Below, one piece after another: positions 1 to 52,793 of a DNA stretch of 52,793 bases. The DNA lies in IMG/VR virus record IMGVR_UViG_3300000530_000031, positions 1 to 52,793 of that record; one strand, 5' to 3'. The stretch's first letter is position 1; every line of letters begins with the position of its first letter. The notes below the pieces were generated by a model. The model was not told where the DNA came from. It saw only the letters and a program-made list of their open reading frames with translations, and searched no databases. The translations under genes and the position numbers were made by a program. This stretch comes from a virus. Taxonomy: Duplodnaviria > Caudoviricetes.

Positions 1-411
1 TCTGGCGATATTACCCACTGGTTGTCCCTGTGATCGTAATTCATTGAGGTCGCTTAGTTCAGGTTTAGTATTGATACTATTGACATAGGCTGCAATATCA
101 CGTCTTTCTTCGGGTGTTAAGTTCATAGCAAAGTAAGGCATAACAGCCCCAGCACCTTGTGGTACACGACGTCCTTCAGCTAGATCAGTCAACTGTTTCA
201 CAACATAATCATAGCCTAAGTCTGCTAGTCTTGGTGCTCCCATGGCTTCTGTGCCATATCCGCCCGTGCCGTGACAGGTCATACAGGCTACAACAGGACC
301 TTTACCTTCCATAAAGATCCGTTTGCCGTTGGCGGGGTTTCCTGGTATAGCACCTTCAGCGTTAACAATCAGCGGAGTTAAAAACACTAGTGCTAGAAAT
401 AGTTTTTTCAT
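1..411 (-). CDS. Periplasmic c-type cytochrome, c4/c553 family (runs off the window; not in the ORF track)
   Basis: Manual translation from ATG at 411: MKKLFLALVFLTPLIVNAEGAIPGNPANGKRIFMEGKGPVVACMTCHGTGGYGTEAMGAPRLADLGYDYVVKQLTDLAEGRR...VMPYFAMNLTPEERRDIAAYVNS. It has a signal peptide, CxxCH, PRLA..YxxKQL and an axial Met, and continues into what looks like a second heme domain (GNIAR...). Confidence 0.9.
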   Translation of the reverse strand, partial: MKKLFLALVFLTPLIVNAEGAIPGNPANGKRIFMEGKGPVVACMTCHGTGGYGTEAMGAPRLADLGYDYVVKQLTDLAEGRRVPQGAGAVMPYFAMNLTPEERRDIAAYVNSINTKPELSDLNELRSQGQPVGNIAR

Positions 412-420
412 GTTAACTCT

Positions 421-873
421 CTATTTGACGCAGTGTCTATCGCAACCGGTTACTCCAACAACATCCTCTTGATTCAATGGTTGGCTATGTGGAAGTGTTT
501 CGAAATGCGGCATATGGCGTGTTGTAAAGTCTCGAATTAGTTCCTGCTGATGTTTATCTAGATCTCCTAGAAACAATCTAGTTCTAGCTAATGCATAGTG
601 TCCTCGAGTTTCAAAATCTGATAACACGGCCAATTGATGATCAATAACATCTAAAGGATCAGCAGATTTAAAATCATCCTTGGTAACGATATTTACATGG
701 CCAAGTTCTCGCATGCTTTGGCTCCATGCTTGCCAGTTAGACATCTGATAGGATTTAAGATGTAAATCTTTTTTGAGAATCTGTAGTTGGGAGTCAATTG
801 AAGGTTCTGCTGCTTGACTGCTAAATGCAAACATTAACAAGAATGGCAATACTGCAAATAAACTGCGTTTCAT
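421..873 (-). CDS. Secreted Spy/CpxP (LTXXQ)-like helical protein
   Basis: Signal peptide plus LKKDLHLKSYQ..W and LDKHQQ segments resembling the two LTxxQ motifs. Confidence 0.5.
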   Translation of the reverse strand: MKRSLFAVLPFLLMFAFSSQAAEPSIDSQLQILKKDLHLKSYQMSNWQAWSQSMRELGHVNIVTKDDFKSADPLDVIDHQLAVLSDFETRGHYALARTRLFLGDLDKHQQELIRDFTTRHMPHFETLPHSQPLNQEDVVGVTGCDRHCVK

Positions 874-885
874 TTTCTTCTCCTA

Positions 886-1140
886 TTATTTTTGGTTAGT
901 TACTTCCTTTCTTTTTTCTACTTGTGCGAAAAATACTTCTTTTGCTTTGGCATATTCTTCTGGCGCCATTTTTGATTCATCGTTGCTGTCAAATATCAAA
1001 TACTTGATATCTTCATCAAACTGTTCGTTATTGACTGCCCAACGGATTCCATATACTACACCTACGATTATCATGGCACCTGTTACTAGCCATAGATAAA
1101 TGGTCCACCCGTCACCTAAGTTATTAAAAAAATCAGCCAT
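886..1140 (-). CDS. ccoS: CcoS/FixS-like cbb3 cytochrome oxidase maturation protein
   Basis: Single TM helix followed by WAVNNEQFDED, matching the CcoS WAxxxGQFDD motif; upstream AAGGA RBS. Confidence 0.6.
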   Translation of the reverse strand: MADFFNNLGDGWTIYLWLVTGAMIIVGVVYGIRWAVNNEQFDEDIKYLIFDSNDESKMAPEEYAKAKEVFFAQVEKRKEVTNQK

Positions 1141-1267
1141 TTTAGTGTCCTTAAAAAATTGTGCGTTGCATTAACTTTACTTATCAACGATAGTAAAAAT
1201 TATAACAGATTTTTCTTATGATTATTATAAGATTTTCTTATATTGTTTAGACTTAGTATAAGAATTA

Positions 1268-1837
1268 TCAGTTCTTGATATAACTATACTTTCCGCAGGT
1301 GCCTACAGTGCAGTTAATACTCATACTAGCCGAATCGGCTGTAGTTGTATTTGTCTGCTGTATGGTCACTGTCGCACCATTTGTACCATTCATATTTAAT
1401 GTGAATGATTTATCTGCACCAATACCACCAGATTGTGTTGCTGTAATAGTATTTGCGCTGTTATTAGTACCTGCGCCGCCGATCAAATTAAATGTATTAT
1501 TGCTAGCACCACTTTGATTTATGGTAATATTATTTGTTGCACCATTCAGATTTTGGATTGCGGTGGTTTGATTGCCCGTGTCATATTGTGATATTGATAC
1601 TGTATTACTATATCCACTGGGAATGTTGATACCAGCACTCATAGCGCCTGTGCCCTGTTGAGTAATACTATAATTACTAGTGTCTACGCTGCTGGTAGAA
1701 CCTGTGGTAATGTTTACCGATTGTGTAGTACCTGTTTGACTGATAGATACTGTATTACCTGTACCAATTTGATTGACATAAACACTGTCATCAGCAAATG
1801 CAGAAAATGCAAGAAATAATAAAATTAAATATTTCAT
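1268..1837 (-). CDS. Curlin-like secreted beta-solenoid protein
   Basis: Signal peptide; repeated N-x-[VI]-x-I-x-Q-x-G units; located in the csgFG operon. Confidence 0.7.
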   Translation of the reverse strand: MKYLILLFLAFSAFADDSVYVNQIGTGNTVSISQTGTTQSVNITTGSTSSVDTSNYSITQQGTGAMSAGINIPSGYSNTVSISQYDTGNQTTAIQNLNGATNNITINQSGASNNTFNLIGGAGTNNSANTITATQSGGIGADKSFTLNMNGTNGATVTIQQTNTTTADSASMSINCTVGTCGKYSYIKN

Positions 1838-2964
1838 TTTTGTATAACATTAATTAATGTATTATTTCCTGTATTGACTCTATTTTTAACAGTGACTGCA
1901 CCTTGTGTCATAGTAATAGTTGAATTTTGAACACGAGCCACAGTCACACTTTCTGTATTACTGCCATCGTTTCTATATAAGTTTACTGTCCCCGGCGTTA
2001 CAGTGGCTACCACACCTGTCTTGGGATTATAATCTGGTAATAAACTATTAGTTGGATTCAATAAATTACTCAATAACTGTTGTTGTTCATCTTGTAATTG
2101 TTGTGCTAAAATGTCAAAAATATCTGCTAAAAAATACTGTTGTAATAATGGTACTGTCAACGGATCACTGCCGTAAGGAGTAGATTGTGCATCAAAGGCA
2201 TTCTGTAAGAAATCCTGTTGTAGATAGTTTACTGCTAATACTGCTTGTGCAGAATTATCAACTTGCGTTTTAGTTTGTGCGTTTTCTGCTTTTTTAATCT
2301 CAGGTGGAGGACTGACTATTAATAGATTATTAATCACATCGGCAGTAAGATGTAATATGGTTGGTTTTAATGGTGGACTATTTCTGTTGACTACCATAGT
2401 TCCTTGAAAGGGTTTGTTTAGTAAGACAGAACCCGCATCATTAACAACTTCAATGGCACCTGTCTTGCAATCTCTTTCAACATCAATAAAATTTGCAGGA
2501 CAACTAGGTAAATTTATAACTAATGTTTCTCCTAATTCATCTATTGTACTGGTAAAATCTGTACCACGAACTGCGATAGTTGCTGCTGGTGTATTGAGAT
2601 TTACATGTCTAGGATTATTGTGTGCTATCTGTCCGCTGGCATATTCGATAGTGCCACTGACAAATTTCATAGCCAATTTACCTGATCCCTTTTTTGGATC
2701 GTAGACGAAATCATCGATCGTTAATTTACTATGATCGTTGACTACTACTTGGGTATCATCTTCAAAAGTGATACCAAGTTTACCAGCCTGTGTAGCCACT
2801 AGATCGTTCATGTCTACGCCAGCACCTTTGACAGCAGATAGATGCTCGTGACTCCTAGTAATAGTACCAGCTTCTGCTGCCTGTACAGTGATCTTGCCTA
2901 CACTGGCCTGTGCTAAAGAACTGACCAGTGCAAGCAATAAGATTAACCATCTAGTTAGATACAT
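1834..2964 (-). CDS. FecR-domain secreted protein
   Basis: Signal peptide; FEDDTQVVVNDHSKLTIDDFVYDP and TPAATIAVRGTDF FecR motifs. Confidence 0.85.
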   Translation of the reverse strand: MYLTRWLILLLALVSSLAQASVGKITVQAAEAGTITRSHEHLSAVKGAGVDMNDLVATQAGKLGITFEDDTQVVVNDHSKLTIDDFVYDPKKGSGKLAMKFVSGTIEYASGQIAHNNPRHVNLNTPAATIAVRGTDFTSTIDELGETLVINLPSCPANFIDVERDCKTGAIEVVNDAGSVLLNKPFQGTMVVNRNSPPLKPTILHLTADVINNLLIVSPPPEIKKAENAQTKTQVDNSAQAVLAVNYLQQDFLQNAFDAQSTPYGSDPLTVPLLQQYFLADIFDILAQQLQDEQQQLLSNLLNPTNSLLPDYNPKTGVVATVTPGTVNLYRNDGSNTESVTVARVQNSTITMTQGAVTVKNRVNTGNNTLINVIQK

Positions 2965-3763
2965 TTATATGGTAGGTATTGCTGCTACCTGTGCCCTGTA
3001 GATTGACTGTGGTGTTAGCAGTAGTAGCATTCTGTGTGATACCTGCTGTGTTACCACTACCATTTAAATTCACTGTAGTAGTATTGGTATAAGCAGCACT
3101 GGTCTGCACCACATCTACTGTGTTGCTGGCTCCAGTTAATGTTACACTGGCTGTACCGTTGTTATTAGTAGTAGCTGTTGCGCCACTGGCTAATGCGCTG
3201 CCACCAACACCTTGATTAACTGTCACTGAGTTAGATCCGCCACCGCTGACATTGATAGTGTCAGTGTTGCTAGTACCATTGGTTGTTGCTGTAACACTGT
3301 TGCTGGTTCCGCCAGTGGTTGTGGCTGTTACCTTGTTAGTAGTACCTAGGACATTGATATTGGCAGCTGATGTATCGCCTGTTTGGTTAATGTTAATGGT
3401 GTTGCTGGCACTAGTGCCTTGTCCATTGTTATTACTATCAATCGTTGCAGTACTATTATTACCTGTTACACTATAGGTAAAACTGTTGCCACCTGTGGCA
3501 CCTGTGGCCTGTGTAGTATTAACGCCAAAGTTAGTGACGTTACCTGTACCAGTCTGTGTAATACTGACTGTGTTGCTGTTACCTGTGATGTTGGCAGGTG
3601 TTGTAGGACTTACCGCACCTACTCCCTGTACTACGTTACCAGCACCACTTTGTGTGACTGTAACTGTACTGCTACTACCTATCTGATCTATATAGATGCT
3701 GTTGTCTGCTGACCATGCCAGACCGGTAAACATCATTGCTATCGCGGCTATTAGTTTTTTCAT
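2951..3763 (-). CDS. Curlin-like secreted beta-solenoid protein (major subunit candidate)
   Basis: Signal peptide; G/N/T/S-rich repeats such as NTVSITQTGTGN; paralog of 1268..1837 (DNSIYIDQIG vs DDSVYVNQIG). Confidence 0.75.
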   Translation of the reverse strand: MKKLIAAIAMMFTGLAWSADNSIYIDQIGSSSTVTVTQSGAGNVVQGVGAVSPTTPANITGNSNTVSITQTGTGNVTNFGVNTTQATGATGGNSFTYSVTGNNSTATIDSNNNGQGTSASNTININQTGDTSAANINVLGTTNKVTATTTGGTSNSVTATTNGTSNTDTINVSGGGSNSVTVNQGVGGSALASGATATTNNNGTASVTLTGASNTVDVVQTSAAYTNTTTVNLNGSGNTAGITQNATTANTTVNLQGTGSSNTYHINVSN

Positions 3764-4563
3764 TTTTTAGCTCCTGGGAGCATCGCGCCAGAGAAATCCC
3801 AAACACCTTTACGTGCTCCTTCTTTTATTAAATCTACTACTGAAGCATCTATCGCTTCTTTTACTGCTAATGTGCCAGGTTCATTAATTGTTAAACCTGT
3901 TTCAGTTTCAAAACTCTGTGTCCCATTATCAAAAAATTTAAGAACAGCAACACTATCTGCTGTACTATAAACTGTTTTAGTCACTGTTATACTACAGAGT
4001 ATTTTACCTGTATTGACACTTATAGCTCGTAAACTTATTGTTATGATATCTTTGCTATATAATGTTGTTGGTCCTATGCCTAACCAACGATAAGCAGCAC
4101 CACCTGATTCCATTCCTGAATCATAACCAATGATACCACCTTCTAGGATAATACCTGCAAATTTGAGAGGCATTAATTTTTGTGCATCTTTACCTTCATA
4201 AGCACCACGCATCTGTGTGATAATAGTTCTTTCACGTATGAGATCATCAACGTTCTCACGTTCTACTACATCAAACCAACGACCATGACTGACATTTTCT
4301 AATGCTTCAATTAAAAATGGTGCTCCGTCTTGTGTTACAGCACTACTGAAACTTGTTGTATTTGGTATATTTCTTTTCTGTCCTGTTTTATCTTGGAAAC
4401 TATAAACTGCTACTGTTATTCTTGGACCAGCAGGAGGTAAAATATTATCAAATTCTCTCTGCATACGATTTTCAGCAAGTTTAGGTTTTTCTGGTTCAGT
4501 AAATTTTTGTGTTATAGCACAACCAGATAAAAACAATATTAGTAAAATAGAGAAATATCTCAT
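3760..4563 (-). CDS. csgG: Curli secretion channel lipoprotein CsgG
   Basis: Lipobox LSGC; VAVYSFQDKTGQ, FSSAVTQ, WFDVVERE, LIRERTII and EGGIIGYDS motifs. Confidence 0.93.
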   Translation of the reverse strand: MRYFSILLILFLSGCAITQKFTEPEKPKLAENRMQREFDNILPPAGPRITVAVYSFQDKTGQKRNIPNTTSFSSAVTQDGAPFLIEALENVSHGRWFDVVERENVDDLIRERTIITQMRGAYEGKDAQKLMPLKFAGIILEGGIIGYDSGMESGGAAYRWLGIGPTTLYSKDIITISLRAISVNTGKILCSITVTKTVYSTADSVAVLKFFDNGTQSFETETGLTINEPGTLAVKEAIDASVVDLIKEGARKGVWDFSGAMLPGAKK

Positions 4564-5024
4564 TTCACGCTGCCTGTGATATTAAACTGTCCAATAGGCA
4601 CAGTTATGTTAGTACTATTGCCTACATTATCAACTACCTGTAGCTGTATGTTAGAACCTGTGTTGTTCCAATAGATAGTATTACCTTGGAAATTCATGCT
4701 GCCGCTGGTAGCACTACCCCCAGAAAACATAGCTGTGGCTAGATTTTGGCTGATCTGTGCATAGATCCTGGATTCTAAGTTAGTTAAAAACTGATTGATC
4801 GGCTGATTGGCTGCATTAGCTGCCTGTTGCTGTGCTGCCTGTTGCAATGCCTGCTGTATAGCCTGTGCGCGAGTATATTCTTCGTTCTGTATGGTCAGCA
4901 CATAGGTGCCGTACCCATTACCGTTGAAACTAGGACTTTTGAATTGATAGTCCTGTATAGGTGTAGCTAAGGCAATTGGGCAGATAGACATGCCCAATGC
5001 TAGTATTTTATATTTTTTTATCAC
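4560..5024 (-). CDS. csgF: Curli assembly factor CsgF
   Basis: Signal peptide; YQFKSPSFNGNG, FLTNLESRIYAQISQNL and a C-terminal T.ITVP; adjacent to csgG. Confidence 0.88.
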   Translation of the reverse strand: MIKKYKILALGMSICPIALATPIQDYQFKSPSFNGNGYGTYVLTIQNEEYTRAQAIQQALQQAAQQQAANAANQPINQFLTNLESRIYAQISQNLATAMFSGGSATSGSMNFQGNTIYWNNTGSNIQLQVVDNVGNSTNITVPIGQFNITGSVK

Positions 5025-5080
5025 AATCTAGCTCCTACTTATATTTAAACAGTAGGTGTATTATGATAATATAGTCATAG

Positions 5081-5104
5081 AAATAGGGCCCTCGAGCCCT
5101 ATTT
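5081..5104 (-). terminator. Intrinsic terminator-like hairpin
   Basis: 9-bp inverted repeat AAATAGGGC-cctcga-GCCCTATTT downstream of 5120..5293. Confidence 0.7.
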
Positions 5105-5119
5105 TATGCTAACAACAGA

Positions 5120-5293
5120 TTACTTCTTTTCTGCTTTTTTTACTTCTTTTTTAGCAGGTTCTGCTTTTTTCGTTGCTTTTTTCACTGCTTTTTTAGCTAC
5201 TACAACAGGTTTGGCTGTTGCTGGTTTTGCTGTTTCTGCGGCTGTTGCGGTTAATGCAAATAATGCTAATGCTAGGGTTACTAAGTATTTCAT
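5120..5293 (-). CDS. Small secreted Lys/Ala-rich protein (Asr acid-shock-like; not in the ORF track)
   Basis: AAGGAG RBS; MKYLVTLALALFALTATAAETAKPATAKPVVVAKKAVKKATKKAEPAKKEVKKAEKK (57 aa). Confidence 0.8.
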   Translation of the reverse strand: MKYLVTLALALFALTATAAETAKPATAKPVVVAKKAVKKATKKAEPAKKEVKKAEKK

Positions 5294-5306
5294 GTTTTCT
5301 CCTTGA

Positions 5307-6437
5307 TTAAAAGTGTACTACTGTTCCAACGATAAATGCCTGCGCTACAGTGTTGATTCCTGGCGCGCTGACTGCTGTGCTGCCTACATTGTCTCCGTAC
5401 CAAACTGGAGCATAGGTAGCATAATAACCTTCTTTTACATAGTTATACTGTGCATATAAATCAGTACGTTTGCTCAATGCATAGTGCACCTGAGCGTTGT
5501 ACAAGCTGGTGCTACCGCTATTGTGTACATAGTTTGCACCAAATTTTACTCTTTCGGTGGCTTGATAACCTAGACCCAAAGAACCAGTGTTGACCTTGGC
5601 GTACGGATATGCGCCGGTAAACTGTTGCACTTTGCTAGAACTGGTAAACATAGCACCAATGCTGTAGCGTCCGTATTTGTATGAAGCACCTAATAGGTAC
5701 TCGTTGCCACCATAGACATTAGTATAGTATGGCACATACCCGTTGAGGGTGATAGTAGGCAATGTATAACCTGAGGGAACAGGGGTGAATACTCCGTAAC
5801 CTGCGGTTAATTTTAGATCTTTAACGGGTTCTACACGCAGATATCCGTCGGCCATACTACCCGATAACAATCCGTTGCCATATTGGTCCGGTACATTGCC
5901 CGATGAATAGGTAAACCCACCAGTAACACGACCGCTGAATAATCTCGGAAGAGTATATTTGATAGCCTGTGTAGGGAAGTAATTACCTGTGCCGCCAGGT
6001 ATCTGTGTACTAAAGTTCACTGAGTTTCCAGCGACTGGCAGTATCGACCCCTGTGCATCTGCAGCCAGTGAGTCATATACCGTGCCTAATTGCACAGTAC
6101 CTAAATCTACACTAGAAAGTCCGATATTGGCCTGGCGTCGGAATAGCACATTGTTAACAGTAGTGCCGCCGGCAGTGATATCACCTTCGAGGTTAAATAT
6201 TGCCCGGTTTCCTTCGCCGAGATCTTCTGAGCCACGGATGCCCCACTCAGATGATTCCATTGAGGAATTAGCAAAGCCTACTCCGCCTAACTGCTTGCCG
6301 GCTGAATTGGTAGCGTTAACACCGGCATAACCTGCGTCAATACGACCAAATAATGATACTCCGTCTTGAGCTTGGGCACCTGCACTGACTGCAAGTACTG
6401 CCGCTGTTGCGACGATTATTTTTAATAGATATTTCAT
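5307..6437 (-). CDS. Gram-negative outer-membrane porin (betaproteobacterial type)
   Basis: Signal peptide; VSLFGRIDAG, SEWGIRGSEDLG..AIFNLE, RQANIGLS, YALSKRTDLY; C-terminal Phe. Confidence 0.92.
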   Translation of the reverse strand: MKYLLKIIVATAAVLAVSAGAQAQDGVSLFGRIDAGYAGVNATNSAGKQLGGVGFANSSMESSEWGIRGSEDLGEGNRAIFNLEGDITAGGTTVNNVLFRRQANIGLSSVDLGTVQLGTVYDSLAADAQGSILPVAGNSVNFSTQIPGGTGNYFPTQAIKYTLPRLFSGRVTGGFTYSSGNVPDQYGNGLLSGSMADGYLRVEPVKDLKLTAGYGVFTPVPSGYTLPTITLNGYVPYYTNVYGGNEYLLGASYKYGRYSIGAMFTSSSKVQQFTGAYPYAKVNTGSLGLGYQATERVKFGANYVHNSGSTSLYNAQVHYALSKRTDLYAQYNYVKEGYYATYAPVWYGDNVGSTAVSAPGINTVAQAFIVGTVVHF

Positions 6438-6457
6438 ATTTTCTCCTTATTAAGAAT

Positions 6458-6802
6458 TTAAATTACCTGTTGCTGATTACTGCTGATTTCAAAATTTCTA
6501 ATTCGTTTCAATATTTCTTCATAGTACGTGTCTAGCTCGCCGCCAAACTGCCCTATAAGGTGCTCCGAAATATCTCTACAGAGTTTATAGTTTTGATCTT
6601 TAAAGAAAGCCTGTACAAAGGCTTGGTGAAGTTCTATATATTTATCTAGATGCGCGAATCCATTGATACCTATTTTTTCTGCGGGCACTACACAGTAAGT
6701 GGTTATTGGGCCTCGCCCTGGCACTTCAAATGTTTCTAATTCTAACACAGTGTGTGATTTTTTAACCTGTTCTACTATTGTTTGATCCCAGATTATCTGC
6801 AT
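6458..6802 (-). CDS. Hypothetical protein (resembles the C-terminal region of class III cyclases)
   Basis: ORF track entry; ATG at 6802 abuts the upstream stop, so it is preferred as the start. Confidence 0.55.
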   Translation of the reverse strand: MQIIWDQTIVEQVKKSHTVLELETFEVPGRGPITTYCVVPAEKIGINGFAHLDKYIELHQAFVQAFFKDQNYKLCRDISEHLIGQFGGELDTYYEEILKRIRNFEISSNQQQVI

Positions 6803-7236
6803 TAAACGCTCTCCTTGCCCCAGGAACAACGGTTCCAGGCACGCTCATGCAACACATACATTATCATATTTACTATGGCCCCAGTACCTAGATAGAAAGC
6901 GCCAGTTTTCCAATTACCTGAAACTAAAAAAGCGATGAGAAAGTTACTGGCACTGATGACTATACGCCAGGTGATTAATTTTGACCCTGTCCTAGGAAGT
7001 CCTTCGTAAAAAAGCAGACCTGTTTCTGCACGTCTGTTCCATTGCATCCAATTCCAAGATCTTTCATGCAACCAATAAAGCACACTGTTGATCAATATAG
7101 ACCAGCTGGCGATTTCCATGCTTAATTTTACAGATCCTGTTACCGCTAGTGCTGTAATAAAATGACTGATGGTTACGAACACACGCCAGGAAACCAGTTT
7201 AGCGATCGTTCTTGATTGTGTTTCTAGAAATTTCAT
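6802..7236 (-). CDS. Tandem DUF2061 membrane protein
   Basis: Two copies of the R..K..[ST]WR ... Y.LHER.W motif. Confidence 0.8.
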   Translation of the reverse strand: MKFLETQSRTIAKLVSWRVFVTISHFITALAVTGSVKLSMEIASWSILINSVLYWLHERSWNWMQWNRRAETGLLFYEGLPRTGSKLITWRIVISASNFLIAFLVSGNWKTGAFYLGTGAIVNMIMYVLHERAWNRCSWGKESV

Positions 7237-7790
7237 TTTTTACTCCTTTCGAATCTAGGTTTTATGTTCTGATCTCTAAAGATCTTTTGTACTGCCACTG
7301 CCTGGCTTACACAATCTTCTAGTGCATTGTGCAGGCCCACTTTATTTTTTTCTCTGGGATCACCATGCACACCAAATAATGTGCGGCTATCTCTGATCTG
7401 CCAGAACTGCCAAGGGGTAGGCCATCCCATCTGTCGGTAAAGATTTTCTAATATAGCTATGTCAAAAACCGGACCTTGTGCCCAGATACAGTCCGCACCT
7501 ACTAAAAATCTATTGAGTTCACGATACATAGTTGCCAGGCTGACTCGATTGTCTGTGCTAAATGCTTCATCTCTGACATCATCGGACTGTTGCATCCACC
7601 AGTTAAGCGTATCCTCTTGTACATTACGCCCTAGGGTTGTTTGCTCATCCACGTCTATACGATAGTACAATCCCGGTCCAGGTTCTCGTGTGATATCGTA
7701 AGGATCAAACTTGACGCATCCAATAGTCAGTATCACGCAATCAGGCCTAGTTCCGAGACTTTCTAAATCTAACATTACATCAAGAGCCAT
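7233..7790 (-). CDS. DEDDh 3'-5' exonuclease (DexA/Rv2179c-like)
   Basis: MLDLESLG, WAQGPVFD, RDSRT and HNALED motifs. Confidence 0.88.
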   Translation of the reverse strand: MALDVMLDLESLGTRPDCVILTIGCVKFDPYDITREPGPGLYYRIDVDEQTTLGRNVQEDTLNWWMQQSDDVRDEAFSTDNRVSLATMYRELNRFLVGADCIWAQGPVFDIAILENLYRQMGWPTPWQFWQIRDSRTLFGVHGDPREKNKVGLHNALEDCVSQAVAVQKIFRDQNIKPRFERSKK

Positions 7791-7791
7791 T

Positions 7792-8274
7792 TTATTTGTC
7801 TTTATCTAGAATTTTACAAGATTCTGCTTCGACTACACGACGACGCAGTCCACTGGAACTAAAACTGTGGTCTCTACCATTGAATACTATCTCTATGCCA
7901 CGGTTATCACATTCAGCACGTCCAGTAAAATCTGTATGTTCGTATTCTACACCTAGCACACGCACATCAATAGGTAAGATTAACAGTAAGTCGATTAAAT
8001 CCTGTTCTGTTTGGTAAACCACCACTTCATCAACATATCTACAGGCGCTGAGCTGTATCTGACGTTCTACTATGCTTTGGACGGGCCGATTTTTGGTTTC
8101 GGGTCTATCAATAGTAGGATCGGTTTGTAGTCCAGCGATAAGATAATCACAGTGATTTTTAGCTTCGGCTAGCATGGCTATGTGTCCGGCATGTGGGCCT
8201 AGATCAAACGCTGAAAATACCACGCCAATTTTCTTTCCCTGCTCTTTGAGTTCTTTGATCTTATTGAATATCAT
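7792..8274 (-). CDS. Cytidylyltransferase (TagD/glycerol-3-phosphate CTase family)
   Basis: FSAFDL.HAGH (HxGH), CDYLIAGL, YVDEV and R.HSFSSS motifs. Confidence 0.85.
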   Translation of the reverse strand: MIFNKIKELKEQGKKIGVVFSAFDLGPHAGHIAMLAEAKNHCDYLIAGLQTDPTIDRPETKNRPVQSIVERQIQLSACRYVDEVVVYQTEQDLIDLLLILPIDVRVLGVEYEHTDFTGRAECDNRGIEIVFNGRDHSFSSSGLRRRVVEAESCKILDKDK

Positions 8275-8588
8275 TGATCTGGCTCGATCTTGACTTGTAA
8301 TGGAAAACCGTGTGTACGGGCCATGAGCGTGACCTCTATCGCTTTCTGTTCAGCTAATTCATAGGGCAGGACAGCTACTACTGCTGAACCTTCTGTATGC
8401 ACACGCATGGTCATGGCTTCGGCTGCTTCTTCATCGTAATGGAACACGACTTTCAATGTTTCAACAACAAATTCCTGTGTAGTTGTTTCATCGTTGACAT
8501 AGACGATACGATAGTCAGGGGGTTCAGGAATATTGTTCTTGGGTTCGATCATAGGTTTGATCACTGTTTCTGTTTTGATGTGTGACAT
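8271..8588 (-). CDS. clpS: ATP-dependent Clp protease adaptor ClpS
   Basis: Y.I.Y.NDETTTQEFVV, VHTEGSAVV, ELAEQK and GFPL motifs. Confidence 0.92.
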   Translation of the reverse strand: MSHIKTETVIKPMIEPKNNIPEPPDYRIVYVNDETTTQEFVVETLKVVFHYDEEAAEAMTMRVHTEGSAVVAVLPYELAEQKAIEVTLMARTHGFPLQVKIEPDQ

Positions 8589-8604
8589 AGTTTTCTCTCA
8601 TTAA

Positions 8605-8630
8605 AATGGGGAATATCTCTATTCCCCATT
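8605..8630 (-). terminator. Hairpin, probable terminator after hsp20
   Basis: 11-bp perfect inverted repeat AATGGGGAATA/TATTCCCCATT with a 4-nt loop and a short U tract. Confidence 0.55.
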
Positions 8631-8659
8631 AGTATACTACGATATAAACAATATCGCAA
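8631..8659 (-). promoter_or_regulatory. sigma70-type promoter upstream of clpS
   Basis: TTGCGA-17 nt-TATACT on the minus strand. Confidence 0.6.
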
Positions 8660-8670
8660 GAGTTATACTA

Positions 8671-9111
8671 TCATTTTTGGAAAGTGATAGCGATCTTTTT
8701 AGGTTGTTTTTCTTCTGGAATCACATGCTCAAGCGCCACAGCAAGGATACCATTTTTTACTGTAGCACCACGCACTTCCATATCTGGACCTAGAGTAAAG
8801 GTACGGACGAAATTGCGATTGCTGATGCCTTTGTGCAGATATTCCAGTTCTGCATCCTTTTTAGCTTGTGTACCTCGAACTGTTAGTACGCTGTCCTTGA
8901 GTTCAATATCTAGTTCTTCGTCGGCAAATCCCGACACAGCCACTTCCACTACAAAATGCGTGTCATCCAGCTTGATGATATTGTAGGGAGGATAGTTACC
9001 ATCAGCAGTCTGGGCAAATGCACGATTCAAATCATCGAACACTCGATCAAACCCGATAGCATGTCTGTGTAGTGTTGGAAGGTCAAAGGTGTGTAATGAA
9101 AATTTAGTCAT
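8671..9111 (-). CDS. hsp20: Small heat-shock protein Hsp20 (IbpA-like)
   Basis: IGFDR, YPPYNI, YLHKGISNRNF.RTF and NGIL motifs; start moved to the ATG at 9111 behind TAAGGAG. Confidence 0.95.
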   Translation of the reverse strand: MTKFSLHTFDLPTLHRHAIGFDRVFDDLNRAFAQTADGNYPPYNIIKLDDTHFVVEVAVSGFADEELDIELKDSVLTVRGTQAKKDAELEYLHKGISNRNFVRTFTLGPDMEVRGATVKNGILAVALEHVIPEEKQPKKIAITFQK

Positions 9112-9178
9112 TTGTTTTCTCCTTATATTAAGCAAGTTTTGACTAGTACATGGCCCCACTATTGGGCACCATGTACAT
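9112..9178 (-). promoter_or_regulatory. ROSE-like RNA thermometer in the hsp20 leader
   Basis: 5' hairpin GUACAUGG...CCAUGUAC, then CUUGCUUA-AUA-UAAGGAG, in which UUGCU pairs with the SD around a bulged G. Confidence 0.7.
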
Positions 9179-9179
9179 A

Positions 9180-9210
9180 TATTTATACACTCTTTTTCAG
9201 TCTAGGTCAA
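9180..9210 (-). promoter_or_regulatory. Overlapping sigma70 and T4-late-type promoter for hsp20
   Basis: TTGACC-17 nt-TATAAA; the -10 box is part of TATAAATA (9180-9187). Confidence 0.7.
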
Positions 9211-9223
9211 GAATTTTGGAGGA

Positions 9224-9475
9224 TTAGTAGAGTTTATCTGGTAAGCGTTGCGAAGCTAGTTTTTTACGCCAGCGATTCTTAGCAGCAGCCTTAGCTTTCT
9301 TGCGTGCTGTAGTTGGTTTTTCGTAGAATTCACGTTCTTTGAGATCACGTAATAATCCTGATTCGGCTACACGTTTTTTGAATTTGCGTAGTGCTGTTTT
9401 TACTTGATTATCCTGTACTTGTACGCTGTTACCACGCACTTTAACTACATTTTTGTCTCGGTCAATATATGGCAT
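9224..9475 (-). CDS. rpsU: Ribosomal protein bS21
   Basis: ALRKFKKRVAESGLLRDLKEREFYEKPT..RK. Confidence 0.93.
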   Translation of the reverse strand: MPYIDRDKNVVKVRGNSVQVQDNQVKTALRKFKKRVAESGLLRDLKEREFYEKPTTARKKAKAAAKNRWRKKLASQRLPDKLY

Positions 9476-9479
9476 GTGT

Positions 9480-9791
9480 TTATTTATCGAAATAGTCCTT
9501 GGGTTCTAGGAATTTGGCACCCACGCCAAACTCGTGTAAACTAAAATTATACGATCCTATAGGGCGAAAGTCAAAATCAAGTTCGCCAGAATTATTTATC
9601 AAAATGGTGTCTACACGATGAAAGTTGCGTTCTAGCCATGCTTGATCCATGCCATTTTCATAGACATAGACGACATAGCATTGATCTAGCCGAGCACAGA
9701 CATCTGCACAAGTCTGCACCTGTTCTTTAGATGCATTTATTAATAGCACAGTCTCTACTGTGTCAGGAGGGGTAACAAAACTGCTGATCAT
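9480..9791 (-). CDS. Hypothetical protein
   Basis: ORF packed in the operon. Confidence 0.65.
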   Translation of the reverse strand: MISSFVTPPDTVETVLLINASKEQVQTCADVCARLDQCYVVYVYENGMDQAWLERNFHRVDTILINNSGELDFDFRPIGSYNFSLHEFGVGAKFLEPKDYFDK

Positions 9792-11260
9792 CGTTCTAAA
9801 TACCTCTGTATCTGTTCTCTTTCTACATCAGTTAATGTGTCTGCATCGTACCTACCAGCATCGATCTCTGCGATAAGATATTTGATATACATTTCATCGT
9901 AGGCATAAACGTCTGTCTGTGATTTGTCAACTTCCATCCATTTAACACCATTGAACTTAAACAGTTTGTTTGGTAAGAAATCTGTTCTTAGATAAACGTC
10001 ACCCCTAGCAGGTCTGTCAGGAAATGTATTACCAAAATCAGTGTGTGCTGGTTTTGCTGTGATGGTAGGATCATTATCTGCTGTGATAGGTTGACTATAG
10101 ATACGGCCGCGATTTCTACCAGGAGCAGTTTCGGGCACTGCTCGTGGTCTGACATAATCTCCCGGTCTTTCTTCGGCGTCGTCGGATTCAACCACAGACA
10201 TAGCTTTGATATGCTCCAGCAAACGATCTGCATCCTCTGCACTTGCTGGTGTAAACACCAGTTCACGTGGTGGGTCTTCAAACAAGTTTTCTTGCTCAAC
10301 AACTCCGCCCACAGGCGATTCATCTTTTGCAGTTTCCTGTATTTGCACGATTTGATCCTCAGTTAACGGACCATCATCTTGATCGTATTTGGCTTCTACT
10401 GGTTCTTCTGGAACCGGATCTAGCTTTTTTTCAGTAGCAGGTTCCAGATCTTGTGATTCATCATTTGCTGTATCCTCCACCAACTGTTGGGCTTCCTGTA
10501 GTTCTGATCTAGCCCATTCAAATTGTTTATTAGCGGCTAATATAAGTGTCAATGCCAAAGGATCAAACACAGCTACTATGATTATGATAACCCAGACTAC
10601 AGCACGTTCCAGTAGATTAGCATCAGGATTATCGCTATAGACTAATTTGGCTATATATTTGATTGGCCCTACATCAGCTTCTGCCTTGCGCGATTCAGCA
10701 CGTATGGGCGCAGATTGATCATTTAGATCTGATATGATCTGTTGATTATGTTCTATGTCTCGGTTGAGTGCATCGCGATCTCTCCGTTGACTGCGTCTTA
10801 TACTGTTAGATCGTTCCGCGCCATTTTCTGATGTGCTGCGTGCTAGGACCTGGTCCACTGCAGCATCCATCTGTGCCAGTTGTTTCCTATCACGATTGAT
10901 AGTGTCTTGTGCAGTCTGTATCTTCTGATCGTAGACAGCTAGTTTAGCACTGACATCACCAGATACTAGGCTTTGATCACTGTGAGCTTTGCTCAAGAAA
11001 CCAAATATACCGATACTGGTAATTATCATCAACAACAATACCGCTGGCAAAAGATACAGCTTGAATGTTACTCCCAATCGCCGCCAGTTGTTTTTTAACC
11101 AAACTGCAGCTGTGACTTTACCAATCTCTAGGCTTAGTCCCATGATCACTATAGGTATAAAGGCACCCGAAAAGATAGCAGCCAACCCAGTTATACTGTA
11201 GTAAGCACCGACAGATTCGATCAGCAGTGCTACAAATAAAATAAAGTATCCAAAAAGCAT
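9788..11260 (-). CDS. Multi-pass membrane protein with coiled-coil and acidic tail
   Basis: Three N-terminal TM segments, a coiled coil, VGPIKY plus a TM (FDPLA), and a low-complexity acidic region. Confidence 0.75.
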   Translation of the reverse strand: MLFGYFILFVALLIESVGAYYSITGLAAIFSGAFIPIVIMGLSLEIGKVTAAVWLKNNWRRLGVTFKLYLLPAVLLLMIITSIGIFGFLSKAHSDQSLVSGDVSAKLAVYDQKIQTAQDTINRDRKQLAQMDAAVDQVLARSTSENGAERSNSIRRSQRRDRDALNRDIEHNQQIISDLNDQSAPIRAESRKAEADVGPIKYIAKLVYSDNPDANLLERAVVWVIIIIVAVFDPLALTLILAANKQFEWARSELQEAQQLVEDTANDESQDLEPATEKKLDPVPEEPVEAKYDQDDGPLTEDQIVQIQETAKDESPVGGVVEQENLFEDPPRELVFTPASAEDADRLLEHIKAMSVVESDDAEERPGDYVRPRAVPETAPGRNRGRIYSQPITADNDPTITAKPAHTDFGNTFPDRPARGDVYLRTDFLPNKLFKFNGVKWMEVDKSQTDVYAYDEMYIKYLIAEIDAGRYDADTLTDVEREQIQRYLER

Positions 11261-11267
11261 AATAGAG

Positions 11268-11319
11268 TATTTATAAAAGAATACTCCACTATTTTACTAG
11301 TGGAGTCAAGTTAAATCAA
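11268..11319 (-). promoter_or_regulatory. Late promoter TATAAATA plus a sigma70-type promoter inside an inverted repeat
   Basis: TATAAATA at 11268-11275; TTGATT-17-TAAAAT at 11319..11291; inverted repeat ACTCCACTA/TAGTGGAGT at 11283-11306. Confidence 0.6.
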
Positions 11320-11328
11320 GTTATTTGG

Positions 11329-13041
11329 TTATTTTGCAACAACACTGGTCATATACACTCCGGCATTGGCGCCGGTTGTACTGATTAATTCAACGACCGC
11401 GTCCCCAGTAGGGCCATTTAGACCGGCAAATTGATTGCTATTGTTGAAACTGTTAGTAGTGGTTAATCCGTTGACAGTGACTTTAGTGCCACCAATGCCG
11501 GGTACTGCGATTACTACACGCTTGCCTGGAATCGGATTTGTTAGCGTGATAGTAAATGCTGTAGTACCATTATTAAGAATAATCATATTCGGGCAAGTGG
11601 CAAGATTTAATGTGTAGGCGTTGCTGACTACTGTTGGTGAAGTTACTGTTTCAACAAAACTAGTGGCAGTTGCGTTGCCTGAGACTGTGACACCTGACGT
11701 GGCACTGACTGACATGGTGTTAGCAATAACATTTGATCCAATGGGCATGGTCCAAAATTCTAGATGTCCGCCACGGTTAGTCTGAGTTTGGTTTTCATCT
11801 GCTATAAAACGTATCTGACCTATGCCAGTAGCAGGCCATCCACCGGTTGGGTAACCAGTAGCAGCAATACGCAATACTTCGTCGCCGGCTAGAACCTGTG
11901 TTGGATTAGCAATAGTACCATTGAATCTACGACCAACTAATATCGAATACTGTTGGTTAGAATCAATATACATCTTGCCGGATGTGACACCATCATCTCG
12001 GCCTGTCAGGTGCAATAACACGCCCGATAACACCGGAGGTTGGCTTAAACCTTGAGTATTACCAGTGACTTCGATGCCGCCGGTATACATGCTGTTGGTA
12101 GTAACAATATATGTAGCATCACCAGTCTGTCGAGTATTTCCTGTGATAGTAATATTGCCATTAAAAGTTGTTGGGCCATTATTAACAGCAGAGCCGTTAG
12201 TGATCATATTTCCATTATAGGTTACATTACCAGTACTAAGGAAAGTTCCGGTACGAGTCATGTTACCTGCGAATACAGTATCACCGTTAAATATGCTATG
12301 CCCATTATTGACAGCATTACCGGTAACTGTTAAATTACCAACTTCGGTAACATTGCCTATAAAATAACTGGGACCATTGATTGTTAGATTACCGTTGGCC
12401 GTTAAATTTCCAGTATGAGTTGTATCCCCAACGAATCTTACTGTGCCGTTAAATGTGGAATTACCATTGGCAGTAATGTTGCCAACAAATATGCTATCAC
12501 CAGTACTAATTCGTGTACCAACGCTGACAATAGGACCAATGAACGTGCTGGTTCCAACGAATGTTACATTACCGTTGTTGGTTAAACTGCTGTTGATCAT
12601 CATATTGCCGGTATTATCAACAGACATAATCGGTGTTTTGCCATAACTAAATGCATCACCATTGGTCGAGAATAATCGTAAGTTCCCAATGATGTTAACA
12701 TTACCAGTACCGTTAGAAATAATACCTAGGTCTTCATTGGGGTTTACTGTACTGATGTTTGCCTGAACAATACTTAGGTCGCCAATGCTCAGTGGTAAGC
12801 CTGCAGTGTTGATTGTTAACGTGCCGTCGGCAGCAACATTTGCGCCCGGTCCGGCTTTGATAGCGCCTGCTACTGTTGAGGTCGCGATAACAAGATTAAC
12901 AAAATGACCACCGGGGGTAGTGCCATCACTGACATGTAATTGTCCAGTGGTTTCGTCGTAGAATAAATCGCCAGGCTGGCCGACATACTCTTGAGCGGTT
13001 ACACTGTTTACTCGTGCAGCACGGAACTTGCGTATAGACAT
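11329..13041 (-). CDS. Tail fibre/virion beta-helix protein
   Basis: N-terminal G..GDLFYD..TGQLHVSDGTTPGG fibre motif; repeated GN.T.NG..F.G units. Confidence 0.75.
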   Translation of the reverse strand: MSIRKFRAARVNSVTAQEYVGQPGDLFYDETTGQLHVSDGTTPGGHFVNLVIATSTVAGAIKAGPGANVAADGTLTINTAGLPLSIGDLSIVQANISTVNPNEDLGIISNGTGNVNIIGNLRLFSTNGDAFSYGKTPIMSVDNTGNMMINSSLTNNGNVTFVGTSTFIGPIVSVGTRISTGDSIFVGNITANGNSTFNGTVRFVGDTTHTGNLTANGNLTINGPSYFIGNVTEVGNLTVTGNAVNNGHSIFNGDTVFAGNMTRTGTFLSTGNVTYNGNMITNGSAVNNGPTTFNGNITITGNTRQTGDATYIVTTNSMYTGGIEVTGNTQGLSQPPVLSGVLLHLTGRDDGVTSGKMYIDSNQQYSILVGRRFNGTIANPTQVLAGDEVLRIAATGYPTGGWPATGIGQIRFIADENQTQTNRGGHLEFWTMPIGSNVIANTMSVSATSGVTVSGNATATSFVETVTSPTVVSNAYTLNLATCPNMIILNNGTTAFTITLTNPIPGKRVVIAVPGIGGTKVTVNGLTTTNSFNNSNQFAGLNGPTGDAVVELISTTGANAGVYMTSVVAK

Positions 13042-13048
13042 CTAATAT

Positions 13049-13411
13049 CTAGTCCTCGACGTCGTTGTCTGAAGCGGCCAATTGAACCAGCACAGGAAAA
13101 CCTGCGTTATGGCGCATGATATCAAGTTCATCATCCTCTAACTGCTCTGGCTCATTGTCATAGTGGTCGGGGTTGGGATATTCTGTGTTGATCTCGCCCA
13201 TGTCAAACGCATTTTCTAAGCCGGCCACTTTTTTCAACAGTTCTAGTTTCTGTTGCAGTGGACTGACCATGCTCTGTACGTTTACCTGCGCACGATCTTC
13301 GATATCTTCGGCATCTTGAGCGGGTTCTTGATCTACTTCTACTTCTGCTGTCTGATCCTGTTGTCCATCAATGACATCAGCTAATCGACGTAAAATTTCA
13401 CTTGCTCGCAT
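13049..13411 (-). CDS. Hypothetical acidic phage protein
   Basis: ORF with RBS; MRASEI N-terminus; PLQQKLELLKK. Confidence 0.7.
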   Translation of the reverse strand: MRASEILRRLADVIDGQQDQTAEVEVDQEPAQDAEDIEDRAQVNVQSMVSPLQQKLELLKKVAGLENAFDMGEINTEYPNPDHYDNEPEQLEDDELDIMRHNAGFPVLVQLAASDNDVED

Positions 13412-13424
13412 GTGTTATTCCTTG

Positions 13425-13745
13425 TTAACCGTTGGTGTAGATATTACCCACACCGCCTCCTGCTACTGCTGTGGCAGTGCCGCTGGCAGCAACATTACCT
13501 ACTTGTACTACTGTTATAGCTGCTGTAGCGCCACCTACCGGTAACAGACTCAGGGTCTTGCCCAGCCCTTCCATGTTTATATCGTTCTTTCTATTGGGCA
13601 CTACCAGTATAGGGTCGGTGGAAACAGCTACTCCGCCTACGTTAGCGTAACAGGCCACATTAGCCATTACAGTCACTTTAGTACTGTTGACGGGAGGTGT
13701 TGTTACTGCTGTGGCAGAGTTAAATGTATATGTGTATGGCATCAT
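13425..13745 (-). CDS. Hypothetical beta-rich (probable virion) protein
   Basis: AAGGA RBS; upstream CTAAATA. Confidence 0.65.
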   Translation of the reverse strand: MMPYTYTFNSATAVTTPPVNSTKVTVMANVACYANVGGVAVSTDPILVVPNRKNDINMEGLGKTLSLLPVGGATAAITVVQVGNVAASGTATAVAGGGVGNIYTNG

Positions 13746-13769
13746 TCTATCCTTTTATACACTATTTAG

Positions 13770-15788
13770 TTAAAATCCTGCGGCTTTTAATCTTTGGGCC
13801 AGCTGGTCCAGCGCACTACTGATGGTATAGACATTACTGGTCCAGTTTTGATAATTGCCCATGGTATAGTTTATATTTCCGTAGGCTGTAAGATTTGTAG
13901 TGATTATGTTGGCTACCACAGCGGCAGCATTGGCCAGTACCTCGATCGCTGGCTGTGCGCCTGCGCTTTCTGTATCGAAAGTGATATATGCACGTGTTTG
14001 CCCGGTTCCTGGTGCCCCATCTCCGCGATAAAGACCTATGGTACTGTGTTTAATAGAACTGTTATTGGTCTGTCCCATGCTGGTACCATCCCACCAATCA
14101 TAGGTCATAACTGCTGTGTTACTGTAGCCCGATCCGTTGCTGAAATTAATACCTAAATTACCAGTGTTGTAAGACTGTAGATTACCGATATCAACCCAGT
14201 ACGCTGGATTTGAGCTGTCGAAACCTGTAAGACTCTGCATGTGTATCTTACCGTTGGCATTGAGATTAATACCACCAGTGTTGTCAACAGAGCTGATAGT
14301 ATCGCCTGAAAATGTTATATTTCCAGTGGGACTAACTGATGTTATGTACTGTGCGCCGTTACTCCAGAAAAATCCAGTGGTGGCATAGACTGCACTGTTA
14401 GCCGATATATTACCACTAGTAATGTTACCCAAGACAGATATTGGTCCTACTGTTAATGTGGTCAATATATTAGCCACTGTTGAATCTATCTGTGTTATAG
14501 TCGAGCTATTGTTGGCAATGTGTAGGTTAGCTGCTGCAACATTAGCGTTTATGCTGTTAATTTCACTAGCAACATTAGCTAGATTGCTGTCGATAACAGC
14601 TAGCTGTGTGTTGACGTAACTGACCACTGCTGTGTTAGCAGTAACTATAGCAAGATTAGCAGCAGTGACATTAGCTGTCATAGCAAGATTTAGCGTATCG
14701 GCATATCCGGTCGCATAGACGTTTGCTGCTGTAACATTAGCAGATACATTGGCTATAAGATTGCCCAATGCCAGTTCATTGGCATTGTTAGTCTGTATGT
14801 CTGTGTACAGTACCGCGGCATTGGCATGCCAAGCGACATCTATTGAATAGGCATAGCTGTTGGCAGAAACTATATTATTGTTTAATGCTGTGATATCATT
14901 GTTTAGGACGACAATATTGGCATCTACAGCAGATATCTCTGTGTTGACATAACTGACTACTGCTGTGTTAGCGGTAACTATAGCAAGGTTAGCAGCTGCG
15001 ACGTTAGCTGCCATCTGCTGATTTAAATCCTCAACATGCGCTAACATACCTATGTTAGCAGAGATAATACTGGTGTTAGCACCTGCTACATTAGCAGATA
15101 CCTGTTGTATCAGCAAGGTATTGTCCTGTATCTGTTGATACTGTACAGCGGCATTGGACTGCCAAGCCGTGTCCACTGTCTGTATAGCAACGTTAGCAGC
15201 AGATATGTTAGCGCCTAAACTGGCGATTTCTGTTTCCTGTACGCTGGCATTGGCAAATAGTGTGGTTATATTGTTCACAGCACCATTGACGTTGTTTATG
15301 GTGTTGTTTAATTCTGTGTATAGGTTAGCTAGATTGCTGTTGGTACTGGCGATTTCTGTAGTATAAGTAGACAGTGTCGAATTAATAGTGCTGATGTCTG
15401 ACGTCTGTGTGGCTAGATTAGAATTGATAGCAGTTATTTCTACTGTTATGTTACCAACATTAGCATCTAGTGTTGACACTTGTGAGGTCAATGCAGCTAG
15501 ATTACTGTTAGCTATGTTAGCAGCAATAGATTCAACATAGGCGTTGCCTGCTGTGACCGCGGCATCAACATAAGCGACATTGGCCGCACCTGCTACATCA
15601 TTGACTGTTAATACTACATTACCTGTCCGTCCAGCAACAGAATTAACTGGGCTGTTAATGATGACGTTAGCGTTACCAGCAGCTATGTTGGCAAAGTTTT
15701 CATCAATTATCTGGAAGGCTGTGCGTAAAGGGGTACCTGTGCCATCGTTGGCTGCGTTACCCAAAAATACATAAGAAAAGTCGCTCAT
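13770..15788 (-). CDS. Baseplate/tail-fibre protein with long Ala/Asn coiled-coil
   Basis: GNAANDGTGTPLRTAF (T4 gp9/gp10-like N-terminus); VNSVAGRTGNVVL fibre repeat; ANVxAAN repeats. Confidence 0.8.
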   Translation of the reverse strand: MSDFSYVFLGNAANDGTGTPLRTAFQIIDENFANIAAGNANVIINSPVNSVAGRTGNVVLTVNDVAGAANVAYVDAAVTAGNAYVESIAANIANSNLAALTSQVSTLDANVGNITVEITAINSNLATQTSDISTINSTLSTYTTEIASTNSNLANLYTELNNTINNVNGAVNNITTLFANASVQETEIASLGANISAANVAIQTVDTAWQSNAAVQYQQIQDNTLLIQQVSANVAGANTSIISANIGMLAHVEDLNQQMAANVAAANLAIVTANTAVVSYVNTEISAVDANIVVLNNDITALNNNIVSANSYAYSIDVAWHANAAVLYTDIQTNNANELALGNLIANVSANVTAANVYATGYADTLNLAMTANVTAANLAIVTANTAVVSYVNTQLAVIDSNLANVASEINSINANVAAANLHIANNSSTITQIDSTVANILTTLTVGPISVLGNITSGNISANSAVYATTGFFWSNGAQYITSVSPTGNITFSGDTISSVDNTGGINLNANGKIHMQSLTGFDSSNPAYWVDIGNLQSYNTGNLGINFSNGSGYSNTAVMTYDWWDGTSMGQTNNSSIKHSTIGLYRGDGAPGTGQTRAYITFDTESAGAQPAIEVLANAAAVVANIITTNLTAYGNINYTMGNYQNWTSNVYTISSALDQLAQRLKAAGF
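14608..15014. repeat. Imperfect 74-bp direct repeat (14608-14681 and 14941-15014) inside the fibre gene
   Basis: Both copies encode M.ANV.AANLAIVTANTAVVSYVNT. Confidence 0.85.
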
Positions 15789-15827
15789 AAGTATACCCTG
15801 ATATAGAGTATTTATCAGCGACTGGGT

Positions 15828-16859
15828 TTATATGTTCTGAGTCAGATATTGTTCGTACAGCGCACGACTAGCAAGGTTCTTGCCTTTTGACTCACACATG
15901 ATATCATGCGTGTCTAAGAATGTCAGGGCCCAGTCATTGACTGCACGATTCCAATAAAAATCACTGTGTGCACGTAGATGTGCTTTTTTAGTACCTTCAG
16001 TTAAAAGCCGGCTGTAGTCAGGTAAGACATGTGTATCATGTGCGAGTAGCACATCTTCGCGACTGACAGAGTAATGTAGGACAGGACGCAGGCCTCGCCA
16101 ACTGTCAACAACACGCCTAACCCGAACGTCATCTACCCGGATATATTCTCCCTCTCGAACCCAATGATGATGAATGTCAAGAACGATAGGTACAACATCA
16201 CTGATAGACAAGCAGTCATCTAACCCCCATGCATTTTCTTCGTTTTCGATGGTGATACAGTTACGTGCTTCGGTGCTGAGTCTAGACAGCACACGCCTTA
16301 TGCCTTCTGGACCTTGCCTGCCCGCGATATGCACGTTAATCTTGAAATCTTGGAAAGTACGGCCATAGCCCATCCAACGAGCCATGTCAGCATGATATTC
16401 GAACTCTTCTATGGATCTACGGACTATGTCTGGATTATCACTAGATAAGACCGTGAATTGTCCTGGATGGAAAGACAAGCGTACACCGCGATCTCTAGCA
16501 ACAGCACCAACCTCAGCAAAATGCCGTTCACAGTAGTCACGCACTGCATGACCTTTCCAGAAATAACTCCAGCTAGGCTCAGTGTAAACAGGCAGTATAT
16601 CACTGCTGATGCGTACCATGCGTAGTTGCTCATCTAGATCTCCCACTCGTTTGACCAGTTGTCTAGTGGCTTCTATGTTCTGCACCATCAGGTCCCAGAG
16701 CTTTTGTTCAGCAGTCGCACGAGTCTGGCGATTTAACCAAGCTACGGTAGTCGATCCAGTGTTGTATCGCTTGCAATCATCTTTGGGTTTGATGCCATTG
16801 ACCTGTTCGGGTCTGTCGATTATCTTGCAAGCAAAACCTATACGCTTAATATTGTCCAT
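15828..16859 (-). CDS. uvsE: UV-damage endonuclease UvsE
   Basis: RIGFAC, RISSD, RLSFHPGQFTVL, TIENEE, VLDIHHH, RAHSD and DIMCESK motifs. Confidence 0.93.
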   Translation of the reverse strand: MDNIKRIGFACKIIDRPEQVNGIKPKDDCKRYNTGSTTVAWLNRQTRATAEQKLWDLMVQNIEATRQLVKRVGDLDEQLRMVRISSDILPVYTEPSWSYFWKGHAVRDYCERHFAEVGAVARDRGVRLSFHPGQFTVLSSDNPDIVRRSIEEFEYHADMARWMGYGRTFQDFKINVHIAGRQGPEGIRRVLSRLSTEARNCITIENEENAWGLDDCLSISDVVPIVLDIHHHWVREGEYIRVDDVRVRRVVDSWRGLRPVLHYSVSREDVLLAHDTHVLPDYSRLLTEGTKKAHLRAHSDFYWNRAVNDWALTFLDTHDIMCESKGKNLASRALYEQYLTQNI

Positions 16860-17076
16860 TTAGTTGTGCCCAGGTTAACCATTGTTTAAAAGCACTATAC
16901 ACTGCCTGTGCCTCCTTGTCATCCTGAGGTACCGGTTGACCGCGCACAAAGAATCCTTTAGGCGATACAGTCAGCATATCTTCCCCGGCACAGTAAAGTG
17001 TGATCATTGGATTTGAGCTAACATCAATAGATTGACGAGTCGTTTTTTCTATGTTTAGATCTACGCTTGTAGGCAC
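16846..17076 (-). CDS. Hypothetical protein (start may be 17007)
   Basis: ORF overlapping the uvsE start; the GTG start overlaps the upstream small ORF. Confidence 0.55.
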   Translation of the reverse strand: MPTSVDLNIEKTTRQSIDVSSNPMITLYCAGEDMLTVSPKGFFVRGQPVPQDDKEAQAVYSAFKQWLTWAQLNGQY

Positions 17077-17179
17077 GCTGATTCTCCTCTATGTGTGGTC
17101 TGCGGAATGGGCTATCGCGCTCAAATAGTGCGCGATGTGCTCGTGTTTTGTGCAGTTTGATTTTAGCTTTTTTCATCAT
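17024..17179 (-). CDS. Small basic ArfA-like protein (not in the ORF track)
   Basis: MMKKAKIKLHKTRAHRALFERDSPFRRPHIERNQRAYKRRSKHRKNDSSIY (51 aa), directly behind a near-consensus promoter. Confidence 0.7.
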   Translation of the reverse strand: MMKKAKIKLHKTRAHRALFERDSPFRRPHIEENQRAYKRRSKHRKNDSSIY

Positions 17180-17185
17180 ATTACT

Positions 17186-17214
17186 ATTATATAATATGAT
17201 GAATTTCGGGTCAA
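17186..17214 (-). promoter_or_regulatory. Near-consensus sigma70 promoter
   Basis: TTGACC-17 nt-TATAAT; the ATG follows 6 nt after the -10 box. Confidence 0.85.
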
Positions 17215-17436
17215 CTAGTGTATAGTCGGGGGTTCAATGGCATCAGGATCATCAACACCGTACATCTTTAATATCTTAAAGACTACATCGGGCACTTCTA
17301 CTGTTGCATCCTCGGGAAGGTAACAGGCTTTGAGTTCGCCGGCACTGGTGATGATAAATCCAAAATCTTCTGGGCCTAGATCGGTTTCAAATTGTTCTTC
17401 TACTGTGATTTCTTGTTCTTTTGTTGACTTGCTCAT
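17215..17436 (-). CDS. Hypothetical acidic protein
   Basis: ORF with a GAGGG RBS. Confidence 0.65.
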   Translation of the reverse strand: MSKSTKEQEITVEEQFETDLGPEDFGFIITSAGELKACYLPEDATVEVPDVVFKILKMYGVDDPDAIEPPTIH

Positions 17437-18079
17437 TATTAGCCCTCTCTAGTTGTTTAATATATTTAACTGCATATCGTTCTAATTTTAACATAATCTT
17501 CCGATCGTGTCTAAAATATCTACGATAAAATCGATAATTAACTGTTTTAGCCAAATCCTTACCTAGCACAACTACCTCAGTAGCGACGTTAAAACTATAG
17601 GCTAATATTTCATCTTCACAACCTAGATAATCTTGCATGCTTTCTCGATATCTAAGATTTTCTTTACCTCTATATCCACGGCCGTGGCGATAGCCTCTGC
17701 GTCTACAGTGATAGAGATGTATATATTCGTGCGCAATCACGTCCGAGATATGATAGGCTAGTGTGCTCCAATCATAATATTTGATATCTATTTTTTTTCT
17801 TGCCAATGGATAATCAAAGTAGATATGCAGGCACGGTTCACCATCCTCGTCCTCGTACGGGCGATATTCGCCAAATATGCCAATGGTATTTCTATCTATA
17901 TCGGGATTGATACGTGTATGGAAGCGGAGTCTAGGATCTACAAATTGTCTACGTAATAATCTAGTAAATTGATCAGGTGTAAATTTTTTCTGTGAATGAT
18001 GCACTGGCACGGTCTGCAACCGTGCCAGACAGGCATAAAAGAAATCACTGATCGGTGCTGGCATAGAATATGTGACCAC
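17387..18079 (-). CDS. HExxH-motif putative metallopeptidase-like protein
   Basis: IAHEYIH plus a downstream YL..EDEI.AY. Confidence 0.55.
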   Translation of the reverse strand: MVTYSMPAPISDFFYACLARLQTVPVHHSQKKFTPDQFTRLLRRQFVDPRLRFHTRINPDIDRNTIGIFGEYRPYEDEDGEPCLHIYFDYPLARKKIDIKYYDWSTLAYHISDVIAHEYIHLYHCRRRGYRHGRGYRGKENLRYRESMQDYLGCEDEILAYSFNVATEVVVLGKDLAKTVNYRFYRRYFRHDRKIMLKLERYAVKYIKQLERANNEQVNKRTRNHSRRTI

Positions 18080-18722
18080 CAGTTTTAGCTATACGATGCA
18101 TGTGCCGAGCCCACTGTGGGTGTATATGGATGCTATGGAAGTACATGGCGTCTGCATATTTTTTGCGATAATCTATATATCCATCAGCTAATAATTCTCT
18201 TGCTATGCGCTGACTTTCTATCCAACGAGCATCATCTATCTGAGGTTTGCGTACATGCATACAAGTCCAGCTGAATTGACAGACTGCTACTTTTTTTACT
18301 GTTCGTTGTTGTACCTGTTGTGCATGGGTAATTCCAAACCAACCAGTGTTAATCATCACTGTCTTGACAATAGTGTGTGCTGCATAAAAGGCCATATGTT
18401 GATGTACCACCTGGCAAATCGTGTTAGCATAACGATCGTCTTTAACACGATTAATAGTAACTATGCCAACTGCTACTTTACCTTCTTCGCTTTCGTTAGC
18501 AGCTTCGTAATAGATATTGCGTGCTAGGCAGTCAACATCTTTATTGTTCCAAGCAAAGTCAACCCAGGGTTCGCTGATTGATACTAATAGATTACCAACA
18601 GGATCCGTATCCTGTGATTGTACTGATTGTGAGTCAGCTATTTCCGGCTGTCCCGATTCGGCATGACCGAGTTGTGTTACGGTCAGGGCGAACAATACTG
18701 CAATGATTTTCATCATTCTCAT
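18045..18722 (-). CDS. Cell-wall hydrolase (SleB/Hydrolase_2)
   Basis: CLARNIYYEA, VAVGIVTINRV, CQFSW and GGHIFY motifs; signal peptide. Confidence 0.92.
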   Translation of the reverse strand: MRMMKIIAVLFALTVTQLGHAESGQPEIADSQSVQSQDTDPVGNLLVSISEPWVDFAWNNKDVDCLARNIYYEAANESEEGKVAVGIVTINRVKDDRYANTICQVVHQHMAFYAAHTIVKTVMINTGWFGITHAQQVQQRTVKKVAVCQFSWTCMHVRKPQIDDARWIESQRIARELLADGYIDYRKKYADAMYFHSIHIHPQWARHMHRIAKTGGHIFYASTDQ

Positions 18723-18834
18723 ACTTCGTCCTCCTTTTTAAAAGCGTAGTCTATTTAATCACTTAGATTACGACTTATAATAATACATTAGTCAGAAAAA
18801 ATCAAGTTAAATAGCGATTTTTACCGTTAAAACC

Positions 18835-20697
18835 CTACTTATTATGGGTTATATATGTAGTTATTGGTATATTCTGGTTCTGGCTTTGGCGTAAAAGAGC
18901 AGAGGGATTGGGATCATTATAGTTAGTTACGCCTTTAGATGATAAGATGTTATTATTAATTTTCTCAGCGACAGTAGCTCTTAGAACATCTCCGGAAGCA
19001 TCATTGGTTTCAACGTTGGCAAAAAATTGATAAGTTAAAGTCTGCGTTTTATCTGATGCTAGAGTGCCATACCGTTGTGCCAGAGATTTTAGTTGCGCAT
19101 AATTTCCTGAGTTAAAGGATATGCCGGCACGCGAAATATTAGAAACTTCAGCAGATAGAGAATTTAATATATTATAGTAGGCCTGCTCGCTGGCATAAAA
19201 CGCCGAGGTGTTGGCCAAACTATTTAATGTTGAGTTAACATTTGCCACTGATGTCTGTATATCTGTGATGGTAGTAGCGCCGCCATTGACATAATCTACT
19301 ACTTTAGCATCGAGATCTGCTACTGCTGAATATAATGGTCCTTCGCTGGCGGCATATTGACTGTTGATAACAGTGAGATCTTGTGTATACGGGATACCTG
19401 CCACGCTGCCAATGATGTCTGACAGGACGATGTTTTTAAATGGACCTGATCCTGAGCCAAACTGATTATAGACTTCGGCTACTACAGCACTGGATACTGC
19501 AGCAGTATTGGCTGTAGTAGAAGTATAATTTAGTGCCGGAATCTCTAGATTGTTTAGCACAGTAGCGAGATCTTGCCAAGATGTATAATATCCTGTGCCT
19601 ACTTTAGATTGTATAAACTTAGACAAATCTGTCAAGGTCGCGATTCCTGCAGAAGACAAGCTGGCGATGTCTGCAGGATATAAAACTTTATCGATGTCTA
19701 AGAAATCATTTAATGTAGATATGGTGTTGGAATTGGGTACCGTTACATTAGTAGCCGACTGTATGCTAGCTAGATCATTACCGACAATCTGGCTATATAT
19801 ATTAGTAACTACATTGGCACTAGTTCCAGTTACAGTTACAGTAACCGTAGTTGATTGTATAGCAGGTAAAGAGATATTACCAATAGCACTAGGTAATGTA
19901 GTATTAACTATACTCTGGGTAGTACTAGTTGAATTCAACGGTACTTGAGGTAAGTTGTTTATGTTTAATCCTGCTGAGGATAAATTCGCAGACAAATTTC
20001 CGTATGCACCTAATCCTTGGTTTAGAAGATTTTGGCCAAATACATAAGGATCAGCGAATGTTCCGATATTTTTTATGTCATACATGGTGCCAAACTTTGA
20101 CACTACGTTTGCGATAACAGGAGCAAGGGCTCCCAATCCGGCGGTTGCTAGGTCCAACGGACCTGTATAGCCCACACCTGACTGCCCATAAGTTCTATTA
20201 TCTAATAGGGTAACACTACTGATAGTATCAAAATTTCCTCCAGCATAAGCGTAGGCAGTTTGAAATATATTGGCAAACTCCTGTAGCCCGTATGCGAAAT
20301 AAGACTCTGCTTGATTTTTTAATGTATAGGTAAAACTAGCAGAACTAGGAACAGGAGTGTAGGTTACTGTTTCTACAAAAGTGACAGGGTTTATATAGAC
20401 ATTTGGTTGTTCGAGATAATAATAGACATTAGCAGTTGCGCTAGGGCTAATGTTGCTGGGGTAAAGATCTAATAGCCATTGCCCTTGTGCGGCATTACCA
20501 ATATTTGATAATACCGGTACTAGATTAGCAGCTACATTAGGATTAGTGTTGCTAACTGTAGCAGAGATATTAGCTATCAATGTTACCGTAGGCTGTGCAT
20601 GGAATGTGGCGATCTCTGCTAGTAGATTAGCGGAGGTAGCTAGTCCTTGACCATTGATGATAGTGTTGAACGACTGTAGATCTAATGCTGTGGCCAC
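18835..20697 (-). CDS. Large virion structural protein (baseplate region)
   Basis: 620 aa, S/T/N/A-rich, directly downstream of the PAAR gene. Confidence 0.6.
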   Translation of the reverse strand: MATALDLQSFNTIINGQGLATSANLLAEIATFHAQPTVTLIANISATVSNTNPNVAANLVPVLSNIGNAAQGQWLLDLYPSNISPSATANVYYYLEQPNVYINPVTFVETVTYTPVPSSASFTYTLKNQAESYFAYGLQEFANIFQTAYAYAGGNFDTISSVTLLDNRTYGQSGVGYTGPLDLATAGLGALAPVIANVVSKFGTMYDIKNIGTFADPYVFGQNLLNQGLGAYGNLSANLSSAGLNINNLPQVPLNSTSTTQSIVNTTLPSAIGNISLPAIQSTTVTVTVTGTSANVVTNIYSQIVGNDLASIQSATNVTVPNSNTISTLNDFLDIDKVLYPADIASLSSAGIATLTDLSKFIQSKVGTGYYTSWQDLATVLNNLEIPALNYTSTTANTAAVSSAVVAEVYNQFGSGSGPFKNIVLSDIIGSVAGIPYTQDLTVINSQYAASEGPLYSAVADLDAKVVDYVNGGATTITDIQTSVANVNSTLNSLANTSAFYASEQAYYNILNSLSAEVSNISRAGISFNSGNYAQLKSLAQRYGTLASDKTQTLTYQFFANVETNDASGDVLRATVAEKINNNILSSKGVTNYNDPNPSALLRQSQNQNIPITTYITHNK

Positions 20698-20706
20698 AGT
20701 ATATCC

Positions 20707-21048
20707 TTAGAAAGTGACCAGTACCGTCGGCGCCCCGGCAAATTCGACTACGTGTTCGAAACAGTTAAGAGCTGCCCCAATCGGCGCAATAGGACGTCCT
20801 TCGACTAGAATGTTAGGTATGCCAATGATCACTGCTGCACTAGCACAAACAGGATTATATCCCGGTGCACTAGGATTTTCACAATTTCCGTGCGGGGCAG
20901 CAAAAGTACCTACTGTGGCCACTGGGCGACCTTCAGCAAATACTGTTGTCGCAGCACCCAAAGGTGTAAGAGGCCCAGGACCCGGAGGCTCAAACGGATT
21001 TACGAAAACCGAAACTACATCTCCTACACAGGCTATGGGTGTTGGCAT
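20707..21048 (-). CDS. PAAR-domain spike-tip protein
   Basis: PIACVGD, VFAEGRPVATVG and ILVEGRPIA repeats with His/Cys. Confidence 0.85.
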   Translation of the reverse strand: MPTPIACVGDVVSVFVNPFEPPGPGPLTPLGAATTVFAEGRPVATVGTFAAPHGNCENPSAPGYNPVCASAAVIIGIPNILVEGRPIAPIGAALNCFEHVVEFAGAPTVLVTF

Positions 21049-21049
21049 A

Positions 21050-21355
21050 TTATCGTCCTAAGTCAGTGACCGTCTCAATACCAGTGGTTGTGCGTATATA
21101 ATGATTCTGTAGATCTTTCACTGATGGTGCATGCAGGATAACATGTATCTTCTGCAGGGTCATATCAGTATTTACCTCAGCGGAAAACAGGCTCTGCATA
21201 AGCCCAAGACCACGCTCGCTGGGAATGATAGTACAGGGTTTGCTGACAACAAACGCATCTGTACGTTCTTCTACTATTTTTGCAACGATCTCATCACCGT
21301 TGCTGATCTTGAAGGAGACGATGTCTCCGGTACTGTAACCTTTATTGATTAACAT
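21050..21355 (-). CDS. Conserved hypothetical phage protein (Sm-like fold possible)
   Basis: GDIVSFKISNGDEIVAK ... Y...TTGI pattern. Confidence 0.65.
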   Translation of the reverse strand: MLINKGYSTGDIVSFKISNGDEIVAKIVEERTDAFVVSKPCTIIPSERGLGLMQSLFSAEVNTDMTLQKIHVILHAPSVKDLQNHYIRTTTGIETVTDLGR

Positions 21356-21358
21356 ACA

Positions 21359-21604
21359 CTATCCTTTTAAGTTATTCCAAAAATCTTGATTCTGACGTGC
21401 TAGTCCTGTGTAACCACCTTCTACTAGTAGTTTTCCATCCTGATAGATCTGCGGTACTGCTCTATGTCCTTCACTGACGATAAAATCTCTAGCACCTGGT
21501 GATTCTTCGATGTTGATTTCTTTGAATTCTACACCTTTAAGCTTCAGTAGATTTTTTGCCTGCACGCAATAAGGGCAGTTGTTTTTGCTGTATACTGTTA
21601 TCAT
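21359..21604 (-). CDS. Glutaredoxin
   Basis: CPYC, VPQI and GGY motifs; located next to nrdB. Confidence 0.95.
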   Translation of the reverse strand: MITVYSKNNCPYCVQAKNLLKLKGVEFKEINIEESPGARDFIVSEGHRAVPQIYQDGKLLVEGGYTGLARQNQDFWNNLKG

Positions 21605-21614
21605 TCATACTCCT

Positions 21615-22322
21615 TTATAGTATTTTATCTTTTTTTAATCTAGAGAAAAACAAATCCATCCAATATTTGTAGCCATACATAGAGGGGTGGAAATTATCTT
21701 TGCTCAGGGTACCCTTAAATTTTGAAGATTCGTATAATGCTCGATCTTCATCAAATATCCAATTAGAAAAATCAATTTGGTCTATTAGATATTGATGTTC
21801 AGGATACCTAGAAACTCCATATTCGCAGGTATTCTCAACCATGACATTGGGATCTGATTTAAACTGATTGATCATAGAAGTAAAATAAAAAGGTATATTT
21901 AATGATCTTAGATATCCTTGTATTTTAACTATTTCTATTAGACTATTATAGTGTAATTCTTTATGGTCGATAAACTTGTGTATTCCAGAAAATAACAGAT
22001 TAGAGAATTGGTGTTTGTGATGATCCCACCCCCCTATACCTCCGGTAAAAATGTAAGGAACTGAATTGATATAACCCTTTGGCATCCAATCTAAGAAAAG
22101 ATTATCTGATGTCACAGGAACATCATAGCGACTAAATCCAGACCAACTAACATATACAACATCAAATTGTTGTTTAATAGTTTCAACTAATACCGAATCT
22201 GCAATAAAGCGGTTACCAGCAGCAGGGTAAGCTACATTCGCCACATCATGCCCAGGATAATGTATATCTATTATCGCAGATAATTCAGATGCAAAGCTGC
22301 ACCCAGCGACTAAAATTTTCAT
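21615..22322 (-). CDS. SGNH/GDSL-like hydrolase-fold protein
   Basis: GCSF, A.GN, W[ST]..SR.D and D.FHP motifs; AT-rich. Confidence 0.6.
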   Translation of the reverse strand: MKILVAGCSFASELSAIIDIHYPGHDVANVAYPAAGNRFIADSVLVETIKQQFDVVYVSWSGFSRYDVPVTSDNLFLDWMPKGYINSVPYIFTGGIGGWDHHKHQFSNLLFSGIHKFIDHKELHYNSLIEIVKIQGYLRSLNIPFYFTSMINQFKSDPNVMVENTCEYGVSRYPEHQYLIDQIDFSNWIFDEDRALYESSKFKGTLSKDNFHPSMYGYKYWMDLFFSRLKKDKIL

Positions 22323-22330
22323 CCGATCAA

Positions 22331-23431
22331 TTATAATTCCGGTAATTGATCATAATCAACTGTGTCGCTCATAACACCAATGACATATGATGTTGATTCT
22401 GATTCCTGTAGTGCTGTCTGTTTCTTGCTAGTGTCTGTGTGTTTATTAAACCAGGGAATCGGGGTAGTCTTGGGTGCAGACTGCTGGTATTTAATACCTA
22501 TCTCTTTTAGTGCGTTTACGGCAGTATAATCAACAAAATCACGCAGAATATTAGCATTAAGACCTATAACTGGTCCTTTCTTGAACAGATAATCTGCCCA
22601 GGCCTTTTCTTCGCGTATCACATCTGTATATAGCGCATATACTTCTGCTTCACATTCAGATTTGATCGCACTAAATCTTGCGTCTTCCTTGACCACTTGA
22701 TTGATCAAGTATGCAGTCCAACCTTTGTGTAGTAATTCGTCTTGCAATATCAAGCTGATGATGTTACCGTTGCCCATGAAGATACGATTTTCTACCATGG
22801 CTAAACTTGTAGCAAATGATACCATGAAACGGAAAGCCTCTAGTGCATAGCTAGCGTGTAACGCCATCCATATAGCACGTACATATTCTTTTTCTGCGAT
22901 CTGTTCTCCTGTTTCTTTCCTACAGTTCAACTGGTGCAGTGCATCATAATAGTTACCTACACTAGCAGCCATGGCAACAATTTCTTCAGTGTCGTGGATA
23001 GTATTGAAAATATCTTTGGGCACATTATAGATGTTACGGATAATGTGACTATAGCTGCGGCTGTGGATATTTGTTTCGAAGAAAGTCCAGTTATAGACCA
23101 GTGCTTCTAATTCAGGCAAGCTGATCACAGGAGTAAACACCTGGCTAGGGCCACGACCTTGTAAACTATCTAGTGCAGTCTGGCGTAGTAGGTTACTGGT
23201 AAAAATATGTTTTACAGCATCGCTAGCATCTTTAAAATCCTGTGCATCTTTGGTCAATGAGATTTCTTCAGGCACCCAAAAGAATCCTCTAGCAGTCTTT
23301 TCAAAGTCTGCGATCTTATTATACTTTACTTCTTCGAATCTCTGGATAGTCACCGGACCTGCGGGATCTAGAAACATCTTGCGATTTAGATAATCTGTTT
23401 TTGTTTTTAAATTATATTGTTGTTTGCTCAT
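22331..23431 (-). CDS. nrdB: Class Ia ribonucleotide reductase beta subunit
   Basis: FFWVPEE, LDSLQ, ETNIHSRSY, LEAFRF.VSF, DELLH and ALQESE..SY motifs. Confidence 0.97.
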   Translation of the reverse strand: MSKQQYNLKTKTDYLNRKMFLDPAGPVTIQRFEEVKYNKIADFEKTARGFFWVPEEISLTKDAQDFKDASDAVKHIFTSNLLRQTALDSLQGRGPSQVFTPVISLPELEALVYNWTFFETNIHSRSYSHIIRNIYNVPKDIFNTIHDTEEIVAMAASVGNYYDALHQLNCRKETGEQIAEKEYVRAIWMALHASYALEAFRFMVSFATSLAMVENRIFMGNGNIISLILQDELLHKGWTAYLINQVVKEDARFSAIKSECEAEVYALYTDVIREEKAWADYLFKKGPVIGLNANILRDFVDYTAVNALKEIGIKYQQSAPKTTPIPWFNKHTDTSKKQTALQESESTSYVIGVMSDTVDYDQLPEL

Positions 23432-24459
23432 AGCTTACAGGCCTCACAGTCCTCTTGATCGTCGAAGTCTATTGTCTCTAATGGCTTATCTTTTGAGATA
23501 ATATCTAAATCAGCTTTAACACCTTGTTTATCAATGAGACTATAATAAAAGGTCTTTAATCCCCAGAGCTGTGCCTGCATCAAGTTTTTAGCGATCAGTG
23601 TAGTTGGTACCTTACGATCTGGAAAATGTCTCGGCGAATAAAAAGTATTAGTACTTATGCTCTGATCGACATAGGCAGCAAGAACAGCAGCTGTTTTCAA
23701 ATAACCGGCACAGTCCTTTTGGTCCCACATCAGCTGATATCGATTTTTTAGCTTATGGTATTCAGGAACTACCTGTACTAGGCTACCAGCTTTAGATTCT
23801 TTCACTGAGATCAACTGCATGGGCATTTCGATTCCATTGGTGCTGTTGATAACCACCGATGAGCTTTCCACTGGTGCTACGGCCATCTGTGTAGCATTAC
23901 GCACACCATACTGTTTCATCTGTGTTCTTAAAGTCTCCCAATCTAATTCAGGAGAGAAATCAGCTAGTTCATTGACGCCTGCAGCTCTTAATTCCCAAGG
24001 GAATTGTCCTTGCCCATAGCGTGTCTTGCTGCTATCCGCACAAGCGCCACGTTCGCGGGCTAATTCAACTGATGCTTCAGTGAGATAGTATGCCTGATGT
24101 TCCATCCAGCTTTTAACTTCTTGTAGTGCATCTTTATCGCCGTAACGGAGATTACGTTTGGCATGCCAGTAGGCTAGATTAGTTACACCGATACCCAAGG
24201 GGCGGATCTCATCATTGCTGAGTTTCGACTGTATGCTCAAGAAATCCTGATAGTCTAGGATGTTGTTAAGACTGCGATGCAGTATACGGCACGCACGACG
24301 CATGTCTTCAGGGTTACGGAAGGCTCCCCAGTTGATGCTTCCCAGTGTGCAGAGTGCCACTCTCCCCTCGGCTTCATCGATTTCATAGTATTCGTATTCG
24401 TCGTCTAACTCTTCGGGCAACTGGTCGATTACTTCGTAGTAAGTCACTTGCTGATTCAT
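23428..24459 (-). CDS. nrdA: Ribonucleotide reductase alpha subunit, C-terminal fragment
   Basis: ALCTLGSIN, RPLGIG, APVESSS, DQSISTN, LKTFYY and the C-terminal CEAC; own AAGGA RBS; acidic N-terminal extension. Confidence 0.93.
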   Translation of the reverse strand: MNQQVTYYEVIDQLPEELDDEYEYYEIDEAEGRVALCTLGSINWGAFRNPEDMRRACRILHRSLNNILDYQDFLSIQSKLSNDEIRPLGIGVTNLAYWHAKRNLRYGDKDALQEVKSWMEHQAYYLTEASVELARERGACADSSKTRYGQGQFPWELRAAGVNELADFSPELDWETLRTQMKQYGVRNATQMAVAPVESSSVVINSTNGIEMPMQLISVKESKAGSLVQVVPEYHKLKNRYQLMWDQKDCAGYLKTAAVLAAYVDQSISTNTFYSPRHFPDRKVPTTLIAKNLMQAQLWGLKTFYYSLIDKQGVKADLDIISKDKPLETIDFDDQEDCEACKL

Positions 24460-24977
24460 TTAATATCCTTGTAGAGTGATTCTACTTTTTCTACTGCTTC
24501 GGGCGTTATTTCTTCATCAATGCCTTCACGCATACCCGCGAGTTTAACGATTAAAGCACGACCTTGGATGATGTTGATATCTTGACGCTGGCGAACTAAG
24601 TGTTCAAATGCTTCAGTAGCGTCACTACGACCTTCAAACGGGCCCGCTATGATTAAACCATCGTCGTCTGTAATGTAAAAGTCAATCGATTCAATCTTGC
24701 TAATCTGTGATTGTAGTTTGCGACGGCGGTCGTATTCTGCCATACCTTCATCTACTTTTAACATTTTCTTTGAGTGTGCTACTTGCGAAGCGAGTGCCTT
24801 TTTAGCATCTTCTTCGGAGTTGTGTAGCGTAGTGTGCACCACTTTATCGCCGTGCTTTACTACTACTTGATGTCTTCCGCCTGGATGAGGGACGATAGAA
24901 TGGCTGATTCCGCCGACATCGACGCTCTTGCTTATTTTACCTTCTACGATGTCTATCATTTCTCTTAATGTTTTCAT
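24456..24977 (-). CDS. Hypothetical protein inserted within nrdA
   Basis: ORF translationally coupled on both sides (ATGA overlaps); MKTLREMIDIVE N-terminus. Confidence 0.75.
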   Translation of the reverse strand: MKTLREMIDIVEGKISKSVDVGGISHSIVPHPGGRHQVVVKHGDKVVHTTLHNSEEDAKKALASQVAHSKKMLKVDEGMAEYDRRRKLQSQISKIESIDFYITDDDGLIIAGPFEGRSDATEAFEHLVRQRQDINIIQGRALIVKLAGMREGIDEEITPEAVEKVESLYKDIK

Positions 24978-25738
24978 AATGTTCTACCTTGTTTGTATGT
25001 TGTGTTCTCTTTCAAGAACTTTTCTAAATCTTCAGCGTTAAGTTTAACATTCTTAACACCGTTTGTCACCCATCTATGACTCGAGGTCGCAGAGGATAGT
25101 TGCTTACGCTGTTCTTCACTTCTGTAGTAAGGGTCATACTTTACTTCCGCTAATCCCGCCTTACTCAGTTTAGCATTTACTTCTTCTAACAGTTCTGTTC
25201 TGCCGTTAGTAAATCTCTGCTTCATAATCATAACACTAACATTTAACTCCTGCTTGAGAGCATCATCCATTTCTTTACGCAGAATGTAGTCACCGCTCTT
25301 GTTATTCTCAATCGCATACTTTACTACAGCATCTACTATCATCTGTTTAGTAATATCGGGTTTAGCACGACTATTTTTCATATCCGATTGTAGCATTGAC
25401 CTACGATTACTTAAATCTTTCATTTCCTCTTCCGAATACTTCTCAGTAGTATTACCACCATCTCCGCCGTGCGTCATATTGTAGCCGTTCTTAAATGTAT
25501 CGAACTGCTTAACATAATAACGCTCTTTACGCTTAGCCGCTTGTTTAGTAGTAGTTTCGCATAACTGTTCAGATACTATGTTCTCTACACCATATTTACG
25601 AATAGCACGATGGAAGTGTCTTTCTGACCCTTCTAATGCTCCTTCAATATGTTCTTCTAACCGTTCTATCATAGTCTTCTTAGTGTAGCCTACATACTTC
25701 TTACCGTTAAGTATATGACAATAAACAATGTATTTCAT
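24974..25738 (-). mobile_element. GIY-YIG homing endonuclease inserted within nrdA
   Basis: YIVY...KKYVGYT..R..EH, AIRKYG, E..Y and GYNMTHGGDG motifs; own CATAAATA promoter (25755-25762) and AGGAG RBS. Confidence 0.88.
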
Positions 25739-25781
25739 ATTATTCTCCTACACTTATTTATGACTGAAATACTATTACCTA

Positions 25782-27257
25782 CTATTTTATCTTCCTTATT
25801 GATACTATGTCGTTCGATTTATTCGCCATAAACTTCTCAACATCTGTCTTCTTAACTCTGATTAGTTTTCTTTCGGGGTCAAGTTTCTTAAACGGCTTGG
25901 TCGGAAGCAAAATCTCCAGGCACAAGTTTGACTGATAGATTGTGTGATACTCAGGATCAAAGGGTCCTTGGTTCATGACATTGTCAATGAACACTAAGTA
26001 GATCCTTCCAGTGTCTGTGCGTTCTTTTAAAATGCCACCTTTGAATACATCTTCTGCATTCATGGTCTTTTTACGCAGGCCTTTTTGTCGTTCGTATTTT
26101 ACATACAGCTCTTCAAACTTTTTAGTATCTCGATAGAATGCTTCGTATAAGTCTGGCACTTCATTGGGATCAAAGAAAGTGATATCTTCTTTGTTTTTAA
26201 ATCTGCGCCAGAAGAATGAACTTAGGACAACACCATAGTCCATGTGGCGTACACGGGTTTCTTCTGTGCCTTGATTGTTCTTAAGCACGATCAGATCATC
26301 AAACTGATGGTGCCAGATGGGATAAAACACAGTAGCACTAGCGTTACGGATACCACCTTGGCTACAACTACGCAGGTCACCAAACCATTTCTTCAGGAAA
26401 GGTATCATGCCCGTGTGCATGATTTCGCCGCCACGGATAGGTGCACCTAATGGACGCAACCGACCAATCTCTAGGCCAATGCCAGCACGTTTGCTGGCGT
26501 ACTTAGCCATCATCTCACCTGATGCAAAGATGCTGTCAAGGTCATCATCGCTACGGATAAGCACGCATGAACTAAACTGTTTAGTGGGGGTGCCTAGACC
26601 TGCTAGCACAGGAGTAGCGAGAGTAAACAAGCCATCACTGGCTGCATTGTAGTATTCCTTTATATAACGCATGCGAGCACTATTAGGTTCTTCTTTATGG
26701 AACACTGTAGCAGCGGCAACCATATAACGGATCTGCGGAGTTTCGTAGATCTCTTTGGTAGCTCGATTGCGCACCAGATATTTTTCGATCAACTGTTCGA
26801 TAGCTGCGTAACTGTACTGTTCATCTTTTTCGTGATCCAGCATGTCGTTCATGCGATTCCAATCGTCTTTGGTATACCACTCTAGCAATTCAGGAGTGTA
26901 TAATCCTAAACCAACATTCTTTTTCACGATCTCATAGATATGTGGAACTTCATAATCACCATAGACATCTTTGCGCAACATGCTTAGGCGTTGTTTACCT
27001 GCTACATATTGATAATTTGTGTGTCCTACATCTGGATTGTGTTCTGCATCGATTAGATCTACTATAGCACGCAGAGTGATCTCGTCGATCTCTCTTGTGG
27101 TGATGCCATCATAAAAATGAGGTTGACTCTTGATCTCTATCATCGACTGACTGACGTCTGCGATGCCCTGGCAAACTTTTGTAACCTGTGCTTGCCATTT
27201 TTCTACTGCCAATGGCTCTCTACGGCCACTTCTTTTAGTAACGTAAATATTTGACAT
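25782..27257 (-). CDS. nrdA: Ribonucleotide reductase alpha subunit, N-terminal fragment
   Basis: ATP cone (VTKRSG), ETPQ, FSSC, SQGG.R and QSNLCLE motifs; ends in a basic non-NrdA tail. Confidence 0.95.
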   Translation of the reverse strand: MSNIYVTKRSGRREPLAVEKWQAQVTKVCQGIADVSQSMIEIKSQPHFYDGITTREIDEITLRAIVDLIDAEHNPDVGHTNYQYVAGKQRLSMLRKDVYGDYEVPHIYEIVKKNVGLGLYTPELLEWYTKDDWNRMNDMLDHEKDEQYSYAAIEQLIEKYLVRNRATKEIYETPQIRYMVAAATVFHKEEPNSARMRYIKEYYNAASDGLFTLATPVLAGLGTPTKQFSSCVLIRSDDDLDSIFASGEMMAKYASKRAGIGLEIGRLRPLGAPIRGGEIMHTGMIPFLKKWFGDLRSCSQGGIRNASATVFYPIWHHQFDDLIVLKNNQGTEETRVRHMDYGVVLSSFFWRRFKNKEDITFFDPNEVPDLYEAFYRDTKKFEELYVKYERQKGLRKKTMNAEDVFKGGILKERTDTGRIYLVFIDNVMNQGPFDPEYHTIYQSNLCLEILLPTKPFKKLDPERKLIRVKKTDVEKFMANKSNDIVSIRKIK

Positions 27258-27267
27258 TGATATACTC

Positions 27268-27717
27268 TTATAAATCTTCTAGTTTTAAATCTTCTTGGGG
27301 AAAGATGCGAATTAATTTATGTGTTTCATTGAACTGCTTACTATTTAAGATCTCACCATCCGTCATATTAAGTATATATTTTCCTTGATCGATCCAAGCT
27401 AAATTATACTGGTGTCTTGTGCTGTGGTCCTGATAGATCCGCATCTCTATAGATAAATCTCTGTGGTGATCTGTTAAAGCAATAGTATATATGATCGCTA
27501 GACATTTTGCAATATCACAGTAATAATTATCTGAGATCAGCGTCCAAGGATCGGGCCAATTTTCATGATCTTTTAAGTCTAGGTAATAAGGACTAAAAGG
27601 TGCTCGACTCCACAGGATCGCAGTCAATTCTAAGGCTTTTTCCAGTGGTTTTGAGTCTAAATCAGAGCGAAAACGTCTCCATTCGGCTAGTCTTTCTTCC
27701 GTGGGTAACTTGAACAT
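27268..27717 (-). CDS. Conserved hypothetical phage protein
   Basis: RL..WR.FR and WPDPWTLI.DN.YC segments. Confidence 0.7.
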   Translation of the reverse strand: MFKLPTEERLAEWRRFRSDLDSKPLEKALELTAILWSRAPFSPYYLDLKDHENWPDPWTLISDNYYCDIAKCLAIIYTIALTDHHRDLSIEMRIYQDHSTRHQYNLAWIDQGKYILNMTDGEILNSKQFNETHKLIRIFPQEDLKLEDL

Positions 27718-27722
27718 TCGTG

Positions 27723-28295
27723 TTATACTAAATTAGTGATAGTATATAAAATAGTAGTCGGACTTATAGTTGTATAATTTATATCAACTTGAGTGGTGTT
27801 GGCAGTTAAATTAAATACTACGTCTGTAGGACCAGTTTCAGTATAGTCTTCTTCGTATGATACTGTTGAAGTTACACCGTTAAACGAAGACCTAATTGTA
27901 CCTGATCTAAAGGAAGTTCCTTGAGACAAAGTATAGCTAAAGACCGATGCATTAGAACTAAAATTATCCACAGTGCCAGTGCTACTAATGGGTAAAAATT
28001 TACTAACAGGAGTTGGTATAGAAGATGTTATGGCAGTAACATTACTTTCAACATTAGATACCAGCAGTGATAGATTCGCGATAGCAGAATTAGTGCCGTT
28101 AGTAAAATTCAACACACTAAATTCTGTTAAAATCTCAGTATGACCTAATACCGGTGCACCTTCTTGCAGAGTTCCATTACCGATATATAATCTACGTGTG
28201 TCTTGGCTCCACCCAAATTCGCCACCTGCTAGTTGCGGTAGATCCTGTTCTAATCCTCTGCGTACCTGTATCTGACTTATCTGCACTATGGCCAT
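27723..28295 (-). CDS. Virion structural protein (tail-fibre N-terminal domain)
   Basis: QIQVRRG...LPQLAGGEFGW..DTRRLYIGNG. Confidence 0.75.
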   Translation of the reverse strand: MAIVQISQIQVRRGLEQDLPQLAGGEFGWSQDTRRLYIGNGTLQEGAPVLGHTEILTEFSVLNFTNGTNSAIANLSLLVSNVESNVTAITSSIPTPVSKFLPISSTGTVDNFSSNASVFSYTLSQGTSFRSGTIRSSFNGVTSTVSYEEDYTETGPTDVVFNLTANTTQVDINYTTISPTTILYTITNLV

Positions 28296-28322
28296 ATCTA
28301 CTTCCTGTGTTCTTCTTATTAT

Positions 28323-29033
28323 TTAGTTTGTGAGATAGTATAGCTCGACACGTTTTAACCAAGCATCGTGATATTTTTTAAAATCTGCTCCTTCCAGCAC
28401 GAATTCTTGGTAAGCAGGTGTTTCGTAGACGCCGGCGGAGATCTCTTTAGGCTGTGCACACATCAGTATCACACCATCTTTAATGTCTGTACCATGCATG
28501 TTATTATGTGCTGCTGAATAGGCGCAGAGTTGCAGGAAATAATCTTCGATCCATTCGCGCTTTTTAGGTCGGTTGGTTTGTTTAAAATCTAGTATCGCTG
28601 GGCGACCTCTCCAGATACCTACACAGTCTGTAGTGCCTGCATATAATCCACTATAATAAACCGGTATTTCTACGCCCCAGAATTCATCTACATGCGTTAG
28701 TCCTTCGAGAATAACCTGTGCTGCCATAAACCAGCTGGGGTGTGCATAAGGATTGCTGGGCAGGGGTTTCATATCGTCCATGAGAATATAACTCTCAAGA
28801 TAGCTGTGCATGCGTGTACCACGATTAGCAGCTTCTGTGGTGATTTGTTGGGCTTGCTTTTCCCCAACACGACGCTTCCAGTTATTTAATGCGTCAATCT
28901 TTTCCTGAGGTTTTGTACGATCTAAAATCGTAGTAACACTAGGAACTCGTGAACCATCTGGCAATGCATAATGTCGTTTTCCATCAACACTAGTTCTGCT
29001 GATGGCAGTATAGTCAAATTTTTGGGTAATCAT
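28323..29033 (-). CDS. PD-(D/E)XK exonuclease
   Basis: PSVTTIL, RGT.MH, YAGTTD, ILDFKQ and QL.AY motifs. Confidence 0.9.
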   Translation of the reverse strand: MITQKFDYTAISRTSVDGKRHYALPDGSRVPSVTTILDRTKPQEKIDALNNWKRRVGEKQAQQITTEAANRGTRMHSYLESYILMDDMKPLPSNPYAHPSWFMAAQVILEGLTHVDEFWGVEIPVYYSGLYAGTTDCVGIWRGRPAILDFKQTNRPKKREWIEDYFLQLCAYSAAHNNMHGTDIKDGVILMCAQPKEISAGVYETPAYQEFVLEGADFKKYHDAWLKRVELYYLTN

Positions 29034-30001
29034 TGTTCTCTCTGGTTTTGACAGAAGGTCCGATATATTGCTATGTTTTTATAAGCTATATCATACATTT
29101 TTTTTATTTTTTCCTGCCTGTCAGGACTATTATACAATGATCTTAAAGAATTTATCAAATATTTGATTCTCATATTAAGATTTTGTATTTCGTCGTAACT
29201 TTCATCAATTACCGAATCAAAAGTGTAAAAACCCATCTCTTTTAACTTTAAAAGACTGCCAGGGCCAGAAAATAACACAAATGGTTTGCCGGTTGCTAGG
29301 CATCTCGCAGTTTTTTCTGTGTACCAACCAGTCGATAATGCATCAGTTTCGCTGATTATCTCAATATTATACCTGTTCCAAATATTAGGATAATTTTCGC
29401 ATGACTCTTGCCATTTGAGATTTCCGTTAATATGGTTACTGGTTAAATCCGTCTGGTATGATTTCGATAATACCCACTTGATTTCCTCTGTATAAATGGA
29501 TTCGACATGCCTTAGTGAAGTACTAACAAAATCTTTGTTTGGTTGAAAAACTAAAAAATTATCGTCAGCGAAAGTTTTATCTATTAGATAAGCTAAACGT
29601 AATCTTGGAACAGTGAATCTGCCAAAGCTAGCACCAACAAATTTAGCCAACTCTAAATTTTTTTCAAAATCAGGAATAAATTTACCAGTGGTTACAAAAA
29701 TACCAAGTACTAGCTTTTTGTGTGTATAGTTATTCTTTATCGGTAAATGGGATTCGATAATTAGATCTTGTTCAGATATTCCGATCGTTGATAATATTAA
29801 CTCTAAGAAATCATAAAATCCGCTGTGTTTAAGATTTTCACCGTCGGGGGCATAGAATTTTAGCTTCATTCCCGCATGATACTTTTCGGCTATCGCATCT
29901 AATAGAAGTTCTCTTTGAGTAAAACTACAGTCCTTGTGTATAAAAAACTGCAGAGCAACACATATTTCATTGTTGACTATTTTAATGGCCTGTTCTATCA
30001 T
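29030..30001 (-). CDS. Glycosyltransferase-like (GT10-like C-terminus) protein
   Basis: IISET...TEKT...KPF..G..L..GF.TFD..IDESYD motif; AT-rich. Confidence 0.5.
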   Translation of the reverse strand: MIEQAIKIVNNEICVALQFFIHKDCSFTQRELLLDAIAEKYHAGMKLKFYAPDGENLKHSGFYDFLELILSTIGISEQDLIIESHLPIKNNYTHKKLVLGIFVTTGKFIPDFEKNLELAKFVGASFGRFTVPRLRLAYLIDKTFADDNFLVFQPNKDFVSTSLRHVESIYTEEIKWVLSKSYQTDLTSNHINGNLKWQESCENYPNIWNRYNIEIISETDALSTGWYTEKTARCLATGKPFVLFSGPGSLLKLKEMGFYTFDSVIDESYDEIQNLNMRIKYLINSLRSLYNSPDRQEKIKKMYDIAYKNIAIYRTFCQNQREQ

Positions 30002-30765
30002 ATTTTAGTCCATAGATAGTCAGACCAAAGTTTATGTCCTTGTTCCGTTGGATGTCTAGTATCGCCAGAATTACAATACATACAGTTATCAAGAAGATCA
30101 ATTCTTTTTTCAGCGAGCTCTATTACATCTAATCTATCAATAAACTTTTTTACGTAATTCATCTGTCCGATATGCTCAGATACAACTATTCGTGTACTAT
30201 TATTAATAGGTTTATTGAGCAATACCTCCAACCAAGTTTTATCAGTTAATTGTACATCACTAGATGTTATTCCATCAGTAAAATTGTGTGCTATTAAAAA
30301 TTTTATGTTTTTGTATTTTTCTTGTAATAAAGAAATTTGTTGATAAGTGTTACAAAGTATCCCGTCAAGTGTTTCTTTTAGTGTAGGATACTTCAATTTA
30401 TCTATTAAACTTAATTCTTCGTGTCTACCGGATTCGGTTAATGTGATTACACAGATAATAGAATTATAGTCAGTGATAGTCAACAATAATTCTGTAAGCC
30501 AATTAATAATTAATTGGTTTGATGCCCCGGGCAGAGCAAAATTAATCCAATCTGCATCTATACGATCGGCTAGCAATTTACCATATATGTTATTTAATCT
30601 ATATTCTGTATCGTCTATACCTAAACGTACTTTAGTTTTTCCTAAACTATCTCCGTAGGTCCAACTATCGCCAGCGGTGATTAATAAAGATTTTTTATTT
30701 CGTACTAAATGATAGTACGGATTAGAAATTAATGACCAAGCAGGTATAGGAAATCGATTAAACAT
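29998..30765 (-). CDS. SGNH/GDSL-like hydrolase-fold protein
   Basis: GDSWTYG, N.A.PGASN and HPTEQGH motifs. Confidence 0.65.
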   Translation of the reverse strand: MFNRFPIPAWSLISNPYYHLVRNKKSLLITAGDSWTYGDSLGKTKVRLGIDDTEYRLNNIYGKLLADRIDADWINFALPGASNQLIINWLTELLLTITDYNSIICVITLTESGRHEELSLIDKLKYPTLKETLDGILCNTYQQISLLQEKYKNIKFLIAHNFTDGITSSDVQLTDKTWLEVLLNKPINNSTRIVVSEHIGQMNYVKKFIDRLDVIELAEKRIDLLDNCMYCNSGDTRHPTEQGHKLWSDYLWTKI

Positions 30766-31783
30766 ATTTTGTAAGATCTAGATCTATTAGTGTATTCCAT
30801 TGCTGGTATACATAATTCCGGAATCTTTGTTTATTTAAAACTAAACGATAGAAAATACGTTGGTATTCTGCAGACACATCTGAAATTTTTGATACAGCAT
30901 CTACTACCATCTCTGCATATTTTATCTGTTTAGCAACATCACCTAGTTGTTCGTTAATCTGACTATAATCAAATATATCTTCAAAAATATCAAACCCAGA
31001 ATCTTTAAGATGCTGTCGTAGTCGAGGTTGACCATAGACCATAAAAGGCCTCATACCAATTATAGGTTTGAAAGTTTTCTCGCTGGTGAAAAAATCATCA
31101 GGATTAGGATTTGAAAATTCTGTTTCTGTTACTATACACAGAAAACTTCGATTCCATATATTTAAATCCCCTACACTAAAAATATCGTTGCGTATACGAT
31201 TGCTAACAAACCTTTCGTCTGTGCCAAGGTTTCCGTATTCATCCGAAATACCCTGTTCTTCTGTGAACTTGTCATCTATGGTTATCGCTTGATCACCGGG
31301 TAATCCTAAACTTACATAACCTTGATCAAATACCCCTAATGATTGTAGAGTACGCACCAGATTAATCCTATGAGGATGTGGTTTACGATTTAAACAGATA
31401 AATTTTTTAGCATCAGGTAACAACTGAAGATCTTGTTCTTCGTAACTTTTAAAATAAAAATCGCAGACTATAGCCCAAAAATCTATGCGTAGTTGATGAC
31501 TATTTCCTAATATAAGATAAGGTCTGCCAGATTGTTCAATTGCTTGAAAAATTTTTGGTACTGCAGGATCTACAAAATTATGACAGATAATAAAATCTGG
31601 ATTGGTTGTTTTGATATTTTCTAAGATGTTGTCTTCATGCATCCAAGTTGGATTGATCAACATCACACGGTTAACATTTAACTGCTGTTTTGCTTTACGT
31701 TCTAATATATCTCTGATAAGTTGTTCTACCCTACCGGCTTTCCATGTATAAGGAAATCCGTTAGTGGATTTTTCGAATTCCAT
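30758..31783 (-). CDS. Glycosyltransferase-like (GT10-like C-terminus) protein
   Basis: FICLNRKPHPHR and VTET...SEKTFKPI..RPF..G..GFDIF motifs. Confidence 0.5.
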   Translation of the reverse strand: MEFEKSTNGFPYTWKAGRVEQLIRDILERKAKQQLNVNRVMLINPTWMHEDNILENIKTTNPDFIICHNFVDPAVPKIFQAIEQSGRPYLILGNSHQLRIDFWAIVCDFYFKSYEEQDLQLLPDAKKFICLNRKPHPHRINLVRTLQSLGVFDQGYVSLGLPGDQAITIDDKFTEEQGISDEYGNLGTDERFVSNRIRNDIFSVGDLNIWNRSFLCIVTETEFSNPNPDDFFTSEKTFKPIIGMRPFMVYGQPRLRQHLKDSGFDIFEDIFDYSQINEQLGDVAKQIKYAEMVVDAVSKISDVSAEYQRIFYRLVLNKQRFRNYVYQQWNTLIDLDLTKYV

Positions 31784-31806
31784 AATTTTTGAGTTTGCTT
31801 AAAAAA

Positions 31807-32232
31807 TTATTTTTTAGAGGCTCTATCAGCCATTTTCTGCACTACTTTGCTGGGATCACCCTTGGGCGCCGACCCGGCGCCCAATGCGTCAGAATCGTCT
31901 GTGGTGTTTTCCGGTAATGCTAGATAGATATACTTGGTGCCAGTGTGCGGATCGTCTTTGATATTTTTAATCAATGCTTTTACAGTATCGTTGCTTTTCT
32001 GTGCGCTATCTAATGCAGCAAAATTAAATGCTTCATTTCCTGGAATATTACGTACACGTTCAATAACTGTGTCAACTGCTACACGGGGCGTGACCGCCCC
32101 ACTGTGTTCTGCTTCGTTACGTAAATATTCTAAGACTGTAACCAATGCCGCATCACCGCGTGTATCAGCTTCGTCTTCGATAGTATCTCTTTCTGTGTCG
32201 AGATCTTCTCGTATGATTTCACTGACACGCAT
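31807..32232 (-). CDS. Conserved hypothetical phage protein
   Basis: MRVSEIIRE N-terminus; V.KMA.RA C-terminus. Confidence 0.7.
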   Translation of the reverse strand: MRVSEIIREDLDTERDTIEDEADTRGDAALVTVLEYLRNEAEHSGAVTPRVAVDTVIERVRNIPGNEAFNFAALDSAQKSNDTVKALIKNIKDDPHTGTKYIYLALPENTTDDSDALGAGSAPKGDPSKVVQKMADRASKK

Positions 32233-32915
32233 TATCTACGACCACGTCCTAATTCTTGTTCGCCACCAGCAGCTGCATCTGTACCGGCGAATTCATCTTC
32301 GTCGTGATCAAAGTCGCTGTCACCTTCTGGGGCTGGTAATTCTGGTGCAGGTTCGGATCCCAATCCTGCACCCATGTCCATAGGCTGTTCGACTTGCTCG
32401 CCTGCTAGTGCACGCACTGCTGAATCTGCTTGTTCGCGACCTGTGCTGACTGCTTGATATAAGTTAGCTAACAATGGGCTCATAGCAGATTTAAATGCTT
32501 CGGCTTGTTGCTCACCGATTTGATCTCGTATGGTATCTAGCAGTGCAGGCATCTGCTCATTCTGCATCTTGCTGACTTTTTCTAACATGTCTTGTACTGT
32601 GTTAACCATATCCTTGGCAGCTAATACTGTTTCGCTACGACCCATTTCGCTTTCAAATAAACCTTGCTCACTGGTCATCCAACGATCCAGGCCTTCTTTG
32701 ACCATGATCATTTCCATGTAGCGTGCATTACGTTCTGCTGTGTGTGCACCATGGCTGCGTTTAATAGTAGCTAAGTTTTCAGCGATAGCCTGACTTAAAC
32801 GCTGTGCTTTAGCATATGTTAAGTTATCATAATCGATAGCAAACCCAAAGCTGCGTTCTACGATTTTATTAATTTTTTGTGGTGTCATTTCAACACGCAT
32901 TTCGGATAATCTCAT
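32232..32915 (-). CDS. Helical head/scaffold-like protein
   Basis: Start at ATG 32915 after an AGGA RBS and CATAAATA; helical core with an acidic tail ending LGRGRR. Confidence 0.6.
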   Translation of the reverse strand: MRLSEMRVEMTPQKINKIVERSFGFAIDYDNLTYAKAQRLSQAIAENLATIKRSHGAHTAERNARYMEMIMVKEGLDRWMTSEQGLFESEMGRSETVLAAKDMVNTVQDMLEKVSKMQNEQMPALLDTIRDQIGEQQAEAFKSAMSPLLANLYQAVSTGREQADSAVRALAGEQVEQPMDMGAGLGSEPAPELPAPEGDSDFDHDEDEFAGTDAAAGGEQELGRGRR

Positions 32916-32946
32916 GGTCCTATAATTCCCTGATGTTTGTATATAT

Positions 32947-33519
32947 TTATGTCTTTTGCCAGACTTTGTTGATTTTGGCTCTATGGTGTAGAGCACATAA
33001 TCTTTCAGTGGCTATCGTTAATTTAGCCACTGCATCGTCAAGTCTAGCTATCCTTATGTCTAACATACTATAGTTCTTGTTAGCTTTTGCTATGCGCACA
33101 GCATGATTCATCTGTCGTATGTTGACCTTTTGAGTATTTATTTCTCTATCCAAGTCCTGTAATTCTTGCGCTGATTGTATCTTGCCCTGTACTGTATAGA
33201 TCACGTATAGAACCGCTGTTATCTTATCCGAAAATTCATAGACCAGTTCACTGTTGCGATCTAATACTTTAAAACCATTGGAATCAATCTGTTTAACATA
33301 ATATAGACCTATCCTATAGCCATCTGCTACGGGTATGCAAACTGGGGTGCGTGATGCCTGTTGCTGTTCTAATTCTCGTTGCGCCAGAGATTTCAAGCGG
33401 GCATTAGTGGTGCGTATGCCCTGCTCTATCTCGCGTGAAAACTTTTCCTGTTCTTGTTGTTCTGATAGTGTGCGGGCGGATTTTTTCTTAACAAAATTTT
33501 TATTATGTTTCTTCTTCAT
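32947..33519 (-). CDS. Hypothetical coiled-coil protein
   Basis: ORF track entry. Confidence 0.65.
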   Translation of the reverse strand: MKKKHNKNFVKKKSARTLSEQQEQEKFSREIEQGIRTTNARLKSLAQRELEQQQASRTPVCIPVADGYRIGLYYVKQIDSNGFKVLDRNSELVYEFSDKITAVLYVIYTVQGKIQSAQELQDLDREINTQKVNIRQMNHAVRIAKANKNYSMLDIRIARLDDAVAKLTIATERLCALHHRAKINKVWQKT

Positions 33520-33526
33520 ATACTAC

Positions 33527-34240
33527 TTATTGTATTTTTTTGGAATTTCTAGATTTTTTCCAATTTTCTATGTGGTTAATTGTTCGTTTTGATTTTGGTT
33601 TTCCTGTAAGAGCAATACTTCTATCCCTGCACAGTTTTATCGCCTTTTCTTCTCCGTAAATTTCTGCATAAGTTTTACCTTTTAAGATACTTGGCGTTCC
33701 ACAATGATCAAAATGATACCTTTTCATCGACCCAACCCCACCTGTTTTGTTACAATGTGGACAAGTAACAATTTTTTGAGGGCCTTTGGGTTTACGAGAA
33801 TTTAAATTTGGCCCAATATTTTTTCCCTTTAATGATGCGGACCTTTTTCTAATAGATTCTGTTGTTTGTTTATATCCGGATGTACCGGTTCCGCCTTCTG
33901 TAATATTGTGCAATATGCCGATAGGTGAAGGATCGATGTATCCTGTTTTATAATCTACATCTTTCCGACCATACCATCGTATTAGTTTTCTTTCTAAAGC
34001 AAATGCACCAAATTCAGTTAAATTGTAAGATACTATGATTATTTTTGTACTATCAGTTGGTGTATGTACACCACCACAATATTTGTTTTCTGTAGTGACT
34101 CGATGATTATTCCAAGCTCTATATCCGCAACCTTTACCTATGTAATACGGTGTACCGTCATCCCTTAGATATGCGTAAACATAAAATCTAAACGGTCCGG
34201 TGTCTTTTAAGTCCATTGGTAAGTTTGAATAAATATTCAT
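33527..34240 (-). mobile_element. Free-standing GIY-YIG-type homing endonuclease with a NUMOD/Zn-ribbon tail
   Basis: [38 protein letters not shown] and YEEIYG-like motifs. Confidence 0.85.
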
Positions 34241-34296
34241 GCTGACATTCCTTGCTAATGTTAGAGTAGTTGGATCTGCCAGGATCGCGAACTACA
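34241..34296 (-). ncRNA. Conserved structured leader, copy 1
   Basis: TGTAGTTCGCGATCCTGGCAGATCCAACTACTCTAACATTAGCAAGGAATGTCAGC-ATG; homologous to 35909-35964. Confidence 0.65.
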
Positions 34297-34303
34297 TCTT
34301 TGT

Positions 34304-34513
34304 TTATCTAATTTTTTTAGTATATACTATTTTGCCATTTTCATCACGACGCAATAATATATTTTGCATCGTCAGTTGATTCGCTATTTCCTGTTCACGC
34401 TCACTCAAGGAGCTTTTCGATATGGTCTTTTCGCTGTCAAACCTACCCAAGAGATCTGCCTGCTCATTGTTGACGGGCACTTGTAGGTTATTTAATAATT
34501 CTACTATCTTCAT
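34304..34513 (-). CDS. Small hypothetical protein (winged-helix-like)
   Basis: MKIVELL N-terminus; L.EREQ.IA.QL....IL.R. Confidence 0.65.
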   Translation of the reverse strand: MKIVELLNNLQVPVNNEQADLLGRFDSEKTISKSSLSEREQEIANQLTMQNILLRRDENGKIVYTKKIR

Positions 34514-34770
34514 CGGGTGGCAAAATGTATGAGTAGTGTAACAAAACCCGTTAACAGTGCTGTAAATACCGCTGTGCCAATAGTGATGATAGTTTTATTG
34601 CCTTCTGTGCCAGACTTTGACACGCTGTCTTTGATCTCAACCAGATGCTGCTCGAATTTGTCCATTCTACGCTCTAGACTGTTTAGTTTAGTTTCCAAAT
34701 TCTTATACCTCTCAGCACATAAGTCTACATGCGCCTCGAGGCTGCGTTTTTCAATATCTAATGTTGACAT
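34510..34770 (-). CDS. Coiled-coil plus C-terminal TM protein (holin/XhlA-like architecture)
   Basis: LEAHVDLCAERY coiled coil and one C-terminal TM helix. Confidence 0.6.
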   Translation of the reverse strand: MSTLDIEKRSLEAHVDLCAERYKNLETKLNSLERRMDKFEQHLVEIKDSVSKSGTEGNKTIITIGTAVFTALLTGFVTLLIHFATR

Positions 34771-34868
34771 CGACTGTCCCTCACACTTTTCAATAAGTGA
34801 TGCGTTTACAATTTGCCTAACTTGAGCCTTGATAATGAGCCTAACTGGTGCCGTAGCATCAAATATAT

Positions 34869-35291
34869 TTATGCAGAAGTTATCCGCTCAAAGTATATGT
34901 TTTTAATGGTTCCGTAGGGATAGAATATGGGTAGCATGAACCGTGCAGTCTCTTCGAGACCTGTAATTATAGGTACTTGTTCAAAGTCTTTCTGTAGTGA
35001 TGCCAAGGGTTGGTTGGGCAGATCATAGATGTCAGCGGGTTCAACTGCCCAGGTCCAGTACCATACTCTCTGTGGTCCAGTATAGAAATCACCAAATTTA
35101 AATGTGCTGATGTTTTCCACATCTACAGCACTTGGAGCAGATACTTGCAAGGGTTGCGTCTTGATACCTATGCACTGTAGGACAGTTTCCCAGTTACGCT
35201 GTTGGTCTCTGTGCAGGCCATTGGTACGTGTCACTCCAGTGGGAGTTACGTCAACTAATGTTACTCCTGCATAGAAATATAAGTCGCTCAT
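34869..35291 (-). CDS. Conserved hypothetical phage protein
   Basis: TLVDVT.TGV, QQRNWETVLQ and VPIITGL.ET segments; start moved downstream of the terminator. Confidence 0.7.
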   Translation of the reverse strand: MSDLYFYAGVTLVDVTPTGVTRTNGLHRDQQRNWETVLQCIGIKTQPLQVSAPSAVDVENISTFKFGDFYTGPQRVWYWTWAVEPADIYDLPNQPLASLQKDFEQVPIITGLEETARFMLPIFYPYGTIKNIYFERITSA

Positions 35292-35313
35292 GGTACTAGT
35301 ATTTAGTGGCCAC

Positions 35314-35339
35314 AAAAAAAGCGTCTAAAAAGACGCTTT
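35314..35339 (-). terminator. Intrinsic terminator
   Basis: AAAGCGTCT-TTTT-AGACGCTTT followed by a U run on the minus strand. Confidence 0.85.
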
Positions 35340-35361
35340 CTCTGTTGAGCCGGTTAAGCTA

Positions 35362-35802
35362 TTAAGCTAGTTTGAAACCGCTGCTTGTAACTGTTAGGTT
35401 AGCAGCTGTAACTGTACCAGCGATACCGATGTTACCACCAGAGCTTAATGCTGTCAAACGTGTTTGCAGTGCTGTAGCAACGTCAGCTGATGTAACAACA
35501 GCAGCACCTTGTAGTGTGTCGCCGTTCGCACCGCCTGCACCTGTAGCTTCTAAGTACACGCTGATCTGTGTGCTGTCAACTTGGTACAATGTTACTGTGC
35601 TGTCTTGTTCAACTGCACGTAAAATTGTTTCAACTGCACCACCTGTGTTCATTTCACCAGCTGTGAATGTAACACCTGCGATTTTTACTAAGATTGGCTC
35701 TTTTGTTAAGCCTGTTGCAACTGGGTAACCTAAAGAACCGATTCCACTATCAACGTTTACGACGCCATTTGCGTCACCTGCGTAGCGTGTTTGTATCGCC
35801 AT
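35362..35802 (-). CDS. Abundant virion protein candidate (decoration-like)
   Basis: Strong AGGAG RBS, upstream GATAAATA, own terminator, G/A/T/V-rich. Confidence 0.65.
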   Translation of the reverse strand: MAIQTRYAGDANGVVNVDSGIGSLGYPVATGLTKEPILVKIAGVTFTAGEMNTGGAVETILRAVEQDSTVTLYQVDSTQISVYLEATGAGGANGDTLQGAAVVTSADVATALQTRLTALSSGGNIGIAGTVTAANLTVTSSGFKLA

Positions 35803-35896
35803 AATATGTATCTCCTAAATTTCTATAAAATTATATAAGTACACCTATTGTACTTTTATGTAAATATTTATCTTTTTTGGAAAAAAACGGTTTCTA

Positions 35897-35904
35897 TATA
35901 AATA
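35897..35904 (+). promoter_or_regulatory. T4-late-type promoter TATAAATA
   Basis: Exact TATAAATA 4 nt before the conserved leader. Confidence 0.7.
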
Positions 35905-35908
35905 TTAG

Positions 35909-35964
35909 TGCAGTTCGCGATGCGCCAACACCCAACTGCTCTAACATTGAAAGGGAATGCCAGC
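35909..35964 (+). ncRNA. Conserved structured leader, copy 2
   Basis: TGCAGTTCGCGATGCGCCAACACCCAACTGCTCTAACATTGAAAGGGAATGCCAGC-ATG; compensatory change relative to copy 1. Confidence 0.65.
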
Positions 35965-36609
35965 ATGAATATTTATTACGTATACGCTTACCTACGCAGA
36001 GATGGGACTCCGTACTATATTGGTAAAGGTAAAGAGAATCGAGCGTATGAAGATCACATCAAACATAAACCACCAAAAGATAAGTCTAGGATAGTTTTTC
36101 TTGAGAAAAATCTCACTGAAATCGGTGCACTAGCACTAGAAAGACGCTATATTGTTTGGTACGGTCGAAAAGATTTGGGTACTGGTATATTACGTAATCA
36201 GACTGATGGCGGTGATGGGCTTACTAGCCCTTCGTTAGAAACTAGAAAGCGCATAGGCGAATCTGCTCGCGGAAGGGTATGGACAGAGGAAAATAAACAA
36301 AAACTTCGTAAACCTAAGATAAGAACAGATGAACACATCGCTAATCTTAGAAAGCCCAAAAAACCTAGGACTCAAGATCACTTATCGAAGATTAGTTTAG
36401 CTTTTAAAAATAAACCTTGGTCTGAGGCGAGAAAAAATTCTAAAAATCTAGAATATAAAATTACCGATCCAAACGGAGTTGTGTATTACGGTAAAGGTAG
36501 TATTAAAAAAACAAGTTGCCAGATTCCGATTAGTAATAATATTCTCAGAGATCTAATCTACGGCAGAAGAAAAGAATATAGAGGTTGGACTGCTAGCGTT
36601 ATTTGTTGA
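35965..36609 (+). mobile_element. Free-standing GIY-YIG-type homing endonuclease (NUMOD3-like repeats)
   Basis: [41 protein letters not shown]; the ATG at 35965 matches the paralog's start. Confidence 0.87.
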
Positions 36610-37675
36610 ATAGAGCACGACTGAACAACTGTCGGGGCACTAGTTTTACCACACCCGTTGGGGTGTTAAACACGAATCCTTCCCCACCAGCATGCCCTGC
36701 TACCGTCTGCGATATGCCCTGTACCTGCGATTCTAACTGATTGACCAATGCCTGTTTATAAGCATAAATCGCGTTCCAGATAGCAAAAACAGCTTCTAAA
36801 CCACGTGCTTCTCTATAGATATAGCCACCGTAGTTGTCGCCTACTAATTTCTTGTACTGTTGTCCGCTGACGTTGTTTTTAAGCCAATCTGCTAGCTGTT
36901 CCTGTGTCTGTCCTGTGATCTGATGATTAGCATATTTTTTCAATGCCTGTCGTGCTACACCGTCTAAACCTGCGAGGAATTTGTCTGCTTGTGCACCCAG
37001 GCTGGCTACTGCTTTTTTAGCTGCCCCGGCTACACGCACTGGATCTTTTAATTCGAAACGCACACCAGCAGTGGGCGTTAATATCATCACCGGACCATCT
37101 AGTTTAAGTCCTTGGCCATTCCAAGACACCGGTCTTGCCTGCTCGTCTGCGAGATAGCTGTGCACTGCTACACCACCCGAACGTCCTCGGATCTGTCGTC
37201 CTAGATCACTTGCCACTGGTATGCGGTATTCCACTACATTGGGTTTAAAAACATACTGTCCTTGTTGTGGTGTCAAAGGCTGGCTCCACATGAGATCTCC
37301 CCAGAAAAAGCCTGGGGTCGAGCCTACTGCCTGTTCTAAACCAGACCAGATGTTGGCTATACGCTGATATAGATCACCACGATTAGCACCCCGGGCACGA
37401 TCATATTCCGCCCATCCTTCGGGACTGGTCACACGCCCATTGGGTTTATCAAACATGTACTTGTCAGTGAGGATGAATTTCCCATCAGGCCGTCTCCCAA
37501 AGACCAATGCTGGCATACCATCCCACTTGATAGTGGTTGCACCGGGATTTTTTACTATCCAATCCAATGCCTGTAACATAGTGCCGGCGGATGCAGCACC
37601 GTCGAATATGCTGTCTTCGGGGTGTGGCGTGCGCACTGGAGCAGCGGCTACTTCGTTCAAAAATTCAAACATCAT
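36599..37675 (-). CDS. Ligase-like nucleotidyltransferase (KxDG; DUF6267-like)
   Basis: HPED, TIKWDG.PA..FG, GDL and GEGFV....VKLV.R resemble ligase motifs I, III, IV and V. Confidence 0.6.
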
Positions 37676-39009
37676 TGGAACATACCTTTGACATAGTCCA
37701 AGCCCTGCAGTATTTTCTTCTTGTCATCCTCGGCACGAGCTCGCGCTTGTGGGGTCTCTGCTTTGTCGCGTTTGGCAGCACCGATATCCTTCATGGCCTT
37801 GGCTTCGTAGATCTGCCAGAACTTGTCCAAGAAATCTTCTGCTGACGCATAGGGAGCAAGATCACCTCGACCATACATGCCGTTTAGTTCGCAACTTTCA
37901 GCAAATCCACGGACAGCGTTCACTAGATTGCTGATCTTGACTTCATCTAATTTAGACCCAGGGAATCGTTTTAACAAGGGAGATATCTTGGGTTTCGTAA
38001 TTCCCTGTTCTTCTGCTTCGTGCATGAATACGTCCCGCACAAAAGTCTCGATATTGGTGGTCAATGTGACCAGTTCATAGTCTTTGCGTGTCTTGCTGTA
38101 GGGTAGTTTAACACGATCACGCACTTTAAACTGCACACCACTGTGCTGTATGCTCATGTTCAACAGTTCACCAAACACGCTGAACATGTTGCCGTTTAAC
38201 ATACCTTTAATACCGCGTTCTGGGGTGGTGCGGAAACGACCCCAAGTGGCCAGTCGTTCGGTATGCGGCATGAGATCGACCTGTACCCAGGAATCTTGGC
38301 CTACTGCCAGTATCGGATGTCCAGCATCGCTTTCCGCATGCACATACCGTGGATGCACGGTCTTGACGAATTCATCTTCCAATCGATACCAAAATGTCTG
38401 CGCCTGTGCCATGGTCAAGCCCTGTGTGGCTTCTATGTCAGGTACGATGATCTGTAGATCGATATCACCATAGATCTTGTCTTCGGGATCTACATCGTGA
38501 TAAGCACTGGATCCAGTGGGGTAGCCCATCTGTATCGGGGGTATGTTTTTTGTTTTAAGAAATCTGTTGAAATCTTGGACGAACTGTTGTGCTACAGTCA
38601 GCGCAGCTTTGACCACGCTGGGGTGTATGACTGTACCTTGAGTGACTATTGTGTCCCAACCGCCTTCCCAGACCATCTCTTGTTCACCGCGATGCTTGTT
38701 CCAAAACCCTGCACCTGCTGCTGTCTGCGAAGGGCTACGCAGTATCTTGAAACCTAGTTCTTTCATGTAATCGTACATGACCCGTGCTATGCCCTGTCCA
38801 CGATAGCGTTCTTCAACACGTAGATCCAGTGATTCGAGGTAATTGCCGTTCCTCATGAATAATACTGATCCCAGTTCCCGACCGTGTGCATAGGCAGTGA
38901 CATGTATTTCTTGGTTGGAGATGGGATTGGCTTCTAAAGTAATGCCATCACGTTCAGCAGTGGTCACTGATGTCAGTTTGTTTTCTATGATTATATCACG
39001 TATTTTCAT
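37672..39009 (-). CDS. GNAT acetyltransferase fused to a Pol-beta-type nucleotidyltransferase
   Basis: VEERYRGQGIA ... QT.AG.GFW (GNAT); TGSS...YGDID and VQVDL (NTase). Confidence 0.7.
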   Translation of the reverse strand: MKIRDIIIENKLTSVTTAERDGITLEANPISNQEIHVTAYAHGRELGSVLFMRNGNYLESLDLRVEERYRGQGIARVMYDYMKELGFKILRSPSQTAAGAGFWNKHRGEQEMVWEGGWDTIVTQGTVIHPSVVKAALTVAQQFVQDFNRFLKTKNIPPIQMGYPTGSSAYHDVDPEDKIYGDIDLQIIVPDIEATQGLTMAQAQTFWYRLEDEFVKTVHPRYVHAESDAGHPILAVGQDSWVQVDLMPHTERLATWGRFRTTPERGIKGMLNGNMFSVFGELLNMSIQHSGVQFKVRDRVKLPYSKTRKDYELVTLTTNIETFVRDVFMHEAEEQGITKPKISPLLKRFPGSKLDEVKISNLVNAVRGFAESCELNGMYGRGDLAPYASAEDFLDKFWQIYEAKAMKDIGAAKRDKAETPQARARAEDDKKKILQGLDYVKGMFQ

Positions 39010-39680
39010 TATTTAGATTCTCTATAAAGTGCTTGTGTGTCACTGGTAAATCCTAGATCGATTACCACTGGACGTCCTTGATATATCCCCCAGTTAGCCG
39101 CTCTAACGAAATCGTTTAACTCAATGTCAAAAGAACCAGATAATTCTGCTAGAGTATTTGCGTACTCAGTACACTGTTCTATTTCATCGTCAGTTTTACC
39201 AATCTCTCGCATTTTCTCTTGGTATGCCCTTGGTTGGTCTAAAAATAATTGTCTGCCTTCGATCGAACGAGCATAGCTGATTAAAAAATTTAAATTAGGG
39301 CATTTGATCAAATCACAGAGTTCTGTCTCGCGTGTTGGTCTTGCCAGCTCGGTCTGCACCCATAATGGCTGTGTATGCTCTCTGTCGTAGTCGATCAAAG
39401 GTATGAGTATGTGCAATTGGCTAGCATAGCCATCATCTAAAATTCTCACCTCTTCAGCGTTCTGCGCTAGCCCTTTGCGATTTTTAGCGATCTTAAGCAC
39501 AGTCTGGCGGCCTTGATATTCGATGGTCATGGCTACACGACTGGAGCCTGCGCCGATCTTTTGGGCACGATCTAGTGCATAGGCCAGTCGGCTTTTAAAT
39601 GTAGTTCCCTGTTGCTTAAATTCTGCCGGATCCCAGTCTGGGGGTAGTGGGGCTTCAGATAGGATATCTTGTACTTTCAC
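39009..39680 (-). CDS. Protein-kinase-like protein
   Basis: IGAGSSRVA (G-loop), VLKIA, N.EE, DF.RAANWG and VIDLG. Confidence 0.75.
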   Translation of the reverse strand: MKVQDILSEAPLPPDWDPAEFKQQGTTFKSRLAYALDRAQKIGAGSSRVAMTIEYQGRQTVLKIAKNRKGLAQNAEEVRILDDGYASQLHILIPLIDYDREHTQPLWVQTELARPTRETELCDLIKCPNLNFLISYARSIEGRQLFLDQPRAYQEKMREIGKTDDEIEQCTEYANTLAELSGSFDIELNDFVRAANWGIYQGRPVVIDLGFTSDTQALYRESK

Positions 39681-40441
39681 AGCATGTGTCCCATCTGTCT
39701 AAACCATGCAGCTGTTCCTGGTGTTGCCTGCTCAGGAAGAGTCAGCAATCCCTTCTGCACATCCTGTTGTGCCTGTGCCAGTTTACCTGCACGATCAGGA
39801 TCACCTTCTAATGATTTCATTACACTAGCAACAGAATTTAATGCATCACCGCGTGCACCAGGATTCAGCAATATTTTAGCTGCTTGATCTCTGGTGTCAG
39901 CTACTACCTCGTTCGTATCTCTGCGTATAAGTCGACCACTGAACGCATCTACTTTGAGTCCTAAGAATTTTGCTATAGAGCTTAATAATATATATAAGTG
40001 TCCGGCCTTGAATGCAGGATCATTATAACTACCACGCGGGCCATGCTGGTGCCAGGGTGCTACACGCTCTGCATCGGCTATGACCATGATGTCTACCTGT
40101 GCATATCGGGTAGTATTATCAATTTTATATGGTACATCGACATGCACATTACGACCCGACAGTTTGGTCTTGTAACCGCGTGCATAAAAATACTGTGCTA
40201 AACTGATCTTGGCAGCTTTAACATCATCTGTCGCATAATGTTTTAACAGTGCTTGTTCGTCTAGAAATAGATCGATATCACCGGACTCTACTTTATAACC
40301 AGCTGATCCTATATCTGCTATGGTCTTTTTACGTAAGTCGTTGGGCAGTAATGTACGCACTTCATCAACGATACCAGCAACAGAATCGCGCGGGACTGGC
40401 GCAGTATCATCAAAAACATTACCGCCTTCTAATAAAATCAT
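39677..40441 (-). CDS. Pol-beta-type nucleotidyltransferase
   Basis: IGSAG...SGDIDL and AQVDIM. Confidence 0.7.
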   Translation of the reverse strand: MILLEGGNVFDDTAPVPRDSVAGIVDEVRTLLPNDLRKKTIADIGSAGYKVESGDIDLFLDEQALLKHYATDDVKAAKISLAQYFYARGYKTKLSGRNVHVDVPYKIDNTTRYAQVDIMVIADAERVAPWHQHGPRGSYNDPAFKAGHLYILLSSIAKFLGLKVDAFSGRLIRRDTNEVVADTRDQAAKILLNPGARGDALNSVASVMKSLEGDPDRAGKLAQAQQDVQKGLLTLPEQATPGTAAWFRQMGHML

Positions 40442-40893
40442 AATGCATGAACAGGTTCTTCGCGAACCTTACCTAAATCTGCTAATCTGTCGTAATATTG
40501 ATTGATTTTTCTAATATTTTCAGGGCGTTGTACAGGATATAGTCCGGTTGCTCGATCTCGTTTTACCTGCCCTTGTAATTCTTGTGGTAACTTAGTAAGA
40601 TAATATCCTGTTGAACGTATGATAACATCGATAGTGGGATTTTCAGGATCAGCAAATCTATATTGTCTGTTAGGGGTTGATGCTAGTGTTTGGCTTATAT
40701 CAGTGGCGGCAGATGTAGCTGCAGTTGTTTGTTTAGGTCCTAATGAACGATATCGATCGACAATAGCCTGTTGTCTAGCTTGATAATCCCGGTAACGTTG
40801 TTCCTGTTCATCGTCGTCACTGCGTTGTCTATTTGGGTTTAGTCTATCTTTTATTTCGTTGCTTAACCCTTTGAAAATTTCATTGACCTTCAT
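40438..40893 (-). CDS. Hypothetical protein
   Basis: Start at the ATG of MKVNEIF. Confidence 0.65.
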   Translation of the reverse strand: MKVNEIFKGLSNEIKDRLNPNRQRSDDDEQEQRYRDYQARQQAIVDRYRSLGPKQTTAATSAATDISQTLASTPNRQYRFADPENPTIDVIIRSTGYYLTKLPQELQGQVKRDRATGLYPVQRPENIRKINQYYDRLADLGKVREEPVHAL

Positions 40894-41131
40894 TTTTAAG
40901 TTTCCTAACACCGCGTGAGAATTTAGCAGGTTCTTGTGTGCGTATACTGTTTAATAGTCTGCGTTCAAGCTCTAGTGCCTGCTCAGCATCGTAATTTTCT
41001 TTGATGTAGTTGATTAGGTTAATAGCGCCTTGAATAACATGTGCAGCACGGCTTTCTACTATGCTGGCTGTATCTCTGCTGGTCCGTAAATCTGCCAGCT
41101 CATCTAATATACTACGTGTACGTTTCTGCAA
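40880..41131 (-). CDS. Conserved hypothetical phage protein
   Basis: TTG start with GGAG RBS; upstream TATAAATA at 41154-41161. Confidence 0.7.
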   Translation of the reverse strand: MQKRTRSILDELADLRTSRDTASIVESRAAHVIQGAINLINYIKENYDAEQALELERRLLNSIRTQEPAKFSRGVRKLKNEGQ

Positions 41132-41169
41132 AATTTTGCTCCAAATATATGATTATTTATAACAAATAA

Positions 41170-42174
41170 TCATTTTATTTTATTCAAATTTTTTAGATTT
41201 TCGATTAATTGTGTTATATTTTTAGCAAGATTTAGATTATTTTCAAATCGATCAGAAAACATCTGGTGAAATTTTTTTTGTAACTGTACATCGGACAGGA
41301 ATTTTATGTTACTTTTAAAAGCTTCAACCACACGCATTCCTGGATGTTCTATGTATTGATAGCTGTGATCTAACACATCGTCAAAAATATCAAATCCAAG
41401 TTTTTTTACTGTTTCGGGCAATCGCCAGGCACCCGGCCAGATCATAAAATGTCTTGCATATATTGCCATTAAAGTTTTTTCTGTTAGCATGTTACCTCTT
41501 TCAAAAAAACAAGGTTCCGTGACTATTGATATTAAAGAGTTCTTATATAAACGAGAATATAAAAATTGGTAAGCTGTTGCATTACTACCTGCATAGTTTA
41601 CTACTGCTCCCCATGGTTCTTTTTTTCCTAAGTGATTAATGAAGAAATGTTGCTCCGGGAGATATTTTGTTAAATCAAAATTATAATCAGTACCTAAAAG
41701 CAACTCCGACGATATTACATCATGCGGTACCATATCGTTAGTATTATATGAATAAACGATTTCATTTTTATCAAATAAATTAGCTATTATTGTAGAGCAC
41801 AAAGTTCTGTGATATCTCGCTTTGTTAGACATAAAAGTAAATTTATATTTTATGTCATTATGATTTAAATCTTTACAATCACAAACTAAAAATTCTCTGG
41901 CATTTCTAATAAAAATATTTTTTTTAACATCGATTTCAAAATTTGTAAAATCCTCAAATAATAGATAATGGTCAGATATAAAGGTCTTGTTTTTGAATTC
42001 AAATCCTGCTTTATCAAATAATTCGATTATTGTATTTTTAAAATATACAAATTTTCCTTTTATTGAGATCCTGATCTCCTCAGACACAGGCATATGATCA
42101 GCGAGTATGATTGTATCTCTCTCATTGAATGTTATATCTAGTTGTTTGGTATTTGTTTTTATAGTTGGCATCAC
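41170..42174 (-). CDS. Glycosyltransferase-like (GT10-like C-terminus) protein
   Basis: NKARYHR and IVTEP...LTEKT...GFDIFDDVLDHSYQ; AT-rich paralog of 29030 and 30758. Confidence 0.5.
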   Translation of the reverse strand: MMPTIKTNTKQLDITFNERDTIILADHMPVSEEIRISIKGKFVYFKNTIIELFDKAGFEFKNKTFISDHYLLFEDFTNFEIDVKKNIFIRNAREFLVCDCKDLNHNDIKYKFTFMSNKARYHRTLCSTIIANLFDKNEIVYSYNTNDMVPHDVISSELLLGTDYNFDLTKYLPEQHFFINHLGKKEPWGAVVNYAGSNATAYQFLYSRLYKNSLISIVTEPCFFERGNMLTEKTLMAIYARHFMIWPGAWRLPETVKKLGFDIFDDVLDHSYQYIEHPGMRVVEAFKSNIKFLSDVQLQKKFHQMFSDRFENNLNLAKNITQLIENLKNLNKIK

Positions 42175-43568
42175 TGTTTTGATTTTAACCCAGCTAGCAT
42201 TTGTTTAAGTTTAGTGCTTTCTACTGAAACCGACGGTGGGGGCGCCTCCGTATGTTCATCTTTTTTAACTACTGTGTTGGTTTTAATGTTATTTAAGATA
42301 TTTTGTGCAGGTTTATATCCACCGGCAGTTTCCTGTGCATCTTCACCGGGATCGGTAATACGTAGACTTTCAATATTAAATTCTAAATCTACTTTTTGCC
42401 CTACACCTGAGCTACTACGAGTTTTCATCAACTGTATCTGATAACGCCCGCGTTCACGCATAGCACGACTAGTAAAGATACCAAAGACATTATCTGCTGT
42501 GTTAATCTTCGAAATACCACCGGATATATGGCTATGATCAAACTCAATCTCTTCTACCGCCGATCTGTTTAGCTGGCTAGCAGTGATCATTAATATGTTA
42601 AATTCTCTTGCTAGGTTACGCAGTTCTTCGGATACGTATTTGTCTTTGACAAATAAATCACTAGGCGATACCTTTGCTGACACTGGCATGACCAAATCTA
42701 AATAGTCTACCATGATAAAATCTGTTTTCTGCCCTGTCTGTATCTCCAGCTCTTTGAGGTAAGCACGTATGTGATTGACGTTACTCTGTGCGGGCATGTA
42801 TTTGATACGCAGTTTACCCGACTTCTTGCCTACCATCTTAACTTTAAGTTCTAGGGTATCTAGATCCTTAAATATCTCTTTGGTGCTCATGTTAGCTACC
42901 ATGGCATCCATACGCATAGCAGTCAGTTCTTCGGAAAGTTCTAGTGTCAGGAACACACCGTTCAACCCCTGTGTCATCCAATTAATAGCTATGTTCTGCA
43001 TGAATAACGATTTTCCCGAACCCGATCCACCAGCAAATATATTCAGTTCTCCACGATTCATACCGCCAAACAATCTAGAATCCAATGTGGGCCAGCCCGT
43101 AGACACCTGTCCGTTGTTACTTTTGATTTTTAACAGACGGGATCTTGGATCTTCGAAATAGTCAGTACCCATGTCTTTGGTTAAGCTGATCTGTACAGCA
43201 TCTTTGATCAGTTTTTCCACAGGATCATACTCGCCCTTTTCTAACAAGTCGGCTGCTTTCAATATCGCACGCTCCAGCTCTTGTCTACGACTAAATCCTT
43301 CAAATTCTGTTAAAAACCAATCATAGTGCCCTTCTTTCAGTTCAGGTATGGGTTTGAGTTCTACTCCAGTTTCTGCCTGTATCTGTTCGTAAGTAGGCAA
43401 GGTCTTGTATTTTTCACCATGTTCTTTGATAAAGCGTGCCACTGGTCGTAGCGAACGATCAAAGTTCTCAGCATTATATATGTTCTGTACACGCACAAAA
43501 CTCTGTGCATCTGTTAACATAATTTCTAAAAATAGTTTCTGTAGATCTGCGTTATATTCTTTAGTCAT
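42171..43568 (-). CDS. Replicative DnaB-family helicase (T4 gp41-like)
   Basis: STGW..LD, GGSGSGKS (Walker A), TLELSE, VDYLD, TASQLNR and KTR motifs. Confidence 0.95.
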   Translation of the reverse strand: MTKEYNADLQKLFLEIMLTDAQSFVRVQNIYNAENFDRSLRPVARFIKEHGEKYKTLPTYEQIQAETGVELKPIPELKEGHYDWFLTEFEGFSRRQELERAILKAADLLEKGEYDPVEKLIKDAVQISLTKDMGTDYFEDPRSRLLKIKSNNGQVSTGWPTLDSRLFGGMNRGELNIFAGGSGSGKSLFMQNIAINWMTQGLNGVFLTLELSEELTAMRMDAMVANMSTKEIFKDLDTLELKVKMVGKKSGKLRIKYMPAQSNVNHIRAYLKELEIQTGQKTDFIMVDYLDLVMPVSAKVSPSDLFVKDKYVSEELRNLAREFNILMITASQLNRSAVEEIEFDHSHISGGISKINTADNVFGIFTSRAMRERGRYQIQLMKTRSSSGVGQKVDLEFNIESLRITDPGEDAQETAGGYKPAQNILNNIKTNTVVKKDEHTEAPPPSVSVESTKLKQMLAGLKSKQ

Positions 43569-43573
43569 ATCTA

Positions 43574-44608
43574 TTAATTATATAATTTTTTCTTGTGTAG
43601 TTCAATTTTTAATCTACTCGATTGACGCGATTCTAATACGGTTTTTAATACAAATAACTTGCCATACTTAACTACTGCTTCTGACACATCCTTGCAGGTC
43701 TCATGCCAGATGGGGAAACTCACTGACCACCCATATTCGATGGCTGCGTCTACTAATTTTACTCCTGCACGATCTCTGTCAGGGACTACTATAACTTCTC
43801 GTGCTAGACTGTCAATGATGTCGGCTTGCGTTTCGCTGCACTCGTTGCTTAATACGGCTACTCCATCTATGGCCATGGCATCAAAAGGTCCTTCTACTAC
43901 TATGACAAATTTCTTTTCCGGAGTCTGTTGATCTACATTAAACACAAAATTGGGTTCATAGTCACTGTAGTACTTGGGTTTGATACCTTCCACTGTTGCC
44001 CGGGCTGTGCTACCTATCAACTGCCCCTGCCAATAGAAAGGGATGATCACACGCCGATGATAATTGTGCTCTTGATCGCTGGTCCAGTAAAAATTGTATT
44101 TTTCCTCGCTGACAGTGATCTTGCGCTGTATTACATAATCCACAGCTAGTGTTAAATCCTCTGGTATGTTTTCATAATCCTGCATCTTATACCAGGCGCT
44201 GAGTTCGGTAAAACTTTTTGCACCTTCGGGCAAAGGTCTAGGTTTGAATACGATCTCTTCTCGGGTTTCTTCCGAGGTAGATTCCGGTGTAACTAGCTCA
44301 CGGATTCGTATGGCTTCGATTACCAAACGCTTTACTGTAGTGTCATCTGCTCCTAACCACGCCAGAAGTTTACGGAATTTATAGTTTAAATGCCTACCAG
44401 GTGTGTAATTGGCTTTATAATTACAATTGAAACAATGATACGAGGTACCACCATCTGCGTTAAACACAAAGCCGCCGCGGCCACGTGTGTCTGCAGATTC
44501 GCCATTATGAGTGCAACAAGGTGCATTAAAACTAACCCATCCGCTGGAGTTAGTCTTGCGTCGTGCGGGCAGCAACTGTTGTACCGCTTCTTGGATAGTC
44601 TTTAGCAT
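43574..44608 (-). CDS. DNA primase (T4 gp61-like)
   Basis: Zn-binding PCC...HCFNC; RVIIPF, KY; TOPRIM VEGPFD, PDRD.AG and KD. Confidence 0.92.
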   Translation of the reverse strand: MLKTIQEAVQQLLPARRKTNSSGWVSFNAPCCTHNGESADTRGRGGFVFNADGGTSYHCFNCNYKANYTPGRHLNYKFRKLLAWLGADDTTVKRLVIEAIRIRELVTPESTSEETREEIVFKPRPLPEGAKSFTELSAWYKMQDYENIPEDLTLAVDYVIQRKITVSEEKYNFYWTSDQEHNYHRRVIIPFYWQGQLIGSTARATVEGIKPKYYSDYEPNFVFNVDQQTPEKKFVIVVEGPFDAMAIDGVAVLSNECSETQADIIDSLAREVIVVPDRDRAGVKLVDAAIEYGWSVSFPIWHETCKDVSEAVVKYGKLFVLKTVLESRQSSRLKIELHKKKLYN

Positions 44609-44615
44609 AGGTACT

Positions 44616-44644
44616 AGTATATATTAGTACCTAGCTAAAATCAA
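44616..44644 (-). promoter_or_regulatory. sigma70-type promoter for the primase-helicase operon
   Basis: TTGATT-17-TATACT, 7 nt before the ATG; embedded in the inverted repeat TAGGTACTA/TAGTACCTA. Confidence 0.7.
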
Positions 44645-44661
44645 CCAATTTGGCAATAGCT

Positions 44662-47265
44662 TTATGCGTGCTTAAATTTAAAGGTACAGCCGATATATAA
44701 TTGTGCCGACGTAAACGACATATTATTGGAGCCAATATAATTTAAAGAATTCGTCCCAGACGGACTATTTGCTATTTTAAAAGAAGTTGAAGATGCCGGA
44801 ACAATACCGTATACAGGGGATAGTACATTCGAGGTCCCAGTCCACATAACCGAAGTTCCGGCTGCCGGTATCACCTTGCCTATATCTGTCCAACTGCTCT
44901 GGGGAGATCCGATTTGTGTGCCGATAGGATGGAATGTGGTATCGATTTGTATACCGGCCGGTAATTGGAATATATAATCGCCTGATCCAGCTGAACCAGT
45001 AGGACTGCTGTATGATATGACCAGTTGGCAATAAGCCCAACCGCTGCCATCATCTTCGACCATAATGGTATCAACTAAGTTAACTCCAGCTAGGTATGGG
45101 TTTGTAGTTGTTGCAGTAATCGTATTATAAGTGGTAATTGAACTGGCACCATTTAACTGTTGCCATGTGCCTAATGTACTACCACTGATAAATGTATTAC
45201 CTGCTGTGATAGCGCCATTGGCCTGATACAATGCATTGTTGTGTACCACAATAGTACCGCTGGCATAGCTGTTATTATTAGAATAGGTTGGCTGTATCAC
45301 ACCAACGAATGCCGATGATGCTGTGGTGCCTATCTGCTTGATATAGACCGCTCCGTCACTGGAATATGAGCCGACTCCATCTGTTGTTACAATACTATTA
45401 CCTTGGGTAAGCGATAGTTTGACATAAGTATCAACTGTTGGAGTATAGATAGCGTATGCAACGACATCACTGGTATTGTTAGTAGAGGTGGCCGATGCGC
45501 TGATGCCTGGTGACCCCAACAGAGTATTACCTGTCGTTTGCCATTGGTATTCTGCCCAATCACTTCTAATATTAATAGAGGCAAACAACTCGTAGGTATC
45601 ACCGGCGTTTAGTAATACCGTGTTACCGTTAGTCACTGGCATATTACCAGTTACAGTATACAATTGGTAGTCTCCTACGTTTGCCAAGGTACCAACTATA
45701 TATTGCCCATAACTTGTTGCATTTAGGGTATTAGCATAAGGTGTGCCATTACTCCAAAAGAATCCGTTGGCACTTAATACGGATCCAGCAACATTCACAG
45801 TGTCAGCAGTTATATTACCCGAATAGGTAGTAAGATACTCAGCCACTTGTGTATTACCATAATTTCCGGCGATAGGTGACCCATCAACATTTAATGTATT
45901 ACCGGTGACAGAAACAGGAACACCACCCATGTAGATAGTATTGGCGCTGACATATAGACTGTGCCACTGCTGTGTTGGGCTACCTAGACTATAAGTGATG
46001 TTTGCCGCAGGTACTATGTTACCAGTGGTAATAGTTTCAAGTAAGTAAGCTGAAACATTTGTGTTACTATAAACTTCACTTTGTAGTGTAACAATCGCAG
46101 TATTAGCTGCTGCTAGATTAGCATCTGTATTGGTGATGCTGGTGTACAGAGACGAGATGTTTGCATTGGCCCAGGTCTCGTAAGCACCGACATTAGCGTT
46201 GATACTTGCTATAGATGCGTTGGCGTATGTTTCAAAAGCACCTAGATTGGCATCGACGGAAGTTATCGCTGTATTTGCATATATTTCATATGCGCCAATA
46301 TTAGCATCTAACAGTGTAACGGCTGTGTTAGCCGCAGTTACATTGGCATTTACTGAATCTAAAATACTTAACCCGGGATAGGCTGTGGTCTGCACAGTAT
46401 AATCGGGAAATATCACCGCGCCGTCCGTACCGCGTACCTGTATAAATTTACTGCTGGTTCCCAAAAACAAACTGGTATTTGTTGCGGCAAATACCTGTGC
46501 TGTATTATAAAAAGATGTAGGGATATTTACTACACCATTGTTATCTAATAATAATTTATAAGTACCGTTGTTTAATTGATCTGTGTTGGCCTGTAGTGCT
46601 TGTATAGCAGTATTAGCAGTAGTTATATCTGCGTAAAGACCCGAGACGTTTGCATTAGCCCAGAATTCATATGAACTTACATTAGCTTCTAAGCTGTTAA
46701 TATTAGCAGATAGGTTAGCTATCTGCCCACTCAGTACCAATTCATTTTGATTTAGTGTCTGTATATCTGTATAAAGTACAGCAGCGTTGGCTTGCCATGC
46801 ACTAGATACACCAGCTATTTCGGCTTCTTGATTGGCAGCATTAGCCAGCAGTGTGTTGATATTAGCTGCAAATGTAGCGTCTATACCAGTGATTGTGCTG
46901 ATGCTGTTGGCTATACCGCCGAGATTGCCCTGTATAGCAGTGATCGTAGGATCTAAGGGTAAGTATGCGGCTACATTAGCGTTTGAGTATACAGTGGACT
47001 GTAGTGTAGCGATAGCTAGATTAATGGCTGTTACATTACCGGAAAGATAAGCAGAAAGATTAGCTGCATTACTGTTGATCAGATCCGTGGTCGCGCCATT
47101 TACCAAGACTACACTACCACCAGGCGTGACCCCGTCTTGCACACGGATAGTTTCTAGATCAGTGTCTAATACTATCTCACCAACAGGACCTACGTATTGG
47201 CTGGTCACAGCAGTGTTGCCGCGCTTTAATAATATCTGTCTTACATTTACATTAGCTACTGTCAT
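44662..47265 (-). CDS. Tail fibre protein
   Basis: LKRG...Y.G..GEI.LDTD..IRVQDGVTPGG; AN-rich coil; GNIVP.ANITYSLGS...W.SLYV; beta-rich C-terminal head. Confidence 0.85.
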   Translation of the reverse strand: MTVANVNVRQILLKRGNTAVTSQYVGPVGEIVLDTDLETIRVQDGVTPGGSVVLVNGATTDLINSNAANLSAYLSGNVTAINLAIATLQSTVYSNANVAAYLPLDPTITAIQGNLGGIANSISTITGIDATFAANINTLLANAANQEAEIAGVSSAWQANAAVLYTDIQTLNQNELVLSGQIANLSANINSLEANVSSYEFWANANVSGLYADITTANTAIQALQANTDQLNNGTYKLLLDNNGVVNIPTSFYNTAQVFAATNTSLFLGTSSKFIQVRGTDGAVIFPDYTVQTTAYPGLSILDSVNANVTAANTAVTLLDANIGAYEIYANTAITSVDANLGAFETYANASIASINANVGAYETWANANISSLYTSITNTDANLAAANTAIVTLQSEVYSNTNVSAYLLETITTGNIVPAANITYSLGSPTQQWHSLYVSANTIYMGGVPVSVTGNTLNVDGSPIAGNYGNTQVAEYLTTYSGNITADTVNVAGSVLSANGFFWSNGTPYANTLNATSYGQYIVGTLANVGDYQLYTVTGNMPVTNGNTVLLNAGDTYELFASINIRSDWAEYQWQTTGNTLLGSPGISASATSTNNTSDVVAYAIYTPTVDTYVKLSLTQGNSIVTTDGVGSYSSDGAVYIKQIGTTASSAFVGVIQPTYSNNNSYASGTIVVHNNALYQANGAITAGNTFISGSTLGTWQQLNGASSITTYNTITATTTNPYLAGVNLVDTIMVEDDGSGWAYCQLVISYSSPTGSAGSGDYIFQLPAGIQIDTTFHPIGTQIGSPQSSWTDIGKVIPAAGTSVMWTGTSNVLSPVYGIVPASSTSFKIANSPSGTNSLNYIGSNNMSFTSAQLYIGCTFKFKHA

Positions 47266-47756
47266 AGTGTTCCACCATCAATCACTGAATTATCCACACC
47301 TGGGCTGGGTTCTGTTATGCTATAGTAAGCTGGCATGACCTTGAGATCCAGGTTCACACCATAGTTATCGTCGACGTAAGCAGGTGCTTGGCTGTTGGTC
47401 GTCAACTGTATAGTGCGTGTGGTCAGCTTGTAAAATCTGTTTTCTAAGCTGTTGAGCGTCGTAGCATCCAAGACCACAGTTCCCTGCCCTTGTGAGATAT
47501 TACTAAAGTTTACAGCATAGCTTTTTACAGTCACTTGATTAGTAGGATCTTGTATATCCAATTGCATGCTGTAACCTGTTAGATTCACAGGTTTCTGATC
47601 CTGGTTCATGACTTGTATCTGTATGGGATTGTCTATACCTTGATAGACTTTTATTTCGCGGCTGTACACTACTCTGTTCCTTGTAGTAAATATGCTGGGA
47701 TCCAAAATTTGAACCTCTAGAGCATTTGGGTATAAATACGATTTAATATAGATCAT
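47262..47756 (-). CDS. Virion structural protein (Ig/BppU-like)
   Basis: YQGIDN.I...V.NQDQKPVNLTG; upstream TATAAATA at 47764-47771. Confidence 0.65.
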   Translation of the reverse strand: MIYIKSYLYPNALEVQILDPSIFTTRNRVVYSREIKVYQGIDNPIQIQVMNQDQKPVNLTGYSMQLDIQDPTNQVTVKSYAVNFSNISQGQGTVVLDATTLNSLENRFYKLTTRTIQLTTNSQAPAYVDDNYGVNLDLKVMPAYYSITEPSPGVDNSVIDGGTL

Positions 47757-47780
47757 TTAATAGTATTTATACAGGCGACA

Positions 47781-48155
47781 GTGGAAGAACATTACCAAAA
47801 ACTCTTATCTCAATACCCATTTATCAGCATCGTACACTACGGTGGTGTTGATTATGTAGGCATCATACAGAACAGTGATGAAGTGATCACTACTCTTTAT
47901 GACTTTGGTTTGCTCAAAGACGAGGAGACCAAACGACTGTTTCTAGAATTAGGGGAAACTTGGTGGTGGGAAAGCAATAGGTTGATACCTATCAATGTAT
48001 TTCTCAAGGCAGACTGGACTGTATTTAAACCCTGTTTACGTACTATGAACAGCAAGAATGTAGAGATAAAAATGGGGCCTTATGTCAGTTTGCGCGAGAT
48101 GGTTGCCAAGCGTACAAAACGTAAATCCATCACTTTAGTACGTAAAATCAACTGA
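47781..48155 (+). CDS. Conserved hypothetical phage protein
   Basis: YPF.S, Y.GIIQN and WWWESNR.IPI segments; fills a gap with no minus-strand ORF. Confidence 0.75.
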   Translation: MEEHYQKLLSQYPFISIVHYGGVDYVGIIQNSDEVITTLYDFGLLKDEETKRLFLELGETWWWESNRLIPINVFLKADWTVFKPCLRTMNSKNVEIKMGPYVSLREMVAKRTKRKSITLVRKIN

Positions 48156-48807
48156 TTAATTTAAGAAGTTCTTCTACAGTTAAACAACTCTTAGCACCTT
48201 TACTGCTGTTTTCTTTTGCTTCAAGTATTTGTAGATTTGCAGGATGATTTACTATTTCTGCAGGAAGGCCGGCATGCCATGCATCTAATACACTTAACTT
48301 ATGATCCACATGATATGTTTGCTGACCTAATATATAACCTTGCTCTCTTGCCCATTGTTGCGCTCGCTGTCTAATAGCACGAGCATAATGTCTATAGTCT
48401 CTTGCTTGTTCGGGTGTTAAGATTCCAAATTTTTCTCTTTTGGTTCTCGACATTTTTTGTACTACTTCTGCAACACCGCAACAATGCTCAAAGAATCTGT
48501 TTCGGGTTTCTTCTTTTCTTTGTTCTGCTTCTGGTCTTTGCCAATGCTCTGCTACACGTTCTGAATGCCTGCGTAGATATTCTGAACAATGTTGCACTAT
48601 TTTCTCACAAGAATATTTTCCATTAGTGTTTTTAAACTTAGCAGGTTTCCCGCAACCTTGGTCACACAACTGACCTGTAGGTATAGTCTCGTGGATCTTT
48701 TTATGATAGTGATACATCGATGGATTATTGCTTATATAATCGCAATGTTCACACTTGCGTGGGTAGTTTTGTTTTATCCAGTTGCTGTAATTTTTACTTT
48801 TTGGCAT
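48148..48807 (-). mobile_element. HNH homing endonuclease with N-terminal Zn fingers
   Basis: CEHC...H...H, C..GCG, and HVDH...NLQIL...EN..K. Confidence 0.8.
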
Positions 48808-48845
48808 AAAGTTATTTATGCCTACTTTAAAAAATCACACTCTGT

Positions 48846-49439
48846 TTAGAGGTACCCTGCGCTAATTTGTTCGCATATTAGATTCATATGTACTACCACA
48901 AGATGTGCGTAAGCACAACTATGACTTTTCTTAAAGAAATATGACCCATCCGCGGGCCTTTCCCAGACTGTTTTGGCTACTTCTTGCCAATCTAGTCCTA
49001 TTAAATGTCGCTTGGCAGGTCGTATAACACTTAAAAACATGGCTAGTCTAGGTATGGAATTGACAGGTTCGGGCATCCGTTGCAGTGTATCATAATGATT
49101 ACCTATGTGCACTAGCTGTTCAACGAATTCACGGGCCTGTAATAAATCCCACAAAGGTTCCTGTTCCATTAAAATCTGCAGATGTTTCTCACTCTTCACT
49201 TGATTGTAGATTCCGACATTTAACAGATCTAGTTTAAGATACCCACGATCTTCGGCTGCTTGATAATCGATGCTGGCTATACCTGTAAACGGATCTACAG
49301 GTATATCAGTTACATATATACCTGTATTGTGCTTGACTAATTTATCATCCCGGACGATACCTGCAGGATGATGTTTTATTAAGGCAAGTGCTCTATCCCT
49401 ATCAGCTAGATCAATGTCAATGTCAGATTTAAATTTCAT
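48846..49439 (-). CDS. Minimal DNA polymerase III alpha (DnaE)-like catalytic core
   Basis: DIDID, KH.TGIY, KLDLL, IRP and FKKSHS.AYA motifs in 197 aa. Confidence 0.8.
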   Translation of the reverse strand: MKFKSDIDIDLADRDRALALIKHHPAGIVRDDKLVKHNTGIYVTDIPVDPFTGIASIDYQAAEDRGYLKLDLLNVGIYNQVKSEKHLQILMEQEPLWDLLQAREFVEQLVHIGNHYDTLQRMPEPVNSIPRLAMFLSVIRPAKRHLIGLDWQEVAKTVWERPADGSYFFKKSHSCAYAHLVVVHMNLICEQISAGYL

Positions 49440-50376
49440 AGATATTCTCTATATGGGTTATCAATGCATCTGCAATTATTCTATTAGATTGTATTCCGGG
49501 ATGGAGATTATCTATACCAAAATCCACTAGATAATCTGCAAGTAAAAACCCGGGCACAAATTCAGGAAAATTATAAAAATAAGTCTGGTCTTCTAACGAA
49601 AATAATTCTTTGTTTTTATAATCTATTAACCAAAATACTAATCTTAATTCTTTTTCTCTAGCATATCTAATAGATATTTTTAATCGAGACAGTAGCTCAT
49701 AAAATAAAAAATCTTTATGATATATTTTTGTAAAAGCCTCTATGTCTTGTTTGTTTAACGAGGTGAACATCATATCTTTTTTATTTTTATTATCGTCAAT
49801 ATAACGTAATCTTTCTAACCCTGTCAATTGCAACACTACTATTTGATTTTTTTGAAAATCTAATTGTCCAAAGATGTCAAATGATCTGCTATTACTTCCA
49901 CCACCCATAGAAAGATTTACGCAGTTTTTTTTAAAATGTTTAGCTACTATATTAGCATATCGATTATTAACAGGACCAGGTAGAGCTGTCCCAGCAGTGA
50001 AGCTACATCCTAAAAAAACAATATCGTTGTCAGTTAAAGTTGGTAAAATATCATTCCATCTATATAAATCGAATTTAATTTCTTGAAAATTTTTAATGTT
50101 ACCGTACTTTAACTGATATTTTTTTAACCACTCTAATAGAGTAACGAACTCATTTAAATTCAAAAATTCAGTTTCTTTTGGAAATGTCCAAAATACCAAA
50201 TCGGCTGCTGATAATATTTCTTCTAGTTCAGAATCTGAACTGAATTCCTGTCGAGATGTATGCCCTATCGAATAGACTTGATTTATAGAATTTACTAATA
50301 CACTTGCATCAACATTAAAATTTTGATATGCTTTTGCTGTATTTTCATGATTACTACCTAAAAACAGTATTCTCAT
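49429..50376 (-). CDS. SGNH/GDSL-like hydrolase-fold protein
   Basis: GCSFTAG, NLS.GGGSN and DNLHPG motifs; AT-rich. Confidence 0.65.
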   Translation of the reverse strand: MRILFLGSNHENTAKAYQNFNVDASVLVNSINQVYSIGHTSRQEFSSDSELEEILSAADLVFWTFPKETEFLNLNEFVTLLEWLKKYQLKYGNIKNFQEIKFDLYRWNDILPTLTDNDIVFLGCSFTAGTALPGPVNNRYANIVAKHFKKNCVNLSMGGGSNSRSFDIFGQLDFQKNQIVVLQLTGLERLRYIDDNKNKKDMMFTSLNKQDIEAFTKIYHKDFLFYELLSRLKISIRYAREKELRLVFWLIDYKNKELFSLEDQTYFYNFPEFVPGFLLADYLVDFGIDNLHPGIQSNRIIADALITHIENIYEI

Positions 50377-51071
50377 AAGCCCGCCTTTTCTAAGATATCT
50401 TTAACCCACTCAGTATCGGCTAAATAATCACGGAATTTTTTCTGCCAATGATCCGGATCTATCCAAGACAATACCATAACAATCTGTTCTTCATTCAAAC
50501 TATCTAAGAATTCCACTCCGCTAGCACAGTTGTATACTACCCAGGGACTGATACGCCCAGTTGATATATGATAACATACTCTGTTGGCATTTGCATATCG
50601 GAAATAGTCCCGGAACCCATTGCGTAATTCTGTGTGTTCCTCGGCGTAGCTTTCCATTTCCTTGAGTGCACGCTCTAATGCATCCTGCACAGATTCCTTG
50701 CGCAGATATTCTGGTAACCATTCTGTATAAAAACTGTCCTTGCACCAATGATCTAGTTTCTTGTTATTCTTCAACAGCCAGTCTAGGTAACTAGAGAAAT
50801 TTACGCATCTTATGCTTTGGCAGTGCCTGCCAAATTTTACAAATGCATTGTAGTAAGGGCTTTCCGCAAAGTCTGCATAAGATTTAAGTTTAGCAGAGCC
50901 TTGTGTCGTTTCGTAGAATCTTAAGTATGCTTTTAAACCTAACTGTACACCAGTTTCTCGTTCCTGTTGCCAGCGTCGTTTGGGCTCACAGAGATGTGTT
51001 GCTAGTGTAGATTCTTTGCGGAATTCTTTAGCACAATACTTGCAAGCGTATTTTGTCTCTACCTCCATCAT
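50373..51071 (-). CDS. C2H2 Zn-finger-containing conserved phage protein
   Basis: CKYC.K.F..ESTL..HLC and GRISPW. Confidence 0.7.
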   Translation of the reverse strand: MMEVETKYACKYCAKEFRKESTLATHLCEPKRRWQQERETGVQLGLKAYLRFYETTQGSAKLKSYADFAESPYYNAFVKFGRHCQSIRCVNFSSYLDWLLKNNKKLDHWCKDSFYTEWLPEYLRKESVQDALERALKEMESYAEEHTELRNGFRDYFRYANANRVCYHISTGRISPWVVYNCASGVEFLDSLNEEQIVMVLSWIDPDHWQKKFRDYLADTEWVKDILEKAGL

Positions 51072-51772
51072 AATAGCTTATTATTTTCTAGATATCTCAT
51101 GAAATAATTATTTAAATGTATGTATTCTTCCCCATTATAATGCCTTGCATATTCTGGCCAACGGGCTTCAGGTTCCGCATATTTTGCTCCATGATCTCGT
51201 AAAAATAGATTGGCATTAAACTGGTCCAGCGGCACAATGTGTAGATTATTTTCAGCAATTTTTCGATATCGTGGGCTAACATCATCAAAATAATCTTTAT
51301 ATCTATACTCACAGAAGTTAAAGAATAAATGATTGATTTGTCGTTCTTTTAGATACCCACTGAGCATAATAAGATCTGTTATCAATTGATCGGCATAGGT
51401 TATATCTATATCATAGTCGTATAAGTTTTGCACAAACTTCTCTACTTGTGCCAATGAGTGTGTTTTATAAGTGTCGGTTTCCTGCAGATAATGATATTGG
51501 AGTCCGTGACTACCATATTGTATCCAACGGTCTTGATCTTTTTTATAGTCAACTAATGCCGACTCGTGTCTGCGTAAGAAAGTTAGCCCTAAGAGAACAA
51601 ATCCTATGTCATCATGGGTCTCAAGATATTCAACGGTAGTACGCACGATGCGACGATTGCTGCTACCACCTTTCGAAAGGCTAATCGCTTGATCGTATCC
51701 TAATTGTTTAGCTAGATTTTGTACAAGATAGTAATTATCAGAAAAAGAGCAACCGTTTAGTAATAAGTTCAT
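51068..51772 (-). CDS. SGNH/GDSL-like hydrolase-fold protein
   Basis: NGCSF, GGSSN.RI.RTT and a C-terminal His. Confidence 0.6.
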   Translation of the reverse strand: MNLLLNGCSFSDNYYLVQNLAKQLGYDQAISLSKGGSSNRRIVRTTVEYLETHDDIGFVLLGLTFLRRHESALVDYKKDQDRWIQYGSHGLQYHYLQETDTYKTHSLAQVEKFVQNLYDYDIDITYADQLITDLIMLSGYLKERQINHLFFNFCEYRYKDYFDDVSPRYRKIAENNLHIVPLDQFNANLFLRDHGAKYAEPEARWPEYARHYNGEEYIHLNNYFMRYLENNKLL

Positions 51773-52260
51773 AGTTCCCGCTTGATATCTTCTTTTGAAT
51801 AACCCATGTCTTCAGCTAACTGTTTTAGATCACTTTTATCATTTATCTTAGATAATAGCAATAATTCGTCATCTTTAGCAGTAGGGTATAGTTTACGCAG
51901 AAATTTAATAGATTTATTATCTGCAGTCTTCTTTTTTGGACTTATCCAACCGTGACGGAATTCTCCCATGCCTGGACTGACAGTAGTACAACTTAGCCAT
52001 TGTAACTGTGCGTGCCGGCTAGTGCTGATGTCAAAGAAATTTTTATTTAGGCGTTCGTTAGTACTCTGTAGATAGTAGCACTGTAGCATATAGTTCTCCT
52101 CTGCGCCCAGTGCGGGATTAGGTTCTACTGTGGATCCCCAGCGTATCATAAGAAAACTGCTGAATTTTTTGCGCTCTTCGTCTGACAGCTCTCGATAGAA
52201 ATTCCTATTCTTCCTATCAAACTGCCGCATTTCGTTACGAATATCTAGTTTATCGCTCAT
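51769..52260 (-). CDS. Probable clamp-loader small subunit (T4 gp62-like)
   Basis: KKFS.F...RW, N...N, H..LQ and W; size and replication-module context fit. Confidence 0.55.
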   Translation of the reverse strand: MSDKLDIRNEMRQFDRKNRNFYRELSDEERKKFSSFLMIRWGSTVEPNPALGAEENYMLQCYYLQSTNERLNKNFFDISTSRHAQLQWLSCTTVSPGMGEFRHGWISPKKKTADNKSIKFLRKLYPTAKDDELLLLSKINDKSDLKQLAEDMGYSKEDIKREL

Positions 52261-52405
52261 ATTTTAACCGATAGTAAAAAACAATTTTATCCAACTGCTC
52301 TTTCAACTCTAGATCTGTACGTGCATGTCTATGTATGTTGCTCCATAGTTGGTTATGTTTTATTTCAGCATGAAGATCGCCGGTTCTAACATTGTCTTCT
52401 GTCAT
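52250..52405 (-). CDS. Small hypothetical protein (not in the ORF track)
   Basis: MTEDNVRTGDLHAEIKHNQLWSNIHRHARTDLELKEQLDKIVFYYRLKYER; fills the gap with an ATGA overlap. Confidence 0.65.
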   Translation of the reverse strand: MTEDNVRTGDLHAEIKHNQLWSNIHRHARTDLELKEQLDKIVFYYRLKYER

Positions 52406-52695
52406 ACTGGATGCCATCCTGGTTTTTCTGTGTAATCACGTGTCAGCTCATATAGCATTTTAGCATGATCCAGTGCTTCTTGTAAAGCAGGGTTAGTCTC
52501 TGCTGCTATAGCCATATCTACTAGCTCAGTTACTTCTCTTATAGGGCGACCTAATATCTTGGGTTCGCTATCAAAGTCTCTGCCGATCTCAAAGCGATCA
52601 TGTGGGTGCGAGCCCGATTCTCGGGCGTAGACTACACCGCGATCTCGCTCGTATATATAAGTCACTCCGGGTTTTAATCTACCAGATTTTGCCAT
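52402..52695 (-). CDS. Hypothetical protein
   Basis: Start at the ATG of MAKSG; LKPG.TYIYER..G..YARE. Confidence 0.65.
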   Translation of the reverse strand: MAKSGRLKPGVTYIYERDRGVVYARESGSHPHDRFEIGRDFDSEPKILGRPIREVTELVDMAIAAETNPALQEALDHAKMLYELTRDYTEKPGWHPV

Positions 52696-52792
52696 AGTCA
52701 ATAACCTCGCTTTGCCTGCTGATCTCTTTAATAAAGTATGCACAAAGTGGACTTTCTCCTTCGGAGAGCGGAACTGCTAATAGTTGCCCAGG
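52679..52792 (-). CDS. 3' end of a hypothetical gene (partial)
   Basis: Open frame PGQLLAVPLSEGESPLCAYFIKEISRQSEVIDYGKIW* from the window edge. Confidence 0.6.
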   Translation of the reverse strand, partial: PGQLLAVPLSEGESPLCAYFIKEISRQSEVIDYGKIW

Positions 52793-52793
52793 T

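Follow-up and report, generated by a model that had tools for sequence, protein, structure and literature searches.

A probable Aeh1-type split class Ia ribonucleotide reductase with paired basic and acidic tails in an uncultivated large phage

Introduction

The nrdA gene of Aeromonas phage Aeh1 was reportedly described by Friedrich and colleagues in 2007 as a gene pair, nrdA-a plus nrdA-b, with mobE between them. Fractured genes that carry split inteins are said to have been described by Dassa and colleagues in 2009. For the Aeh1 proteins, the sections of Crona et al. (2010, PMC3045599) drawn on here describe two tails in the Cys439/Cys462 loop, with pI values of 10.4 and 3.8, that were essential, as their deletion abolished activity. 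The tails were required for (a/b)2 dimerisation and for tight binding of NrdB, and were dispensable for a/b pairing; without them, the (a/b)2 dimer that dATP drives disappeared, and NrdB was bound in the presence of dATP with a KD of 1.4 µM, up from 0.007 µM. The same sections state that no database matches to the Aeh1 tails were found.

Here, we analysed a stretch of 52,793 nt from an uncultivated phage (Caudoviricetes; IMG/VR record IMGVR_UViG_3300000530_000031), hereafter the window, in which nrdA is likewise in two pieces. A split nrdA reassembled with the help of tails has already been published for Aeh1, as set out in these sections of PMC3045599, and the window is a further example. Since the principle is published, the idea of tail reassembly is no discovery.

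Results

The gene order on the minus strand is nrdA-a, a GIY-YIG endonuclease gene, ORF173, nrdA-b, and nrdB (Table 1), with 4-nt overlaps chaining ORF173, nrdA-b, and nrdB. Two ORFs make up the insert between the nrdA halves. The original prediction, made from the sequence alone, was of an nrdA broken between its radical and redox cysteines, a homing endonuclease in the break, and only 43 nt of non-coding DNA. All of this was confirmed: the split lies in the loop that separates the equivalents of Cys439 and Cys462, and the endonuclease is a free-standing GIY-YIG ORF (PF01541, E 5.9e-6; PHROG 314, E 1.4e-24). An identification of this ORF as MobE, an HNH enzyme, was rejected, as the Pfam match is GIY-YIG and blastp gave no significant match to MobE of Aeh1 or of Yersinia phage fPS-90 (NC_055723, a Tequatrovirus with an intragenic mobE-like split nrdA). 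In cultured phages, we found neither relatives of ORF173 nor DNA nearly identical to the window. Between the two pieces, promoter-like sites (16 vs. 14.2 ± 3.7) and terminator-like sites (7 vs. 3.7 ± 1.9) were not above the numbers in shuffled sequences. A Shine–Dalgarno-like word, AGGAAG, lies within the last codons of the NrdA-a tail.

Table 1. Features of the split nrdA locus in the window
Feature	Position	Strand	Basis or remark
nrdA-a, class Ia RNR alpha subunit, N-terminal piece, 491 aa	25782..27257	-	ORF, Pfam, E. coli alignment, motifs
Basic C-terminal tail of NrdA-a, residues 461-491 (PERK...RKIK)	25785..25877	-	pI 10.4, GC 33%
43-nt spacer after nrdA-a	25739..25781	-	Second in-frame stop and endonuclease-gene RBS AGGAG
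Free-standing GIY-YIG homing endonuclease gene, 254 aa	24974..25738	-	Pfam PF01541, PHROG 314
ORF173, ORFan cargo gene, 173 aa	24456..24977	-	ORF; 4-nt overlaps with endonuclease stop and nrdA-b start
Acidic N-terminal head of NrdA-b, residues 1-27 (MNQQ...YYEI)	24379..24459	-	Comparison with contiguous relatives
nrdA-b, C-terminal piece, 343 aa	23428..24459	-	ORF, Pfam, E. coli alignment, motifs
nrdB, RNR small subunit	22331..23431	-	PF00268, E 1.1e-42; 4-nt overlap with nrdA-b stop

The enzyme is complete across the two pieces. NrdA-a matches PF03477 and PF00317 and comprises an ATP-cone, an all-alpha domain, and the first part of the 10-stranded barrel, together with the equivalents of Cys225 and Cys439. 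The other barrel half is in NrdA-b, along with the equivalents of Cys462, Tyr730/731, and the C-terminal Cys pair. The barrel profile PF02867 is covered at positions 1-222 by the N piece and 222-522 by the C piece, and therefore no part of the barrel is missing. E. coli NrdA, whose structure is solved, aligns over residues 4-456 with the N piece and over 451-760 with the C piece; by Pfam, this alignment, and contiguous relatives, the split neither loses nor duplicates NrdA sequence. Contiguous relatives 81-85% identical over the NrdA-b part place the insertion point exactly at ...LD/DE... and read ...FKRLD/DEEGRIALCTL there (the slash marks the split site). Catalytic residues are all kept, as the prediction had held, in SSCVL (229) and SNLCLE (443) on the N piece and in ALCTL (35), FYYSL (304), and DCEACKL (337) on the C piece. 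We take these motifs to correspond to E. coli Cys225, Asn437/Cys439/Glu441, Cys462, Tyr730/731, and the C-terminal Cys pair, a numbering given in part in PMC3045599. The complete domains, the catalytic motifs, and the adjacent nrdB are those of a class Ia NrdA.

At the break, NrdA-a ends in a basic tail (the N tail) and NrdA-b begins with an acidic head. Their predicted composition was right, with 10 K/R and 4 D/E in the 31-aa N tail and 11 D/E, no K/R, and 5 Tyr within residues 1-30 of the C piece. However, the head is 27 aa long and not 30, because DEAEGRVAL belongs to native NrdA in the alignment to contiguous relatives. Among the 80 closest IMG/VR relatives, both tails are absent from the approximately 70 contiguous members and recur in split ones, so their presence is not due to chance. 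The N tail is also related to those of cultured phages. Against Aeh1, it scored 47, where shuffles scored 22.2 ± 4.3 and none of 5000 reached the score; against fPS-90, it scored 48, again reached by 0 of 5000 shuffles. With hhalign, the Aeh1 tail matched the family alignment at 93% probability (E 2.5e-7). The head gave no such signal against Aeh1, with 2875 of 5000 shuffles reaching its score and an hhalign probability of 1.8%, and was marginal against fPS-90 (207/5000). Alignments of the N tail to NrdA of PA5oct, GR28A, and Marfa were discarded as spurious BLAST extensions; these genes are contiguous and have no insertion. The suggestion that the tails might also work as a general docking tag found no support. 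The N-tail motif stood at NrdA-a ends in 10 of 10 cases and was found nowhere else, and 43 of 46 matches to the head motif were in nrdA-b.

The tail pair is present in at least 40 IMG/VR contigs. Most split loci were collected by the head pattern DDEYEY[YF]E, so the invariance of eight head residues is partly by construction; in loci found via the N tail, the head is present too, slightly altered. Across the contigs, the slot that separates the two halves contains three endonuclease types, varied ORFans, or nothing. Tails persist where the endonuclease is absent, across a gap of 7 nt in two contigs (L003/L090 and L106) and of 45 nt in three (L006, L101, and L104). Trees built by a quick method show the split state scattered; on that of the distal NrdA-b core, with 89 rows, it requires 20 changes, of which starred branches force at least nine. 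A search for re-fused long proteins carrying the head gave one candidate, with none scored, and is weak evidence.

Discussion

We give a probability of roughly 80% to the reading that the window encodes an Aeh1-type genes-in-pieces class Ia RNR, whose tails would be needed mainly for (a/b)2 formation and tight NrdB binding and would form a conserved, horizontally moving module. A mobile cassette would have inserted in the loop that links two barrel strands, one bearing the radical Cys (439-equivalent) and the other the redox Cys (462-equivalent), and its translated ends would have become the basic C-terminal tail of NrdA-a and the acidic N-terminal head of NrdA-b. The two polypeptides, which we infer to be separate in vivo, would be made from a single tightly packed operon and would come together again with no splicing of RNA or protein. 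Judging from Aeh1, with its approximately 41% identical NrdA core, an active enzyme probably needs the tails, for assembly of the (a/b)2 large subunit and its tight binding of NrdB more than for a/b pairing. The pair would be heritable as well as mobile, and different homing endonucleases and small cargo genes take turns in the slot, which can also stay empty.

The original prediction had cast the tails as a splicing-free module that joins the halves. The absence of an intron and intein and the selection on the tails uphold that claim in part. The remainder, that the basic tail binds the acidic head and this contact joins NrdA-a to NrdA-b, we consider unlikely, though it has points in its favor. 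The opposite charge is maintained across three clades (tails with pI 9.7-10.7, heads with pI 4.1), both tails flank one loop and so begin side by side, and the consulted sections of Crona et al. leave a direct charge contact between them possible (PMC3045599). However, tail-less Aeh1 fragments still gave the a/b heterodimer in those sections. Because the Aeh1 tails are dispensable for a/b pairing, a “heterodimerisation velcro” differs from the result of the sole experiment. Relatives have two N-tail types and one head type. Although the type-2 tail has diverged strongly (34% identical in A1), the head that it pairs with has hardly changed, so there is no sign of covariation. Uncontrolled co-folding of the tails only (NrdA-a 452-491 with NrdA-b 1-36, each as an 18-row alignment) scored 0.31 and 0.30, where the mark was 0.32, and favors neither side.

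Alternatively, the tails could be functionless, a neutral read-through of cassette DNA, with the native barrel interface alone reassembling the enzyme. That interface is large, and the Aeh1 fragments pair without tails (PMC3045599, sections as above). Even so, we find this very improbable given how the tails have evolved. Over 15 distinct type-1 loci, pN/pS was 0.21 for the N tail (pN 0.153, pS 0.728) and 0.06 for the head (pN 0.042, pS 0.657), compared with 0.17-0.19 for the enzyme cores (pN 0.143-0.154, pS 0.80-0.83); we give pN/pS and not dN/dS because synonymous sites are saturated. By these ratios, the tails are functional sequence under purifying selection similar to that on the core. 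Moreover, they are kept after loss of the endonuclease, N-tail conservation extends across phages with approximately 41% identical NrdA cores, and tail deletion removed activity in the Aeh1 work as described in those sections (PMC3045599).

A full-length product could also be restored at the RNA or protein level, by an intron, a split intein, translational bypass, or a degenerate intein remnant. There is precedent: the same gene carries real split inteins in two relatives (L069 at Cys439 and L006 near residue 297), and the part of a preprint (10.1101/2022.08.31.505936) used here links bypass at T4 gene 60 to a related cassette. In the window, such restoration is scarcely credible. No Rfam family reached its gathering score anywhere in it, and the insert is coding except for the 43 nt, as the prediction of a missing intron required. 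Nor was there a trace of an intein, again as predicted. The split inteins of L069 and L006, our positive controls, matched PF14890 and PF07591, whereas the window fragments had no Hint or Intein Pfam match; the tail begins with Pro, the head ends in Glu-Ile before Asp, and the junctions show no Cys/Ser/Thr and no His-Asn. Two in-frame stops follow nrdA-a. In the cited sections of PMC3045599, purification of the Aeh1 proteins gave separate polypeptides whose tails were intact. Sequencing runs contained no insert-skipping joint, which is weak evidence because only contigs were available. Four short contigs of metatranscriptome library X16 lie over the locus, at 26686-26912 (nrdA-a), 24737-25004 (the endonuclease/ORF173 boundary), and 23870-24367 (nrdA-b), and none has such a joint. 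The nrdA-b cover is 90-95% alike to the window and so comes from a relative. As contigs of an RNA library that may contain DNA, the four indicate neither transcription nor a lack of splicing, and the stretches that they leave uncovered carry no information.

That the split nrdA is a decaying pseudogene, with the phage using the host RNR, has no specific point in its favor and can be dismissed as next to impossible given the catalytic motifs kept in both pieces, the purifying selection on both across at least 40 contigs, and the translational chaining of the pieces to nrdB.

Returning to the Aeh1-type reading, we lean slightly towards a broader form of it, in which the tails form a portable split-gene repair module of old origin. 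It would move by itself among unrelated phage lineages (T4-like Straboviridae, Aeh1, and a clade of large uncultivated phages) and outlive any one endonuclease. The slot would then be a reusable landing pad where ORFan cargo genes and endonucleases of at least three families turn over. If this is true, the published view, in which the tails are foreign DNA brought in once by mobE in Aeh1, is too narrow. What is new relative to the Aeh1 work is the dozens of natural tail variants, although some of the relatives may be listed in earlier supplementary data. Among these relatives, two N-tail types are paired with a single head type, and the endonuclease is present in some forms and absent from others; the variants are a natural mutational series for finding tail contacts. 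The relatives also show plainly the turnover of endonucleases at a single site.

Comparison with known systems

Among described systems, fractured genes with split inteins resemble the window in having an endonuclease gene between two nrdA halves, and L069 is an example from the same clade. Their halves, however, are ligated by trans-splicing, while the window has no Hint domain or splice-junction residues. The T4 gp39/gp60 topoisomerase, split by mobA and carrying CTE/NTE tails, is similar in its dynamics. In the part of the preprint used here (10.1101/2022.08.31.505936), its tails outlast the endonuclease, which has been swapped for other families (VSR, GIY-YIG), and the insertions are independent and recent-looking. 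It is another enzyme, however, and it has a translational bypass of 50 nt that we did not see in the window.

Yersinia phage fPS-90 has the same architecture as the window, and the N-tail motif (R/K)LI(K/R)(I/V)KKSDV.KF is common to both, although its endonuclease is HNH and its genome is T4-like. Twenty-three rows are listed with the same 88% coverage as fPS-90 (e.g., HY01), the split itself having been checked in fPS-90 alone. Aeh1 shares the split in the Cys439/Cys462 loop, a free-standing endonuclease between the halves, a basic tail on NrdA-a homologous to that of the window, and an acidic tail on NrdA-b. In contrast to Aeh1, where MobE is HNH, the window has a GIY-YIG endonuclease and an additional ORFan gene in the insert. 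Its head is 27 aa, compared with about 17-23 aa in Aeh1, with head scores not above shuffles, and it comes from an uncultivated large phage with an NrdA core approximately 41% identical to that of Aeh1.

Anatomy of the split locus

The nrdA gene of the window is broken within a five-gene block on the minus strand (22331-27257), in which a 43-nt gap after nrdA-a is followed by three 4-nt overlaps. E. coli NrdA residues 4-456 align to NrdA-a and residues 451-760 to NrdA-b, and the catalytic motifs are complete across both pieces: equivalents of Cys225, Asn437/Cys439/Glu441, Cys462, Tyr730/731 and the C-terminal Cys pair (E. coli numbering) were all located, as had been claimed from the sequence alone. 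In about 70 of the 80 nearest IMG/VR relatives, which share 81-85% identity across the NrdA-b part, nrdA is contiguous and reads ...CCEILLPTKSFKRLD-DEEGRIALCTL... at the break site. Measured against these, nrdA-a of the window ends ...PTKPFKKLD and then carries 31 additional residues and two stops (the N tail; pI 10.4, 10 K/R, 4 D/E), while nrdA-b opens with 27 additional residues ahead of DEAEGRVALCTL (the head; 0 K/R). The original prediction had placed the tail boundaries exactly and given both compositions correctly; its acidic head exists but is 27 rather than 30 residues long. The observation of a split nrdA with tails is correct and more than chance.

Features of the nrdA region in the window
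Feature	Position	Strand	Description
nrdB	22331-23431	-	
nrdA-b	23428-24459	-	343 aa; barrel positions 222-522 (Pfam)
ORF173	24456-24977	-	173 aa; no family match
GIY-YIG homing endonuclease ORF	24974-25738	-	254 aa; PF01541 E 5.9e-6; PHROG 314 'homing endonuclease' E 1.4e-24
nrdA-a	25782-27257	-	491 aa; ATP-cone, all-alpha domain, barrel positions 1-222 (Pfam)
ORF	21615-22322		no family match
ORF	27268-27717		no family match
Upstream neighbour	27723-28295	-	190 aa; weak matches to virion or minor head proteins
Upstream neighbour	28323-29033	-	PD-(D/E)XK-type exonuclease (PHROG 298, E 2.9e-56)

ORF173 had no match in Pfam, PHROG or cultured phages, and fell into only three protein clusters in a large protein collection. 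A 98-aa ORF at the matching place in one relative (L083, 6001-6294) agrees with it over ~13 residues at the start and ~20 at the end, with a different middle; this is a mosaic small cargo gene. Other inserts hold unrelated small ORFs starting MNKNIRDYINLIE... or MNE.IK.L...

The closest cultured NrdA proteins are those of Xanthomonas phages BUDD and X1 (65% amino acid identity). Relatives of this nrdA sit on contigs of 260-350 kb (e.g., L113, 348,701 bp; L050, 261,673 bp), and CheckV puts the 52.8-kb record at 12% completeness; the clade therefore probably consists of jumbo phages.

Splicing signatures

The original prediction had excluded both an intron and an intein, and this held. Over its full length the window yielded 0 Rfam families at gathering score, and NrdA-a and NrdA-b gave no Hint or Intein Pfam match, while two positive controls, the relatives L069 and L006, both returned Intein_splicing or PT-HINT matches. 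At the junctions, the tail begins with Pro and the head ends with Glu-Ile ahead of Asp.

The controls are themselves differently interrupted. In L069 (1-2950), a close relative, a split intein divides nrdA exactly at the Cys439-equivalent codon (...QSNL/C...), about 20 codons away from the tail-type site. Both halves match Pfam Intein_splicing and flank a 311-aa endonuclease-like ORF with a weak AHH/HNH-superfamily match, making this a "fractured gene". L006 (2-2604) is split with tails and has an additional nrdA-a interruption near residue 297, also found by tblastn in L104, L116 and L121, so that its nrdA is in three pieces. The first piece stops about 19 residues past ...RSC, with CVTPDTW..., and is followed by a 369-aa ORF without a Pfam match and a piece whose start is an almost complete Hint domain (PT-HINT E 3.5e-7); the interruption possibly includes an atypically short N-intein.

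Conservation of the tails and turnover of the insert

A pattern scan of IMG/VR for the head motif returned 46 stretches, 43 of them nrdA-b heads and three unrelated ORFs. The N-tail motif returned 10, all at NrdA-a ends and including that of Aeromonas phage Aeh1. The latter scan also yielded new loci with heads slightly off the head pattern, so head conservation is not merely ascertainment. N tails are of two types, one window-like (type 1) and one reading PTVAMGTTKKKFIKVKK... (type 2), whose upstream part resembles PTVPMG of Aeh1; both are paired with a nearly identical head. Among 15 distinct type-1 loci, pN and pS were 0.153 and 0.728 for the N tail (ratio about 0.21), 0.042 and 0.657 for the head (about 0.06), and 0.143-0.154 and 0.80-0.83 for the enzyme cores (0.17-0.19); saturation of synonymous sites leaves only the ratios of proportions interpretable.

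What lies between the tails turns over. The two genes are 7 to 1632 nt apart, and this gap may hold the window-type GIY-YIG gene, a second GIY-YIG type (MNYSGFIYEW..., PF01541 E 2.2e-5), a third type of 243 aa without a Pfam match, varied small ORFans, or nothing (7 nt in two contigs, 45 nt in three). The 45 nt that remain in the latter correspond to the 3' end of a cargo ORF of another relative (L010), a sign that an earlier insert was deleted. In the 7-nt form, a Shine-Dalgarno-like AGGAAG lies inside the tail's last codons, a word also present in the window's tail.

On a quick maximum-likelihood tree of nrdA-b DNA with the head included, the split or contiguous state requires seven changes. 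Once the head and 20 codons directly past Cys462 are trimmed away (89 rows; L074, which lacks the anchor motif, left out), it requires 20 changes, at least nine of them forced by starred branches, against a shuffled mean of 24.6. Site-proximal sequence moves along with the cassette; distal sequence does not. Homing with co-conversion would produce this pattern, as would recombination with contiguous alleles.

Comparison with Aeh1 and other split genes

Crona et al. 2010 (PMC3045599) studied the nrdA of Aeh1, which mobE splits in the same loop as that of the window; its NrdA-a tail is basic (pI 10.4) and its NrdA-b tail acidic (pI 3.8). Tequatrovirus fPS-90 has the same layout (nrdA-N / HNH endonuclease / nrdA-C). 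NrdA cores of the two are 40-41% identical to the window's, and the N tails have a motif in common (RKLIRVKKTDVEKF in the window, KMLFKVKKSEVDKF in Aeh1, RLIKIKKSDVAKF in fPS-90). The local alignments scored 47 (window versus Aeh1) and 48 (versus fPS-90), values that 0 of 5000 composition-preserving shuffles attained (1 of 5000 in another run), and hhalign gave the Aeh1 tail a 93% probability against the family alignment. At the sequence level, the N tails are homologous. The heads share a pI of 4.1 in all three and a DDEY/DEEY word; the window's score was reached by 2875 of 5000 shuffles against Aeh1 (hhalign probability 1.8%) and by 207 of 5000 against fPS-90. They are alike in composition, with homology not demonstrated. 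The endonuclease of the window is not significantly similar to MobE.

The tail region also matches 23 T4-like phage record rows at 88% coverage (e.g., HY01, KF925357/NC_027349). In fPS-90, the one row inspected, the split nrdA is annotated as two separate reductase genes and a "homing endonuclease"; HY01 records have no annotation beneath the match. A 229-aa NUMOD3 endonuclease lies between nrdA-b and nrdB in L083 (7325-8011) and is MobE-like, given 54% identity over 103 aa to the fPS-90 intragenic endonuclease. At that junction (window 23374-23510), contigs of three public sequencing runs (X1-X3) hold 743 extra letters, where the window instead has a 4-nt overlap.

NrdA-a and NrdA-b would be made as two separate polypeptides, with nrdA-b translation probably coupled to that of ORF173, given their ATGA overlap and an AAGGA 6 nt upstream. 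By analogy with Aeh1, the tails would be required for the active (a/b)2-beta2 enzyme. The original prediction saw them as a "heterodimerisation velcro" that joins the two fragments and so reassembles the enzyme. Tail deletion did abolish activity in Aeh1, but the tail-less fragments still formed the a/b heterodimer, losing instead the dATP-driven (a/b)2 dimer and binding NrdB more weakly (PMC3045599). Because pairing in Aeh1 outlasted the loss of the tails, the velcro reading is the weaker one.

Crona et al. had proposed that the Aeh1 tails, then without database matches, are protein-interaction domains carried in by the mobile element (PMC3045599). The original prediction is largely a rediscovery of that proposal, and its wording of the mechanism is narrower than the data permit. 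Our full-text literature search returned no paper on a GIY-YIG-associated split nrdA with such tails. In a split topoisomerase, according to a preprint (10.1101/2022.08.31.505936), tails were kept while endonucleases were lost or swapped for VSR or GIY-YIG. To the Aeh1 precedent, the loci described here add a homologous tail beside an endonuclease unrelated to MobE, together with an extensive series of natural variants.
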